Assembly: GCA_001600695.1 (NCBI GenBank)
Contig: BCKQ01000013.1
Coordinates: forward strand, 250,045-314,044
From: Ascoidea asiatica JCM 7603
Taxonomy: Eukaryota > Fungi > Ascomycota
Length of the DNA: 64,000 nucleotides
Direction of reading: 5' to 3'
Positions within the stretch are counted from its first letter, which is position 1, and each line of letters starts with the position of its first letter. The notes below the pieces were generated by a model, which was given only the letters and a program-made list of their open reading frames with translations, was not told the origin of the DNA and ran no database searches. The translations under genes were made by a program, and so were the position numbers. Shown piece by piece: positions 1-64,000 of the stretch.

Positions 1-491
1 GTAATGGAGATATTTTAAAAGTTGATAATTATCAAAAAGGTTGGGCATCTTTAGTTCAAGCACATTGTATTAATCATATTGCTTTAAAACCATATTGTTC
101 AATGGAAAGAATTACAGCAATTTCTGCATTTAGACCAAAAAATTCATTAATTAAAGAACCAACAGTTTTAACAACAATTAAACCATCAATTTTACCAAGA
201 AGTAGATATAATGATTATTATCCAGAATGGATGAATTATAGATTAGATATTATTTCAGATAGAATTAAATGGTTAAAAGAAAAAGTTAATAAAGATAAAG
301 AAATTGGTAAAGATTTTAATCAAATTGAAATTATTAATTATATGGAAGATTTATCAAATTATTCTAAAGCAACTTGGAGAGAATTTGAAGTTGTTGATGA
401 AGGTAAATATCATCAACCACCAAAAAAGAAATTTATTGAAAATTGGGAAACTTCAAATGTAAGTGAAAAAGTTTTAGATTTTAATTATTAA
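1..491 (+). CDS. 3' part of a fungal 2OG-Fe(II) dioxygenase-domain protein (5' end outside window)
   Basis: Frame is open from nt 3: NGDILKVDNYQKGWASLVQAHCINHIALKPYCSMERITAISAFRP. The distal His (INH) and Arg (ERIT) spacing matches the C-terminal strands of 2OG oxygenases. The ATG at 102 is internal. Confidence 0.6.
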   Translation, partial: NGDILKVDNYQKGWASLVQAHCINHIALKPYCSMERITAISAFRPKNSLIKEPTVLTTIKPSILPRSRYNDYYPEWMNYRLDIISDRIKWLKEKVNKDKEIGKDFNQIEIINYMEDLSNYSKATWREFEVVDEGKYHQPPKKKFIENWETSNVSEKVLDFNY

Positions 492-592
492 ATTGCAAAA
501 AAAAGATAGTTATATATTATAAATTAATGGTATACATACATAAATTTATATATATATATATATAGTGTAATGAATAATTTAGAAAATAAGTA

Positions 593-1414
593 TTAAATTG
601 GAGGTAAATGTTTTTCAACAAAATTAACAATATCAGAAATTTCTTCATCATTAATTTGATGTTGCATACCTGGATAACTTTTTAAAGTTAAATTTTTAAG
701 ACCAATTTTATTTTTAAAAAAATCAAAAGATTCTTTAGCATAATTAAAATTTATCATTTTATCATTTGTACCATGAAAATGAATTAATGGAGTTTCTATA
801 TTTTTTGAATTAACTTTTTCATTTAATAAAATTGGCATAAGTTTTGCAAAACCAGAACATGAAATTAAACCAGCTAATTTATAATCACTAAGTATAGATA
901 ATGAATAAGTTAAAGAACCACCTTGAGAAAATCCACCGATAATTATTCTATCTGAAGAAATTTTATCAATAGTAATTAAATCTTTAATAATTTTATTAAT
1001 TTCAGAAATTGAAGATAAATAACCTTTTGTATCATCTTTTGAAGTTGAAGAACCAAATTGATAAATATCAAACCAACTTGACATTTTATAACCATTATTT
1101 GCAGTTATTGGAATTTCATTTGCCTGTGGAAAAATAAATTTAATATGTTTACCATTTTCTTTTGAACTTATAATTTGTGATAAAAATTTAAAAGAAGATG
1201 CATGATCACCTAAACCATGAATAAATATAAAAGCAGCAGTTGCTTTATTTACTGAATCTATAGTTATTTTTGAAATTGTCATTGGTGAATAAGTTTTTGA
1301 ATTTAAATCTATATTTGTATTTATATTAGAATTGGAATAATAATTGGAATAATAAAGGAATAAAGAGAAGAATAATACAAAAACAGAAACAAAGTTGAAG
1401 ATTCTATTAGCCAT
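593..1414 (-). CDS. Acyl-protein thioesterase 1 / lysophospholipase (YLR118C-like)
   Basis: FIHGLGD, SWFDI, GGFSQGG nucleophile elbow, HGTND and YPGMQH give the Ser-Asp-His triad. Hydrophobic N-terminal extension before a second Met (MTISK). Confidence 0.93.
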   Translation of the reverse strand: MANRIFNFVSVFVLFFSLFLYYSNYYSNSNINTNIDLNSKTYSPMTISKITIDSVNKATAAFIFIHGLGDHASSFKFLSQIISSKENGKHIKFIFPQANEIPITANNGYKMSSWFDIYQFGSSTSKDDTKGYLSSISEINKIIKDLITIDKISSDRIIIGGFSQGGSLTYSLSILSDYKLAGLISCSGFAKLMPILLNEKVNSKNIETPLIHFHGTNDKMINFNYAKESFDFFKNKIGLKNLTLKSYPGMQHQINDEEISDIVNFVEKHLPPI

Positions 1415-1819
1415 TAATTGAATTATAATTGAATTATAGTAATCTCACATATCTATTTCTTCTACTTTCTTGTTGGAGATTCTTCTCTTCCTTTATATCA
1501 ATCTCTTATTGTTATTGAATATTTTGATTACTTCCAAATTCGGGCAGTGAATAAATAACAATGCAAAGAGTGCAAAACGAGAAGGTTTTACTGGGCCAAT
1601 TGGCGGTGGATGCTGACGTAAGCGCAGCACTAAACGAACCAAAGGGAGTATATTTGGAGTATATTTGGAGTATATTTGGAATATATTGAATATATTTAAT
1701 ATATTAGTGAGATTTAGTAAGAAGAAGAAGAAGAAATTAGTAATGAAAGAAAGAAATTAGTAATGATGAAGTAATCAGGCAGACAATGAACTATATAATA
1801 AAGAAGCAGAAATGGTTGA

Positions 1820-3136
1820 TCAGCTTAGTATTGGAGCCAAATATTTTTGCCAGAGAGCAGGAACAATATCTGGACACCAATCTGATTGTGAATGATGAGA
1901 CTGGACACAGACGTAGAAGTTGCCCTGGTAAACAACCATATCATTTCTTGAATATCTCAAACCAACTTGCCAATCTTGCATTGTTCCATGAGGAGAGTTT
2001 GTGGATAAAGAAGATGATGATGATGAGACTAAAGGAGTTGAAGGAGTCAATTGAGAATGTGTTTGATGTTGAGAATATGATGGAGGAGGTATATTATGAT
2101 TATGATTATGATTGAAATATTGATGATTATTATCAATGATAAATGGTTTACCACGATTACCCAATTTATTTAATAAAATTTTAGAAAATTCAAAATCTTT
2201 TGATTGAGAAAATGAATAAATACCTAAATTTATTTCATTTCTATTATCATTATTATTATATTGATCTCTATTTAAAGACCAAAATGAAATTAAACCAAGA
2301 TTAACATTTTTTGCATAATTAGTTAATAAATTCATATCATTTAAATTAAAAATTGAATTATCATCATTTTTACCAATCATTGGACAAATACCAATTGATT
2401 TATAAATTTCTTCATTTGATCTTTCTGGGAAAAAATCTTTTTTTAATTGAAATTTCATTTTTTCTGCAATATTTATTGAAATTTGTCCATATGAATTTTT
2501 AGAATTATTTATTGATTCTATTGATTGATAATAATCCATAGTCATAGCATTAATTAAAGAAATTTTTACATTATTTTTTTGAAAAATTTTTATACAATTA
2601 TATCCATCAATTGTTAAACCAAAATTTGGATCTGTTGGTAAAGTTAAAGAAAAATATAAATTATAATTAAATTCAATTTCTAATAAATTTATAACTTTAC
2701 TTATTTTTTCAATTAATTCTAAATTTCTTAATTTATCACCTTCAATATCATAATCAATTGAATAAATTTTAAATTTTTTTAAATATTTTAAAATTAAATT
2801 AAATTCATCTTCTATATTCATAAATTCACTTAAATATTTACCATTTTGTCCACCAAATGATAAAATAATATTTCCAGTATTTGAAGTTAATTGATAAAAT
2901 TTATTTATATCATTTTCCCATAATTTAATTTCTTCAAAATTATTTACAACAAATCCTAAAGTAATTGTTTTAAAATTTAAAATTTCATATGCTTCTGATA
3001 ATGTTGAAATTTTATAATAATCTTTATTACCTCTACCCCAGGTATAAAGATATGGAGAAACAATTGTAGGATTTGAATTGATTGAATTTTCATTAAGTAT
3101 CAATGGAACCATTTCTTCTTCACTATTGTTTTTGAA

Positions 3137-3174
<38 letters not shown>

Positions 3175-3328
3175 TTAATTGATTGAATACTATTGAATTT
3201 GAATTTGAATTTGAATATAATGAGAAATATGTTGTGGATTGTGAATATAGATAAAAAACCAGGACTATAAAAAATAGAAAAAAAGATATGAATTGAAATG
3301 ATTTAGATGATAAAAACTTCATGAACAA
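1820..3328 (-). CDS. GH18 chitinase (PF-ChiA-like) with N-terminal signal anchor and C-terminal CBM5/12 chitin-binding domain
   Basis: LSFGG, IDYDIEG (DxDxE), SLTLP, NAMTMDY, PMIGKND, SFWSLNRD. S/T/P linker, then WQVGLRYSRNDMVVYQGNFYVCVQSHHSQSDWCPDIVPALW. Confidence 0.9.
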
Positions 3329-3720
3329 TTGACTTATTTATACTACAACAATAAAGAAATGAACAATAACCAGAATCTTAAAATGAATAATAGAATTGAT
3401 CAATCAATTGAATAATGAATTGATTAATGAATAACTCTTCTTTGGATTCTTCTTTTAAAGCTTCTTTTGCTGTTTTTGCCTCTTTCCTGGAGCCGTTTGT
3501 GGACTGCGAAGTCAGACAGAAAACTCGCAGCTTCGGCAATTAAAGACTGTGACTGGAGAACAAAAATAGGTCTAAGCATCAACAAGAAACAACAACAACA
3601 ACAACAACAAATATCATATCATATCATATCATATCAGATAAATAGGAAATAAGAACCCATTTATCAAACAGGTCTGCTCTTGTCTTCAATATATTAACTT
3701 TGCCTTGATAATCTCAAGAA

Positions 3721-4629
3721 ATGTTTTCGCCTCCTCCAGCTTTGCCTCCAAAACCAGCAAAACCAGCTCTGTCTTCTTCTACTTCTGAGGCAAATATCAC
3801 TACAAGTAATAATTCAAATAACAATTCGAATATAAATATAAACACCAGTTCAAACAATCTACCTATAAAACCACCACTTCCATCAAGAAATGATATTGTT
3901 GAGACAATAAACTCTGAGGAACCACAGAAGATAAATTCTGAAATCAAAAATCAGTCAGAAATTTATAATAATGACAATAATGATAACATAAACAGAAAAG
4001 ATAAAGATAAAGATAAAAATAATAATATTGAGAATAAGAATAAGAATAACAATGAGAATCAAATCAAATTACCTGAATTTCCAGAAGCTTTAAAGTCTTT
4101 ATCAATTCAAGAATTACAAAATTTCTTAAAAGATAATGATTTATTAAATGGTTATTTAATAACAATTGATGATAAACTTGATATTAAAAACAATGAAATT
4201 TTAAATAATGATAAAATTGAATTGAATAATTTAATTAATGAATTGAATTTAATTTTAATTGAATTCAAGAATTTAAATAATTTAAAGTTGAAAATTAATT
4301 CAAATTTAAAAAATTTTAAATTAAAAGAAAAAAATTATTATCAATTTTTAGAAATTAAAATGTTTAAAATTTTAGAAAAATTTCAAATTAATTATAAAAT
4401 TAATAATTTATTAAAATTTAAATTAATTAATTCAATTAATATTTATAATAATACTTCAACAAACCTATTAAATGATTTTTTATCTTCAACTAATAATAAT
4501 AATAATAATGATGATGATATAATAATACAAGATTTTATTAAAAATTATAAATTAAATAGAAAAAATTATTATATAAATAATGAAAGATTAAAAAGATTAA
4601 ATGAAGATAGAATTGGAGGTATGATATAG
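3721..4629 (+). CDS. VPS37: ESCRT-I subunit Vps37/Srn2
   Basis: Pro-rich N-terminus, LSIQELQNFL, coiled coil and a C-terminal Mod_r-like DFIKNYKLNRKNYY..ERL. Lies near the YLR118C homolog, as in S. cerevisiae. Confidence 0.8.
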   Translation: MFSPPPALPPKPAKPALSSSTSEANITTSNNSNNNSNININTSSNNLPIKPPLPSRNDIVETINSEEPQKINSEIKNQSEIYNNDNNDNINRKDKDKDKNNNIENKNKNNNENQIKLPEFPEALKSLSIQELQNFLKDNDLLNGYLITIDDKLDIKNNEILNNDKIELNNLINELNLILIEFKNLNNLKLKINSNLKNFKLKEKNYYQFLEIKMFKILEKFQINYKINNLLKFKLINSINIYNNTSTNLLNDFLSSTNNNNNNDDDIIIQDFIKNYKLNRKNYYINNERLKRLNEDRIGGMI

Positions 4630-4665
4630 TTTTGTATTATAATATAACATAATAATATTATTTTA

Positions 4666-5733
4666 TTACATATAACTTCTTTTATTATAACTTCTTTTAT
4701 AATTTTTATTATTTAAATTATTTTTATTCTTATTTTTATATTTTAATTTTAAATCATCTAATTCATTTCTCATTTCAACATAATTTAAATGAATTTTACC
4801 AATAAAATGATCACCTAATCTTCTATCACTATCTAATCTACTTAAATATGCTCCACAAATTTTACAAACTTCTAATTTTTGTTGACCAACTTGTCCAATA
4901 TTATCAATTAATTCTCTTATTGCTTTTGAAAATTTTGATCTTTGAATTAAAAAATTATTTAATTTACAACTTTCAATAATTGATTTTAAAATTTCATTTT
5001 TTGAATTTAAAATTTCAATTTCTTCTAATAATAAACCAATTTTAATATCCATTGAATCTAATTCTTTTGTTAATTTAGATATTTTAATTTCTTCTTCTGG
5101 TGTATGTTTTAAATTTTCTGAAGCATTCTCAATTTTATAATTACATTCATTTATATAATATTCTAAATCATTCATATATTCAATTTCAAAAGTTTCAATC
5201 ATTTTTTCAAAATTTCTCAATCTTTCAATTTCTTTTTTCTCCTTTTCTTTTTTATCTTTTTCTTTATCTTTATCATTTTCTTTATCATTTTCTTTATCTA
5301 TTATTAAACTATCATTTTCTATTACATTTTCATCAAGAATATTATCATTTTCTTTTATATTATCTATTTTTATTTTCTTATTTTTATAATAATGATTTTT
5401 TTCAGTTTCATAATAAATTTTAAATTTTTCTGAATGAGTTTTTCTACATTTCCCAAATGTTTCTTTAGTTCCAATAAATAAATCATGAGGACATTTACCA
5501 ACTAAAAAAGATTTACAAATCTTACTATCAAATAAATTTATTTCCCTAGTATCTCTATTATCTCTATTATCTCTACTATAACTATTGTAATTATTACTTC
5601 TACCATTATAACTACTATTTCCATAATGATTGCCTCCATAACTATTATAACTATTTCCAGAATTATTACTTGAAGAATGATAGGCTTCTCTGCCCATCAT
5701 CTGCTCTATCAACTTCCTCTGTTCTGCAGCCAT
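4666..5733 (-). CDS. LUC7: U1 snRNP protein Luc7
   Basis: MAAEQRKLIEQMMG, ZnF1 CKSFLVGKCPHDLF..C...H, ZnF2 LEVCKICGAYLSRLDSDRRLGDHFIGKIH. Confidence 0.96.
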   Translation of the reverse strand: MAAEQRKLIEQMMGREAYHSSSNNSGNSYNSYGGNHYGNSSYNGRSNNYNSYSRDNRDNRDTREINLFDSKICKSFLVGKCPHDLFIGTKETFGKCRKTHSEKFKIYYETEKNHYYKNKKIKIDNIKENDNILDENVIENDSLIIDKENDKENDKDKEKDKKEKEKKEIERLRNFEKMIETFEIEYMNDLEYYINECNYKIENASENLKHTPEEEIKISKLTKELDSMDIKIGLLLEEIEILNSKNEILKSIIESCKLNNFLIQRSKFSKAIRELIDNIGQVGQQKLEVCKICGAYLSRLDSDRRLGDHFIGKIHLNYVEMRNELDDLKLKYKNKNKNNLNNKNYKRSYNKRSYM

Positions 5734-6103
5734 TCTTGAATATTATACTAACTTGTTCGATTAATTGATCTCTCTTGATTCTTTCTTTAATCATCAATCA
5801 ATAATCATTTATCAATTATCAATTATCAATCAATAAAAATATATTTTTTACCTTTATTTTTTTGTTTCAATTTCCGAGATTTGAAGAAATAAAGTTTCCG
5901 TCCTGGATAGTTGTCCGTAATCTATTAGGTAATTGTCCCCTCTGTCCTACCCTGTTTTTCATTATTTTAACCTTTATTTGAATATTATCGAATTTTATAT
6001 TCATTTTATATTCGTTTTATATTCATTTTATTTCAATTTGATCTATTTGTTTATAATTGATGAGTTTTGTAATCCAATTATATATATTTACTAATGATAT
6101 ACG

Positions 6104-6850
6104 ATGGCATTTAGAAGTTTGATATTGAATGGAAGTTATTTATTAAGAATTGGATGTTTATTTCATATAATAACTGATGATTATTATGAATTTTCAGAAA
6201 CTATGGGAGAATCAATGTTACCAACATTATTATCAAATGGTGATTATGTTCATGTTTTAAAAAAAAATTATAAAAATGGTAAAAATTTAAAAATTGGTGA
6301 TTTAGTTGTTTCTACAAAACCAACAAATCCAAATGAAAGAGTTTGTAAAAGAATTACTGGAATGCCAGGTGATATAATATTATTAGATCCATCAATTGGA
6401 TCTGATTTAACAAATTTTAAAGAAATTAAAAGTAAAAATGAAGTAAAAGATAATAAAAGAAATAATAAAAAAGAGAATTTTATAGATTTAAAAGAAATTG
6501 AATTAAAAATTAAAGAATATTCTGAATATATTAAATATGAGAAATATGAAAGAATTAAAAAAAAAAAAAATTATATTTATAAAGATTTAATGTTGGATGA
6601 TTATTATAATGGTATAAATAAAGGATTTAATAGATATATAATTATACCCAAGGGACATTGTTGGTTAACAGGAGATAATTTATCAGGATCTTTAGATTCA
6701 AGAACTTATCAAACTGTACCTTTAGCATTAATTAAAGGTAAAATTATTGCTAAATGTTCAAGTAGTGAACCAATTTTAAAAAAATTAGATAATGGAAAAT
6801 ATAAAATCTTAGGTTTCACTTGGTTAAATAATAATTTTTTTTCAGAATGA
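6104..6850 (+). CDS. IMP1: Mitochondrial inner membrane peptidase subunit 1
   Basis: GESMLPTL (catalytic Ser), VCKRITGMPGD (catalytic Lys), GHCWLTGDN..SLDSRTY. Tail-to-tail with SWP1 as in S. cerevisiae. Confidence 0.93.
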   Translation: MAFRSLILNGSYLLRIGCLFHIITDDYYEFSETMGESMLPTLLSNGDYVHVLKKNYKNGKNLKIGDLVVSTKPTNPNERVCKRITGMPGDIILLDPSIGSDLTNFKEIKSKNEVKDNKRNNKKENFIDLKEIELKIKEYSEYIKYEKYERIKKKKNYIYKDLMLDDYYNGINKGFNRYIIIPKGHCWLTGDNLSGSLDSRTYQTVPLALIKGKIIAKCSSSEPILKKLDNGKYKILGFTWLNNNFFSE

Positions 6851-6909
6851 TTTATTAAATTTTGTGATATTTTGTTTATTTGTATATATTTTGTATATAT
6901 ATATAATTA

Positions 6910-7833
6910 TTAGATTAATTGTTTTAAAGTAGTTGAACCAAAATATAGAGTTGGAGCAATAATTATAGAAACTTTGAAAAGTAAATTAAATATACTATCA
7001 TAAGACCAATATTGAATAAAGAAAATTTCTATAGATATTAAACTTAATAAAAATAAAATATTATAAATATTATTATTTGAATTAAATAAATTATTTAAAT
7101 TAAAATTTTTATTTAAATTAATTTTTAATAAACTTATAAAAACAAAAAATGATAAAATTATTAAAATTGAGAAAAGTAATGAAATGTATAAATTTGCTTG
7201 TTTTGGATCAGATTTAAAAATATGAAAAATTTCTTTATCATTATCATTATCATTATTATTAGATTCATTAAATTTGAAATAATTTTTAATTAAATTTTCA
7301 GAAAATTTTATATTTAATAATTTTTTTGAAATAAATGGTTTTTCATTATCATTAAAATCTGCAATAATTAAACCTAAAGTTAAAATTTTATTATTTGAAT
7401 TAATTAATAAATAATTTGGAATATTATTTAAATTAATTTTAAAATCAACATTACCATTTGAATTTGAATTTAAATTTGAATTTGGTATATAATATTTTTC
7501 TAAATAATTAAAATTTTCATTATTTGATAAATCTTGATTTATATCATTTTTATCTTTGATAAAATTTGTATTAATTAAAGAAATTATAATTTGATTGGGA
7601 TTAAAATTTGAATTTTTTAAATTTGAAAATACTTTAAATTTAATATTAATTGAATCATCTAAATTATTAAAATTTAAAAAAAATTTATTTTCATTTTCAT
7701 TAAATTCTTCATTTAAATCAATTTCAAAATTTTGATTACCAATTGAAATTGAACCATCTTTTATAGTTAAAGAAAGTGAAAAATTGATTAAGAAAACCAA
7801 GAATAAACTTATTGAAGTTAACGATTGTTTCAT
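6910..7833 (-). CDS. SWP1: Oligosaccharyltransferase delta subunit (ribophorin II)
   Basis: Signal peptide, EIFHIFKSDPK motif and three C-terminal TM segments. Adjacent to IMP1. Confidence 0.87.
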   Translation of the reverse strand: MKQSLTSISLFLVFLINFSLSLTIKDGSISIGNQNFEIDLNEEFNENENKFFLNFNNLDDSINIKFKVFSNLKNSNFNPNQIIISLINTNFIKDKNDINQDLSNNENFNYLEKYYIPNSNLNSNSNGNVDFKINLNNIPNYLLINSNNKILTLGLIIADFNDNEKPFISKKLLNIKFSENLIKNYFKFNESNNNDNDNDKEIFHIFKSDPKQANLYISLLFSILIILSFFVFISLLKINLNKNFNLNNLFNSNNNIYNILFLLSLISIEIFFIQYWSYDSIFNLLFKVSIIIAPTLYFGSTTLKQLI

Positions 7834-8049
7834 TTTTACTTGTTTTATATTTATAATCTCAATTGGATTGGCCTATTATTACTTCCTCTTAACTTCTTCT
7901 TAACCTCTTATTTAGTTCTTATCCAATGCTTTACTCAATTGATCAAAACCGAATAAATCTGTGAATAAAAACAGTATGTAATTTAGAGTGAAATTAATTC
8001 AATAATTCAATATTTCAATTTATTTAATATATGGGATATGTGTCTATTG

Positions 8050-8430
8050 AGACTGTTGTTCGGGTCACGAGATGTGATAAGCCACGTTTGGTGCGGTAAC
8101 TATCCGGGTAACTACGTTAGCCACTTATACACAGCCACAATTGTCAAATTAATAGACCCTCACCAGTGGTAGAATCCATTTCCATGGCGTAAACATAAAC
8201 ATACCTTCAGTTACTTTAGTATACGTGTGACAGCAGCAGTACGCGCTGGTATAAATAACCATCCCGGTTCGCGTTTATTTTTAGACGCGTCTGGTCGCGT
8301 GTGCTTTCTCACTGGAGGGCTTACGTCAGCGGCCGTGCTCTGCTGAGTCATCCCGCGCGCGCACTTTGCCAGAAACACGCCAGCAGAAACGCAACCGGCA
8401 AAAAAGCGCTGAGCTCGCGCCAATTTTAGC
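8050..8430. promoter_or_regulatory. GC-rich divergent promoter of SWP1 and BUD5-like, with Reb1, MCB, CRE and Gcn4/AP-1 motifs
   Basis: CCGGGTAA 8104-8111, ACGCGT 8285-8290 plus several CGCG cores, TTACGTCA 8321-8328, TGAGTCAT 8344-8351. Motif matches only. Confidence 0.55.
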
Positions 8431-8676
8431 TTTGGAGCTGGAGCTTCTTTAAATTGAGTGGGAGTTTGAATTTGGCTTTGGTTTTGGCTTTGGCTCTGCT
8501 TGGCACTGGATTGGGATTAAAAAAAAATAATTATTTCAAATGGTTTAATATTCAATTATCAATATCATTTGAAAAAAAAAAATATCAATATTAATATCAA
8601 ATATTAATCAATATCTATCATTGTTTAACAATAAATCAAAAGATAACCAATCTTATGAAACCCAGTTTTCTTTATC

Positions 8677-9620
8677 ATGGAAACTGAAACTCAGATTGAC
8701 ACCCAATTGTCGAGAAAGTTTTCAATTCCGGTTTCCAATCAATCAAATAATATTAATTTAATTGATAATCAATCTCCAATTAATTATTCAAATTCAAATT
8801 CAAATTCAAATTCTCATTATTCAAATGAAATGGATGATACTAATGATACATCTGATATATCTGATATAACCGATTATTATGCAAATAATGAAGATGAAGA
8901 AGTAAATAATGATATTGATAATGATCATGATAATGAAAATTATGATTATAATTATGATGAATATGATAATGATCATGAATTTGAATTTAATGATACAAAT
9001 CAAATCAATTCTCCTAAAAATAATTTAAATTCTTTTAAATCTTCAAATAAATTACATATCTCAATTAATCAAGTTGAATATCAAAATTTAAATCAAATTT
9101 CAAATCAAAATAAATATAATAATATTGAAGATATTGATGAAGATAATATTATCAATGATAATAATGATGATAATGACGATAATGATGATAATGATGATAA
9201 TGACGATAATGATTTTTATTATTCTCAAGATCAATATCATGCTGATATGAATGATTTAAATCATATTTCTGATATAAGTAATATTCATGATATTAATCAT
9301 GTTTATTCAAATGATAATATTATACCTACTCAAAATGTAAATAATATTACCAATACTAATAATACAATAATTAGTAACAATGATAATAGATTATCAAATT
9401 CAACTTTAGATGCAAGAAGAATATCAATAAGAAAATCAAATATAAGAAAATCAATTTCAACTCCAACTGCTTTAAATTTAAATTTAAATTTAAATCCACA
9501 ATCTATAATCAAACAAAATAATAGAGATTCATTATCAACTTTAAAAGCAATAAGTCCAATAAATCCACTTTTCTCAAATAATCCAAATAATTCAAATAAT
9601 CCCATAATTACCAACAATAC

Positions 9621-9655
<35 letters not shown>

Positions 9656-10359
9656 TAAATATAAAAAATTATATAGATAATGATTATGTTATAAGATCTC
9701 CTGCGAGAAGAGTATTAATTAATAATCCAAATAATATTATTGAAACAAATAATAAAACAATATCTTCTCCAAAACAAAGAAAAAATCAAAAACTAATTCA
9801 AAGACAAAGATCAATATCAACTTCAATTTCGAATACAAATTCAAATTTAAATTTAAATAATACTCCAACTACAATAAGAAATTCTTCTTTATATTCTTCA
9901 ACTTCAACTGTAGATTTATCATTTGATTCTCAATATTCAAATAATTCTTTTTCTTCAATCACTTATGATAATCTTACTAATAATAGTATTACCAATATTA
10001 ATGATAACAATAATACTATCTTAAATAATAGTCCAAATACAAATATTAATGTTAATAATAATTTTATAAATAATCAAATTCAATCAAAATCAAGTAATCA
10101 AAATTTATTAAAACAATTTACAGATATGAATTTAAATTCAAATCAAAATCAAAATCAAAATCAAAATTCAAGATCAATATCTCAATCTCAACCTCAACCA
10201 AATTTAAATTTAAATTTAATTGAAGATTCTCCAATTTTACCACAAGATCCAAAAAGTAAACAAAGACAATCAAGATCAAGAGCTGCTTCAAATGCAATTC
10301 GAACTAATTCTTCAATAAATTTTGATCAACCACTGCAATATTATACAAATGTTCATAAT

Positions 10360-10423
<64 letters not shown>

Positions 10424-13400
10424 GTATTAATAACAGCCTTAATAATGCTCAACTTAAAAATACAATAAATAATATACCTAATAATACAAATATTATTCAA
10501 CCTAATATTAATAATAATCCTGAACCTACAATAGAACCTCAGATTCATAGACTTGACGATTCTCAATTTGAATATGTAGAATCTTCAAAACAAAATAAAT
10601 CTTCAAATCAGGAAGAATTTGATGAATTTGGTAATGAAAATGATGATGACGAAGAAGCTTTTTCTCCTTTATTTATAAAAGCTTTACATGATTTTGATGC
10701 AAATTCTTTACAGACTGATGATTCTGCAATTTGTGTTTCATTTAATGAAAATGATATTGCTTTTGTTTATAATATTCATGAATCTGGTTGGGGTGAAGTA
10801 ACTTTATTAAATTCTTTAACAAAAGGTTGGGTACCAATAAATTATTTTGATCAAGCAATTCAAGAAAATGTAAATTGTAAAACTGCATCTGAAATTGCGG
10901 AATCAAGAATTTATTTAAAACCTTTATTTGCAGCTGCTACAAAATTTATCTTAAATCCACAAGATTATTATAAAGTTAGTGCTGATGCTTTTACTTTTTC
11001 AATAAGTTATATTAATGAAATTAAAGATGGTGTTAGATTATTATTAGAATATACTGATTGTTTATCAAGACAAGCTTCAATTGTTCAAAAAAGACCTTTA
11101 ATAAGAAAAATTAGAAAAGCACTATTAGCTGATTGGTATAATTTAATGACAAAAGCTGAAAAATATAAAGGTACAACAAATGAACAAAAAATTGATTTAT
11201 TAATTTTAATGGTTTTTAAAGTTGTAATTAAATCATTAGCTTTTCTTGAAATTTGGGGTTATGAATTTGATTCAATTAAAAAACAAGAAGAAGAAAATGC
11301 TTTGAATAGATCTACTCCGGTAACAAAAAAAAATCATAAAAGTTCTCCTTCGCCTAATAAAACTTTAACACCTTCTAATAAAAGTACTCCTCGTATAGCT
11401 CTGTCTAGAAGAATTGATGCAAAATCTCGTTTTAGTCCATTGAATCAAACTGTGATTGCATCACCAAGTGATATGAACACAGAACAAACTCAATCTATCC
11501 AAAATCCAACTTCAAAAGAATTAATCAATTCCTCCTTCGACCAGAATCATAAAGATTCCAGAATTCCAGTACCTACTAATCAACTAAGTAATAAGCATAA
11601 AGAGTATAAAACTCCACCTAGAAGTATACTTAAGACAAGGGAAAAAGAAAAAGAAAAGGAATCTCTTGTAGGTCTCGAAGAACCATTCAATGCAAATAGA
11701 AAATCCATTAATCGTAAAAGTCTAAGGAAATCAGCTTCAACACCTAATCCTTTACAGAAGCATGATCGAAGAGTTTCTAAAAGAAAAAGTAAAAACGAAA
11801 AAATTTTATATTTAGATGAAGCTCCAATGGCAAGAGAGAGATTGATTGAAATTAATCATTTATTATTTCAATATCTCAGTTTGATTTTAGGACGATTAGA
11901 TATGATTGAGCATAATAGTACTGGTTGTGATACATTAGAGGTTGTTGTTCACCAAATAATATTGCTTCTTCGAGAAATATTATTTATTGGGAAATCAGCT
12001 ACGAAATTATTAAACTTATCCAATTATTCGTTAGATAGTTCTCTTGACAACTTACTTTCTTTGGTAAGTGAATTGGTTTCTAGTGTTAAGCATTTAGTGA
12101 CTAAAACAATTCTTGAAGATAATTTAACTCCTTTATCACCAACATCTCCACGCACAGTTACCGATCAAGAAGATTTCAATCTGAAAAACAAGCGAAGTAG
12201 TTCTTATTACTATACAGTTGAAGGTGGAAAATTAATTGGAGTTGTAGCAAGGATGATTAGAGCAGTTTCAAATTCTTCTAAGAGTTGTCGATATCTATTG
12301 GATTTATCTGGAGATTTTAGGTTAAATGCAGAACGAAAATATCCTGATTTCCTGAAAATGAAAATTACTCCAAAGGAATTCATTAGAAAATGTTCAATTG
12401 GCCTACTTGAAGCAGGTTCGAGTAGTAGGAACAGTAAAATTAGCACTGGTTCTTCTGACAGTACTAGATTTCTTAATAATCGTCGTTCGATAATTCAAAC
12501 CAGTCCATCTAGTCTGGGTTCCAAGGGAAGAAGAGAATCTTTAAGATATTCAATTGTCCGAGCTGGAACTTCAGGAAAGCTTTCATTAAGTGAAGCAGGA
12601 GCTACTTTACTTCAAGAAGTTTTACCAGAATTTTCTGATTCTTCTCAATTCATGGTAAGGACATCTGGTTTTGAAAGGTATAAGGACTCTCCAAATAGAA
12701 ATAGTGAATACAGGCAGAATGCATTCTCAATTGAAAATGAGATCTTGCTAGATGATAACGGAAATTTACTTGGTGCAACTTTCAGGGCATTGATTTACTT
12801 GCTTGTAAATGAACTAAACAAGCCCGATCATTTTTTTCTATCCACTTTCTTTTTAACTTTTAGAATATACTCTACACCAGCTGACCTTGTTGAGGAATTA
12901 ATCAAAAGATTTGATGTTAATGATGAAGAGAAGGGATTTAGCCCAGATGGCGATGGAGATTATAACTACCAGCCAAACCAACAATATTCAACTTTTGATT
13001 CAAGGATTAAAAACCGAAGAAAATTAATTCTCAATATATTCAAAATATGGCTTGAGAGTTATTGGAGTTATAGCCAAGATTATGTACTCCTTCCTACAAT
13101 TATCAATTTCTTGAATGAAAGTGCAATCTTTTATTTGCCTAGAGAAGTTTATAAAGTGTTAGAAATTTGTGCAAAACTAGCTGCTAATCCTCCTTCAGAA
13201 AATACTGAGTATGTAAATCTTTTTTCGGAAGATCTTCAATTGGTTACAAGAAGAATTGGGCAGCTTAATAAGGATTCGCTCGAAAACAGCTCAATATCCA
13301 ATACATCTGTGATGACTGGAAGTAGTATTAGTACTATGGGTAACGATTTAAGACGAGTGCCTTCTACAAGTTCATCGACAGCTTCCTCTATTAGATCTAA

Positions 13401-14535
13401 TTTACCTTTTTCCTCATGGCTTTCTGGGTCACATTTTTCTTCGATGCTAAGTAAAAATCAGATATTTGCTATTGAGAGACTTATAACTCAATTTAGAAGT
13501 GTTTTAGGTGAGTTATGGTCATCTCAAACTATTGCAGAAACAAACGCTAAAATATATCGTCCTATTGATTTCAAACAGCTACTTAATTCATGGTTTGTGA
13601 TCTGTAAAAAACATGTTGATATTCCAACACCCCTGTCAAAAAATGTTTCTCTTTTAAGTTTCAATTGTATGGAGTTATCAAAACAATTAACCATTGTTGA
13701 ATCTAAAATATTTGTTTCAATAAAGGCTGAAGAGATGTTAAATGAGAACTTTACTCAAAAGAAATTGCATTTGAAAAAAAGTTTGAATGTTGAAAAATCA
13801 ATTTTATTCACTAACTTATTGTCTGAATATGTGGTTGAAACAGTATTGCAAGAAAACATCTCTTTTAAAACTCGTGTGTCAAATTTAAAGTATTGGGTAA
13901 AGGTTGCTTATTGTTGCCTTATGTTAAGAAACTTCAATTCTTTAGCTGCAATCATGACAACATTGCAGTCGGTATCAGTTAGTAGAATTAATAAGTTGTT
14001 TTCATATTTAAGTCATAAGTATGTCGAACTATTCGATTATCTTATTTCAATCATTAAGCCAGATAAAAACTTTTCTGTTTACAGAAGAAAATTAGGAAAA
14101 TATTTAAATTCAAGAGAGCAAGTTACAAATATTCCATTGGTTCCTTATATCAATTTATTTTTGCATGATGTTATTTTCATCAATGAATGTAATCCTAATC
14201 ATAGAAACGTTGCTGGATATATGAAATTAATTAATTTTGATAAACATTGTAAAATCGTCAAGATCTTAGCTGAGATGGAATATTTTCAAGTAGACTATTC
14301 TTCAAATTTCAATATCAACTCATCCATGAACAATATCAATACAAATAAAAGGGATTCTATATTTTCTTTTTCTGGTTCATTCAGAGATACTTCATATGAT
14401 AAAATAACAATGACCTCAATACCAGCTTTACAAGAATTCATTTTAATCGAACTTTTAATAACTCATATGCTCTATGTAAATGATCCTGATAGGCAATGGA
14501 CTCTAAGTTATGCTGTTCAACCTAAATCTAAATAA
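8677..14535 (+). CDS. BUD5: SH3-RasGEF_N-RasGEF (Cdc25-family) exchange factor, Bud5-like, with a long Asn-rich N-terminus
   Basis: SH3 (ALHDFD..ESGWGE..KGWVPINY), REM (FLSTFFLTFRIYST, IFKIWLESYW), GEF (ELSKQLT, LRNFNSLAAI, VPYINLFLHD, LINFDK). Orthology to BUD5 rather than CDC25 is inferred. Confidence 0.8.
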
Positions 14536-15043
14536 AAAGGTAGTCAGTTTATGAGACTTGAAGCCCTTTTAAAAAAGATTTTGTTCGTTATTTTACTTTT
14601 CAATTCCAATATTTTGTTTTTTTTAAAAATTTGTATTAATTAAACTTTGTATTATTATATTATTTCTCTTTTTATTTGTTATTTTATGGACTACTTTTTA
14701 TCTTTTTTTCTTATTCTCTTTTACACTATTTTATTTTATATATATTGTTTTGTTTTATTTTATTTTGTTTTGTTATTTCTTGAATATGTATTGTTCCTCT
14801 TTTTTGTTTTTCCACTCAATGCAAAATTTTGCACAAAAGTTTAATATCTATTCAATTTCTACATTGTCATCCCAAATTATTACAAATTTTTATTGGATGG
14901 CAATAGTTTCGTTACTATATTCGTTTTAAATGATTTTAGTTCCTTTGTTCCTTTAATATAGTTTTTGTTATATAGTGAGAAATATAATGTTACTAAATAG
15001 TTGTTTACTGAAAGTTAAAGAATCAAAGTTGTAATAGACAAAT

Positions 15044-17212
15044 CTACCATGGGGACTTATCAAGTAATGTGTTCACATCAATGCACTGACAATCCTTTTT
15101 TATTTTAGAGTCAGCATCAATACCAAAAGAAGTTTTTTCTAACCAACCAAAAGCATTTGGTCCCCATGTTGGAATAAAGCACATTCCATATACTGGACAT
15201 TTTTCATTACAATCATAAAAACTTTCCCAATTCAATAGTTCTAATATATTTATGAGTTTTTGATAATTATTTATGAAAATGTGATTATATTTTGATAATA
15301 ATTCCACCTGCTTTCCACTTGAATTTCGTTTATTCAAATAAATATCAATACTTTCAGGGGTATTTTCAAATCCATAAAGATCAATTAAAACATTTTTTGA
15401 AAGATTAAATGTTTCAAAAATATATTTAAATAATTCTTCTGTTATTTTTGAGATTGAACTTAATATCAACAAATCAGATTCAGACTGTAAATTTTTTGTA
15501 GGATGAATATAATCATAAACAGCAATTTTCAATGCATTCGTTTCTCTTTCAGTTAATGAAGGAATATTTGCATCTTGATATCTTCTATAGGTATTAATAG
15601 TATATGTAGATAAATTATAAGTAGTCATATCTAGAATATTAAAAAGTGAATTAATAGAATTATTATCTAAAGTTTGAAAATCATTGAATTCTTTTAATAA
15701 CAAAGGATTTGAATTTGTTATATTTTCAGAATTATTTAAATACTTTTCAAGAATTTCTTTAATAGTTAATAATATTGGACTAAATTTTTCAACAATTCCT
15801 TCAGTAATTATTTGCCAATCAGTTCCATCCCAATAATTTATAAAATCACTATTTTTTTGAAAAATTGTTTCAATTTGATTTCTTATTGCATATTTATGTT
15901 CAATAGGCCAATTAGTATTAATTCTTCTTTTAACAGGATTTGGATCAATATAAGTTCTAGTTAAAGCAGTTGTGAAACCTCTGTAATCAACCTTAATTCT
16001 TTTTTCTTTATTATAATGACGACTTCCAGCTAAGAAATGTTCATAAGAAGTCATTTTACCAAAAATTGTGAAAATTTCATTTCTTTTATCAAGTAAATTA
16101 TTTTGATCTTTAGTAAATTCATTATTTTTGTGATTAATTAAATAATTATTTGAATCTATTGAAGAATCATGATAAATGAAGTCATTTAAAGTATATGACA
16201 TTTCAGGTCTTGGATCATTTTTAATATTCATAAGATTTGATTCTAACATATATTTATCATAATCAATTAATTTCAATTTAGAAGTATCATTAAAATTACA
16301 AACTATCATTTCAAAACCTATTTCAACTCTAATAATTCCATCTAAACCATTGAATTTTTCATTACCCCAATTACATATATCAATTGCATAATCTCTTTCA
16401 TTGATAATTTCTTTATAATCATTTGAATAATAAGATTCATTAGCTAAAATAAGTTGAGTATCTTGAGAACCAGAAGATTCTTTTGAAGCAGCAGCACCAT
16501 CAATAATTAAAATTTTATTTAAATCTTTTAAAGTTTGAAAAACAGTTATAAAAGAATTATTATAAATCCAATCAGGTTCATTACTTTCATAAATTGTATT
16601 TTTATATTTTGAATAATTAGGAGGATATCTTGCAGGAGGTGTACCACCAGGTGGACCAGAATGATAATCTCTTTTATTTGAAATTCTACCACCAAAACCC
16701 ATACCAAACCCATAAGCAAATTCCCAATCAAATGATATCCATTCAGGACTTTCAGGGAAAGTATTATCATTAGGTTTTGCATGATATAATAAAGTACCTT
16801 TTGGTATAAACCCAGTAAAAATAGATAAACCATTTTTATTAATTGTTTGAGATTTTTGTTTTAGAATACCATGAATAGAATTAAAAATTTGAGAAGAATT
16901 TTGAATATCAATATTTTGAGTGAAATTATTATAATTTGAAATATTTAAATTTGAATAATAATTATAATCAAAATTTAAATTTTTACTATATTCATAATTA
17001 TCATTATTATCTACATTTTCAATAAATGAAGGAATAATTTTGTTATTATTGAGTTTTATTGGAACAAATTTTTCATTAAAAGAATATAAGTTCAAAAATA
17101 AACTTATAATAAAAAAAACTTTTAAAATCATTAATTTTGAATTTTTTTTTGAATCATGCTCTTGAATATTTTCAATATTTTGAACATTTTTCTCAGTACT
17201 TAGAAAAACCAT
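15044..17212 (-). CDS. Conserved fungal protein of unknown function, type II membrane or secreted
   Basis: 722-aa ORF with an N-terminal TM. Motifs IFNSIH..LKQ, NGLSIF..IPKGTLLYH, PEWISF, IDGAAASK, DGIIRVEIGFEMIVCNF and a Cys-rich C-terminus (CFIPTW). Confidence 0.75.
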   Translation of the reverse strand: MVFLSTEKNVQNIENIQEHDSKKNSKLMILKVFFIISLFLNLYSFNEKFVPIKLNNNKIIPSFIENVDNNDNYEYSKNLNFDYNYYSNLNISNYNNFTQNIDIQNSSQIFNSIHGILKQKSQTINKNGLSIFTGFIPKGTLLYHAKPNDNTFPESPEWISFDWEFAYGFGMGFGGRISNKRDYHSGPPGGTPPARYPPNYSKYKNTIYESNEPDWIYNNSFITVFQTLKDLNKILIIDGAAASKESSGSQDTQLILANESYYSNDYKEIINERDYAIDICNWGNEKFNGLDGIIRVEIGFEMIVCNFNDTSKLKLIDYDKYMLESNLMNIKNDPRPEMSYTLNDFIYHDSSIDSNNYLINHKNNEFTKDQNNLLDKRNEIFTIFGKMTSYEHFLAGSRHYNKEKRIKVDYRGFTTALTRTYIDPNPVKRRINTNWPIEHKYAIRNQIETIFQKNSDFINYWDGTDWQIITEGIVEKFSPILLTIKEILEKYLNNSENITNSNPLLLKEFNDFQTLDNNSINSLFNILDMTTYNLSTYTINTYRRYQDANIPSLTERETNALKIAVYDYIHPTKNLQSESDLLILSSISKITEELFKYIFETFNLSKNVLIDLYGFENTPESIDIYLNKRNSSGKQVELLSKYNHIFINNYQKLINILELLNWESFYDCNEKCPVYGMCFIPTWGPNAFGWLEKTSFGIDADSKIKKDCQCIDVNTLLDKSPW

Positions 17213-18607
17213 TTGAATATTATTGATATCTTTAGTAAAAACTGATAAAGTTGAAAATTATTGATAAAATTCATTAATTAAATAAATATATATAAATGTA
17301 TATGAGTATATATATAAAAATCAAAAAGGTTCATATGAATACTAATGATATTGTCTTTGAAAGTTGATTGAATTCAAAATTAATTAATTATAAATTAAGA
17401 GACTAATTAAAAATCAAGGCATTTTTTTCTTAATGTTTTTTTAAGACAAAAATTTAAAGTCAAAATTTAAGGATCATTATTTAAATTTGAATTTGAATTA
17501 AATTTATAAACGAACCCAAATTTAATAAGAACATAGGAAGGAAACTTGGCTCAAAAAAGACATTTTTTTTTGGATCATTTAATAATAAAATTTAATAAGT
17601 TTAATAAATGTAATGTATAGACATTTATATAAAGTGAATAATTCTCTTGGACTCACATTTTGCAGGTTCTTAAGATTAGTTTTTAAATTAAATTGTGGTA
17701 ATTTTAATTGACCAGGTAAAAGATAGTGAAATTGTTAACTTTAAGACTATCAATTAGGAGAACTTAACAAACGAGATAGACATTAAAAGGATTATGAACT
17801 TAATGAACATTGTGGAGTTGATAGACATTAATTAGTTGATAAATTGATAAATAATAATTGATACTTGATAAATAATAATTAATAAATAATACTAAACAAT
17901 AATCAATAATCAATAATTGATGAAGACATAAAATTGTGGTGGGTGAGGACAAGAAATTGAAATATATTCACGTTTAGACCAAGGCGAGTGAACCAAACTT
18001 CTTTTCTCAACTGGGTCTTGGCTTTTGTCTGTCCCACAGGGTCTGATCACCTGACATGTAGTCGGATGTTGTTTTGTAAATATTACCGTAATAGCATGAA
18101 CACAGTGTCCCACATATATAAGCCTTGTGCATTGCCTGTTTAGGTGTGGTCTTATTAAATTACTCTTTTGGGAAAATAAAAAAAGGTTTTGAGCCAAGAC
18201 CAGAGTTTTTCCGAAAGAGGGCTGCAAATAAGGTCTCGGACTAGAAATGTTTTTTTAGGACAGCCGGCGACCACCGAGAAGAACAGTACCCGACTTTAAT
18301 CAACGGATCTCAATCAACGGACTTCAATCGACGAAGCTTAACGAATGTAAACGAACAAGAAACTAAAAATAATGAAATTTGCAGACCCGATCAGAAACAT
18401 AAATACAGCGATTGGGTCACTTTGAAAAAACTCGAACATTTTTCATTTATTTACAAAGGGTCTATTTAATAGTACTAGTAACGATATTACTCTAAAGGCT
18501 TTTTTTAATTTGAAAATAAATACATGAAAAGAATATAAATTAATTAGATTATTAAAATATTTAATTATTTATGAATGAATAGTTACTTTAGTTACTTTAG
18601 TTTAAAA

Positions 18608-19831
18608 TTAAAAATTTGCAGAAAGACGATTTGCAACAGATTGAATAAATTCTTCAGTTGTAACATAACTTGAACGATCAGTTTTACCTTGAACTAAAGC
18701 TAAATCTTTAGTCATAATACCATCAATTTGAACAGTATCAATAGTTGCTTTTTCTAATAATTCACCAAATTTAACAACATCAGGAGTTTGATCTAATTTA
18801 CCTCTTTGAATAATACCTCTTGTCCAAGCAAAAATACTTGCAATTGAATTTGTTGAAGTTTCTTCACCTAATTGATGTCTTCTATAATGTCTTGTTACAG
18901 TACCATGAGCAGCTTCAGCTTCAAAAGTTTTACCATCTGGAGTTACTAAAACTGAAGTCATTAAACCTAAAGAACCAAAACCTTGAGCAACAATATCAGA
19001 TTGAACATCACCATCATAATTTTTCATAGCAATAATAAAACCACCTTTTGATTTTATCATTTGTGCAACCATATCATCAATTAATCTATGTTCATACCAA
19101 ATTCCAGAATCTTTAAAAAGTTTTGAATATTTTGTATCATAAATATTTTGAAAAATATCTTTAAATCTACCATCATATTTTTTTAAAATTGTATTTTTTG
19201 TTGACATATATAAAGGTAATTTTCTTTCTAAAGCTAATTTAAAAGAAGCTTCTGCAAAACCAGTAATTGATTCATCAGTATTATACATTGATAAAGCAAC
19301 ACCAGAAGAAGTATAATTATAAACAGGAATTTCCATAATTTTTGAACCATCTTTTGGAGTAAAAACTAATTTTAATTCACCAGGACCTGGTATTAAAGTA
19401 TCAGTTGCTTTATATTGATCACCAAAAGCATGTCTACCAATAATAATTGGTTTATCCCATTGTGGTACAATTCTTGGAATATTTGGTATAACAATTGGTT
19501 CTCTAAATACAGTACCACCTAAGATATTTCTAATTGTACCATTTGGACTTAACCACATTTTTTTTAAATTAAATTCTTTAACTCTTTGTTCATCAGGAGT
19601 TATAGTTGCACATTTTACACCAACTTGATATTTTAAAATTGCATTTGAAGCATCAATTGTAACTTGATCATTTGTTTGATCTCTATATTCAATACCTAAA
19701 TCAAAATATTTTAAATCAATATTTAAATATGGTAAAATTAATAAATCTTTAATTAATTTCCAGATAATTCTGGTCATTTCATCACCATCCAATTCAACTA
19801 TTGGATTTTTAACAGTAATTTTTTCAACCAT
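18608..19831 (-). CDS. IDP2: NADP-dependent isocitrate dehydrogenase, non-mitochondrial
   Basis: [43 protein letters not shown]. No presequence. Neighbour of DPH5, as IDP2 is in S. cerevisiae. Confidence 0.95.
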
Positions 19832-20339
19832 TTTTAGAATTTAATTTAATTTAATAAGTAATATGTATGCATAAGAGATTATTAATATTTATAATGAATA
19901 TAAATATATGTGTATATATATGAAGATGATATTGATATAGAAAATGATATTGAGATATATATATTAACTAATATCTAATAAGTGATAAGTGATAAGTGAT
20001 AAGTAATAAGAAAAGGGAAATAAAAGTGAAAAGTTTTGTAAAGGATTATTGAGAATATTTATATTTATATTTATATTTATAATATATTTATCAAAAAAAG
20101 CAAAAAATAAAAGATACGGATTGCAGTTACAGTGGAGATAAACGAGTAAAAGTAAATCTTACATTATTTAACCTTTAAATATTTGAATATTTGAATTTTT
20201 GGATCTTTGAATAAATTTTAATGGTGATTTTAATGATAGTTTTGGTGGTAGTTTTGCATTTATTTTCATTTCTTATTTCAGTTTAAGCAAAATTCAACTC
20301 AACTCAATTCTTTTTCTTTTTCTTTTTCTGTTTATTTTT

Positions 20340-21200
20340 ATTCTGCCAATCTCTCGAGCGTCGACTTCTCCCGTTTCCAGCGGTAAAAAGAGGTGTGTGT
20401 AGCAGCTCTGGGAAACTGGCAACTGGCAACTGGCAAATCTCTTCACGCTGTGCTTCGACCCCGGCTCCATCATCGGCATTGTATTGTTTTGTGTGAGTGT
20501 CCCGATCATTGCAGGGCTGCAACTTGTTTCTTCACATGTCCCTTTGTCGGATCTGTAAGCACATAAACAAACCGTTTCCCTTCCTCGGACTCCCCGCTGC
20601 GCAGTAAAAGCACTAAAACCGCTAAAGGCATCGGATTTCGGACCGTGTCGACCAGATCAGCCAGGGTAATTGGCCCATTTCCAGGGGTGCGAGAGATGTC
20701 TAGTGTCACATGACACCTGCAGAGCTGGCGGTTTTGCTGCCGTGTTTCTGTTACTCTGCTTAGTAATGGAGCTGCCTGGGCCTTCCTCTGAGTTTCTCTC
20801 CGGTGTTTTTGGAAATTTACCCGAGCAGCACTCCAGTAGTTTGCATCCACAAAGCTGGTGTCGGCCTGGCTACCTCGCTACTTCGCTGCTTCCAGCCTTG
20901 GCTCCAATTAACCTTATCAACAAGACCTTGGTAACAGCCTGAGAAGTCTTAGCGGAACTCCCCACCCTAACAAGCCTAACAAGCCTAACACCGACCACCA
21001 TATGAACTAACGTTACCGCCGCTGCTTTTGCTTCGTTTCTTTTTTCTTCTAACGTGTCTGGTTTCATTTCGATTATTTCTGTTAATTGCAACGGTTGTCA
21101 ATTAATTTTTCTTTCGCACACCACATTTCTACCCCAGAACAGCACTTCACTATAAATGGGCCACCCCATCTTTGAATCGGGTTTGAATCCAGGTTTGTGG
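20340..21200. promoter_or_regulatory. Long GC-rich upstream region of IDP2
   Basis: Visibly GC-rich block with many CGG/CCG triplets, GTCACATGAC near 20705 and TTACCCG near 20817. The overlapping short ORFs lack host codon usage. Confidence 0.45.
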
Positions 21201-21266
21201 GTCCTGATCTATTTATTAATACACAATTACTATTATTATTTACTATTATTATTGTTGTTATTATAA

Positions 21267-22136
21267 TCAATTATCAATAATTTCCAATTTTTGATCATCA
21301 ATAACATCTTGTTTAAATTTTTCTTTATCTTCACAAAATGGATATAAATATTCTAATTCTAAATCATGAACTTGTTTACCTAACATAACTAATGAATGTA
21401 ATGGTTTACCAGATTCATATTCACTTAATTCTTTTAATGTACCAGCTTTAAAACATTCTTCATCTGATCCTAATCTAGAAACTCCAATACATGGTGTATT
21501 TTCATTATAACAATTTTCATTTCTATTTTCTTCAATTTCAATCATTTGTTTGGCACATTCTTCAATACTCATATATCTTGGATCTTCATAAATTTTATTA
21601 CCTCTCATAATATTCTCAATTGTTTGTTCTTTAACTTTAATATCTAATAAAATTAAAGTATGTAATCCAATTTTTCTATTTTCTTTAATTTTATCATACC
21701 ATGAATCTGGTCTCCAATTTTCTGTAAAAAAAACCATAGAAATAGTTTGACCAAATTTATATAATTGTAATCCACATGCTCCAATACCATTCATAATTGA
21801 TGCATTATGAATAGTTTTAACTTTAATATTTAATTCTCTAGCTCTAATAATTAAATCTGTATGAGTTGTAGCTCCAAATGGATCTCCAACAACTAAAAAT
21901 CCAATATCTTCTTTATCTCCATTTTTTAAAATTTCATCTGATTCACTCTCCACCATATCTCTATCTGCCAATATTATTTCTTTATTATAATATTTTTCTA
22001 ATCCTTTTTTATTCGTTGACATTAAAATACTTGTGTATCCTTCAAGATAAACTCTTTTACATTTCTTAACTGCTTCAAGTCCACGTACTGTTATATCCTT
22101 TTCATGAGCTAATCCTAATCCAATAACATACAACAT
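21267..22136 (-). CDS. DPH5: Diphthine methyl ester synthase
   Basis: [53 protein letters not shown]. Confidence 0.97.
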
Positions 22137-23200
22137 TTTATCTCCCTTTTATTATTCCACTCTTCTCCTTTCAATCAATATAATCCACTTCAATTCACTT
22201 CAATTCACTTCAATTCAATATTTTTTTTTAAATGATTAATCAATTTCTCATATTCATTTATAGCTTAACTTCAATGAAAATAAAAAAATTTATAAATTGA
22301 ATTCCGGCCAATATCTCACATGACTAGTTTCGACCTTGTCCCATTTTATCCTAAACATCTAATTCTTTTCTGCACTTAATGCCCTCTACTCTTGCCCTAA
22401 ATATCTCCCACATCGCTGTTTGATCCAATTCTGAGACACGAAAATTTTATTTTTTTTCAAATTTTCAATAATTTTTTAATAATTTTTCAAACTTTTCCGA
22501 ATTTTTCAATTTATTTTCCAATAATCTCATAAACTTTTCCAATATTTTTATAAAAAAAAAAACTTTCCAAATCCTTTTCCAGAACTTTCAAATTAAAAAT
22601 ATTATTATTTTCAAAAAAAATTTCTCTTTTCTTAATCACAGTACAAAATGTACTCTTCATTTAATGATCTAATGACCAAAAAATGCCTTCTTAAATTTTG
22701 TTTCAATCATATTCAAATCTTTCATTTAATTCTCATTTAATTTTCATTAAATTTTCATTAAATCTTCATTAAATCTTTATTGATTTTCAACTTTACGTAA
22801 TTTTAATTAATCTTTTTAAATTTTATTATGATTTTATGATGAATATGAAAAGAAATTTTTGGTAACTTCCCAAAAATTTCTCTTTATTTTTTTTCATTTT
22901 TTTATTCTACTTTCTTTATTCGATCATTTTATCTAACGTTCATTCATTCGTTCTTTCTTTCTCTTTCTCTTTCTCTTTCTTTTGTCTTTTTTGTCTCTTT
23001 TTTGGAAAGATTTATTTATTTATTTAAACCCGTTTAAATTTAATTAATTCTATTATCTTTTTTAGAACCTCATTTCAATACATTATTACTATTACTATAA
23101 TTACTAATATTATTACCATTATTATCATTATTGTTATTAATTTAAGTAATACGTAATAATTCTATTTGAAATTTTCAAATCAAATGTTAAAAAATATTAT

Positions 23201-24886
23201 ATGAAAATGAATAATGATGAATCTGCTCATAAAAGTAGGAAAAGGTCAAGAGTGAAAAATTCTCAAAATTCTCAAAATTCTTTAAATTCTTTAAATTCTC
23301 AAATTGATAATGATTCAAATAGAAAATTTTATGTCTTATCTAAAAATAATAATCAAAATAATAACATAAATAATTTATCTAATTTATCTAATTTAACTAA
23401 TTCAAATAATCATTCAAATCATTCTAGTCATTCAAATAATTCAAATTTAGTCCTTCAAAATCAATCAAACCTTTTAAATTCTCAAAATAATGTTTATCAA
23501 AATACTCAACAACTTAATCAAATTCAACATCAATTATATAATAAAGTTTATTCAAGTTTAGAAGAAATGTTATTTGCTTTAAATATAGATTATAAAACTT
23601 TTCAATCTTATCAACATGCTAAAAATTTCTTAGATCAATATAATTTATCAATTAATAATTCAAATGCAAATATTAATATTACAAATTCTTCAAATACAAA
23701 TCTTAATATTAATAATTTATCAAATGCAAATGTTAATGTTATAAATAATAATATAAATAATAATATCAATACAACAACAAATACAAATACAAATAATAAT
23801 AATAATAATATTAGTACAAGTACTTTAACTAACAACAACAATAGTTCTTCAAATATAAATAATCCTTTTACCAATCAACTTTTAAATGCAAGTTTAAATT
23901 CAGTAATTCCTTCAAGAATTAATCATATTAGTCAAATATCTGATTTCACAAATTTATCAAATTTAAATAGTCAATCAAATTTAAATAATTTAAACAACTT
24001 AAATAACTTAAATAACTTAAATAATTTGAATAGTTTAAATAATATCAATAATATAAGTAATTTAAATAATTTAAGTTTTTCAAATTTATCAAATTTATCA
24101 AATTTACCTTTAATTTCAAATAATTTATATAATCATCAAAATAGAAGTCAAATTTTTTCAAATTCTTCTTCAACAAATACTTCTATTTCTTTACAACCAA
24201 AAAATATTTATAAAATTTTTACTTGTGGTTCTGCAAGAAAAATTCCAACTTCAAATACAAATGAAAGAATTTGTTGTTATTCATTTTATATAATTCCATT
24301 AAATATTAAAAAATCTGGTAAATTAGAAATTTCTCATAATTCAAATTTTAATATTGAATTTGATTATTCAACAAAAAGAGCTGATTTATATTCAATTTTA
24401 AAAGCTTTATATGAAATTGATAATGATATTTCAATTTCAATTAAAAATCATAAATTTATAAAATCTTTTCAAATTATTACAAATGATCAAATTTCTTGTA
24501 AATTAATTTCAAATTCTTATCAAAAATATTATAATTTAATTAAAAAATCTCAATATTGGACAACTGCAGATTCAAATAATTTATTAAATAATGCAATAAT
24601 TTCTAATTCTTCAAATAATAATAAAGGTACTTATAAAGTTAGTGATTCTGTTTTGACAAGAAAATTTACTGAATGTATTAATAAAAATAGTAGAAAATAT
24701 ACTGAGATTTTAGTAAATTCAGTTAAATTAATTTATAAAGTTAATCAAATTTATGAAAAAAATGATTTACCTGAATTACAAATTAGAAGTTTTATTAAAG
24801 CTGATGATACTGAAGTTGAATCAAATAATATTGCATGCGAATTAGTTAAACAAGCTTGTAAATTTTTTGGTGCTCAAGATAGTTGA
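23201..24886 (+). CDS. RNase H1-like protein, predicted catalytically dead, with Asn-rich low-complexity regions
   Basis: Collinear degenerate Rnh1 motifs: KFYV...KVYSSLEE..YKTFQSYQHAKNFL (hybrid-binding domain), IFTCGSA, STKRADL, FQIITND, IKADD, SNNIACELVKQA. Confidence 0.75.
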   Translation: MKMNNDESAHKSRKRSRVKNSQNSQNSLNSLNSQIDNDSNRKFYVLSKNNNQNNNINNLSNLSNLTNSNNHSNHSSHSNNSNLVLQNQSNLLNSQNNVYQNTQQLNQIQHQLYNKVYSSLEEMLFALNIDYKTFQSYQHAKNFLDQYNLSINNSNANINITNSSNTNLNINNLSNANVNVINNNINNNINTTTNTNTNNNNNNISTSTLTNNNNSSSNINNPFTNQLLNASLNSVIPSRINHISQISDFTNLSNLNSQSNLNNLNNLNNLNNLNNLNSLNNINNISNLNNLSFSNLSNLSNLPLISNNLYNHQNRSQIFSNSSSTNTSISLQPKNIYKIFTCGSARKIPTSNTNERICCYSFYIIPLNIKKSGKLEISHNSNFNIEFDYSTKRADLYSILKALYEIDNDISISIKNHKFIKSFQIITNDQISCKLISNSYQKYYNLIKKSQYWTTADSNNLLNNAIISNSSNNNKGTYKVSDSVLTRKFTECINKNSRKYTEILVNSVKLIYKVNQIYEKNDLPELQIRSFIKADDTEVESNNIACELVKQACKFFGAQDS

Positions 24887-25539
24887 CCAAACATTAAACA
24901 TAACATAATTTTTTATACACTATCCTCATATCTTTTATAATATTTTTATTGTGTCATGATATTATTCGCTTCATTTTATTCTCTTCATTTACCTTTTCTC
25001 ACCTTTTCTGCTTTTTTCATATTTTTGTTTTTTGTTTTTTGTTTTTGTTTCTGTTTGTTGTTTTTTTGTTTATTTATTTATTTATTTCCCCTGGGTTATT
25101 CATTTTTGCTTTGTCATTATTTTTCATAAAATGTATCTCATCTTTTTTTAATAACTTTTTCATTTTTTCTTTTTTTCATCAAATGCAAATTATACACATT
25201 TTCAAAATAATAAAATTTGAAAGGCTTTAAAAAATCTCTTTTTCATTTTTTTTCTTCAAATCGTAAAGTTTAAACACAAAACCTGTATATTTTTTAGACA
25301 ATAATACTCAGATAATAGAAAAATATAATTATGTAAAATACGAATAAATTCATTATTGAAAACTTTAAAAGTTAAAAAAAATATGCAGAAATAAATATAC
25401 TCTTAAGAAAAATAGATATGTGAAAATGACATGACATTAAAAATAATAAGTGAAACAATCATAACAAAATGAAAAAAATTAGCAAAAGGAGAAAACTGAA
25501 AAAAACAAAACAAAAAAGAAATATAAGTTTAAACTCAAA

Positions 25540-26859
25540 CTATAAAGATTGAAGGGATTTTAATGCTAAGACAACAACAGTTATAATTGCAGGTAAAGAA
25601 AAAACGACATAAGACCAAAATAAAACTCCAGCCATTTCATTTTGATAACATTCATTTATTTGACAAATTTGAGAAACTTGTAAAGCAGGAGGAGATATTG
25701 ATAAAATAAAAACAGTAATTAAAAAAATTGGATCAGAAGCATTTGGAATTGAAGTATATTTAACAATAAAAAGTATTGAAGGTAATAAAAAAAAAGCAGG
25801 TATTAACATTCTTGAAATTACTGAAGCAAAAATTATTCTTTTATAATATGGAGTTGCAGGAGGTACATCTTTTGAAGGATATAAATTTGCTCCAAGAACA
25901 ATTAAAACTAATGGAACAGATAAAGCACCTAATTGAACAGTTGCAGAAGTGAAAGTATTTTGTATGAAACCATTATTTTCGAATAAGATATTTTTAATTC
26001 GTTGAGAACATGAAACAAGAGTAGCTAAAATCATTGCATATAATGGGGGATTCATATAATTTAATACTTTATGAAAATATTTATTTAAAAATCTTTTAAT
26101 GATTGGAATTGTATTTGAATTTAAGCTTTTAGAAGAATTGTTTATATTATTAGGTATTAATGGAGTATTTTCATTTGAAATTAAATTTGAATCTTTCGAT
26201 GAAGAAGGTATTAAAGAAGAATGTGAACTTTGATCTTCTTGATATTCTTGATCTTCATCATCATTATTGGTATTATCATCATTTAATCGATATAAGATAT
26301 TTTTATCAACTTTTTTCAAAAGTGTATTAAAACCCCAAGACCATCTTAATATTTGACCAATTTGATTATAAATTAAGAGATATAAAACAGATCTTGCAGC
26401 AATTTTATCAGGAGTATCATTTGGAATTTGATCCCAACTTAAATGAGGTAAAGTATAAGATAAAGATAAAGTTAAAGAAACAGGTAATGAAAATGAATTA
26501 CAAAAAACAGAATTTGCAATAACAAAATTAGTTTCAGGTTTATTTAATTTCAAAATCCTAGAAATTATTTTTGAAATAATATATGATATTGTTAAAGATA
26601 AAAAGAAAAAAAGTGGAATTATAATTAATTGTACTAATTTTTTAAATGATAAAGTATTTGCTAATTGAGTGAAAATTAAAGCTGGAGTTAGTATTGAAAC
26701 ATTTAATTTTGATATTTGTTTTTGAGTATTTGAATTAATGAATTTAAATTTTGCAGCAATAAAACCTGAAAAGGAAATTAAAACAATTTGTAAAACTGCT
26801 TGAAATGTTAAAAAACATATTTGAATTATATCTAAATGAGAAGAATTTGGATCTAACAT
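25540..26859 (-). CDS. Auxin efflux carrier / PILS family ER transporter (YBR287W-like)
   Basis: About 10 TM segments, LTPALIF..LA, NSFSLPVSL, LRWSWGFN, MNPPLYAM, VPLVLIVLGANL, SPPA. Confidence 0.9.
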   Translation of the reverse strand: MLDPNSSHLDIIQICFLTFQAVLQIVLISFSGFIAAKFKFINSNTQKQISKLNVSILTPALIFTQLANTLSFKKLVQLIIIPLFFFLSLTISYIISKIISRILKLNKPETNFVIANSVFCNSFSLPVSLTLSLSYTLPHLSWDQIPNDTPDKIAARSVLYLLIYNQIGQILRWSWGFNTLLKKVDKNILYRLNDDNTNNDDEDQEYQEDQSSHSSLIPSSSKDSNLISNENTPLIPNNINNSSKSLNSNTIPIIKRFLNKYFHKVLNYMNPPLYAMILATLVSCSQRIKNILFENNGFIQNTFTSATVQLGALSVPLVLIVLGANLYPSKDVPPATPYYKRIIFASVISRMLIPAFFLLPSILFIVKYTSIPNASDPIFLITVFILSISPPALQVSQICQINECYQNEMAGVLFWSYVVFSLPAIITVVVLALKSLQSL

Positions 26860-27976
26860 TTTTTGATGAAGTATTAGGAGAAAAAAGGACAGGAAAAAAA
26901 AAGAAAAATTTTATTATATATTTTGAATTTTGAGCTTTGTGATTTTGATTTATTGATTTTTATATTTGTATGTGTATTGAGATTTATATCTATGATTATA
27001 TTTGTTTTAAATGAGTTAAAAAAGAAAAGACGAAATAAACAAATATGGAAAAATTTATCGATTTATATATGAATAATAAATAAAATATAATATTATAAAT
27101 TTTATATTTATAATTTACGGATAATTTTCCAAATATATCAAGATCAATAATTTCAAAAAAGGTTCAAAGATTCAAAGACTCATTTTAATTTTTGAATGAT
27201 GTTGTAATGATGTTGACTGCAGTCATTATAGTCATTATGATTGTCATTATCACTATTTATCGAGATTTTTGATAGGATTATAATTTTTCACTAAAAAAAA
27301 CATATTTAAGGCGTATATATGAAAATCAGTTATTTGAAACTAAAAGTAATGATCAAAACCAATTGTAAGTACTAACTAGACTAAGTAACTAAGTAACTAA
27401 ATAACTCGCAGGATTATATTTAGCATGATATTACTTTAGACGAAGAAGGTTTATTTTTTTGGGAGAGTTCCATTATATGAGTGACAATTTATAAGCCATT
27501 TGATTTCTTCAATGATTTTCAGCTGAATTGAAAGATTGAAATAATAAATATAAGATCAATAAATTTCAAATAGAAATATAAATGCAAATGCAAAAGACAA
27601 ACAATAGATGGAAATAAAAAAGAAATTAACATAAAAGAAATTAACACAAAAAACATAAAAGAAATAAGCTTTATGCTGTATGCGGAAAATCAGGAATAAA
27701 AAATACATATAATTTATTAGCAGCCGTTGATAGAACCGTAATTATGGTCTCAAAATTATTTTAAAAAAAGAATCCATATTTGTGGATGTTTTTTGACCTA
27801 AGTTGAAAGTTAGGACCATTAGGAAGTCCTTTTAGGGCAAGAGGGGAAAAATGAAGGTCATGAAAGCGGGAAAATGCGATATGAGCAATTGGCTTATTTC
27901 CATCGGTTGATGCGCTGATAAGAAGAGGCTCAGAGGATAAATTGCCCTTTTAGAATTATCCGCTGCAATAATAACT

Positions 27977-27985
27977 CCGGGTAAT
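27977..27985. promoter_or_regulatory. Reb1-type site in the long divergent intergenic region
   Basis: TCCGGGTAA matches the CCGGGTAA consensus. Confidence 0.45.
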
Positions 27986-30276
27986 AAATAAAGAAAGAAA
28001 TTATAAACGCATTAACGCAAAAAGCAATAGTAATTTCTGCGGGACAAAAAAAAAGGAAATTACATTGCGTAGAAGGAGCACCCTGATCTTTTGGAACCCT
28101 ATCACTTAGTAAAACAAGCATTTTGGGTCGCGGGTGTGCTTGGCGATGCACTGAAACGCACCTGATTTGTTTGGTTTTGCGTTGATTGTCTATGAGCGCC
28201 GGAGATAAGCACTTAGGTTTTGCGTGTGAATTGGAGTTGCTGTATTACGGTAATAATACCATAGAGCTTTAGCAGTAGTTACAACAACAGCAGACGAACC
28301 CCACGAGAATTTTAGTTTAATTGGTTAAGTTAGATTGGATCAGTTTTTGTTTTGCTATGTTTTTTTGTGTAAATTCATCTTCAAAAAAAATCACTCAAAT
28401 TTAAAGTGAAGATAATTTAATACAGACTACCAGTAATACCGCAATAAGCTATAACCGCTTGGACAATTTGTTTGTAAGGAAAACGTATAATCAATATAAA
28501 TACGGGACATATCCTACGTTTTGTTGATAAGTATGGTGAAAAATGATAAGATACCCTGGTTACCTTAGTCACCCTAGTTTTCTATAAAATAAGAAAGAAA
28601 AAGAAAAGAAAAGAAAAGAAAGTAAATATCACTGTTTATTACTATGTTTTATAATAAGCAATAAAAGATAAAATAGTGAGTAATAAACCTGGTAGGGTAA
28701 TACTTCTTAGGGGGTTGGCTTTCCTCATTAAAACAAGTTGAAACAGGATAGGATAAGGATTCTAAAAAAAGTTGAAGAGATTGAAGCCCTATCAGATTGC
28801 ACTATGAATCATAACGTTACTATATTTTTCTAGATAAAATGTACGCAATGCACTATAGTGTGCAATGCCCAGTTTGATCCCTCAAAACGCAGCACGAAAC
28901 ACAAATTCTAGAGCGCTGAACTTAGTAACGTTTTACTGGTGCACAATTATGATTGCTTTTCAAATCGTGCAAAAAATAGGATTAGCGTAGGTTGTACAAT
29001 ACTTTAGCACCACACGTTTTGTGTAGGACTGATCAATTTTGCATGTGGGGGGAGGCGGTATTTTATCCGATTGGAAGAGCTTATGAATTATCGGCACATT
29101 TAAGAGCCCTAATACCAGTTGACTTCTCCCCAGAGTAATCACTGAAGAGCAATCATACCGGCGTGTGCAGCGTATAGCAAGCATATTAGACCATAGAGCA
29201 GCGCTGCACTAGTATAGCGCGCTCAAAAAAAGCAAAGCGTGCTTCTTTGCTTTTGCGGCTTTGTTCTTTTTGGCTCTTTCTTTGCGCTCGTGTTCTAGGT
29301 CTGGTCTGGCAAGGTCGTGTGCGTGGTGTCTCAGGTAGCGCGTAGCAACAGCGCACTATCAGCGCTTTAGTAGCGCAAAAACAGCGCAGTGGATCCTAAC
29401 TGGTTGCCCACAGTGAGATCAATGATTCAAGCCAGAGGAAGAGCGATGCTAAACGCCATATTAATTTGCCCATTGGAGTGAATTCCCATACAATTTCATT
29501 TAGCTGGGAAATCAAAAAAAAATAAACCATAAAATATAAAACATTACTAAATTACATACAGTAAAAAATAGTGAATAAAAAATATAAAACATTATCAAAA
29601 ATTGAATTATTTACATAAAATACAAGAAAGAGAAGCTAAAATACATTCATCAAGAGTGAAGCTGAGATTGAAATTAATATTGAAACTAAAGGACTGAAAT
29701 TAAGATAGAAACTCAGATAAAGAATATAAAATAAAATAGAATCAGAAGTTAAAAAATAAAAAATATTGAAGAACTTTTTTAAAGCTCCATTAATTACTCT
29801 TTTTTTGTCCATATAGTCAGTATAATCTTCATTATTCTTTATCTACATATTCGACTTCAAATTTTATTAAATCATTATCATACAATTAATATACTCTAGA
29901 AATTAGTACACTTATTATCTTTTACTTTATTTCTTCATTTCTTTGTTTTGTTTCTTAATATTTTTTTTCTTAAATTTATCTTTTTTATGGAACATTTTGA
30001 GTTTTCAAATTATCGTTATATAAAGAAATAATTCGATTTTAAATTTCAATTTCAATCTCATTTAATTTGATATCATTTAATTTAATTTTCGATTTAATTT
30101 TCAAAAGAGATCATTATCAAATTCCTAATATTAATATATATTCAGTATATACCAAATCATTAATGGAAAATTGATTAATTAATTCAACTTAATCTCAAAT
30201 TTAAAAAATATTCATTTACATATTCTATTATATAATATTGTATAATATATTATAATCAATAAGATAGCTTATCAAA

Positions 30277-33200
30277 ATGGGTTCTCTAACAAAAATCTTT
30301 CATAAAAAAGATAAAGATAAATTAAAAGAAAAAAAATTAAATGAAAAAGAAAAAAGTGAATCAAGAAGAAAATTCTCAATTTCTTCAAGAAGAAGACCTT
30401 CAATAACTCCTTCTTCATCTTCAACTATTTTATCTTCAGTCAATCAATCTTCTTCATCTTCAATTAAATCCCCTACAACTACATCTCCTTCAAATAATAT
30501 CATTAATTCAACTAATATAAATCCAAACAATATCAAACCCCTGCGAAAAGCTTCAACTCATCCTTCAATTATCAATACTACTAATATCAATAATAAAATC
30601 AATGCTAACCTCAACGGTAACAGTAACAGTAACAGTAATATTAGTAGAATCAATGGAAATACAAATGGTAACATCAATGGTAATGTCAATGGAAATACAA
30701 ATGGAAATATTATAAATCATTCTCCTTCCAAATCTTACTCGAATATAAGTTCATTAAATAATACTCCAATAAATCATTCTTCAAATCGTTCTAGTTCTTT
30801 TTCTTCAAATTTCAGACCAAATGATTTAAATTTAAAACATTCTCATTCAATTTCTCTTTCAAATTTAGACAAAAATAATTTACGTCAAAATCTCTTATCA
30901 AATAATAATAATAATAACAGTAATAATAATGGACCTTCAATTCATCGTCCAAGCGCCCTTTCAAATGAATTGGTTTCAAAAAATTTTCTTTTCAACAACA
31001 ATAATAATAATAATAATAATAATAACATCAATAATGATAATAATGATCATGATACAGTTAATTTAATGGGATCTTTAGTTAGAAATAGAACTTCTCCAAA
31101 TACTTTACCTTCAATGGCAAGTTTTAATAATAATAGTAACACTTTCAGTAATCTGCCCCATTCAAGATCTCCTTCAATTGGTTTACCTTCGGTTGAATCT
31201 TATCAAATTAAAAATACTACTAATCATAATAATCCAAGAAATAGTACTTTAAGGGGTTCTTTTTATTCTTATCAAAGTTCAATATCAAATTCAATCTTAA
31301 CAAATCAAAAAAGTCCTTCTTTTTATTTAGATAGTTCAAATTCAAATTCAAATGATAAGACTTCTCCAACTTTACCATTACCAATTCAAATTCCAAATGA
31401 TCATTTACCTTTAAACTTTAAACAAAAATTCAATGATTTAACTGATGAATATCAATTTCCAAACAATAGTATTTTAGATTCAAAGTCTTTAGGTGAAGGT
31501 GCAAGTGCAATTGTTAAAATTATCATAAATAAAAAAAATAAAAGATCTTTTGCTTTGAAAAAATTTATATTATTTAATCATGAATCTCCTGATCATTTTT
31601 ATAAAAGATGTTCAAAAGAATATATTATTGCCCATTTAGCTTCAAATAATAAACATATAGTTTCTACTATTTCTTTAATTGCTATACATTCTTCAACTCA
31701 AATTAAAAGAGGTTGGGGTTTTGTTTTAGAATTATGTAAAGGTGGTGATTTATATAATTTAATTATGAAACCAGGTTTTGCAAATCAAAAACCTGAATAT
31801 AAATTTTGTCTTTTTAAACAAGTTGCTTTAGGTTTAAAATATTTACATGCTTTAGATATAGTTCATAAAGATTTAAAACCTGAAAATATTTTAATTGGTG
31901 CAAATGGAATTTGTAAAATTACTGATTTTGGTATATCTGAATTTGGCCATGAAATTCCTGGTGATTTTTCGTCTCAAATAAGATTATCTCAATCATTTGT
32001 TGGTTCTCCTCCTTATTATCCTCCTGAAGTTTTAGCATTCAAAGGGTATAAACCTAGAAAAATGTCAATTAATAATTCTCGTCCACAACCCAAAAAATAT
32101 GACTCTTTTAAAATGGATTGTTGGTCACTTGGTGTTATACTTTTTACAATGATGGGTAGAAATTTACCTTTCACTAATCCGGATATGAGTGATGCAAATT
32201 ATCAAGATTATGTATCTTCTTTAAAAGATTTTACTAGAATAAATAAAAAATTCAAAGGTTCACCAAATGTGAAGGGTCCGGGTATTGATTATAAATTTGG
32301 TAAAATATTCCATGATACTGGAGCTTCAAGAGTTGGATGGAGATTAGTTGATCCAAATCCAGAAGAGCGTATGAATCTAAATCAACTTTTCGAAGATAAT
32401 TGGTTCATAAATTTAGAAATGTGCTGTGGTGAAAATGATAATCAATATGATAGAACATGTTGTGTAATTGATAATGAAAAGATAGTATTAGAAGATGATA
32501 TAGGTAATTTCGGCGCAGAAATACATTATGATCCAATTAGAAATCATTTCAGTCAAATAAAAGAAATTGAAGAAAAAGAGAAAGCTGAAAAAGAGGCCAT
32601 ACAATCTAGTCAAATGTCATTAAGATCTGCTAATTCTACTTCAATGCTTGATATTCATAGTTCATTAATAACTCCTAATAATTCCAGCACAAAATTATCT
32701 CAAGAAAATTTAGTCAAAAATATTAAAATACCTTCCATAAATTCAAAATTCGTGGAAATGCAAGGAATTTCATCAATAACACCTCCGTCACCTTCTGTTA
32801 GTGCATCTAGTGTCGGAGCTCCATTGTCAGCAGTTATAGAAGAGGATAAAGAAGATAAAGAAGATACTGATTCCAAATTGCCCGAGTCTCCTAAACTGAG
32901 CAATGGATCTTTTACTTCAAAAAATGGAGGGGTAAAAATGAAAAGTTCAAGTAGTAATAGCTTTGATAAACAAAAATTGGCTATACCAGAGCATATTACT
33001 GAAATGGTAAGCGAAGAAGAGGAAAAGGAAACTAATAGTAATAGTAATAGCATTGCTGAAAGAGCTGTGGAAAATAAAGGCGATTGTGATTGTAAAAGTA
33101 ATTCTGATACTGGTAAAGAATCTCTAAGTTCTAGTTTAAGTTTTACTGCTCCACAAAGGTTCAATCCTGCTTCCAATTTATTAAATAATACAGCTAAGAA

Positions 33201-33579
33201 AACTACAACCCCTTCTCGTTCTTCTTCGATGATGATTCCTGATGATATCATTAAGAATGTTCCAGCTCATATTGCAGCACATAAAGTGATACCGAGTAAC
33301 AAAGTTTCAGTTCAATCATTGGCTTCTAAAATGGTAGTTGCACCTGCTCACCCTTCTTCAAATGGTGATTCTCTTCTTCATACTTCAGATAGTTTGCTTT
33401 CAATGTCATTAAGTAATGAGAAACTTAATGATCAAGCAAGCTCTGTAAGCTCTTATCAATTTGCTCAAAATAAGTCATGTAAATCTAAATTTTGCAAAGG
33501 AAGAATAAGAAGACATAATCATACCGATATTGTAAGTACTTCTTCTTTGGGTGGATATTCTTTACATGGTAAACGTTGA
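30277..33579 (+). CDS. PTK2: HAL/NPR-family Ser/Thr kinase, Ptk1/Ptk2-like
   Basis: LGEGASAIV, FALKKF, FYKRCSKEYIIA, RGWGFVLE, HKDLKPEN, DFG, VGSPPYYPPE, DTGASRVGWRL. Confidence 0.88.
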   Translation: MGSLTKIFHKKDKDKLKEKKLNEKEKSESRRKFSISSRRRPSITPSSSSTILSSVNQSSSSSIKSPTTTSPSNNIINSTNINPNNIKPLRKASTHPSIINTTNINNKINANLNGNSNSNSNISRINGNTNGNINGNVNGNTNGNIINHSPSKSYSNISSLNNTPINHSSNRSSSFSSNFRPNDLNLKHSHSISLSNLDKNNLRQNLLSNNNNNNSNNNGPSIHRPSALSNELVSKNFLFNNNNNNNNNNNINNDNNDHDTVNLMGSLVRNRTSPNTLPSMASFNNNSNTFSNLPHSRSPSIGLPSVESYQIKNTTNHNNPRNSTLRGSFYSYQSSISNSILTNQKSPSFYLDSSNSNSNDKTSPTLPLPIQIPNDHLPLNFKQKFNDLTDEYQFPNNSILDSKSLGEGASAIVKIIINKKNKRSFALKKFILFNHESPDHFYKRCSKEYIIAHLASNNKHIVSTISLIAIHSSTQIKRGWGFVLELCKGGDLYNLIMKPGFANQKPEYKFCLFKQVALGLKYLHALDIVHKDLKPENILIGANGICKITDFGISEFGHEIPGDFSSQIRLSQSFVGSPPYYPPEVLAFKGYKPRKMSINNSRPQPKKYDSFKMDCWSLGVILFTMMGRNLPFTNPDMSDANYQDYVSSLKDFTRINKKFKGSPNVKGPGIDYKFGKIFHDTGASRVGWRLVDPNPEERMNLNQLFEDNWFINLEMCCGENDNQYDRTCCVIDNEKIVLEDDIGNFGAEIHYDPIRNHFSQIKEIEEKEKAEKEAIQSSQMSLRSANSTSMLDIHSSLITPNNSSTKLSQENLVKNIKIPSINSKFVEMQGISSITPPSPSVSASSVGAPLSAVIEEDKEDKEDTDSKLPESPKLSNGSFTSKNGGVKMKSSSSNSFDKQKLAIPEHITEMVSEEEEKETNSNSNSIAERAVENKGDCDCKSNSDTGKESLSSSLSFTAPQRFNPASNLLNNTAKKTTTPSRSSSMMIPDDIIKNVPAHIAAHKVIPSNKVSVQSLASKMVVAPAHPSSNGDSLLHTSDSLLSMSLSNEKLNDQASSVSSYQFAQNKSCKSKFCKGRIRRHNHTDIVSTSSLGGYSLHGKR

Positions 33580-34160
33580 GATTTTCTGAAGCTTTTTTTA
33601 TTCAATTTTTTACAAGTTTTTTTCAAAAAATAAATATTAAAAATAGAAAAGTAATTTAAATAAAAAAAAAAATTATAATATAGAGTGTGTGATATTTTTG
33701 TTGGTTTTTCTTTATATGTGTTTATCTTATTCCTTTTTTTTTTTTTTTTTCTCTCTTTTCCCCCTTTTTCTCGTTTTTGTTTTTCTTTCTTTCTATCTTT
33801 TTTTGAGCATAAAATAATGAGATAACTCAAACCTCTTGATGGCATTAATTTTTTTCAATTCTTCTTAAAATTTTCTTACTTTTGCCATTCTTTTAGTTTT
33901 AATTTCTTTCCTTCCATATTCTTTAAATCAATAATAAAAGTCTTGAAATCAAATGCAGTTTTTTTTGTATATATACAGTATATTATAAAGTAAAACTTTC
34001 CTACAATTGTTTAATCCAATAACAAAACTGAAAAATTTTAATAGAAAAATACTTTAGTATAGTACTATAATAAAAGACACTAATAAAAGATATAAAAAAC
34101 TAGATAATAGTGAATAAATATTAAATGAAATAAAAAAAGTAATGAAAGCAATTACTTTTT

Positions 34161-35543
34161 TTAGAAAATAAATTCTATACTAGTGTCAATTGGATGAGAA
34201 GAACTTAATTGTGGTTTTTGACTATATTTTCCTTGTAAAACAGCTCTCATATTATTTAATAAAGATAAATAAGTTTGTTCTTTACCACTATTCATAACTT
34301 TAATAAAAGCATAAGACATTGCACCAGTTGCTTCACCATTAATACTTGAATCAGCACTAGTTTGATTATCTTTACAACCACTTAAAGAAATTACATCAGC
34401 AGGAGAAGTATTTGTCTTTTTTTGTTGTTCAAAAACTTTATCATTATTAAATTTTTTATAAGCAACATTACCAACAAAACTTAATAATTTAGTTGTATTT
34501 AATCTACCACTTGCTAAACTACTTGTAACAGTATCCATTAAACCACTTTGAACTTCATCTAAAATATTTGGTTGTTTTATAACACCTTTTGTTGAATACA
34601 TATAAGGTAAATTAAGCATTGAACCAGAATGACAACAATCAAAAATTGAAGTTAATCTACAACCTTTTGGTAAAGGTTTAACAATTAAAGAATGAATATT
34701 ATGATCAACAATAAAACCATTTTTTTCAAAATCTAATGGATAAATAACTTGAGAAGTACCATCATATTCTAAACCAGTTTCATCAGGTGTTAAACCACCA
34801 TGACCAGAATAATGAAAAAATAAAGAATCATTTTCTTTTGCATCTTTTACAAGCCATTGCATTGCAGCTTCAATATTTTGTTTTATAGGTATACCTCTTT
34901 GATTTGATTGAGTTTCAGTTAAAATTACCATATCATCAGATTTATAACCATAATTAATTAAAAATTCTTTCATATTATCAACATCATTTATACAACCTTT
35001 TAATTCATTTTTTGAACCCATATAATTAATACCAATTAATAAAGCTTTTTTTCTACCATTACAATTTGAATATTTATATTGATAATTTGAAACATTTGAA
35101 TCAAATTGTTGATCTTGATTTGAGATTCTATTAATTTTATTTGCAGAATGAATTTGAACATCAGAACCAATATTTTCATTTTGAAATACACTTTGAGAAT
35201 GAGCTTGTTGTTTAATTTGATTTGGTGAATAACCTTGTGGAACACCAGGAGGTCTTTGATAAGTTTGTTGAGTATGATTTGAAGAAGTAGTAGTTGTAGA
35301 AGAAGTATAAGAAGAATGATGAGTAGATTGTTGTTGATTATAATGAGATGGAGGTGGACCTGAAGGTCTGGTGTAACCTTCAGAAGAATAACTACTTTGA
35401 TTAGTATATTGAGAAGGAGGTGGACCAGAAGGTCTAGTATAACCTTCAGAAGAATAAGTATCTTGATTAGAATATTGAGAAGGAGGTGGACCAGAAGGTC
35501 TTTGATATTGATTTCTTCTATAATCTTCACCTGGATAACCCAT
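34161..35543 (-). CDS. MCA1: Metacaspase
   Basis: KKALLIGINY, FFHYSGHG (His), FDCCHSG (Cys), SGCKDNQTSAD, QKPQLSSSHP. Q/P/Y-rich prodomain. Confidence 0.97.
   Translation of the reverse strand: MGYPGEDYRRNQYQRPSGPPPSQYSNQDTYSSEGYTRPSGPPPSQYTNQSSYSSEGYTRPSGPPPSHYNQQQSTHHSSYTSSTTTTSSNHTQQTYQRPPGVPQGYSPNQIKQQAHSQSVFQNENIGSDVQIHSANKINRISNQDQQFDSNVSNYQYKYSNCNGRKKALLIGINYMGSKNELKGCINDVDNMKEFLINYGYKSDDMVILTETQSNQRGIPIKQNIEAAMQWLVKDAKENDSLFFHYSGHGGLTPDETGLEYDGTSQVIYPLDFEKNGFIVDHNIHSLIVKPLPKGCRLTSIFDCCHSGSMLNLPYMYSTKGVIKQPNILDEVQSGLMDTVTSSLASGRLNTTKLLSFVGNVAYKKFNNDKVFEQQKKTNTSPADVISLSGCKDNQTSADSSINGEATGAMSYAFIKVMNSGKEQTYLSLLNNMRAVLQGKYSQKPQLSSSHPIDTSIEFIF
35346..35501 (-). repeat. 66-bp coding tandem repeat (about 2.4 copies) in the MCA1 prodomain
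   Basis: RPSGPPPSQYSNQDTYSSEGYT / RPSGPPPSQYTNQSSYSSEGYT / RPSGPPPS. Confidence 0.9.
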
Positions 35544-37030
35544 TTTGAAATTGAAAAATACTTTTACTTTAGTTTTTAGTTAAGATAATTAGATTGATTG
35601 AAATCAAGATTTAAATTAAATTCAAATAAGAATTGAATTTGAATTAAAATAGAAATTATATTTATAATAGAATATATTTCTTAAATATATAATATTGTAG
35701 TCGAGGATATTAATAAATAAGGGGAATTGAATTTTATAAGCCAATATAATCACAAATAATTATTATGATTTCTTAAATGGACTCTTTCAATAAATAATAA
35801 ATAAATATGAAATAATTTAAGCAAGTGTTAACGTCAAATACCCAAAATAAACAATTATTTCAAAAACTAAATACCAAATAATATTCTTTTACTTTTTTTT
35901 TCAATTGTCAATCGAGAACATTAGTTATTTATTTCAATACTAGCTAAAGTTCTTCAGTCATTTACATTTTATTCACTTCCTTTGATTAAGTTTTTTTCTT
36001 ACTTTCTTTCTTTCATTCTTTCTTTCTTCTTATTAAGCTATTTCATTTCATTTCATTTCCTCGTTTCATTGCCACTGAGAAATTACCGAAAAAAGAAGCT
36101 GCAGAAACAGTCGTTTTGGGTTTTGGTTTTTGCGCTTGAGTTTTTGGGCTTTTTCACAGTGGCTTCGCGTGCACCGCCACGAGTGCCACAGTATAAGCAT
36201 TACCGCCACTTGTATCCGCTAACTCCGAGATAAATCAAGTCACATGATATTTGAGCGAAACACTGTGCCACTTATTACTATTTTTATATGTGGCTGTGTT
36301 TGTGGTGATCCCTTACTTTTGGTCTCGGTGCCAAATGTAAAATTAAAATTGATATTTTATTACTCAAATATAATAAGAAATGAAGAATGAAACTAATTTA
36401 GATTAAAACCAACATTATGAGAATAATATAAATGTTGATGAACATGAGAAAGAGCTTTCAGTTCTTGATCTACTATACGAGCGAGACAATGGAAAATACC
36501 AGTTAGGTGAATAATGTCAAGTTATTTTGCTCACCCTATTATATTAGATAAAAAATTAGTGGTGAAATAAAAATATCAAAAAGAGGAATCAGTTATTTTA
36601 AATATATGATGACTGAAGATGAAGGAGTTCCTAATGATGCTCCATTCATTGAAAGTAAGTAAAGATATCTCAAAGATATCTCAAATAAATTTTAGATTTG
36701 AATTTTGTGTGTGTAGTTATAGATTGAGTAATAGATTCATAAAATATCTAAAAGTTAGACAATCCATTTCAAAGGTGAAATAAATTAAGAATCCATTCGC
36801 ATTTTAATTATCACAAGCTCTGAAATCTTTAAAGAACTTAATAAGTTGATTATTTTTAAATGGAAATTTAAACAATCAGTAGCGGTGCACAATGCTTGGT
36901 AAGAGTTTCCAGATAAATTCAAATAAAGGGTCTTTAAAGAACATTACCGTTAATTGATATTAAACGTTAATAAATTTAATGTGAGTTTTTGATTGATTCA
37001 CTCTATCAAGGGTTGTAATAAGATTGATTT

Positions 37031-37086
37031 GAGATTAATATATGATTAATATGAGATTAATATATGATTAATATGAGATTAATATA
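37031..37086. repeat. 22-bp tandem repeat (GAGATTAATATATGATTAATAT) x about 2.5
   Basis: Read directly from the sequence. Confidence 0.85.
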
Positions 37087-37609
37087 GACACGAGATTATT
37101 GGAAATATTGTGATTTTCATTTCGTATTTTGAATTTTGGTCAATTCTTCAAAACAAGTGATTTTAAGCTTAAACTTTCCTTACAGAATTTTTGTTATGAG
37201 TTTTACCCCAAAAATGCAAAGAACAATCTCAATTCAAGTCATTCAATATACCACTAAGGATTAAAACCAGCTTTTAAAAAAGTATTCTTTACCAAATTTC
37301 AATACTTTTGAGTATATTTTATTTTCCATATGAAACTAGATTCGAATTTCATCTCATTGTTGAGAATAACCTTATCATTAATTTCAATTCATGATTATTT
37401 TCTTTGAAATGAAATGCTATAAAAGGGCTTTGAAATCTTCCTTCTCATAAATTAAAATATACTTTCTTTTCATAATCATACTCAAATCTAAACTCAAAAA
37501 AAAAGTAAATATATAACTTAACCTCTGCAATCCAAAGCCTTCTAATATAATTTTTTCAAAAAAAAAAAAATATCAAATAAATTAACTTCAATTCTTTCTG
37601 TTAATTAAA

Positions 37610-40324
37610 ATGCCATTATTTAATAAAAGTTCCTACTTTTTAGAAAAAAATGCTTCAATTTGTGACCTTGTCTCACTTAAAATTGAATCAAATGTTTTAA
37701 ATGATTTCTTAGCCAATGTTTCTTTTGAACAGGTTTATAAAATTACTCCAAAAGATTATAAAAAAAAAGAAAAAAAAATTGATGATAATAATAATAATAA
37801 TAACATTTTTAATGAGAACGATTATAATTTCAATTATCCAATCCAAAATTCTTCTTCAATTTATGCTTTTATTTTCACAATCATAAATTTAGATAAAGAT
37901 CCTAAATCTAATAAAACAATTCTCAAAGGTAAATGTTTTCCTAAGAAAAAAGCTGAAAAATTATTTAATTATGTTAAAGAAAATCATAAAGATAAATCAA
38001 TTGGTTTAACTTATTCAATTTCAAATGATTCATTTCAAATTAGATTATCAAATTTACCAGTTAATGCAATTATTAAAATTCAATTAAATTATGATATCAA
38101 ATTAGATTTTGATACTCAATATAATGCTTATAGGTTCTTTGTACCTTTATCTTTAGGTAAAAGATATATTTCTTTAAATGATTTAATTTCTGAAAATTCA
38201 AATAATCCAAACTTTTTAGATTGCATCAATCAAAAGTCAGTAAATCTAAATTCTGATAATCAAGCTTTAACATTAATTACAAATTTCAACAAACCATATA
38301 GTAAAGTTGAATGTATTTCAAATCATCATGAAGACTCAAAAGGTTCTATATATTCAAATACTAAACAAATTATTTATTCAAATGAATCTTTTTCAAAGTT
38401 TATGTCTAATAATGTAAATGAAGGATATTCAGATAAATCAAACTCTGAATATGTACTTATTTTAAGTAAGGATAATTGTTCAAATTCCAATAATTTAACT
38501 ATTTTCAATTGCAATTTACCCTCGAATTTCAAAACAATCACTCAATTTCCTTATAATAAATGTATCTCTTTGAATCTATGAGTAAATGAACTGATAAATA
38601 TCTCATCTAATGTTAAAAATAATTCAAAAATTTTTAAAAAAAATATTTATTTCCTAATTGATAGATCTGGATCAATGTGGGGTAATCCTATTGCATTATT
38701 AAAAGATTCTTTAAAATTATTCTTAGCTTCTTTTCCAAATGATCCAAACATTTCATTAAATATAGTTTCATTTGGATCTCGATCCTACCCATTATTCAAT
38801 GATTCTTCAAAAACAATTGAGAATCAAGAAACTTATAATTTAATCAAAAATTTCATTGATTCCATTGATGCTGATCTTGGTGGTACTGAAGTATCTGGCG
38901 CTTTAAAAACTACTCACAATTTGATTAAACAAGATTTAAAGTTATTTACAAATATAAATCCAGAAACTATTGTTGAAAATGAAATAATATTATTAACAGA
39001 TGGATCAGTATGGAATATTGATTCGATTTTAAATAAAATCAAAGCTTTCAAAGATGTTCAATTAAATTCAATCAATAAAACTTCAACAGTAAGATATTTT
39101 TCATTAGGTGTTGGTAATGGTGTTTCACATGATTTAGTTGATTCAATTTCCAGTATTGGTGATGGATATTCTCAATATGTCCAAGAAAAAGAAAGAATGG
39201 AAGTAAAAATTATCAAATTATTAACTTCAATTTTAGCATCACCTTTCAAATTTTTTTCTTTACAAATGAGAAACAATAGAACCAATGAGTATAAAAGTAC
39301 AAAAAGATTCGGAAGAAGACGAGTTTGTTATGATTGAATTAGAAAATAATTTTAACAAAAAATTGAATCTTGAATTTAAAAATAAATCAAGAACAAATAA
39401 AGAAATCTCAAATAATTATTTGATTTTACCTTCTAATCCCCAATTATTTTCAGGTATCGATAATAATTATTTTTTTTTTTATAATGATGAAAACAAAAGC
39501 TTTAATAATTTAAATGAATTCAGTGAATTTAAATTAATATCTGAAAATCCATTCAATGATAAAAAAATTGAAATTTCTGGGGAGCTTACTTGAGTGAGTT
39601 TTCTAATAAGGAAATTGAATTAGAAGTACCATCTAAATTCGAAGCCATTGCTCTAAATTTTAGTCTTGTTTCAAAGTGGACTTCATTATTAGCTGTTGAT
39701 GAAGTTGAGAAAATTTTCGATGAATTTGAGAGTTTTAATGGTGAAAAAAATGTTTCATCCGGTAACATGTTAGGTAATTCTGCTTTTAAAACTGGAAGTT
39801 CTCACATTATGTTGTCAAATTGCCCGGTAAGAATTGATCTAAAAACATTAAATAAATCTAGTCAAATCTTTGAAGCTTCATCCTTAAAAGGTTGTCAAAA
39901 TCCAGACCCAATTTCTTTGTCTTCTGTTGATAAAAATTTTGAAGTAGAAGCTTCAAGTAAAAGTGTCAACGATTCAACTACTTCAATTACAAATGAAGAG
40001 TTAGAAGATTTTTCAGGAAGCTATATGGAAGAAAGTAATTTGGAGAAATTGAGTCCAAAACTAGATATTTCTCTGTTTTCTGATACTGAAAAACTACTTA
40101 AAATTATTGAATATCAAAATTTTGACGGTTCTTTTGAAAAATTACCCAAAGAGTTATTCGAGGAAATTATTAAGGATTCAGGAAATACAATTGAATATGA
40201 GAATTGTGATACTTTAACTTTAACCAAATTGATTGTTAATTACTGCAAAGATAAATTGAGTGAATTAGAAAAGATTTGGAAATTAACTATTAGTAAAAGT
40301 GAAAAGTATATAGAAAAAAATTAA
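37610..40324 (+). pseudogene. VIT + vWA domain protein (VWA5A-like), disrupted
   Basis: An in-frame TGA at 38579-38581 separates the VIT-like part from IYFLIDRSGSM (MIDAS), LGGTE, ILLTDG and FSLGVG. Frame changes near 39265 and 39572-39593. C-terminal LVSKWTSLLAV and QNFDGSF motifs. Confidence 0.8.
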
Positions 40325-40872
40325 GTAAAAAATTTTGAATAAAATCTTTTTTTTTTTTTTGTCAAAGATAGAAATAATTACTCTAGCCTTTTTATAATAA
40401 AATAATTTAATATGACTAATAAACAAAAAAGTGTTTATTACTACTTCAATTGAATTCATATAGTTTGAAAATTTTCAACATTTGAGCAGGTTTGATTAAA
40501 ATCTTACTTCTATTCTTCAATCCAAAGTATTTTATTTAATTGAAAAAACTACAATTGATATTATCTATGAATATTTACTCAATTTTATATGTTTTTTATT
40601 TTTCTGTAATGCTATTGGAAAGAAAGAAAAATTTCAACTAGAGAAAAGTCGAATATAAGAAATTGGATATGAGTATAAAGTTATGAGAGTTTTAATATAA
40701 AATTTATCATGACTTAGGTTTAATATTATTTTTTTTATAGGTATTAGATATTAAGCAGCTTTTGTTTATATTAGTAGTTAAGAGCTTAAATAGCTAACGA
40801 AAAAGGTATGTAAGTTAAAATGGAGATTAAAGTAGAAATAGTCTAGTTATAATTTGTGGATAGTATAGGTAA

Positions 40873-42247
40873 TTAAGAAGGAAGAGAAATATTATTTAAT
40901 TTAAAATAATTTATAACTTTATCATAAATATAATTATTAATATTTAAAACATCTAAGTTTTGATAATCTAAAGAGAGACTATTAATATTTTCATTATTTA
41001 TTTCATTATTTATTTCAATTTTTGTTTCAATTTTTGTTTTAGAAGAAATAACATTCATTTCACATTTTTTACCAAAAAACAATTGTCTTTGTAATTCAAT
41101 TTTTAACAATTTTAATTTATAATTTTTATTTTCATTTAAATTTGATAAATCAATAATTAAATTTTTTGCAATGATATAATCTCTTAAAGGTAAATTTAAA
41201 AAATTTTTAAAATTTTTAAAATTATAATCAAATATTGAAATACCTAAGAAATTTATTGAATTTAAATTTTTAAAATAATTTAAAAAAATATTTATACCAT
41301 ATGGATCAGAATCAAAAAAACTTAAAATTTTTAAATTTTTAAAATTTAATTTTAATAAATTTAAAAATTTTAAAGTTAAATTATCTGGATAACCTTTTGC
41401 AGTTATTAAAATTGAGAATTTTGTTAAATTTTTAAAATTTATTAAAGTATTAAAAATTGATTCTTTTTCTAAGATTATTATACATTTTAAATTTTTTAAA
41501 TAATTTTTATCAATAATTGAAATTTGAATATTATTTAAATTTGAATTTAATAAAGGTATTAAAGTTGATAAATTTTTATATATATGAATTGTAGAATTTA
41601 GATTTTTATTATTATTATTATTTGTAAATAAATTAATTTTTATTGAATAATTTGTAAATATTAAACCTTTTTGAGATGGAGAAATACCTAATTGATAAGA
41701 TTGTAAATTTAAATTTTTATAAATATTTTTAATTATTGAATTTACAATTGATTGATTTTTAAATAAATTTACATCTTTATAATAAATATCTCTTAAAGTT
41801 AAATTATTTTTATTATTTAATAAAATTAATTTAATTAATTTTAAAATTTTTAAAAATTGTAAAAATTTTAAAGAATTTAAATAATTTTCATTTGGAAATT
41901 TTAATATTGAATTTGAATAATTATTTAAATTATTATTTAAATTATTATTTAATTTATTATTAAATTGAGAAAAATTTCTTTTTTTATTTCTTTTATTAAA
42001 ATTTTTAAAATGAATTAATAAATAACCATTTGAATTTGATAAAGAAGAATCAATTAAATTTAATAAATTAATAATTTTCTCAAGTGGTGATTCACTTTTT
42101 AATTATTGTTAATATTTTATTCATTAATTGATTGATATAGTGTATGTATTGATAATGAATTTGGAAAAATGGTTTAAAATACCCTATTAATGAAGGAGAT
42201 AAATATATTGATCTTGAATCATTTATTTTTGAATTGAATTGATTCAT
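40873..42247 (-). CDS. SPO11: Meiotic DSB transesterase Spo11 (predicted exons 42247-42183 and 42094-40873, 428 aa)
   Basis: Manual translation gives TLRDIYYKDVNLFKNQS (catalytic Tyr near 41780), SQKGLI, ILEKESIF, ITAKGYPD, FDSDPYG and KKCEMN. Adjacent to AIM17 as in S. cerevisiae. The ORF track shows only the last 78 aa. Confidence 0.93.
42095..42182 (-). other. Predicted 88-nt phase-2 intron of SPO11
   Basis: GTATTT donor (the only GT between the ATG and the acceptor), TATTAAC branch at 42114-42108 and AAG acceptor. Splicing gives GG|T and restores the frame. Confidence 0.65.
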
Positions 42248-42589
42248 GATGGATATAAATATTTGATTATAGCTTCTTTATTGTTTGATCTCATTGATCT
42301 CATTGATCTCATTGATCTGTTTGGATATATTATTTCAAGAGATGAAGAGAATAAAGGGAATGAAGAGAATAAAGAGAATAAAACATGAGAGTATTCTTTA
42401 TAACTTCATATAATTATCAAAGGGTGGCGATTTCATCCGAGTATTTTAAAGGAAGATAAACGCCAGCAATCAATATATTCAAATATACTCAGAAGATATA
42501 ATAATATATAATAAGATATAATAATATATAATAATATATTCAGATACAATAGGATACAACAAGATGGTAATATAATATAATATAATATA

Positions 42590-42830
42590 ATCAGTGGAAC
42601 AAAATGGGAGAGTTCCGAGCACGAGGAGTGAACCGGCACGGGAGGCTCCGTGTGGCGCGGGAGGCAGCAGTTCCCCAGAAAGCAGTGGCGTGGTTGAGTG
42701 CTGGTTGAGTGCTGTTTGAGTGCTGATTCTGTTTGTGTTGGCGGTCGAGGAAAAGAAGCCTGGGGAGGGTTTCGAGCGAGCCAATCAGCGCCGGGTGTTG
42801 CAGCCTGTCTCTGGTGCCATGCCCTTAAAT
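42590..42830. promoter_or_regulatory. GC-rich divergent SPO11/AIM17 promoter with a CCAAT box and an 11-bp repeat
   Basis: AGCCAATCA at about 42779-42787 and (TGGTTGAGTGC) x3 at 42691-42723. Confidence 0.5.
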
Positions 42831-43150
42831 CTATGTGGGAGATGAGATAAAGTAAGTAAGTAAGTAAGTAAGTAAGTATCAAAATACAGGGAATATAAGG
42901 AATAACCAATACTGTAAGCAATAAGCAATATAAACAGTGAACAGTAAGGAACTACAAATAAAGAGGCAAAATGAATATAAATACAATCCACTTCTCTCTC
43001 TTCTTTTGAATCTTTTTCAATCCCATTCAATTCAATCCAATTCAATTAGTTACTTCAATTGATTAATCAATTAATCTTTATATCTCACATATCTCACATA
43101 TTTATATATATTCTTCAATTATAAATCAATTACCTAAATTTATTAACAAA

Positions 43151-44563
43151 ATGTCTGAATCTTTAGAAACAAATTCAGAAATTGAAAATAAATCTGAAGA
43201 TTTAATTCCAAAACCAACAATGAAAATTAATTTTTATAATGAAAGAGTAACTTCAATTACTTTTATTGATAATAAAGATCCTTTAATTCCAGATATTGTA
43301 AATTTTTCAAATGTATTTTTAAGAGATTCTTCAAATTCTTTAACTTCAATTGATTTTAATTCAAAACAAAAATTATTTTCAACAGGTTTTTTAAAAAAAA
43401 ATTTAATACCAATTAAAAAACCTGAATTAATTTTTGATAATAATAAAAATCAATTTAAATTTAAAATTATTTGGAATGATAATGAAATTAGTTATTATTT
43501 TGAAAATTTTTTAAAAAAATATTCAAATGATAATTTAAGAAAAAGTGGTAAATATTTTGAAGAAAATATAGAAATTTGGAATTTAAAAAAATTAATTAAA
43601 CCACATAGAAATTTATTTATAAATTATAATCATTATATTAATAATATTAATAATTCTTTTTTAACAACTTTATTAAATTTAAATAAATTTGGTATTTCTT
43701 TTATTAAAGATATACCAAATATTTCAATTAATAATAATGAAAATGAAAATTTAGAAATTAATGATCCATATTTAATTAAAATTGCTGAAAAATTTGGTTA
43801 TATTAAAGAAACTTTATATGGTAAATTATTTGATGTTAAATCAATTAATAATCCAAAAAATATTGCTTACTCAAATAATCAAATTATTTTTCATATGGAT
43901 TTATTATATTATGAATCTCCACCAGGTTTACAATTATTACATTCAATTTATAATAATATTAATGATATTAAAGGTGGTGAAAATTTATTTGTTGATTCTT
44001 TTAATGCTGCAAGATATGTTTTAGAAAATGATCCTCATGGTTATTTTGCTTTATGTAATGTACCAATAAATTTTCATTATTCAAATAATAATTTTAATTA
44101 TTTTTATTCAAGACCTTTAATTGTTGAAGATAATAATAATATTGATGAATTAACAAATTATCCAACAATTAAAGAAATTAATTATTCTCCTCCATTTCAA
44201 GCTCCTTTTGAATTTGGTATAACAAGTCCATTAAAAAAAATGGGTGAATTTAAAGATCATTCAAAAATTGATAATTATCAATCTGCAAAAGATTCTGGTG
44301 ATAGATATTTATTTAGAGATTTTCATAGAGGTTTAAAAAAATTTGAAGAATTTATTAATAATCCTGAAAATCAATTTAAAATTATTTTAGAATCTGGTAA
44401 TTGTGTAATTTTTGATAATAGAAGAATTTTACATTCAAGAACAAAATTTGAAAATCTTTCAAATGATAAAAATAAACAAAGATTCTTAAAAGGTTGTTAT
44501 ATTGATAGAGATGCTTATTATTCAACTTTAAGATCAACTTTTAAACAAAATTCAATCAATTAA
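43151..44563 (+). CDS. AIM17: TauD/gamma-butyrobetaine dioxygenase family protein, Aim17-like
   Basis: VFLRDSS, NIAYS, FHMDLLYYESPPGLQLLH (HxD), GGENLFVD, FDNRRILHSR, RFLKGCY. Confidence 0.88.
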   Translation: MSESLETNSEIENKSEDLIPKPTMKINFYNERVTSITFIDNKDPLIPDIVNFSNVFLRDSSNSLTSIDFNSKQKLFSTGFLKKNLIPIKKPELIFDNNKNQFKFKIIWNDNEISYYFENFLKKYSNDNLRKSGKYFEENIEIWNLKKLIKPHRNLFINYNHYINNINNSFLTTLLNLNKFGISFIKDIPNISINNNENENLEINDPYLIKIAEKFGYIKETLYGKLFDVKSINNPKNIAYSNNQIIFHMDLLYYESPPGLQLLHSIYNNINDIKGGENLFVDSFNAARYVLENDPHGYFALCNVPINFHYSNNNFNYFYSRPLIVEDNNNIDELTNYPTIKEINYSPPFQAPFEFGITSPLKKMGEFKDHSKIDNYQSAKDSGDRYLFRDFHRGLKKFEEFINNPENQFKIILESGNCVIFDNRRILHSRTKFENLSNDKNKQRFLKGCYIDRDAYYSTLRSTFKQNSIN

Positions 44564-44697
44564 TATACAATATACCATATACCATATATAATATATAATA
44601 TATAATATATAATATATAATATATAATATAAATAAATGATTATAATGATTATGAGAAGATAATATTTAAACAAAAAAGAAAGAAAACAATTCTGTAA

Positions 44698-44708
44698 GGA
44701 CTCGAACC
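44698..44708 (-). promoter_or_regulatory. Isolated TFIIIC B-box (ETC-like site)
   Basis: GGTTCGAGTCC on the minus strand matches the B-box consensus exactly. No cloverleaf around it. Confidence 0.45.
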
Positions 44709-45197
44709 AACAATCACCACAAAATAATAATTAATAATTATTCATTCAAATACCAAAAACTTAAAAACGTCAATTTCAGAGCTTAGAATTTAAAAATACG
44801 TGAAGATTTTGAAAGCGGAAGCAGAACGGCCTTTGATTGGCTGGAAAAGCCACGCAGAATCGCAAAAGCAGCACCTCGGAGCAAAACATGCGTCCAGAAA
44901 CAGAAACACTGCGAAACAATACAAAAATCATAAAACAAATACAAAAAATATAAAATAAATTGAAATTGAATTAAAAAAAACCACCAAAGAAAAGAATACA
45001 AAAAGAAGATCTCAACAAACAAAATTGAAAGAACAGCACTAACAAAATGAATTCACACTGAAATTCGTTTCTTTTATTGGCCAATTTCATCATCTTTTCT
45101 CATCTTTATCAACCAATATTATCTTAATTCGTTTGAAATCTTGAAACGAGACACTAAAATTTGAGATTAATATTATTTTTATTATTAAGAATAATAT

Positions 45198-45260
45198 CCC
45201 ATTAATGAAATCCATTAATGAAATCCATTAATGAAATCCATTAATGATATCCATTAATGA
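45198..45260. repeat. 13-bp tandem repeat (TCCATTAATGAAA) x about 5
   Basis: Read directly. Each unit holds the palindrome CATTAATG. Confidence 0.9.
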
Positions 45261-45561
45261 CAGAAATTACTGTAATTGAAATCGGGAATTCAAAAGAACT
45301 ATTACTCAGTAAAGAACTCAATATGTAAATCCCATTAAAAAATATCATTTAAAACATATAAATATCAAGCTTAATCTCTTCTTTTTAATTTCTACTTTTG
45401 TTTCTTTTATTTCTTTTGCTTTCTTTTACTTTCTTTTCTTTTTTGAAGTATATTTCTTAATTCTCTTATTATATTATTTTCAAATTGAATTTAATTATTT
45501 TAACTTTACATTATCACTTTATTATTCAAATTATAAATTATTATTATTAATCTAATTCAAA

Positions 45562-46005
45562 ATGGGTTTATTCGATTCAATTAATGACCAAATGGAAAAT
45601 ACCATTAAAAATAAAATCATTGATGGTGTTGAAGATCAAATTCAAACTAAATATGGTTATGATGTTGATTTCAATAATAATGATAATTCAAATTCTAACT
45701 CAAATTCTAATTCTAATTCAAACAACAATAATAACAATAACAATGATAACAATAACTCCTCAAATAATAACAACAACAATAACGATAATAACGATAATAA
45801 CGATAATAACAACAATAGCAACAACAACAATAGCAACAACAACAATAATAACAACAGTTCCTCAAATAACAGATCTTCAGGTAATGATTTTGGTGATATG
45901 GCTAGTCAATTTTTAAGTGGTAGTGGTAACTCAGATAATATTAGTAAATTAGCTAGTTCATTCCTTGGTGGTAGCAGTAACAGTAATAATAATGACAGAA
46001 ATTAA
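45562..46005 (+). CDS. Small Asn-rich prion-like protein
   Basis: Good start context (AAAATGG), upstream TATAAA near 45357, host-like codons. Ordered N- and C-terminal segments flank an approx. 70-aa N/S/D tract. Confidence 0.7.
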   Translation: MGLFDSINDQMENTIKNKIIDGVEDQIQTKYGYDVDFNNNDNSNSNSNSNSNSNNNNNNNNDNNNSSNNNNNNNDNNDNNDNNNNSNNNNSNNNNNNNSSSNNRSSGNDFGDMASQFLSGSGNSDNISKLASSFLGGSSNSNNNDRN

Positions 46006-47260
46006 ATTTTTTTCTAACTATATATTATCCTCGATGGTTGATTCTTAATGTTTCTCATAACTAATATAAGTTTATATTAATCTCAATACATCTCATTATA
46101 ATTATCTTATGACTCTTGTAACTTTTGTAGGTCTTATATTTTGTTATCCTATCTTATCTGATAATAATATCATTCGAATTGTAATTATTCTTCCACATTT
46201 ATTTTTTGGTTTTAATTTTATTTATTCCAGTTTCTTGAACAAAAGTTTTTCTCTTTATTATTTTGATGGTTTATAAATTGATCTACCATAATAAATCAGA
46301 GAATATTAATAACATCCTAAACAAAACAAAAAAGATTGTAGACCTTTAATGCTCTTTCTGGCATTCTCTTGTGAATATTTAACCCATTTTCATTCAAATA
46401 TGAAATAATTGAATATAAAAGTAATTCAAATTAAACCATGTTCGGCATCTCACGGCGTTCAATTATAAAGCACGTGGCTTTCGGCTTTTCGGCATGCAAA
46501 ATACTCAACCAGTAAATGCAGCTTAACATGATTCCTGCGTGTAAGTGCCTTTTCCACAACTCAATTCTCAGCTCTCAGCTCTTTTTCCCCCTTTTCTTCT
46601 TTTTACTACAAGAAGAAAAAGAGTAAGCGTTTTTAATTCTGATTAACTTATGTTTAACTTCTTCAGATCTTCTTCAGATCTTTTTTCTTTATTCAGAATA
46701 GTTTTAAAAGTTTTTGAACTGATTATTATTCTAGTATATTTTCAGGTAATAAACCTTGCCATTATAGGTTATTTATCTTCAATCGTAACCAATCGGGTTG
46801 CTTCCTCAGTAAAATTTTAAATTTTTAGTGGCAGGCATATGATAAAAAAGCTATTTTCCACTTTTGTAAAAGACTTGTCTCAGATTTGTTTAAATCCAGT
46901 AAATCATTACAATGATTATTACTCTTTAAATAATTTTTTCAAATAAGATCAGCCTCAAACTCTTTATCAGATCCATGTAAAAGTCAATAGATTTTAAACA
47001 TGTTTGTATTTTTTTATACTCTAATTATAAAGCTAAACTTCATTCAAATGATATAATATGTTTTGATTAAGTATATTGATGATGATTATTATTCTACATT
47101 ACATCATTTATTGGTTTTGAAAAACCAATAGGCTATAACTTAATTGAATACAGTTGATTTTTTTTTTATTTAAATTTTAATTTTGTTTCTGCTTTTGTAC
47201 GAGTAAATTTTCTAATAAAATGAATGACAAAGATATCTATATAATAAATAATAAAGTAAA

Positions 47261-47262
<2 letters not shown>

Positions 47263-47310
<48 letters not shown>
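47263..47310. repeat. (AAT)n microsatellite, about 16 units
   Basis: Read directly. Confidence 0.9.
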
Positions 47311-47311
<1 letters not shown>

Positions 47312-47573
47312 CTATAATATAATATAATAATATAATAGTTTAAAAAAAAGTTAGAGAAAAAGAAGCAAATTGAAAAAGAAAAAAAAAGACATAATATATA
47401 TATATGATATAAGTTATGGTTTAATATAATACAACCATTATAATAAAAGAATTGAAAGAGTTAAAACTAGTTAGATATAAAAAAAATTGATAAAAATTGA
47501 TAAAATTGATAAAAATTGATAAAAATTATAATATAACATAATAATCAAAATAATTTTTTAGTTTTTTCTATTA

Positions 47574-47903
47574 TCAAGATGAAGAAAAAACAGCTAAAAT
47601 ATTTTTTGAGATTGAATTAAAATATAAATAAACAAGATAATTTGAATAATTTATTAAACCAAAACCTTGATTATTAATTAAAGGATCTTGACTTAAATGA
47701 ATAGCTTGATAAATAATTTTTGAATCTAAATTTGGATTTTTAAATAAATTTCCACTATCAAAATAAGATAATAAATAACCATCTTGATTAATATAAATTG
47801 CACCAATTGCATTTTTACAACCAGTTTTTTCTTTTAATAAATTTATATTCATATTTTCCAACATTTCTGGAGGAAATATATCAAAATACATTTTGAACAT
47901 CAT
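47574..47903 (-). CDS. Ego2/Ego4-like roadblock subunit of the EGO (Ragulator) complex
   Basis: IGAIYINQDGYLL...LSQDPLINNQGFGLINYSNYLVYLY..ILAVFSS resembles Ego2 as recalled (IKGTIAFDTHGNVI...LDAEGFAQV..LLVHLYK..TLAVYTS). Confidence 0.7.
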   Translation of the reverse strand: MMFKMYFDIFPPEMLENMNINLLKEKTGCKNAIGAIYINQDGYLLSYFDSGNLFKNPNLDSKIIYQAIHLSQDPLINNQGFGLINYSNYLVYLYFNSISKNILAVFSSS

Positions 47904-50900
47904 ATGAAATATAAAATATGATAATGATTATGATAAGTAATGATAATGAAATAAAAAAGAAAAAAGAATATAATATAAAAAACTATAATATAATATAAGA
48001 TAATATGATGATAAAAAGAAATAATAGAAATATATATATAAATTTTTTTTTTTAATTAAATTTGAGAATAAAGATTCATAATTTATATTTATATATAATT
48101 AAATGATTGAATTAGTAATTATTTTATTAGTGTTTCAACCTCAATAAAAGTTAAATTTGCTTGTAAGACAAACCGTTATTGTTTGTTATTTCCTTTTACT
48201 TTTTTATAGTTTGATATTAATAGAGGTTAATTAAGTTTATATAAATTTAAATTTGAATAAGAATTAATAAGATTTAATAGGATTTATTTAAAGGAAAGTG
48301 AAAGAGATTTACTTATTTAAGTAGGATAATAAAGTTTTTATTAATACGGATGAAGTGATAATTTAAAATTTAAAGTAAATAATTAACAATTTATACAATA
48401 ATAGACAAAAATTGAACAAATTAAAATTAAACTATAGTTGATTGGATCCAGTTGGAAATGAATTAATTTATAAATGAATTGAATTGATTTGAAATGATTT
48501 AAATAGATTATAAATTATATACCAAAGAGTCCAAAAATAAAAACTTTGAAAACAAAAGTGATTACTTATATTTAAAGATTGACAATTGGCAATTGATAAA
48601 TGATAGAAGTTAATTGAATACTTAAAAAGGATATGTGTTTAGAAATAATTATTTTCTTTGTATAAAGAGAAACTAACAGGGATTATAATGAAATTAAAAA
48701 AAAAAAAGCCAGTTATTAATTATTATAGATTTTTGAACATTTGAAAAAAAATCTTTCCAGAAAGAAAAAAAAACATAAAAAAAAAAGAAGGAAAGAAAAC
48801 GAAGCAAAAACAAAACAAAGAAGAAACTCCAAAAGGGCAAAAATACAAGAAGAAGAAGAAGAAGAAAAAGAAAAATAAATGAAAGAAATAAAAAAAACAA
48901 TGCAAATGAAACTCTCAAATAAAGCTTGAAATATTCAAAGATTCAAAGATGCAAACACTGAAATATTCAGATGAAAAAAATCGAAAACAAAGCAGAAAAA
49001 AAGCGAATTTTCCAAAACAAGGCGGGAAATGCGGCGGTGCAATGTATATGAGGCTGAAAAGAGGCTGGTATGGAGTTTTTTTTTATTTGTGGCTGGAATA
49101 TGCAAGATAATGCATACTGTTAGTTGATGTATTAAAAGACATCTTAATGCATATCCTAAAATCCAGAGCAGTGGGTCTTAACTTGTATCCGATAAAGTTC
49201 CGCGCTGTTGCCGAGAATCCGAATTTGAAAAATTAAAAAAAAATTAAAAAAAAATATTTTCAGACACAAAATTCAGATTTAAAAGTAGTTATTTTTTGTC
49301 TTTAAAAGTTGAGGGTTGTTGAGACTTTTTCTCGACACCAGACTTTTTCTTTCACGTTTCAACGAGAAATTCAGTTCATTGACTGGTGATAGGCTTATGC
49401 ACTTGTTGAAGATCACAGATTATCTTCAATGACCATAGACTCTCTGATTCTTTTATTCTCTGATCTTCTGATCTTCTTGTTTTCTTGTTTTCTGGGTTTC
49501 TAAATTTATTCAATAAACTTCAGAGTAAATTATTATATAGAGTATCTGTTTCTGAGTATCTGTTACTATTTCCAGTCTAATAACGCGTCTGTAGACAAAT
49601 TATAAACTAATTGTAGTCTAATAAACTAATTGAAGACGATTTATAGCCTCTTAAGATTGTTCAGTTTATAAAATTAAGTCCATAATTCGATACTTAAATT
49701 ACTTTTCTCAATACACCCTTAATACTTTTTTCGTTTTAGTGACTAACTGCAGTACAAAATTTATTGCAGCATACTAATCATCTTCTTTAATTTATTTGAA
49801 CATTACTTTAATTAACGAGAGTAAAGTAACAACAATAACAACCATAGTAATAATTACAAAATTATCAAAATCAAAATCAGTCTTGTAATTTTGAACTTCA
49901 AAACAAAAAAAAAATTTGATCGGTTAAATCAAGGATTTTCTAAAAACTATCAAAAATATCAATATCTTTAGAAAACACAATTTTCTGCTACAAAATATAT
50001 TGACAATTGTTTTTTCACTGTAACATTAATCGTACTATTTTATATTTAATATTAAGTCCAAATGATCAATCTCTTATAATTTCCAATAAATTCTCTAAAA
50101 TTCCAATTCAAAAAGAGTCAGAATAATCATTTATTTTCATGTTGCAAAAAAATCAAATGAAAGACAATTGATTTTTAACTTCACTTTCAATTTATTTCAA
50201 TTTCAATTTTGAAAGGCGTTGAAGGGGTGAGAATTTAACCTTATAATATCTTCATATATTTTTAAAAGTAATTGAATCAATTTCATTGAGTTAATAACGA
50301 AAATTATAAATGAATAGATTTCTTCTGAAATATCAGAGCCATTCAATTTTTAATTCATGAAAATCATACTTGAAACAAAATCACTTCAAATACCATTAAA
50401 CAACTCAAAAGAAAATAAAAAAAATATTCAAATAAAATTTGAGTAAGCTTTTTATTCAACTTAACTTTCCCAATAATTTAATTGATTTACAAATTAAAAT
50501 GGAAGTTAATACTTTTTTTGCTGCCTTTTGAGCAAATTTTCCTCGTGTCATTATTAATTTTATAATTTAATAATTAATTTTATCCATAACACTTTTATTT
50601 TTATCCTTCAAACCAAACCTTTTGAGATTCAAAGATATTAAAAATATTTTTTTTTATTCATTTACAAGATTATTTTTTAATTCAATCATCAATGATTTAT
50701 CGATCGATATTTTAACAAAATTACGGTATTGAAAATACATACCACTACCACTATTGAAATAGTTATTGAGATAAACACAGTGATAAACTACTGTAATTGA
50801 ATTATTCAATACAAAATATTCATGATTTTTATTTCATAATGATCAGAGGCAGCAAGGCAAACAAATAGAAGATAATCTCAATATCACTCGATTATTTTTC

Positions 50901-51559
50901 CAGAAAGGAAGAAAACGTTTTAAAATATACTACAATTTCTAAGAGTCAACATTAGGAAGTTTTAGACAATATTGTCTAGTATTTGTATTAAAAAAAAATT
51001 AACAGAAAACTTGGTCATAATGAAATTTTTATTGAATTTCATTTAAATAAAAAGCAAATAAAAGAGAAAATAATAAAAAATATATAAAAAAAAGTATAAC
51101 ATATTATTATCATATACTGCTAAATGATCATTAAAGAAAATTTAGAGTAAAGGATAGAAAAAATTGTATTGAAATTATCTAAAACCAATTTATTTATTTT
51201 TGAAAGAAATGAAATATAACCTTGAAAATATAGGGCATAAATAGAAGAAGAAAAGAATTTGAAGGAATAAAAAAAATAAAATACAAGAAAATACCATTTC
51301 TAACTAAAAAATTATAATTGTTTTTTTTTTCTTTTTTTCTTTGAATAAATTGAACTTGAAAAAAGGATAGAAGAATAGAAAAATAGAATGAAATAGAATA
51401 GAATAGAACAGAATAGCAAATTATAAGATAAAATAAGATATAAATAATTTTTATGAGGAGGATGAAATAAGGATTATAGATTTATGGAATATAATAGTAG
51501 TTGATAAAAAAAGAAAGAGACAGAATGAGTTAAAGTAGTAATTGAATTTCATAAAAAGA

Positions 51560-52258
51560 TTATAATTGTATAACCACATCATCAGAAAAATCTGCTGTAG
51601 AATTCTGACGAGATTGTTTTCTCAGTATTAAAGGTTTAACAACATCATGAGAAGATAAAGAATTTGAACCAAAAGATTTAGATAAACTGTTATGATTACT
51701 TAAAGAAGAATTTGATAAATGATTATTACTTGAATTATTTAATGAAGTACCTTCTAAATTTTTAGTTAATAAACCAATTGAATAATCATTATTAAAAGAA
51801 TCCGAACTATAAGTAGAAACACTTGTACTTGAACCAGCCATTGTAGAATCATAATATGAATCTAAAGAAACACTGGAACATATAGAATTTGAATTACCTT
51901 TTGTATTTGAAAATATAAATTCATCTTGACTTCCAGTAAAAGTAGAATTATTTGCATTAATCATTGGTGGATTTGGACTTGTTAAAGTATTAAGAGTTTG
52001 AGCATGAACAGATCTTCTTGCTCTTGGTTGAGATTCATTTAAGAGTTCTTCTTCTGTAGTTGCTGAATTTTGATCATTAAAACATTCAGTAGATTGAATA
52101 CTATCTGAGATTCTATTTTCTTCTATTGAAGTTATTTGAGAATTTGTTGAACTTTCATTATGACCAGCAGCTTTTTGTTGTTGAAGTTTAAGCATTCTTT
52201 GTTTTGCTCTTTCTAATCTCCAAGTATTAGCTGGTTTTATTTCACTTTTTGAAGACAT
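51560..52258 (-). CDS. Ser/Asn-rich protein of unknown function
   Basis: 232-aa ORF with host-like codon usage and AAAATG context. N-terminal helix TWRLERAKQRMLKL. No domain recognised. Confidence 0.7.
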   Translation of the reverse strand: MSSKSEIKPANTWRLERAKQRMLKLQQQKAAGHNESSTNSQITSIEENRISDSIQSTECFNDQNSATTEEELLNESQPRARRSVHAQTLNTLTSPNPPMINANNSTFTGSQDEFIFSNTKGNSNSICSSVSLDSYYDSTMAGSSTSVSTYSSDSFNNDYSIGLLTKNLEGTSLNNSSNNHLSNSSLSNHNSLSKSFGSNSLSSHDVVKPLILRKQSRQNSTADFSDDVVIQL

Positions 52259-55200
52259 TTTTATTTATAAATTATGTTGAGAATGGAAATGAAATTAATT
52301 TGATTTAATATATAATATGGTATATAACTTTGTATAGGATATTAAATATATGAAATTATATGATGATATATGATATGATATTATATATGATATTATATAT
52401 AAAAATATTGATATTGATGGTTACTATGTTGAAAAAATTTTAGTAAAAGAAATTTAAAGCTTATAAAAATTTAATGAAAGTTGTCTATAATAAAAAAAAA
52501 AGAGAAAATCAATGTTTATATATAAATTGAATGAAATATTTGATATGAAGTGAAGGAAAGAAAGAAAGAAAGAAAGAAGTAAATAAAAGATTCATATTAA
52601 ATTCGGTTTTCCTGAGAAAATATACTTATTAATTGATTAATAGTTGACTAAAATTCAGTAACAATACAGTATTGTTTCTGTAGTGTAGTGTTACTGTAGT
52701 GTAAAGTTATCAAAAATCAATTTCCCATTAAAATTACTGATTAACCATAAAAAAATAATAATTCAAGTAATTGTAATTATTAAACTTTAGTGGTAGTGCC
52801 TGTGATAAAAAGAAAATAACTTACTTGAAGTAAGCCAATAACCCAATAATCCAATAACCAAATAATTAATTAGCCTAAGCACTGAAAAAGGATAGAAGTA
52901 GATAGATAATCTTTGCGTGTTACAATAACTTTCAAAAACTTTTCAATAACTTTTCAGTAAACCAGATGTATTAAAGGGAGATTTGAAAGTTTTTCAGTAG
53001 TTTGGCTGTATTTTATTGCAGAAATAACGAACTTTAACAAGAAACTCGGTGGGTGAAAGTAAATTTTTGGCAAACAAATCTCCAAGTGCATACCTTTGAG
53101 CTTGGTAAGAATATAAATAATACAAGGCAAATTAAAGGTCTGAGAAGTGTGAAAAGTTTGAAATTGGAGGACAATATTTTGCATTTGTTAGACTTATCAT
53201 AACCTCATTTATGCCTTATGGCTGTGTCGACTAACAAAACATATTGTTAATTATCAATAATATGTTCGAGGAGCATGATTTCCGTAGATTAATCATTTAC
53301 ACACTGCTGTAGTGATAATGAATAATATTTTCTTTTATTTGTTTTAGAATATAAAATATTTAGATTTTTTGGAAACTTGAAAACAAGTCAAACTTGGGGC
53401 CACCTAACTTGGCCTCAGCATGTTCACCAGGCTCAACCACTTCAACAACTCCATTAAAACTGGCGAAGTTAACTTGAATTCAAAGGAGATTTGCAACAGC
53501 ATTCTCAGAAACTGAAGAAGTCTCAGAAGCCTGAGAAACCTGAGAAAACTTTTTTGGAAGTATAAAGATTCTGAGACTGTTGTCAAAGAAACTAAAACAC
53601 AAGGTTAGGTTGCTCCAGACAAGACTAATGTAACATTTGCAGAATTATTTGAACAAACAATTCAAAATATTTTTACAAAAATTGTAATTATTCATAACAT
53701 TTGTTTTTTAATAAATGTCTTAAATATTTGTAGTGTTGGGAGGATGCAAACTTTGGAAAAATTGCAACCAAAAAAAAACGTTAATTGCAGCTAATTAATA
53801 AATGTTAACTAAAATATTGGTTCTGGATCTAAAGTTAAATGAACGAAAGCCTTAAAAAACCAAATGTTTATGAAAATTTTAATGAATATGTCCATGAATA
53901 ATTATTTACAATATTGATTATTAAAGATTAGCGTATTTAAGATTACTTTTTGATGCAACTTGTTTTCATATTAGTATTCTAACAGTAGAGCATTTTATCA
54001 TCTCCAGTGATAAAACAGCACCAGCAAATGATTTTAATAACGTTGTTGGAAAAAGCGCAAGTAACGTTACAAGTTTAACAATAAACTCATTAATTTTCAA
54101 TGATCCAGAAGATTATGAGAAATATTATGAATATCCTGATACAATGACTAAAAGTATCTCAAATGCCTCAGATTTATGATCCTTTTCTTCTTCATAATTA
54201 TCGTTGTCTTGTTTTTGTTCTTGTTATTCTCTTTTACAGTACAATAAAGTTCAAACCACTGACATTGACAGAGAAGACCAAGAAGACAAATCAAATTTCA
54301 TAGTTTGAACATTTTTTAATCTTGTCATTAATTGACCTATGAGATTATATATTTTTTCTATTTAAAATTTATTATTTATTATTTATTTTTTATCGTTTAT
54401 CTTGTCTGTTTTCTATTCAAATGAAATTTGGCCGTAAATTTGAAATAATATTTCATTTTGATTAAGGAGAAGCCAAGTACTTTTATTTCAATTTCAATTT
54501 CAATCTTCCATCAGTTCAAATCCATGAGAATATTTTAATTAAATAAAGGACAAGCTAAAGACAAGTTTAATTCACTCCTGTTTAGAATAACAATAGACTA
54601 CTGTTAGAATACTAATAGAATACTGTTTTTTTTTCATCCCTGATTTATTTTCTGATAACGTCAAAAAAGGCTGTTGAGTTCCAATTTATCTCCACTAAAA
54701 ATATGTATAATATCTGCCTATAATCAAGCCTAAATTATCATTATTTTTTTTAATTATAATTACAACAGTCAAATCAAGCCTTATTTTACTCTTCAAATAC
54801 AGTGCAGTAATAATATTTAATTATATCAAAAGCACTACTAAATTATGATCTTATATCTCAACGGCTTTTCTACTCGATTTAATATCATTGGCTTCCATTA
54901 TCATCTTTTGAAATTGATTAAAACTGATTGAATTTGCTTGAGTACCAATTGAATTAGGATCCTCCAAGAACCTCAGTCGATTACTAAAATAAGTTTTACT
55001 AAATAATATACAATAGGCTTCATATTAATATATTTTTTAATATATTCTTAATATCCTTATCGTTAAATTAATAGGGCTGATAATAACTTTTGATTTGTAA
55101 CTTCACGTTTCAAAAGATTCTTTTATCTTATCATGATACCATTGTACAGTGCTGTGATAAATTATTGAGAGTTATCTGAAAAGAAAAAAGAATGTTACTT

Positions 55201-58200
55201 TCACAGAAAAACTTCCTTAATTGAAATGAGAATTAAAAAATTTATTAATTAATTAATTATAATCAATTGAAATATTGGAATTGACTGAAGAATTAACCAA
55301 ATAAAAAGCAATATTACTTCAAAATATTCATTTTAAGCACTCAACTACTGTATTATTTCTTGTGAATTCAATAAGGAGCATGCATTAATAAATAATTATC
55401 AATAATATTATTAAAATTCTCTCCTTATCACATTATCACACTCTTAAGAAATTCAAGGCTAATTCCATTTCATTTCGTTAATGTAATTATGTTATTGAGA
55501 AAGTTTTGGTTTCTTAAAGGAATAACCCTATGTCAGTTTGTAATAAATATAATATTTATTATTAAATGTTAGTGATTTTTACTAAATTTTGAAAAACATT
55601 AAAAGATATTAAAAAACAGTAAAACAATTGAATTATTGTCTTAAACATGTTTTTGAAATAATGAATTTTGTCTCAGATAAATTTACAATATTCCTGTCAG
55701 ATTTCTCAAAATATTAAAAAATAATTAAAAAACAAATCTGAGACAATATTGTAAAATTATGTATAAATACAGTAATGTTATCAATAAGTAATTAGTAATA
55801 ATCTTCAATTAAGAAATTTTATTAAAGGAATTAATAATATCAAATTGTTTGATCTTCATCATCACTAATAATAAAAATAAATATCTTTGAGAACTTTTTT
55901 AGTAATTTAAAGATAATTATTTCCTCTTTTTTTATGTTAATTATTAACTTACAAACATTTAACAATGTAGATTTGCAAGCACTCAATTAAAAAAAAAAAT
56001 TAAATACTTGATTGGCTAATTACTTAGCTCCTTGATAATTTATATTGATTAAAAGTTCTTTTATTGACTTCTTTTACAAAGGCTTGCAATAATTATTAAA
56101 TGGATTACGTGTATCTCGTAGTATATAACAGTTTTGCCAAAGTGTACAGTATAAATCGATCCATAGGACCAAAATTGGAGATATGAGACAAAAATTGTGG
56201 TGATAAATTGAAACATTTCCTTTTCGAAATTCAAATTTTTTTTTTTTGACTCCACTAATTCTACTTAAGTTCTAATTAATTTACACTATTATGGATGTGA
56301 AAAGTTTTAGTTCAGGAACCAAATAAATTTGTCCACTAATCTTTTAAATCTTTGTGATTCCAGAGAAATGAAAAACAATTTCAATTCATAAAAGGATAAT
56401 ATTTATTCAAAATACTCGAATGGTTGTTTGAACTTTGAAAAGTTTCTCCAAATTAAAACATTCAAATAAATAAATATTTAAAGGTCTCAAGATGGAGAAT
56501 TCAATTTGATTATTATTTTTTCTTTGCAATTTTGACCATCAAAAGCAAGAAAAATATAAAAAATTATTTCTGCAATTTATATATCTAGATCTTATTTATT
56601 ATAGTAATACATAGCCATCTTTAGTAAGAGTAAGACAAAAACAAGAAAAATTCACAGAGTTACTTCTCTAATTTTTCCTTTCAATCATTGAATCAATATT
56701 TTATTCAAAATAATAATTCTCTAGGAGTCCATAAAATACCGATCCGATGGTGAATTTTGTTATTGCGTTTGGGTAATAATGTTTCATAAAATTCTCCAAT
56801 ATCAATAATAAAATAGTCATCGCTTATACAGTATCTTGGCTTTGGGTAATCTAGTGCAGGAATTTGAATTCACATATTCTACATTACTGTCTACCAAATA
56901 AATGATGAGAAATTTTTGTGTTTTTTTTTTCTCCGAATTCAATTAAGGAGATTAAAAAATATCAATGAAATATATGCACATTCTCTAACAAATAGAAAAT
57001 TAAAAGTGAATGATGACTTTTAATTTTCATAAACTTGAATCTATTTTTTTTTCTTTTAAATACAAGATTTTACGACTTCCAGATAATGGAATTTTTAAAT
57101 CAACGTGCTTTAGTTTTATTTTTATTCAAATTTCATTTACACTAATTTATTTTTTACAAAAAAACAATTGAATAAAAACAAATTTCATAAAATCCAAACT
57201 TGGACAAAAATAAACAATGGATAGATTTAATTTTTCCAATAATAGCATTTCGTATAATCTGAAAATGAGAAGCAATTTGTAAATTTTTCAATATAAAAGT
57301 TTTATGGATCTACTTTTTTGATGAACTGTAGTACTGCAATGTAAATATATTTGCAGTAATATGAAATTTGAACAAAGAGAAGACATATAATATTGTTATT
57401 ATTAGTATTTGGCTAAATTACCAATGTTTTCGAAGTGTATATTAACAAAAGTATTAAAAATTTCTTTCTTCCGTATGATAAACGATAATTTTACTGATTG
57501 TTTTCCGATTTTTTTTTCAAAAGACATTTTCCACCTTTTGCCCAAGAACAAATAAACAAAAAAAACAATTAAATTTTTGGACGGAGAGAAGGTTTATTCC
57601 ATATTTAACAAATACATATTACATAAGCTTGTGATTATTATTATTTGAATCGCAAACCCCTCTTGGTGGTGATAATTTTCAATAGAGATCTGAAATATGA
57701 ATGAGAATAAAATAATAATAATTATTTGTCGTAGTAAATATTATTTTCCAAATTTCACTTTCCCAAAAGAGATCAAATACCAAGGTGAAATCTCAACGAC
57801 TTTAAAAAAGTACCGCACGGAGAAAAAGCCTGGTGCTGTTAACATTAGACCAAAGTGTTTCAATTCCCCATTTAGACGGCAAGCAATTCAAAGCCTGTGA
57901 TTGGCTTTCCCAAATATGCAGTACGACGTTATGTTATGGCTCAGCTACCTCAAAATTAACTTGTTAATTTATATACATAACTGTGCAGCTATGCATAATA
58001 GATTTGGAACGTTACAAAAAGTCTGCATTATCTAGATCGGAGCCAATTAAGGGAAGCAACTCCAAATGTACCGCGGTGTGTACATTCCCCTAGTAAAACC
58101 CTAAATACGCAGAACAGCACCGGTGGGCGAACAGACGCCACAGACCAATACGTGCCGTGAGCTATTGAGGCAGAGTCACGCTGTCTGGATCTTGGGGGTG

Positions 58201-60129
58201 GCCCCTAGCACTCTGGCCAGCCAATATCCGTGCTTCTCTGAAACCCGCCAGAACAAAGCTAATTTTCACCGACGACCTTTTTCCCTAAGGCTTTTCTGCC
58301 GTTTAAGAGCCCTGGAGATTAGCCCTGAAGGGAGTCAAAAAGAATATTAGGGCATTGATGTTAATTAAGGTGTGAAGGAATTGAAATACCTGAATAGTTA
58401 ATCTTTGAAAGATAAGTAATCAGAATTGTTAGCTTTATTTGAATTTTTGATAGGTGAATCAATTTAGCTTGTCGACTAAACTTCCAATAGTCAATGATAA
58501 AGTCTTGATTATCGAGTAAATTGACTGATTAAAACTTCTAAGATCTTTTTGGGATCTTTAGTGTGGTAAATAAAAAATTACTAATAAGCTGATTGAAAAT
58601 TTTTACTTCAGAAACTTTCCCAGAAATTATCTTCTAATAATACTCTTTCCTACTCTGAGACTTGATTATTATTACTCAAGGGATGTTTCCTTATCAACTG
58701 GTTTTACTAAAGGTTCAAAAAATGATTTCTTATTTGTTTTAAAAAGAAAACAATTCAAAATACGAGCAAATATTTTATTTTCGAGCTTCACTAAATTTTT
58801 TTAGCTCCTTCTGTTAAAAAAAGACTAATCGGGAAATTTCATAAAATATCAAAACATTTCAAAAAATTTCATGAATTTTAAAAAACAGTTTTTAAGAGTA
58901 GATTGAGTTTTTGACTAGAGTCAACGTTCAAAAAACGTATTTTTTTTAATTTCTATTCAATTCTTCAACAATTTAGCTTCTTTGTCTCTTAAAGATTTCT
59001 TTTAAGATAATTTAAAGTGAAATATTGAATATAATAAAAACTACTCAATAACTTTCTCTATTTTTAGTGAAATTACATCCTTTTCTTACCAATTGACTCT
59101 TTTGAATCCTTCTGATTTTTATTTCTTTAAGAAAATAAGCCACCTAATATCTGATTTTACCTTTTTTTTGAGGTCGTATTATTCGAGCTGTTTTATTGCC
59201 AATCGTTGCAGAAAACAAACTATCAATAAATCAATCAATCAATTAAGGAGATAACCGTTTTTAAGAATGAAATTGCTATAAAAATTAAGTTAAAAAATAA
59301 ACAAGGCAGATTAATTTAAACCAGAAATTGAAATCTACACTACAATGACACTACTGCTAATATTAATATCAATCTATCTTTAATAATATGACGAAAATTC
59401 AGACATTTATGTATGATAATGGTGTCAAATAAAACAAATCTGCATCTTTGACTTCTTCATTGTAGATATATCAGCTGATTTTTTTTCTTTCATTATTTAA
59501 CCAATTCAATTGACAGATGAAAGCAATTTAAGAAAAAAAAAAAGCTAAATAAATGGGTAAATAATTATTAAAGTGCAACCGGTAATTGAGAATTAAACTA
59601 ATTGAATATTAGTTTCATTGATGTCTCAAGGGCTTATAAAACTTCAACTGAAATGAAAAAAAATCTATTGAAAACTGTTGTCTTCAAAAAAACATCTTGC
59701 AAAATCAAAACTGGTTTATTAGGTAATTATACAATAAATTAATATTCTATTATTGATAATTCGATATATATATGATTGATCAATAATATTTATACAAATA
59801 TACAATTATCTGATAAAGTATTTAAATAACTTCGATAAAAGTATCCTTGATTCAAGTTTTTCTAGCAGCACTTCATTAAAAGCAAGGAAAGCCTTGAAAA
59901 CCAGACTTTCAATCATAATAGAACAAAAAAATGTGACGTAACCATTTTAATTATATACAACAAGTCTAATAAAATTAAAAAAAGCAAAAAAAATAAAGTA
60001 AAAGAGATAAATATATTAACTTAAGCAACAATGAAGAATAATAGAGGAAGAATAATAGATGAATATTAATTATGAGGTTTTTGATTTTGGAATTTTTCTT
60101 TTAGATCAATTTTGCTTTAATTTTTAGAT

Positions 60130-62007
60130 TTAAAACAAATTATGAAATTTCATTAAAAAATCATAGATTAATAATTTATTTGATGTGATCTTAAAATTGA
60201 TCCATAATTTTAATGATTTTAAGAAATATTCACAATCTAATAATAACCAAAATTTACTTTTACTTAATAATTCATTATATTGATTTCTTAAATTTTCCTT
60301 ATCTTCAGAATAAATTGTTTTTGCACAATATTTAGCCATAATTAAAAAACTTCTTACAGGACCTAAAGGATATTCTAATCGTTCATCTAATAGTCTAACT
60401 AAATCATTAGTCTTTAAAATTAATAAGGCAAGTTTTGGTAAGGAAGCTAACAAAACCATTAAATCATTCAATAATGTTCCATTTCTAAATTTATCAACCA
60501 TATAATTAATTTCATCTTTAGATCTCATAGTTGTAATTTTTTTAGTTGCATGTTCATAATCTCTACCTGTCATTGCAGCTGCAAATAAAGGAAATTCTTT
60601 ATCTTCAACACCGGCAAATTCTTTAGCATATTTTCTCATTGCTTTTTCATCAGATTTAATAATTGCTAACCAAAATCTTGCATAAGATCTTCTTAATTGA
60701 GTTGGTATAAATCTATATTGACCATGATCATATAAAATAATTTCAAAATTATGATTATTATTTTTATCTTTTAAATTTTTATTTTTATTTGAAATAGCTC
60801 TAATTGCTAAATTACCACCATGAGGATCACAATGAACTCCAACTCCTGGTGTAAAAATCATATTATTAAAAATATGAGCTAAACATGCAGAAACTTCAGC
60901 TCTTGAAATATTATTATCTTTTAAATATTTTAAATTATCTAATCTTGCACCACCAGCATATTCCATTATTAAAACTCTAGAATGAGCTATAAAAATTTCA
61001 GGAACTTTTAATGCAGTTTCTTTTTGAAATTTTTTAAAATAATGACTAGTATTTTTTGCATTTTTAGCTTCTTCAACAAAATTTAATTCAATATAAATTG
61101 AATCTTGAAATTCATCACCTAACCATTGTAAATCAAATTCTGGGAAAAATTTATATAATAATTCAAAAGTAGTTCTAGTTAAAAAAACATCTAAAGGCAC
61201 AAATTTCTTTAAAGAAGGATGTTGACATTTTACTGCAACTTTATCACCTGTAGATTTTAAAATTGCAGTATGAACTTGAGCTAAAGAGGCTACACCAATT
61301 GGTTCTTCATTAAATTCCGAAAACAAATCATTAATAGATAAAGATAAATCCTCTTTAAGCATTTCATTTATTTCAAGAATTGAACTTCTAGGACATCTAT
61401 CTTGTAATGGGGTCATTGTTTCTGTCCATTGTTTTGGTAATAAATAAGTCATGGCAGAAATATGTTGACCTAGTTTAATATATATTCCACCATTTTTTTC
61501 AAGAGCATCCAAAGTTATTTCAGCACATTTTTGATGACATTTATCTAATGCAATATTTTTCTCTTCCACCGAAGAATATTTTGCATCTAAAGTTGTTCTA
61601 TATTCTATAAAACATCTTATTGTAGCTATTGCAACAACTGATATTCTTTCCAACACTTCTTTATAAAAATCAACTTTTTTTTCGAATTTTTCATTAGTTA
61701 AATATGAAACTGATAATGTAGCTAAAATACCTAAAGTAATTTTTGTTTTCAAACTTAGATTAAATGATCTTTTTTGTTTTTTATCAAAATTTTCAGTTGA
61801 TTTTGAAATATTATTCTTTGCTGGAAATTGATCTAAAAGTTTATGGTCTTTTTTTATATTACTAGTTGAATAATGATTTTGTAAGAAAATTACTTTGGAT
61901 TTAGTGAATTTAGAAAATTTAGTAACAGAAGATTTGGGAAACTGCCTACTGTTTATGGTAAGGCTTCTCAAGCATAACCTTGAAGAGCCTATTATAATTT
62001 TGTTCAT
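60130..62007 (-). CDS. MCP2: Mitochondrial ABC1/UbiB atypical kinase (ADCK1-like)
   Basis: Presequence, NGGIYIKLGQH, ASLAQVH, VAVKCQHP, ELNFVEEA, VHCDPHGGN, LYDHG. Confidence 0.9.
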   Translation of the reverse strand: MNKIIIGSSRLCLRSLTINSRQFPKSSVTKFSKFTKSKVIFLQNHYSTSNIKKDHKLLDQFPAKNNISKSTENFDKKQKRSFNLSLKTKITLGILATLSVSYLTNEKFEKKVDFYKEVLERISVVAIATIRCFIEYRTTLDAKYSSVEEKNIALDKCHQKCAEITLDALEKNGGIYIKLGQHISAMTYLLPKQWTETMTPLQDRCPRSSILEINEMLKEDLSLSINDLFSEFNEEPIGVASLAQVHTAILKSTGDKVAVKCQHPSLKKFVPLDVFLTRTTFELLYKFFPEFDLQWLGDEFQDSIYIELNFVEEAKNAKNTSHYFKKFQKETALKVPEIFIAHSRVLIMEYAGGARLDNLKYLKDNNISRAEVSACLAHIFNNMIFTPGVGVHCDPHGGNLAIRAISNKNKNLKDKNNNHNFEIILYDHGQYRFIPTQLRRSYARFWLAIIKSDEKAMRKYAKEFAGVEDKEFPLFAAAMTGRDYEHATKKITTMRSKDEINYMVDKFRNGTLLNDLMVLLASLPKLALLILKTNDLVRLLDERLEYPLGPVRSFLIMAKYCAKTIYSEDKENLRNQYNELLSKSKFWLLLDCEYFLKSLKLWINFKITSNKLLIYDFLMKFHNLF

Positions 62008-63129
62008 TGTTCTTCTTGGGTTTTTGCTAAGTTTTTAACTTTTATATTACTTTGAAATACTTTTCCAATATATTGTATGAATAATAATCAGATGTTCCTT
62101 TTGACCAATTTTCGAATATCAGGAAGATTAAAAAGAGAATCTATCCAATTCTAGTTTCTCAAGAAAAGAATATCACGACTTTGAAACAAAAAAGTTTGTT
62201 CATTCATAGATATCTATGAGCAATTGTATTGATAAGTACTTTCTTACTAAAGAAGAATAATCAGTTGATTTAGTTTATAGTTCATCTGTTTTGACAATGC
62301 TCTAGGAGCTTGAGCTTTCTTACCTTTCTCAGTTTTCAGAGGATAATCCTAGAACTTTGATTCGAACTGTTAACAATCGAAGTAAAACCCCAAGAATAAG
62401 AGAAAGGGCCTTGCTACTGAAAAACAGTGGTGGATGTTGGCGGTTTGAGCGGAAAGAATTCGGCTCACTAGATTCCGTTACCCAATACAGTAATAACTGA
62501 GATTGACGCGGAGTTAAAGAGTGTTTGGGTAACAGATGCAAAAGATGAAAACTCTGCTGACAATGAAGAAACAGAGAAAGACAAGGCAAAAAAAAAAGAA
62601 ATATGGATTTGATAGAAATTGGGAGGAAGAATGAAAGCTGAGATAGAGAGCAATGACTAGTTGAAGTTGATAAATGAAAATGGAATCGAAAGAGACCCAA
62701 GGAGATAGTTGCAGGTGCAGTGGAGAACTTTTAAAGACCACTAACAATAAATGAAAAAAGATAATGAGAAAAAAAAATAACTTGAAGTTTAAAAATTTGA
62801 AGTACCAGTAAATAGTGAAACAGGTAAGAAAATGATAATTCAAGTGTGAAAAAAACAATAAGTAAAGTTGAGGAGAAATTTAGGGAAAAATAGAGCTATT
62901 GATATGAACAGCTAAGATGTTAATAATAAAATAATAAGAGATGATCAAAAGAGAACTTTGAAATATAAAAAAAAAAAAAATACCAAAATATAATGACATA
63001 CCAAGAAGAAAAAATATTATAGAATCACAATTTTACAAAATATAGGAAAATCTGGAGTATGATTAACATTCAACTTTTAGTTACTGAAGTGGAATTCCAT
63101 GTTAATCAAAGCAATTAATAAGAGATCAG

Positions 63130-64000
63130 TTATTGAAATTTCTTATGGCTATGAGGATGATCTCCACCACTTGCAGTTCTTCTGAAGGAATGTAAAATAT
63201 TTCTTCTCCTAATAGGTCTTTTGGAACTTAAAGATCTTTTTGGATCTAAAGGTCTTGCAAAACCAATTAATTTTTCATTTTCTAATTTAATATTACCATT
63301 ATCTGAATTTGGTTTTAAATTTGAAGTTTTTAATTTATTTGGATCTAAATTGAATTCAAAAGTATTTTTAGTTATACCTGAGATATGAAATGAAGAAGGA
63401 GATAAAGATTTTAAATTTATATTATTTCTTTTTGAAGCTTTTTGATGATTTAAAGAACTTGCAACACTATCATTACTTGCATTAGTTGCAACTGAGAATA
63501 AAGTATTTGAATTATTATTTGTATAAGACATCAGGTTTCTATGTTGTTGGAAATTTAATGCTCTTTCATTATCATAAGATGAATCAATTGAATTCAAGGA
63601 AACTTCATTTTCTAAAGTATTTTCATTATTATCAGTATTATAAGTATTATCATTATTTTCAACAATTTCTATTGTATTTACCCTATTGAGTGGATTTAAA
63701 ATTTTAGTTTCAGTATTAGAATTTTCTGTATCATTGTTAATTAAAGTATTACTACTTAATTTTGATTTTGATTTCGAATTTGAATTAGAATTTGAATTTG
63801 AATTATTTTTAGAAATTGAAGATTTTTCAAGTTCAATATCTGAATCAATTGATAATTTTTTTAAAACTGAAATTGAGTTATCATATGGAACATGTGGATG
63901 AGAACTAAAATTAGTACCTTTATTTGATCTTCTATATTTACGTCTTGGTTTTAAAGAAATTCTAATATTTTCAACTCTTGATTCCATTCCTTTAGCTTGT
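63130..64000 (-). CDS. C-terminal low-complexity part of an unidentified protein (5' end probably outside window)
   Basis: Frame stays open upstream of the ATG at 63987 to the window edge (QAKG-MESRVEN...). No domain recognised. Confidence 0.6.
   Translation of the reverse strand, partial: QAKGMESRVENIRISLKPRRKYRRSNKGTNFSSHPHVPYDNSISVLKKLSIDSDIELEKSSISKNNSNSNSNSNSKSKSKLSSNTLINNDTENSNTETKILNPLNRVNTIEIVENNDNTYNTDNNENTLENEVSLNSIDSSYDNERALNFQQHRNLMSYTNNNSNTLFSVATNASNDSVASSLNHQKASKRNNINLKSLSPSSFHISGITKNTFEFNLDPNKLKTSNLKPNSDNGNIKLENEKLIGFARPLDPKRSLSSKRPIRRRNILHSFRRTASGGDHPHSHKKFQ

Follow-up and report, generated by a model that had tools for sequence, protein, structure and literature searches.

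Can an RNase H1 gene that has lost its catalytic residues still encode a functional protein? The question is raised by an open reading frame (ORF) in a 64-kb stretch of the Ascoidea asiatica genome, here called the window. The original prediction described the product of this ORF as an intact pseudo-RNase H1 whose catalytic carboxylates are replaced, two of them by cysteines. RNase H1 is the enzyme by which the RNA of RNA–DNA hybrids is removed. We refer to the gene as pseudo-RNH1.

Genomic context and orthologue

18608–22136, minus strand: isocitrate dehydrogenase (IDH) and DPH5-like genes, syntenic anchors that match Ascoidea rubescens in order and orientation (88% and 77% identical)
23201–24886, plus strand: pseudo-RNH1 ORF, 561 amino acids, apparently intronless (the 5′ half lacks a consensus splice donor, and the orthologue is a single 426-codon ORF)
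23228–23257, plus strand: putative basic NLS-like patch, residues 10–19

The ORF listing and translation showed that the reading frame of pseudo-RNH1 is open throughout its 561 codons, as had been claimed. The frame contains no CTG codons, so the choice of genetic code is irrelevant to its translation. The basic patch HKSRKRSRVK pointed out in the original prediction was located close to the N-terminus, and its role in nuclear localization is putative. The A. rubescens orthologue contains a K/R/S-rich patch immediately upstream of its hybrid-binding domain (HBD), which cannot be aligned with residues 10–19.

A search of 1.84 billion representative sequences returned a single relative of pseudo-RNH1, ASCRUDRAFT_68413 of A. 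rubescens (E = 2.9e-54), which is located in the same block next to the IDH and DPH5 genes. A word search for homologues returned none, and the annotated orthologue of 294 residues is shorter than the length window of that search. The real ORF of the orthologue apparently begins 132 codons above the annotated start and encodes 426 residues in a single frame, with a contiguous, intronless HBD. The late annotated start hides the HBD of the orthologue, and the adjacent DPH5 model of A. rubescens also appears to be truncated at its N-terminus.

Pseudo-RNH1 stands alone, surrounded by housekeeping genes, and occupies a syntenic position in the two species. No reverse transcriptase, integrase, or terminal repeats linked to pseudo-RNH1 were found, which sets the gene apart from the RNases H of retroelements and viruses; matches of its model to viral RNase H reflect the common fold. 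A linkage to tRNA genes was also looked for, and there is no tRNA gene within the 64-kb window. Synteny with A. rubescens ends directly 3′ of pseudo-RNH1 (24886–26859), where the neighbour is a membrane-protein gene in A. asiatica and an FAA-hydrolase gene in A. rubescens. The kinases next beyond the break are not orthologous between the two species.

Pseudo-RNH1 is a descendant of RNase H1

24200–24883, plus strand: domain with the RNase H fold and without the catalytic tetrad, residues 334–561, net charge +10, pI 9.15 (profiles, hhalign, fold models)

Searches of Pfam and of PDB sequences with the protein and its parts gave no match, so homology to RNase H1 had to be demonstrated in another way. 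A profile of outside homologues scored 13.2 bits against the C-terminal domain, which is no better than chance (shuffle maximum 13.4). With a profile built from the five RNH1 copies of the same genome the score was 49.2 bits, and none of 1000 shuffles exceeded 14.9. The hhalign comparison of the domain gave 96.4% with an E-value of 1.4e-9 over 165 columns. A genome-wide scan with a profile of the own-paralogue type recovered the five paralogues and pseudo-RNH1 (E = 8e-4), and nothing more.

The fold agrees with the profiles. The Atlas model of the orthologue, which is independent of the alignment used here, matches RNase H with TM-scores of 0.63–0.67 by query and 0.82 by target, and language-model features match RNase H at 0.91–0.92. 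An AF2 model calculated with a 47-row alignment has the RNase H topology (pLDDT 76.7), finds RNase H domains as its best fold matches, and superimposes on human RNase H1 with a Z-score of 11.8 and an rmsd of 3.9 over 141 residues; this evidence is circular, because the input alignment contained RNase H1 rows. A single-sequence AF2 model (pLDDT 32) was uninformative and was discarded.

Pseudo-RNH1 is about 23% identical to the RNH1 paralogues of its own genome and appears to have in common with them a lineage-specific extension of helix D. In a tree, the two orthologues and the five own paralogues are located on one side of a branch (90/91, unstarred), a grouping that is tentative in view of the long stem and biased composition. 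The orthologue pair itself has a very long stem and short tips (0.47 and 0.49).

The part of the protein preceding the RNase H domain contains a degenerate HBD and a linker:

23327–23344, plus strand: first strand of the degenerate HBD, FYVLSK (canonical FYAVRK); the corresponding FYVLSH starts the PF01693 match of the orthologue
23345–23545, plus strand: N/Q/S-rich in-frame insertion, about 61 extra residues in the HBD hairpin (motif spacing 73 versus 12 residues), absent from A. rubescens
23546–23632, plus strand: second part of the degenerate HBD, residues 116–144, with W43>L, F58>Y, K59 kept, and K60>T (HBD profile, human HBD row)
23633–24199, plus strand: Asn/Ser-rich low-complexity linker, residues 145–333 (Asn is 32% of residues 1–333)

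The N-terminus of the orthologue matches all 44 positions (1–44) of PF01693 with 20.0 bits (cut-off 21) and an E-value of 8.3e-4. In the second part of the HBD, 15 of 28 residues are identical between the two species. The linker is not conserved and comprises only about 54 residues in A. rubescens. The HBD insertion is at the site of a phase-1 intron in the four HBD-bearing paralogues, and we considered that it might be an exonised intron. This origin appears less likely, since there is no donor and the HBD of the orthologue is contiguous; a low-complexity expansion is the simpler reading.

The presence of both RNase H1 domains, the HBD in the orthologue and the RNase H domain, settles the ancestry proposed in the original prediction: the ORF at 23201–24886 is an RNase H1 descendant.

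The catalytic tetrad is absent

24224–24226, plus strand: C342 at human D145 (TGT in both species)
24272–24277, plus strand: C358–C359 on strand 2, kept in both species
24383–24385, plus strand: D395 at human E186 (GAT)
24482–24487, plus strand: N428 (AAT), which corresponds to a naturally occurring D210N change, followed by D429 at human S211; an 18-residue run without differences between the two species starts here
24803–24805, plus strand: D535 in the human H264 column, in a loop region aligned with less certainty
24836–24838, plus strand: C546 at human D274 (TGC; TGT in the orthologue)
24857–24859, plus strand: C553, kept in both species and also present in the paralogue at C4:1188k

The assignments above are based on the 47-row alignment, in which the tetrad columns contain D, E, D, and D in 41 of 41 outside RNase H1 homologues. 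Human D145/E186/D210/H264/D274 correspond to C342/D395/N428/D535/C546 of pseudo-RNH1. The DEDD carboxylate tetrad is thus absent from A. asiatica and A. rubescens alike, which both have C, D, N, and C at its positions. The four codons named in the original prediction are all correct, and so is the loss of the histidine of the GH loop: its column contains H in 41 of 41 outside homologues, D in A. asiatica, and N in A. rubescens. The register of the alignment is fixed by the invariant flanking residues G343, R393, A394, T427, W453, N542, and A545, which are kept. A register in which D429 replaces D210 was rejected, because T427 and S432 anchor the segment without gaps and place N428 in the D210 column.

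The D210N variant of human RNase H1 binds hybrids and does not cleave them (PMC6868509). Because this change alone inactivates the human enzyme, we infer from the known enzymology that canonical hybrid cleavage by pseudo-RNH1 is very unlikely.

The catalytic site might have been retooled, with C342, C546, D395, and D429, and perhaps E547, binding a thiophilic metal (Mn2+ or Zn2+) and supporting nuclease activity or another reaction in particular circumstances. In RNase H1, metal A is bound jointly by D145 and D274. The two species agree at all four site residues, and positions 395 and 429 still have acidic side chains. Asp-to-Cys changes in RNase H-like DDE enzymes can be rescued by Mn2+ and not by Mg2+; however, activity returns weakly, at about 1% for E152C, and this was shown for single changes (PMC1693899). 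In pseudo-RNH1 all four residues and the histidine are changed, including the D210N equivalent, and substrate contacts are lost. We consider a retooled site improbable.

The cysteines could also serve regulation, as a structural zinc site or a redox switch in a non-catalytic protein. Six of the seven cysteines (342, 358, 359, 433, 546, and 553) are conserved in the two species, several of them with a synonymous change, and these include both substituted positions highlighted in the original prediction, C342 and C546. However, a small hydrophobic residue such as Cys in the core of a β-sheet or helix needs no metal, C553 is also found in an active paralogue, and the nucleus and cytosol are reducing. 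There is little likelihood that these residues form such a site or switch.

The substrate-binding surface is altered

Ten substrate contacts of human RNase H1 were used for comparison (PMC5363678). The equivalents of N151, N182, Q183, F213, W221, and S233 are replaced in both species, and the only conservative changes among the ten are T181>S and W225>Y/W; R179 is variable in active enzymes too, and the N240 column is unreliably aligned. In the HBD, the binding residues W43/K59/K60 are L, K, and T in both species. The joint WKKD mutation, which includes W43, K59, and K60, abolishes binding by human RNase H1 (PMC6868509). Because most substrate contacts and the W43 and K60 positions of the HBD are replaced, canonical hybrid binding by pseudo-RNH1 appears doubtful. 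The proposed role as an R-loop reader is thereby weakened as far as the canonical mode of binding is concerned.

The former substrate face is nonetheless the best conserved region, identical between the species at 24 of 28 positions, versus 94 of 176 (53%) elsewhere (Fisher p = 8e-4), and it includes an 18-residue run without differences (p = 0.003); this comparison is suggestive only, since the segments belong to the core of the fold, where conservation partly serves folding, and since they were chosen after the alignment had been seen. The net charge of the RNase H domain is +10 in A. asiatica and +15 in the orthologue, compared with an outgroup median of +2. The basic charge may be a trait of the genome, as the active paralogues, with net charges of +3 to +12, are equally basic.

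The conserved face may be an interface for a partner, in which case the RNase H fold would serve as a protein-interaction module without a role in nucleic acid binding. Such a scaffold would explain why, in the HBD and the RNase H domain alike, most of the canonical contacts to nucleic acid have given way to residues that are fixed in two species, and why the HBD tolerates a 61-residue insert. However, the HBD remnant is still conserved and retains the equivalents of Y29 and K59, and the new conserved residues of the face are basic. We regard a pure scaffold as rather unlikely, although it is the strongest of the rival explanations.

Pseudo-RNH1 is under purifying selection

The RNase H domains of the two species are 58% identical (118 of 204 residues). 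Differences at codon positions 1, 2, and 3 amount to 0.29, 0.25, and 0.60, and thus are mostly at third positions. Because synonymous divergence is saturated, the constraint is expressed as pN/pS and not as a numeric dN/dS: pN is 0.275, pS is 0.775, and pN/pS is 0.36 (CI 0.28–0.45), which overestimates dN/dS. The corresponding values of the neighbouring IDH and DPH5 genes are 0.13 and 0.19. Given 58% amino acid identity where synonymous sites are saturated, and the same C/D/N/C substitutions in A. rubescens, pseudo-RNH1 is under purifying selection, as expected for the retained gene envisaged in the original prediction. The long stem and short tips of the tree are those of a gene that changed rapidly once duplicated and came under constraint thereafter.

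These data bear on the possibility that pseudo-RNH1 is a decaying relic without function. It is extremely divergent from RNH1, and the family turns over in the genome, where one copy contains a stop codon. Yet the frames of 561 and 426 codons are open, whereas about 24 stops are expected in shuffled DNA, and the synteny and sequence identity described above have been maintained. A relic is already largely refuted and is the least probable of the explanations by far.

The RNH1 family of A. asiatica

Searches of the A. asiatica genome (20.3 Mb, 71 contigs) with PF00075 picked out five RNase H1 genes other than pseudo-RNH1, four of which have an HBD recognised by PF01693. The canonical RNH1, with HBD and DEDD tetrad, is located on the same contig (C13:185989), about 86 kb from pseudo-RNH1; it was represented by its second exon in the searches. 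Two more copies with long linkers, C4:29536 and C4:1188589, have an intact DEDD tetrad, and RNH201 is present with its motifs. The suggestion that this yeast may lack RNase H1 activity is therefore contradicted by its genome. Word searches of A. rubescens over 94–633 residues did not return a canonical RNH1, which may be a limit of the annotation or search and is no evidence of absence.

In a further paralogue (C4:1182433–1182909), only the first catalytic Asp is changed, to Ala; the other site residues, like the HBD, are largely intact. This copy is a candidate second, younger-looking pseudo-RNase H1, and on its sequence it would be a better candidate for a true R-loop reader than pseudo-RNH1. 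The copy at C2:1975867–1976295 lacks the HBD, its frame is interrupted by one TAA, and its basic protrusion is shortened; it is likely a truncated pseudogene. The distance to the nearby tRNA-Gly(TCC) gene is a few hundred bases. The DEDD-intact paralogue at C4:1187202–1189059 has a very acidic D/E/S linker and is interrupted by an assembly N-run, across which the frame differs.

The four HBD-bearing copies have a common phase-1 intron just 3′ of the FYAVxxG motif. In the canonical RNH1 this intron (C13:187068–187200) is 133 nt long and has the non-consensus donor GTTCGT; the donors of the other paralogues at the same position are GTAAGT, GTGTGT, and GTGAGT.

The genome carries at least 54 RVT_1 and at least 77 RVT_2 matches, many of them broken or containing stops. 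In Saccharomyces cerevisiae, RNase H limits Ty1 (PMC4214602). From their co-occurrence, we hypothesise that the retrotransposon load is linked to the RNH1 expansion. A more specific scenario would place the cysteines at the centre: within a six-member RNH1 family expanded in a retrotransposon-rich yeast, Cys and Asp residues would have turned the carboxylate site into one that holds a thiophilic metal, or into a redox switch, and that controls hybrid binding or conditional cutting, for example of retrotransposon intermediates. We give this scenario a low probability.

Proposed origin and role of pseudo-RNH1

The analysis shows that pseudo-RNH1 descends from RNase H1, has two domains, carries the substitutions, is syntenic and constrained, and occurs in a genome that also has intact RNH1 genes. 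To this part, and to the reading that the gene is a functional paralogue of RNH1 that lacks normal RNase H activity, we assign a probability of about 0.9.

An origin and a mechanism can be proposed. RNH1 was duplicated in the Ascoidea lineage, probably as a retrocopy, as suggested by the absence of the intron of the four HBD-bearing paralogues and by the dispersed position of the gene. Fast change after the duplication (D>C, E>D, D>N, loss of H, D>C) would have abolished RNase H catalysis with Mg2+, and purifying selection would then have fixed the altered protein before A. asiatica and A. rubescens diverged. The old substrate groove may have been rebuilt with new basic and polar residues: R346, K347, K392, K550, and a conserved basic insert near residues 494–501. 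The rebuilt groove could bind hybrids or other duplex nucleic acids non-canonically, and the bound nucleic acid might be shielded or partners might be recruited to it. The low-complexity linker would act as a flexible tether, and the cysteines would fill or stabilise the former metal pocket. We speculate that retrotransposon intermediates or R-loops are plausible targets. Non-catalytic binding of nucleic acids by the rebuilt groove is the most likely mechanism, and we propose it tentatively, at somewhat less than even odds.

Comparison with known systems

As a rule, fungi and animals have one RNase H1 gene, and its product is strictly catalytic. Pseudo-RNH1 resembles eukaryotic RNase H1 (S. 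cerevisiae Rnh1 and human RNASEH1; PF01693 and PF00075) in its HBD–linker–RNase H architecture, fold, and invariant structural residues, and it probably descends from the RNH1 of its own lineage. Unlike eukaryotic RNase H1, it has C/D/N/C in place of DEDD, has lost the His, and has most substrate contacts as well as W43 and K60 replaced; it is also intronless, contains extra inserts, and scores below the Pfam cut-offs. On its sequence, pseudo-RNH1 does not belong to the class of active RNase H1 enzymes, as their tetrad, His, and binding residues are missing, yet it is clearly derived from RNase H1.

The nuclease fold has been reused without catalysis before, in the ancient cases of the reverse-transcriptase connection domain and the pseudonuclease domain of TEFM. 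Pseudo-RNH1 differs from both in being a stand-alone, genus-level paralogue of a cellular RNH1 with an HBD remnant. Asp-to-Cys substitutions of metal ligands in an RNase H-like fold are known from DDE enzymes (HIV integrase D64C, D116C, and E152C; metal rescue in TnsA, Tn10, and RAG1). Those are single laboratory changes, whereas pseudo-RNH1 combines two Cys with D>N and E>D.

In the open-access literature, we found neither a natural dead paralogue of cellular RNase H1 nor an RNH1 expansion in Ascoidea. Pseudo-RNH1 is known from one genus only and from sequence, which limits the reach of the finding. Dead versions of RNase H1 are familiar as laboratory tools, namely the D210N R-loop sensor and the non-binding WKKD control. 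Pseudo-RNH1 is similar to these engineered proteins in having Asn at D210 and non-canonical residues at W43 and K60. Unlike them, it is natural and fixed in two species, where it has been kept beside active copies and a D>A copy, and its binding residues are nearer to those of WKKD than to those of the D210N sensor. Expression in S. cerevisiae offers a way to assay pseudo-RNH1, which is a natural test of whether the RNase H1 scaffold plays non-catalytic parts in the control of R-loops or retrotransposons.
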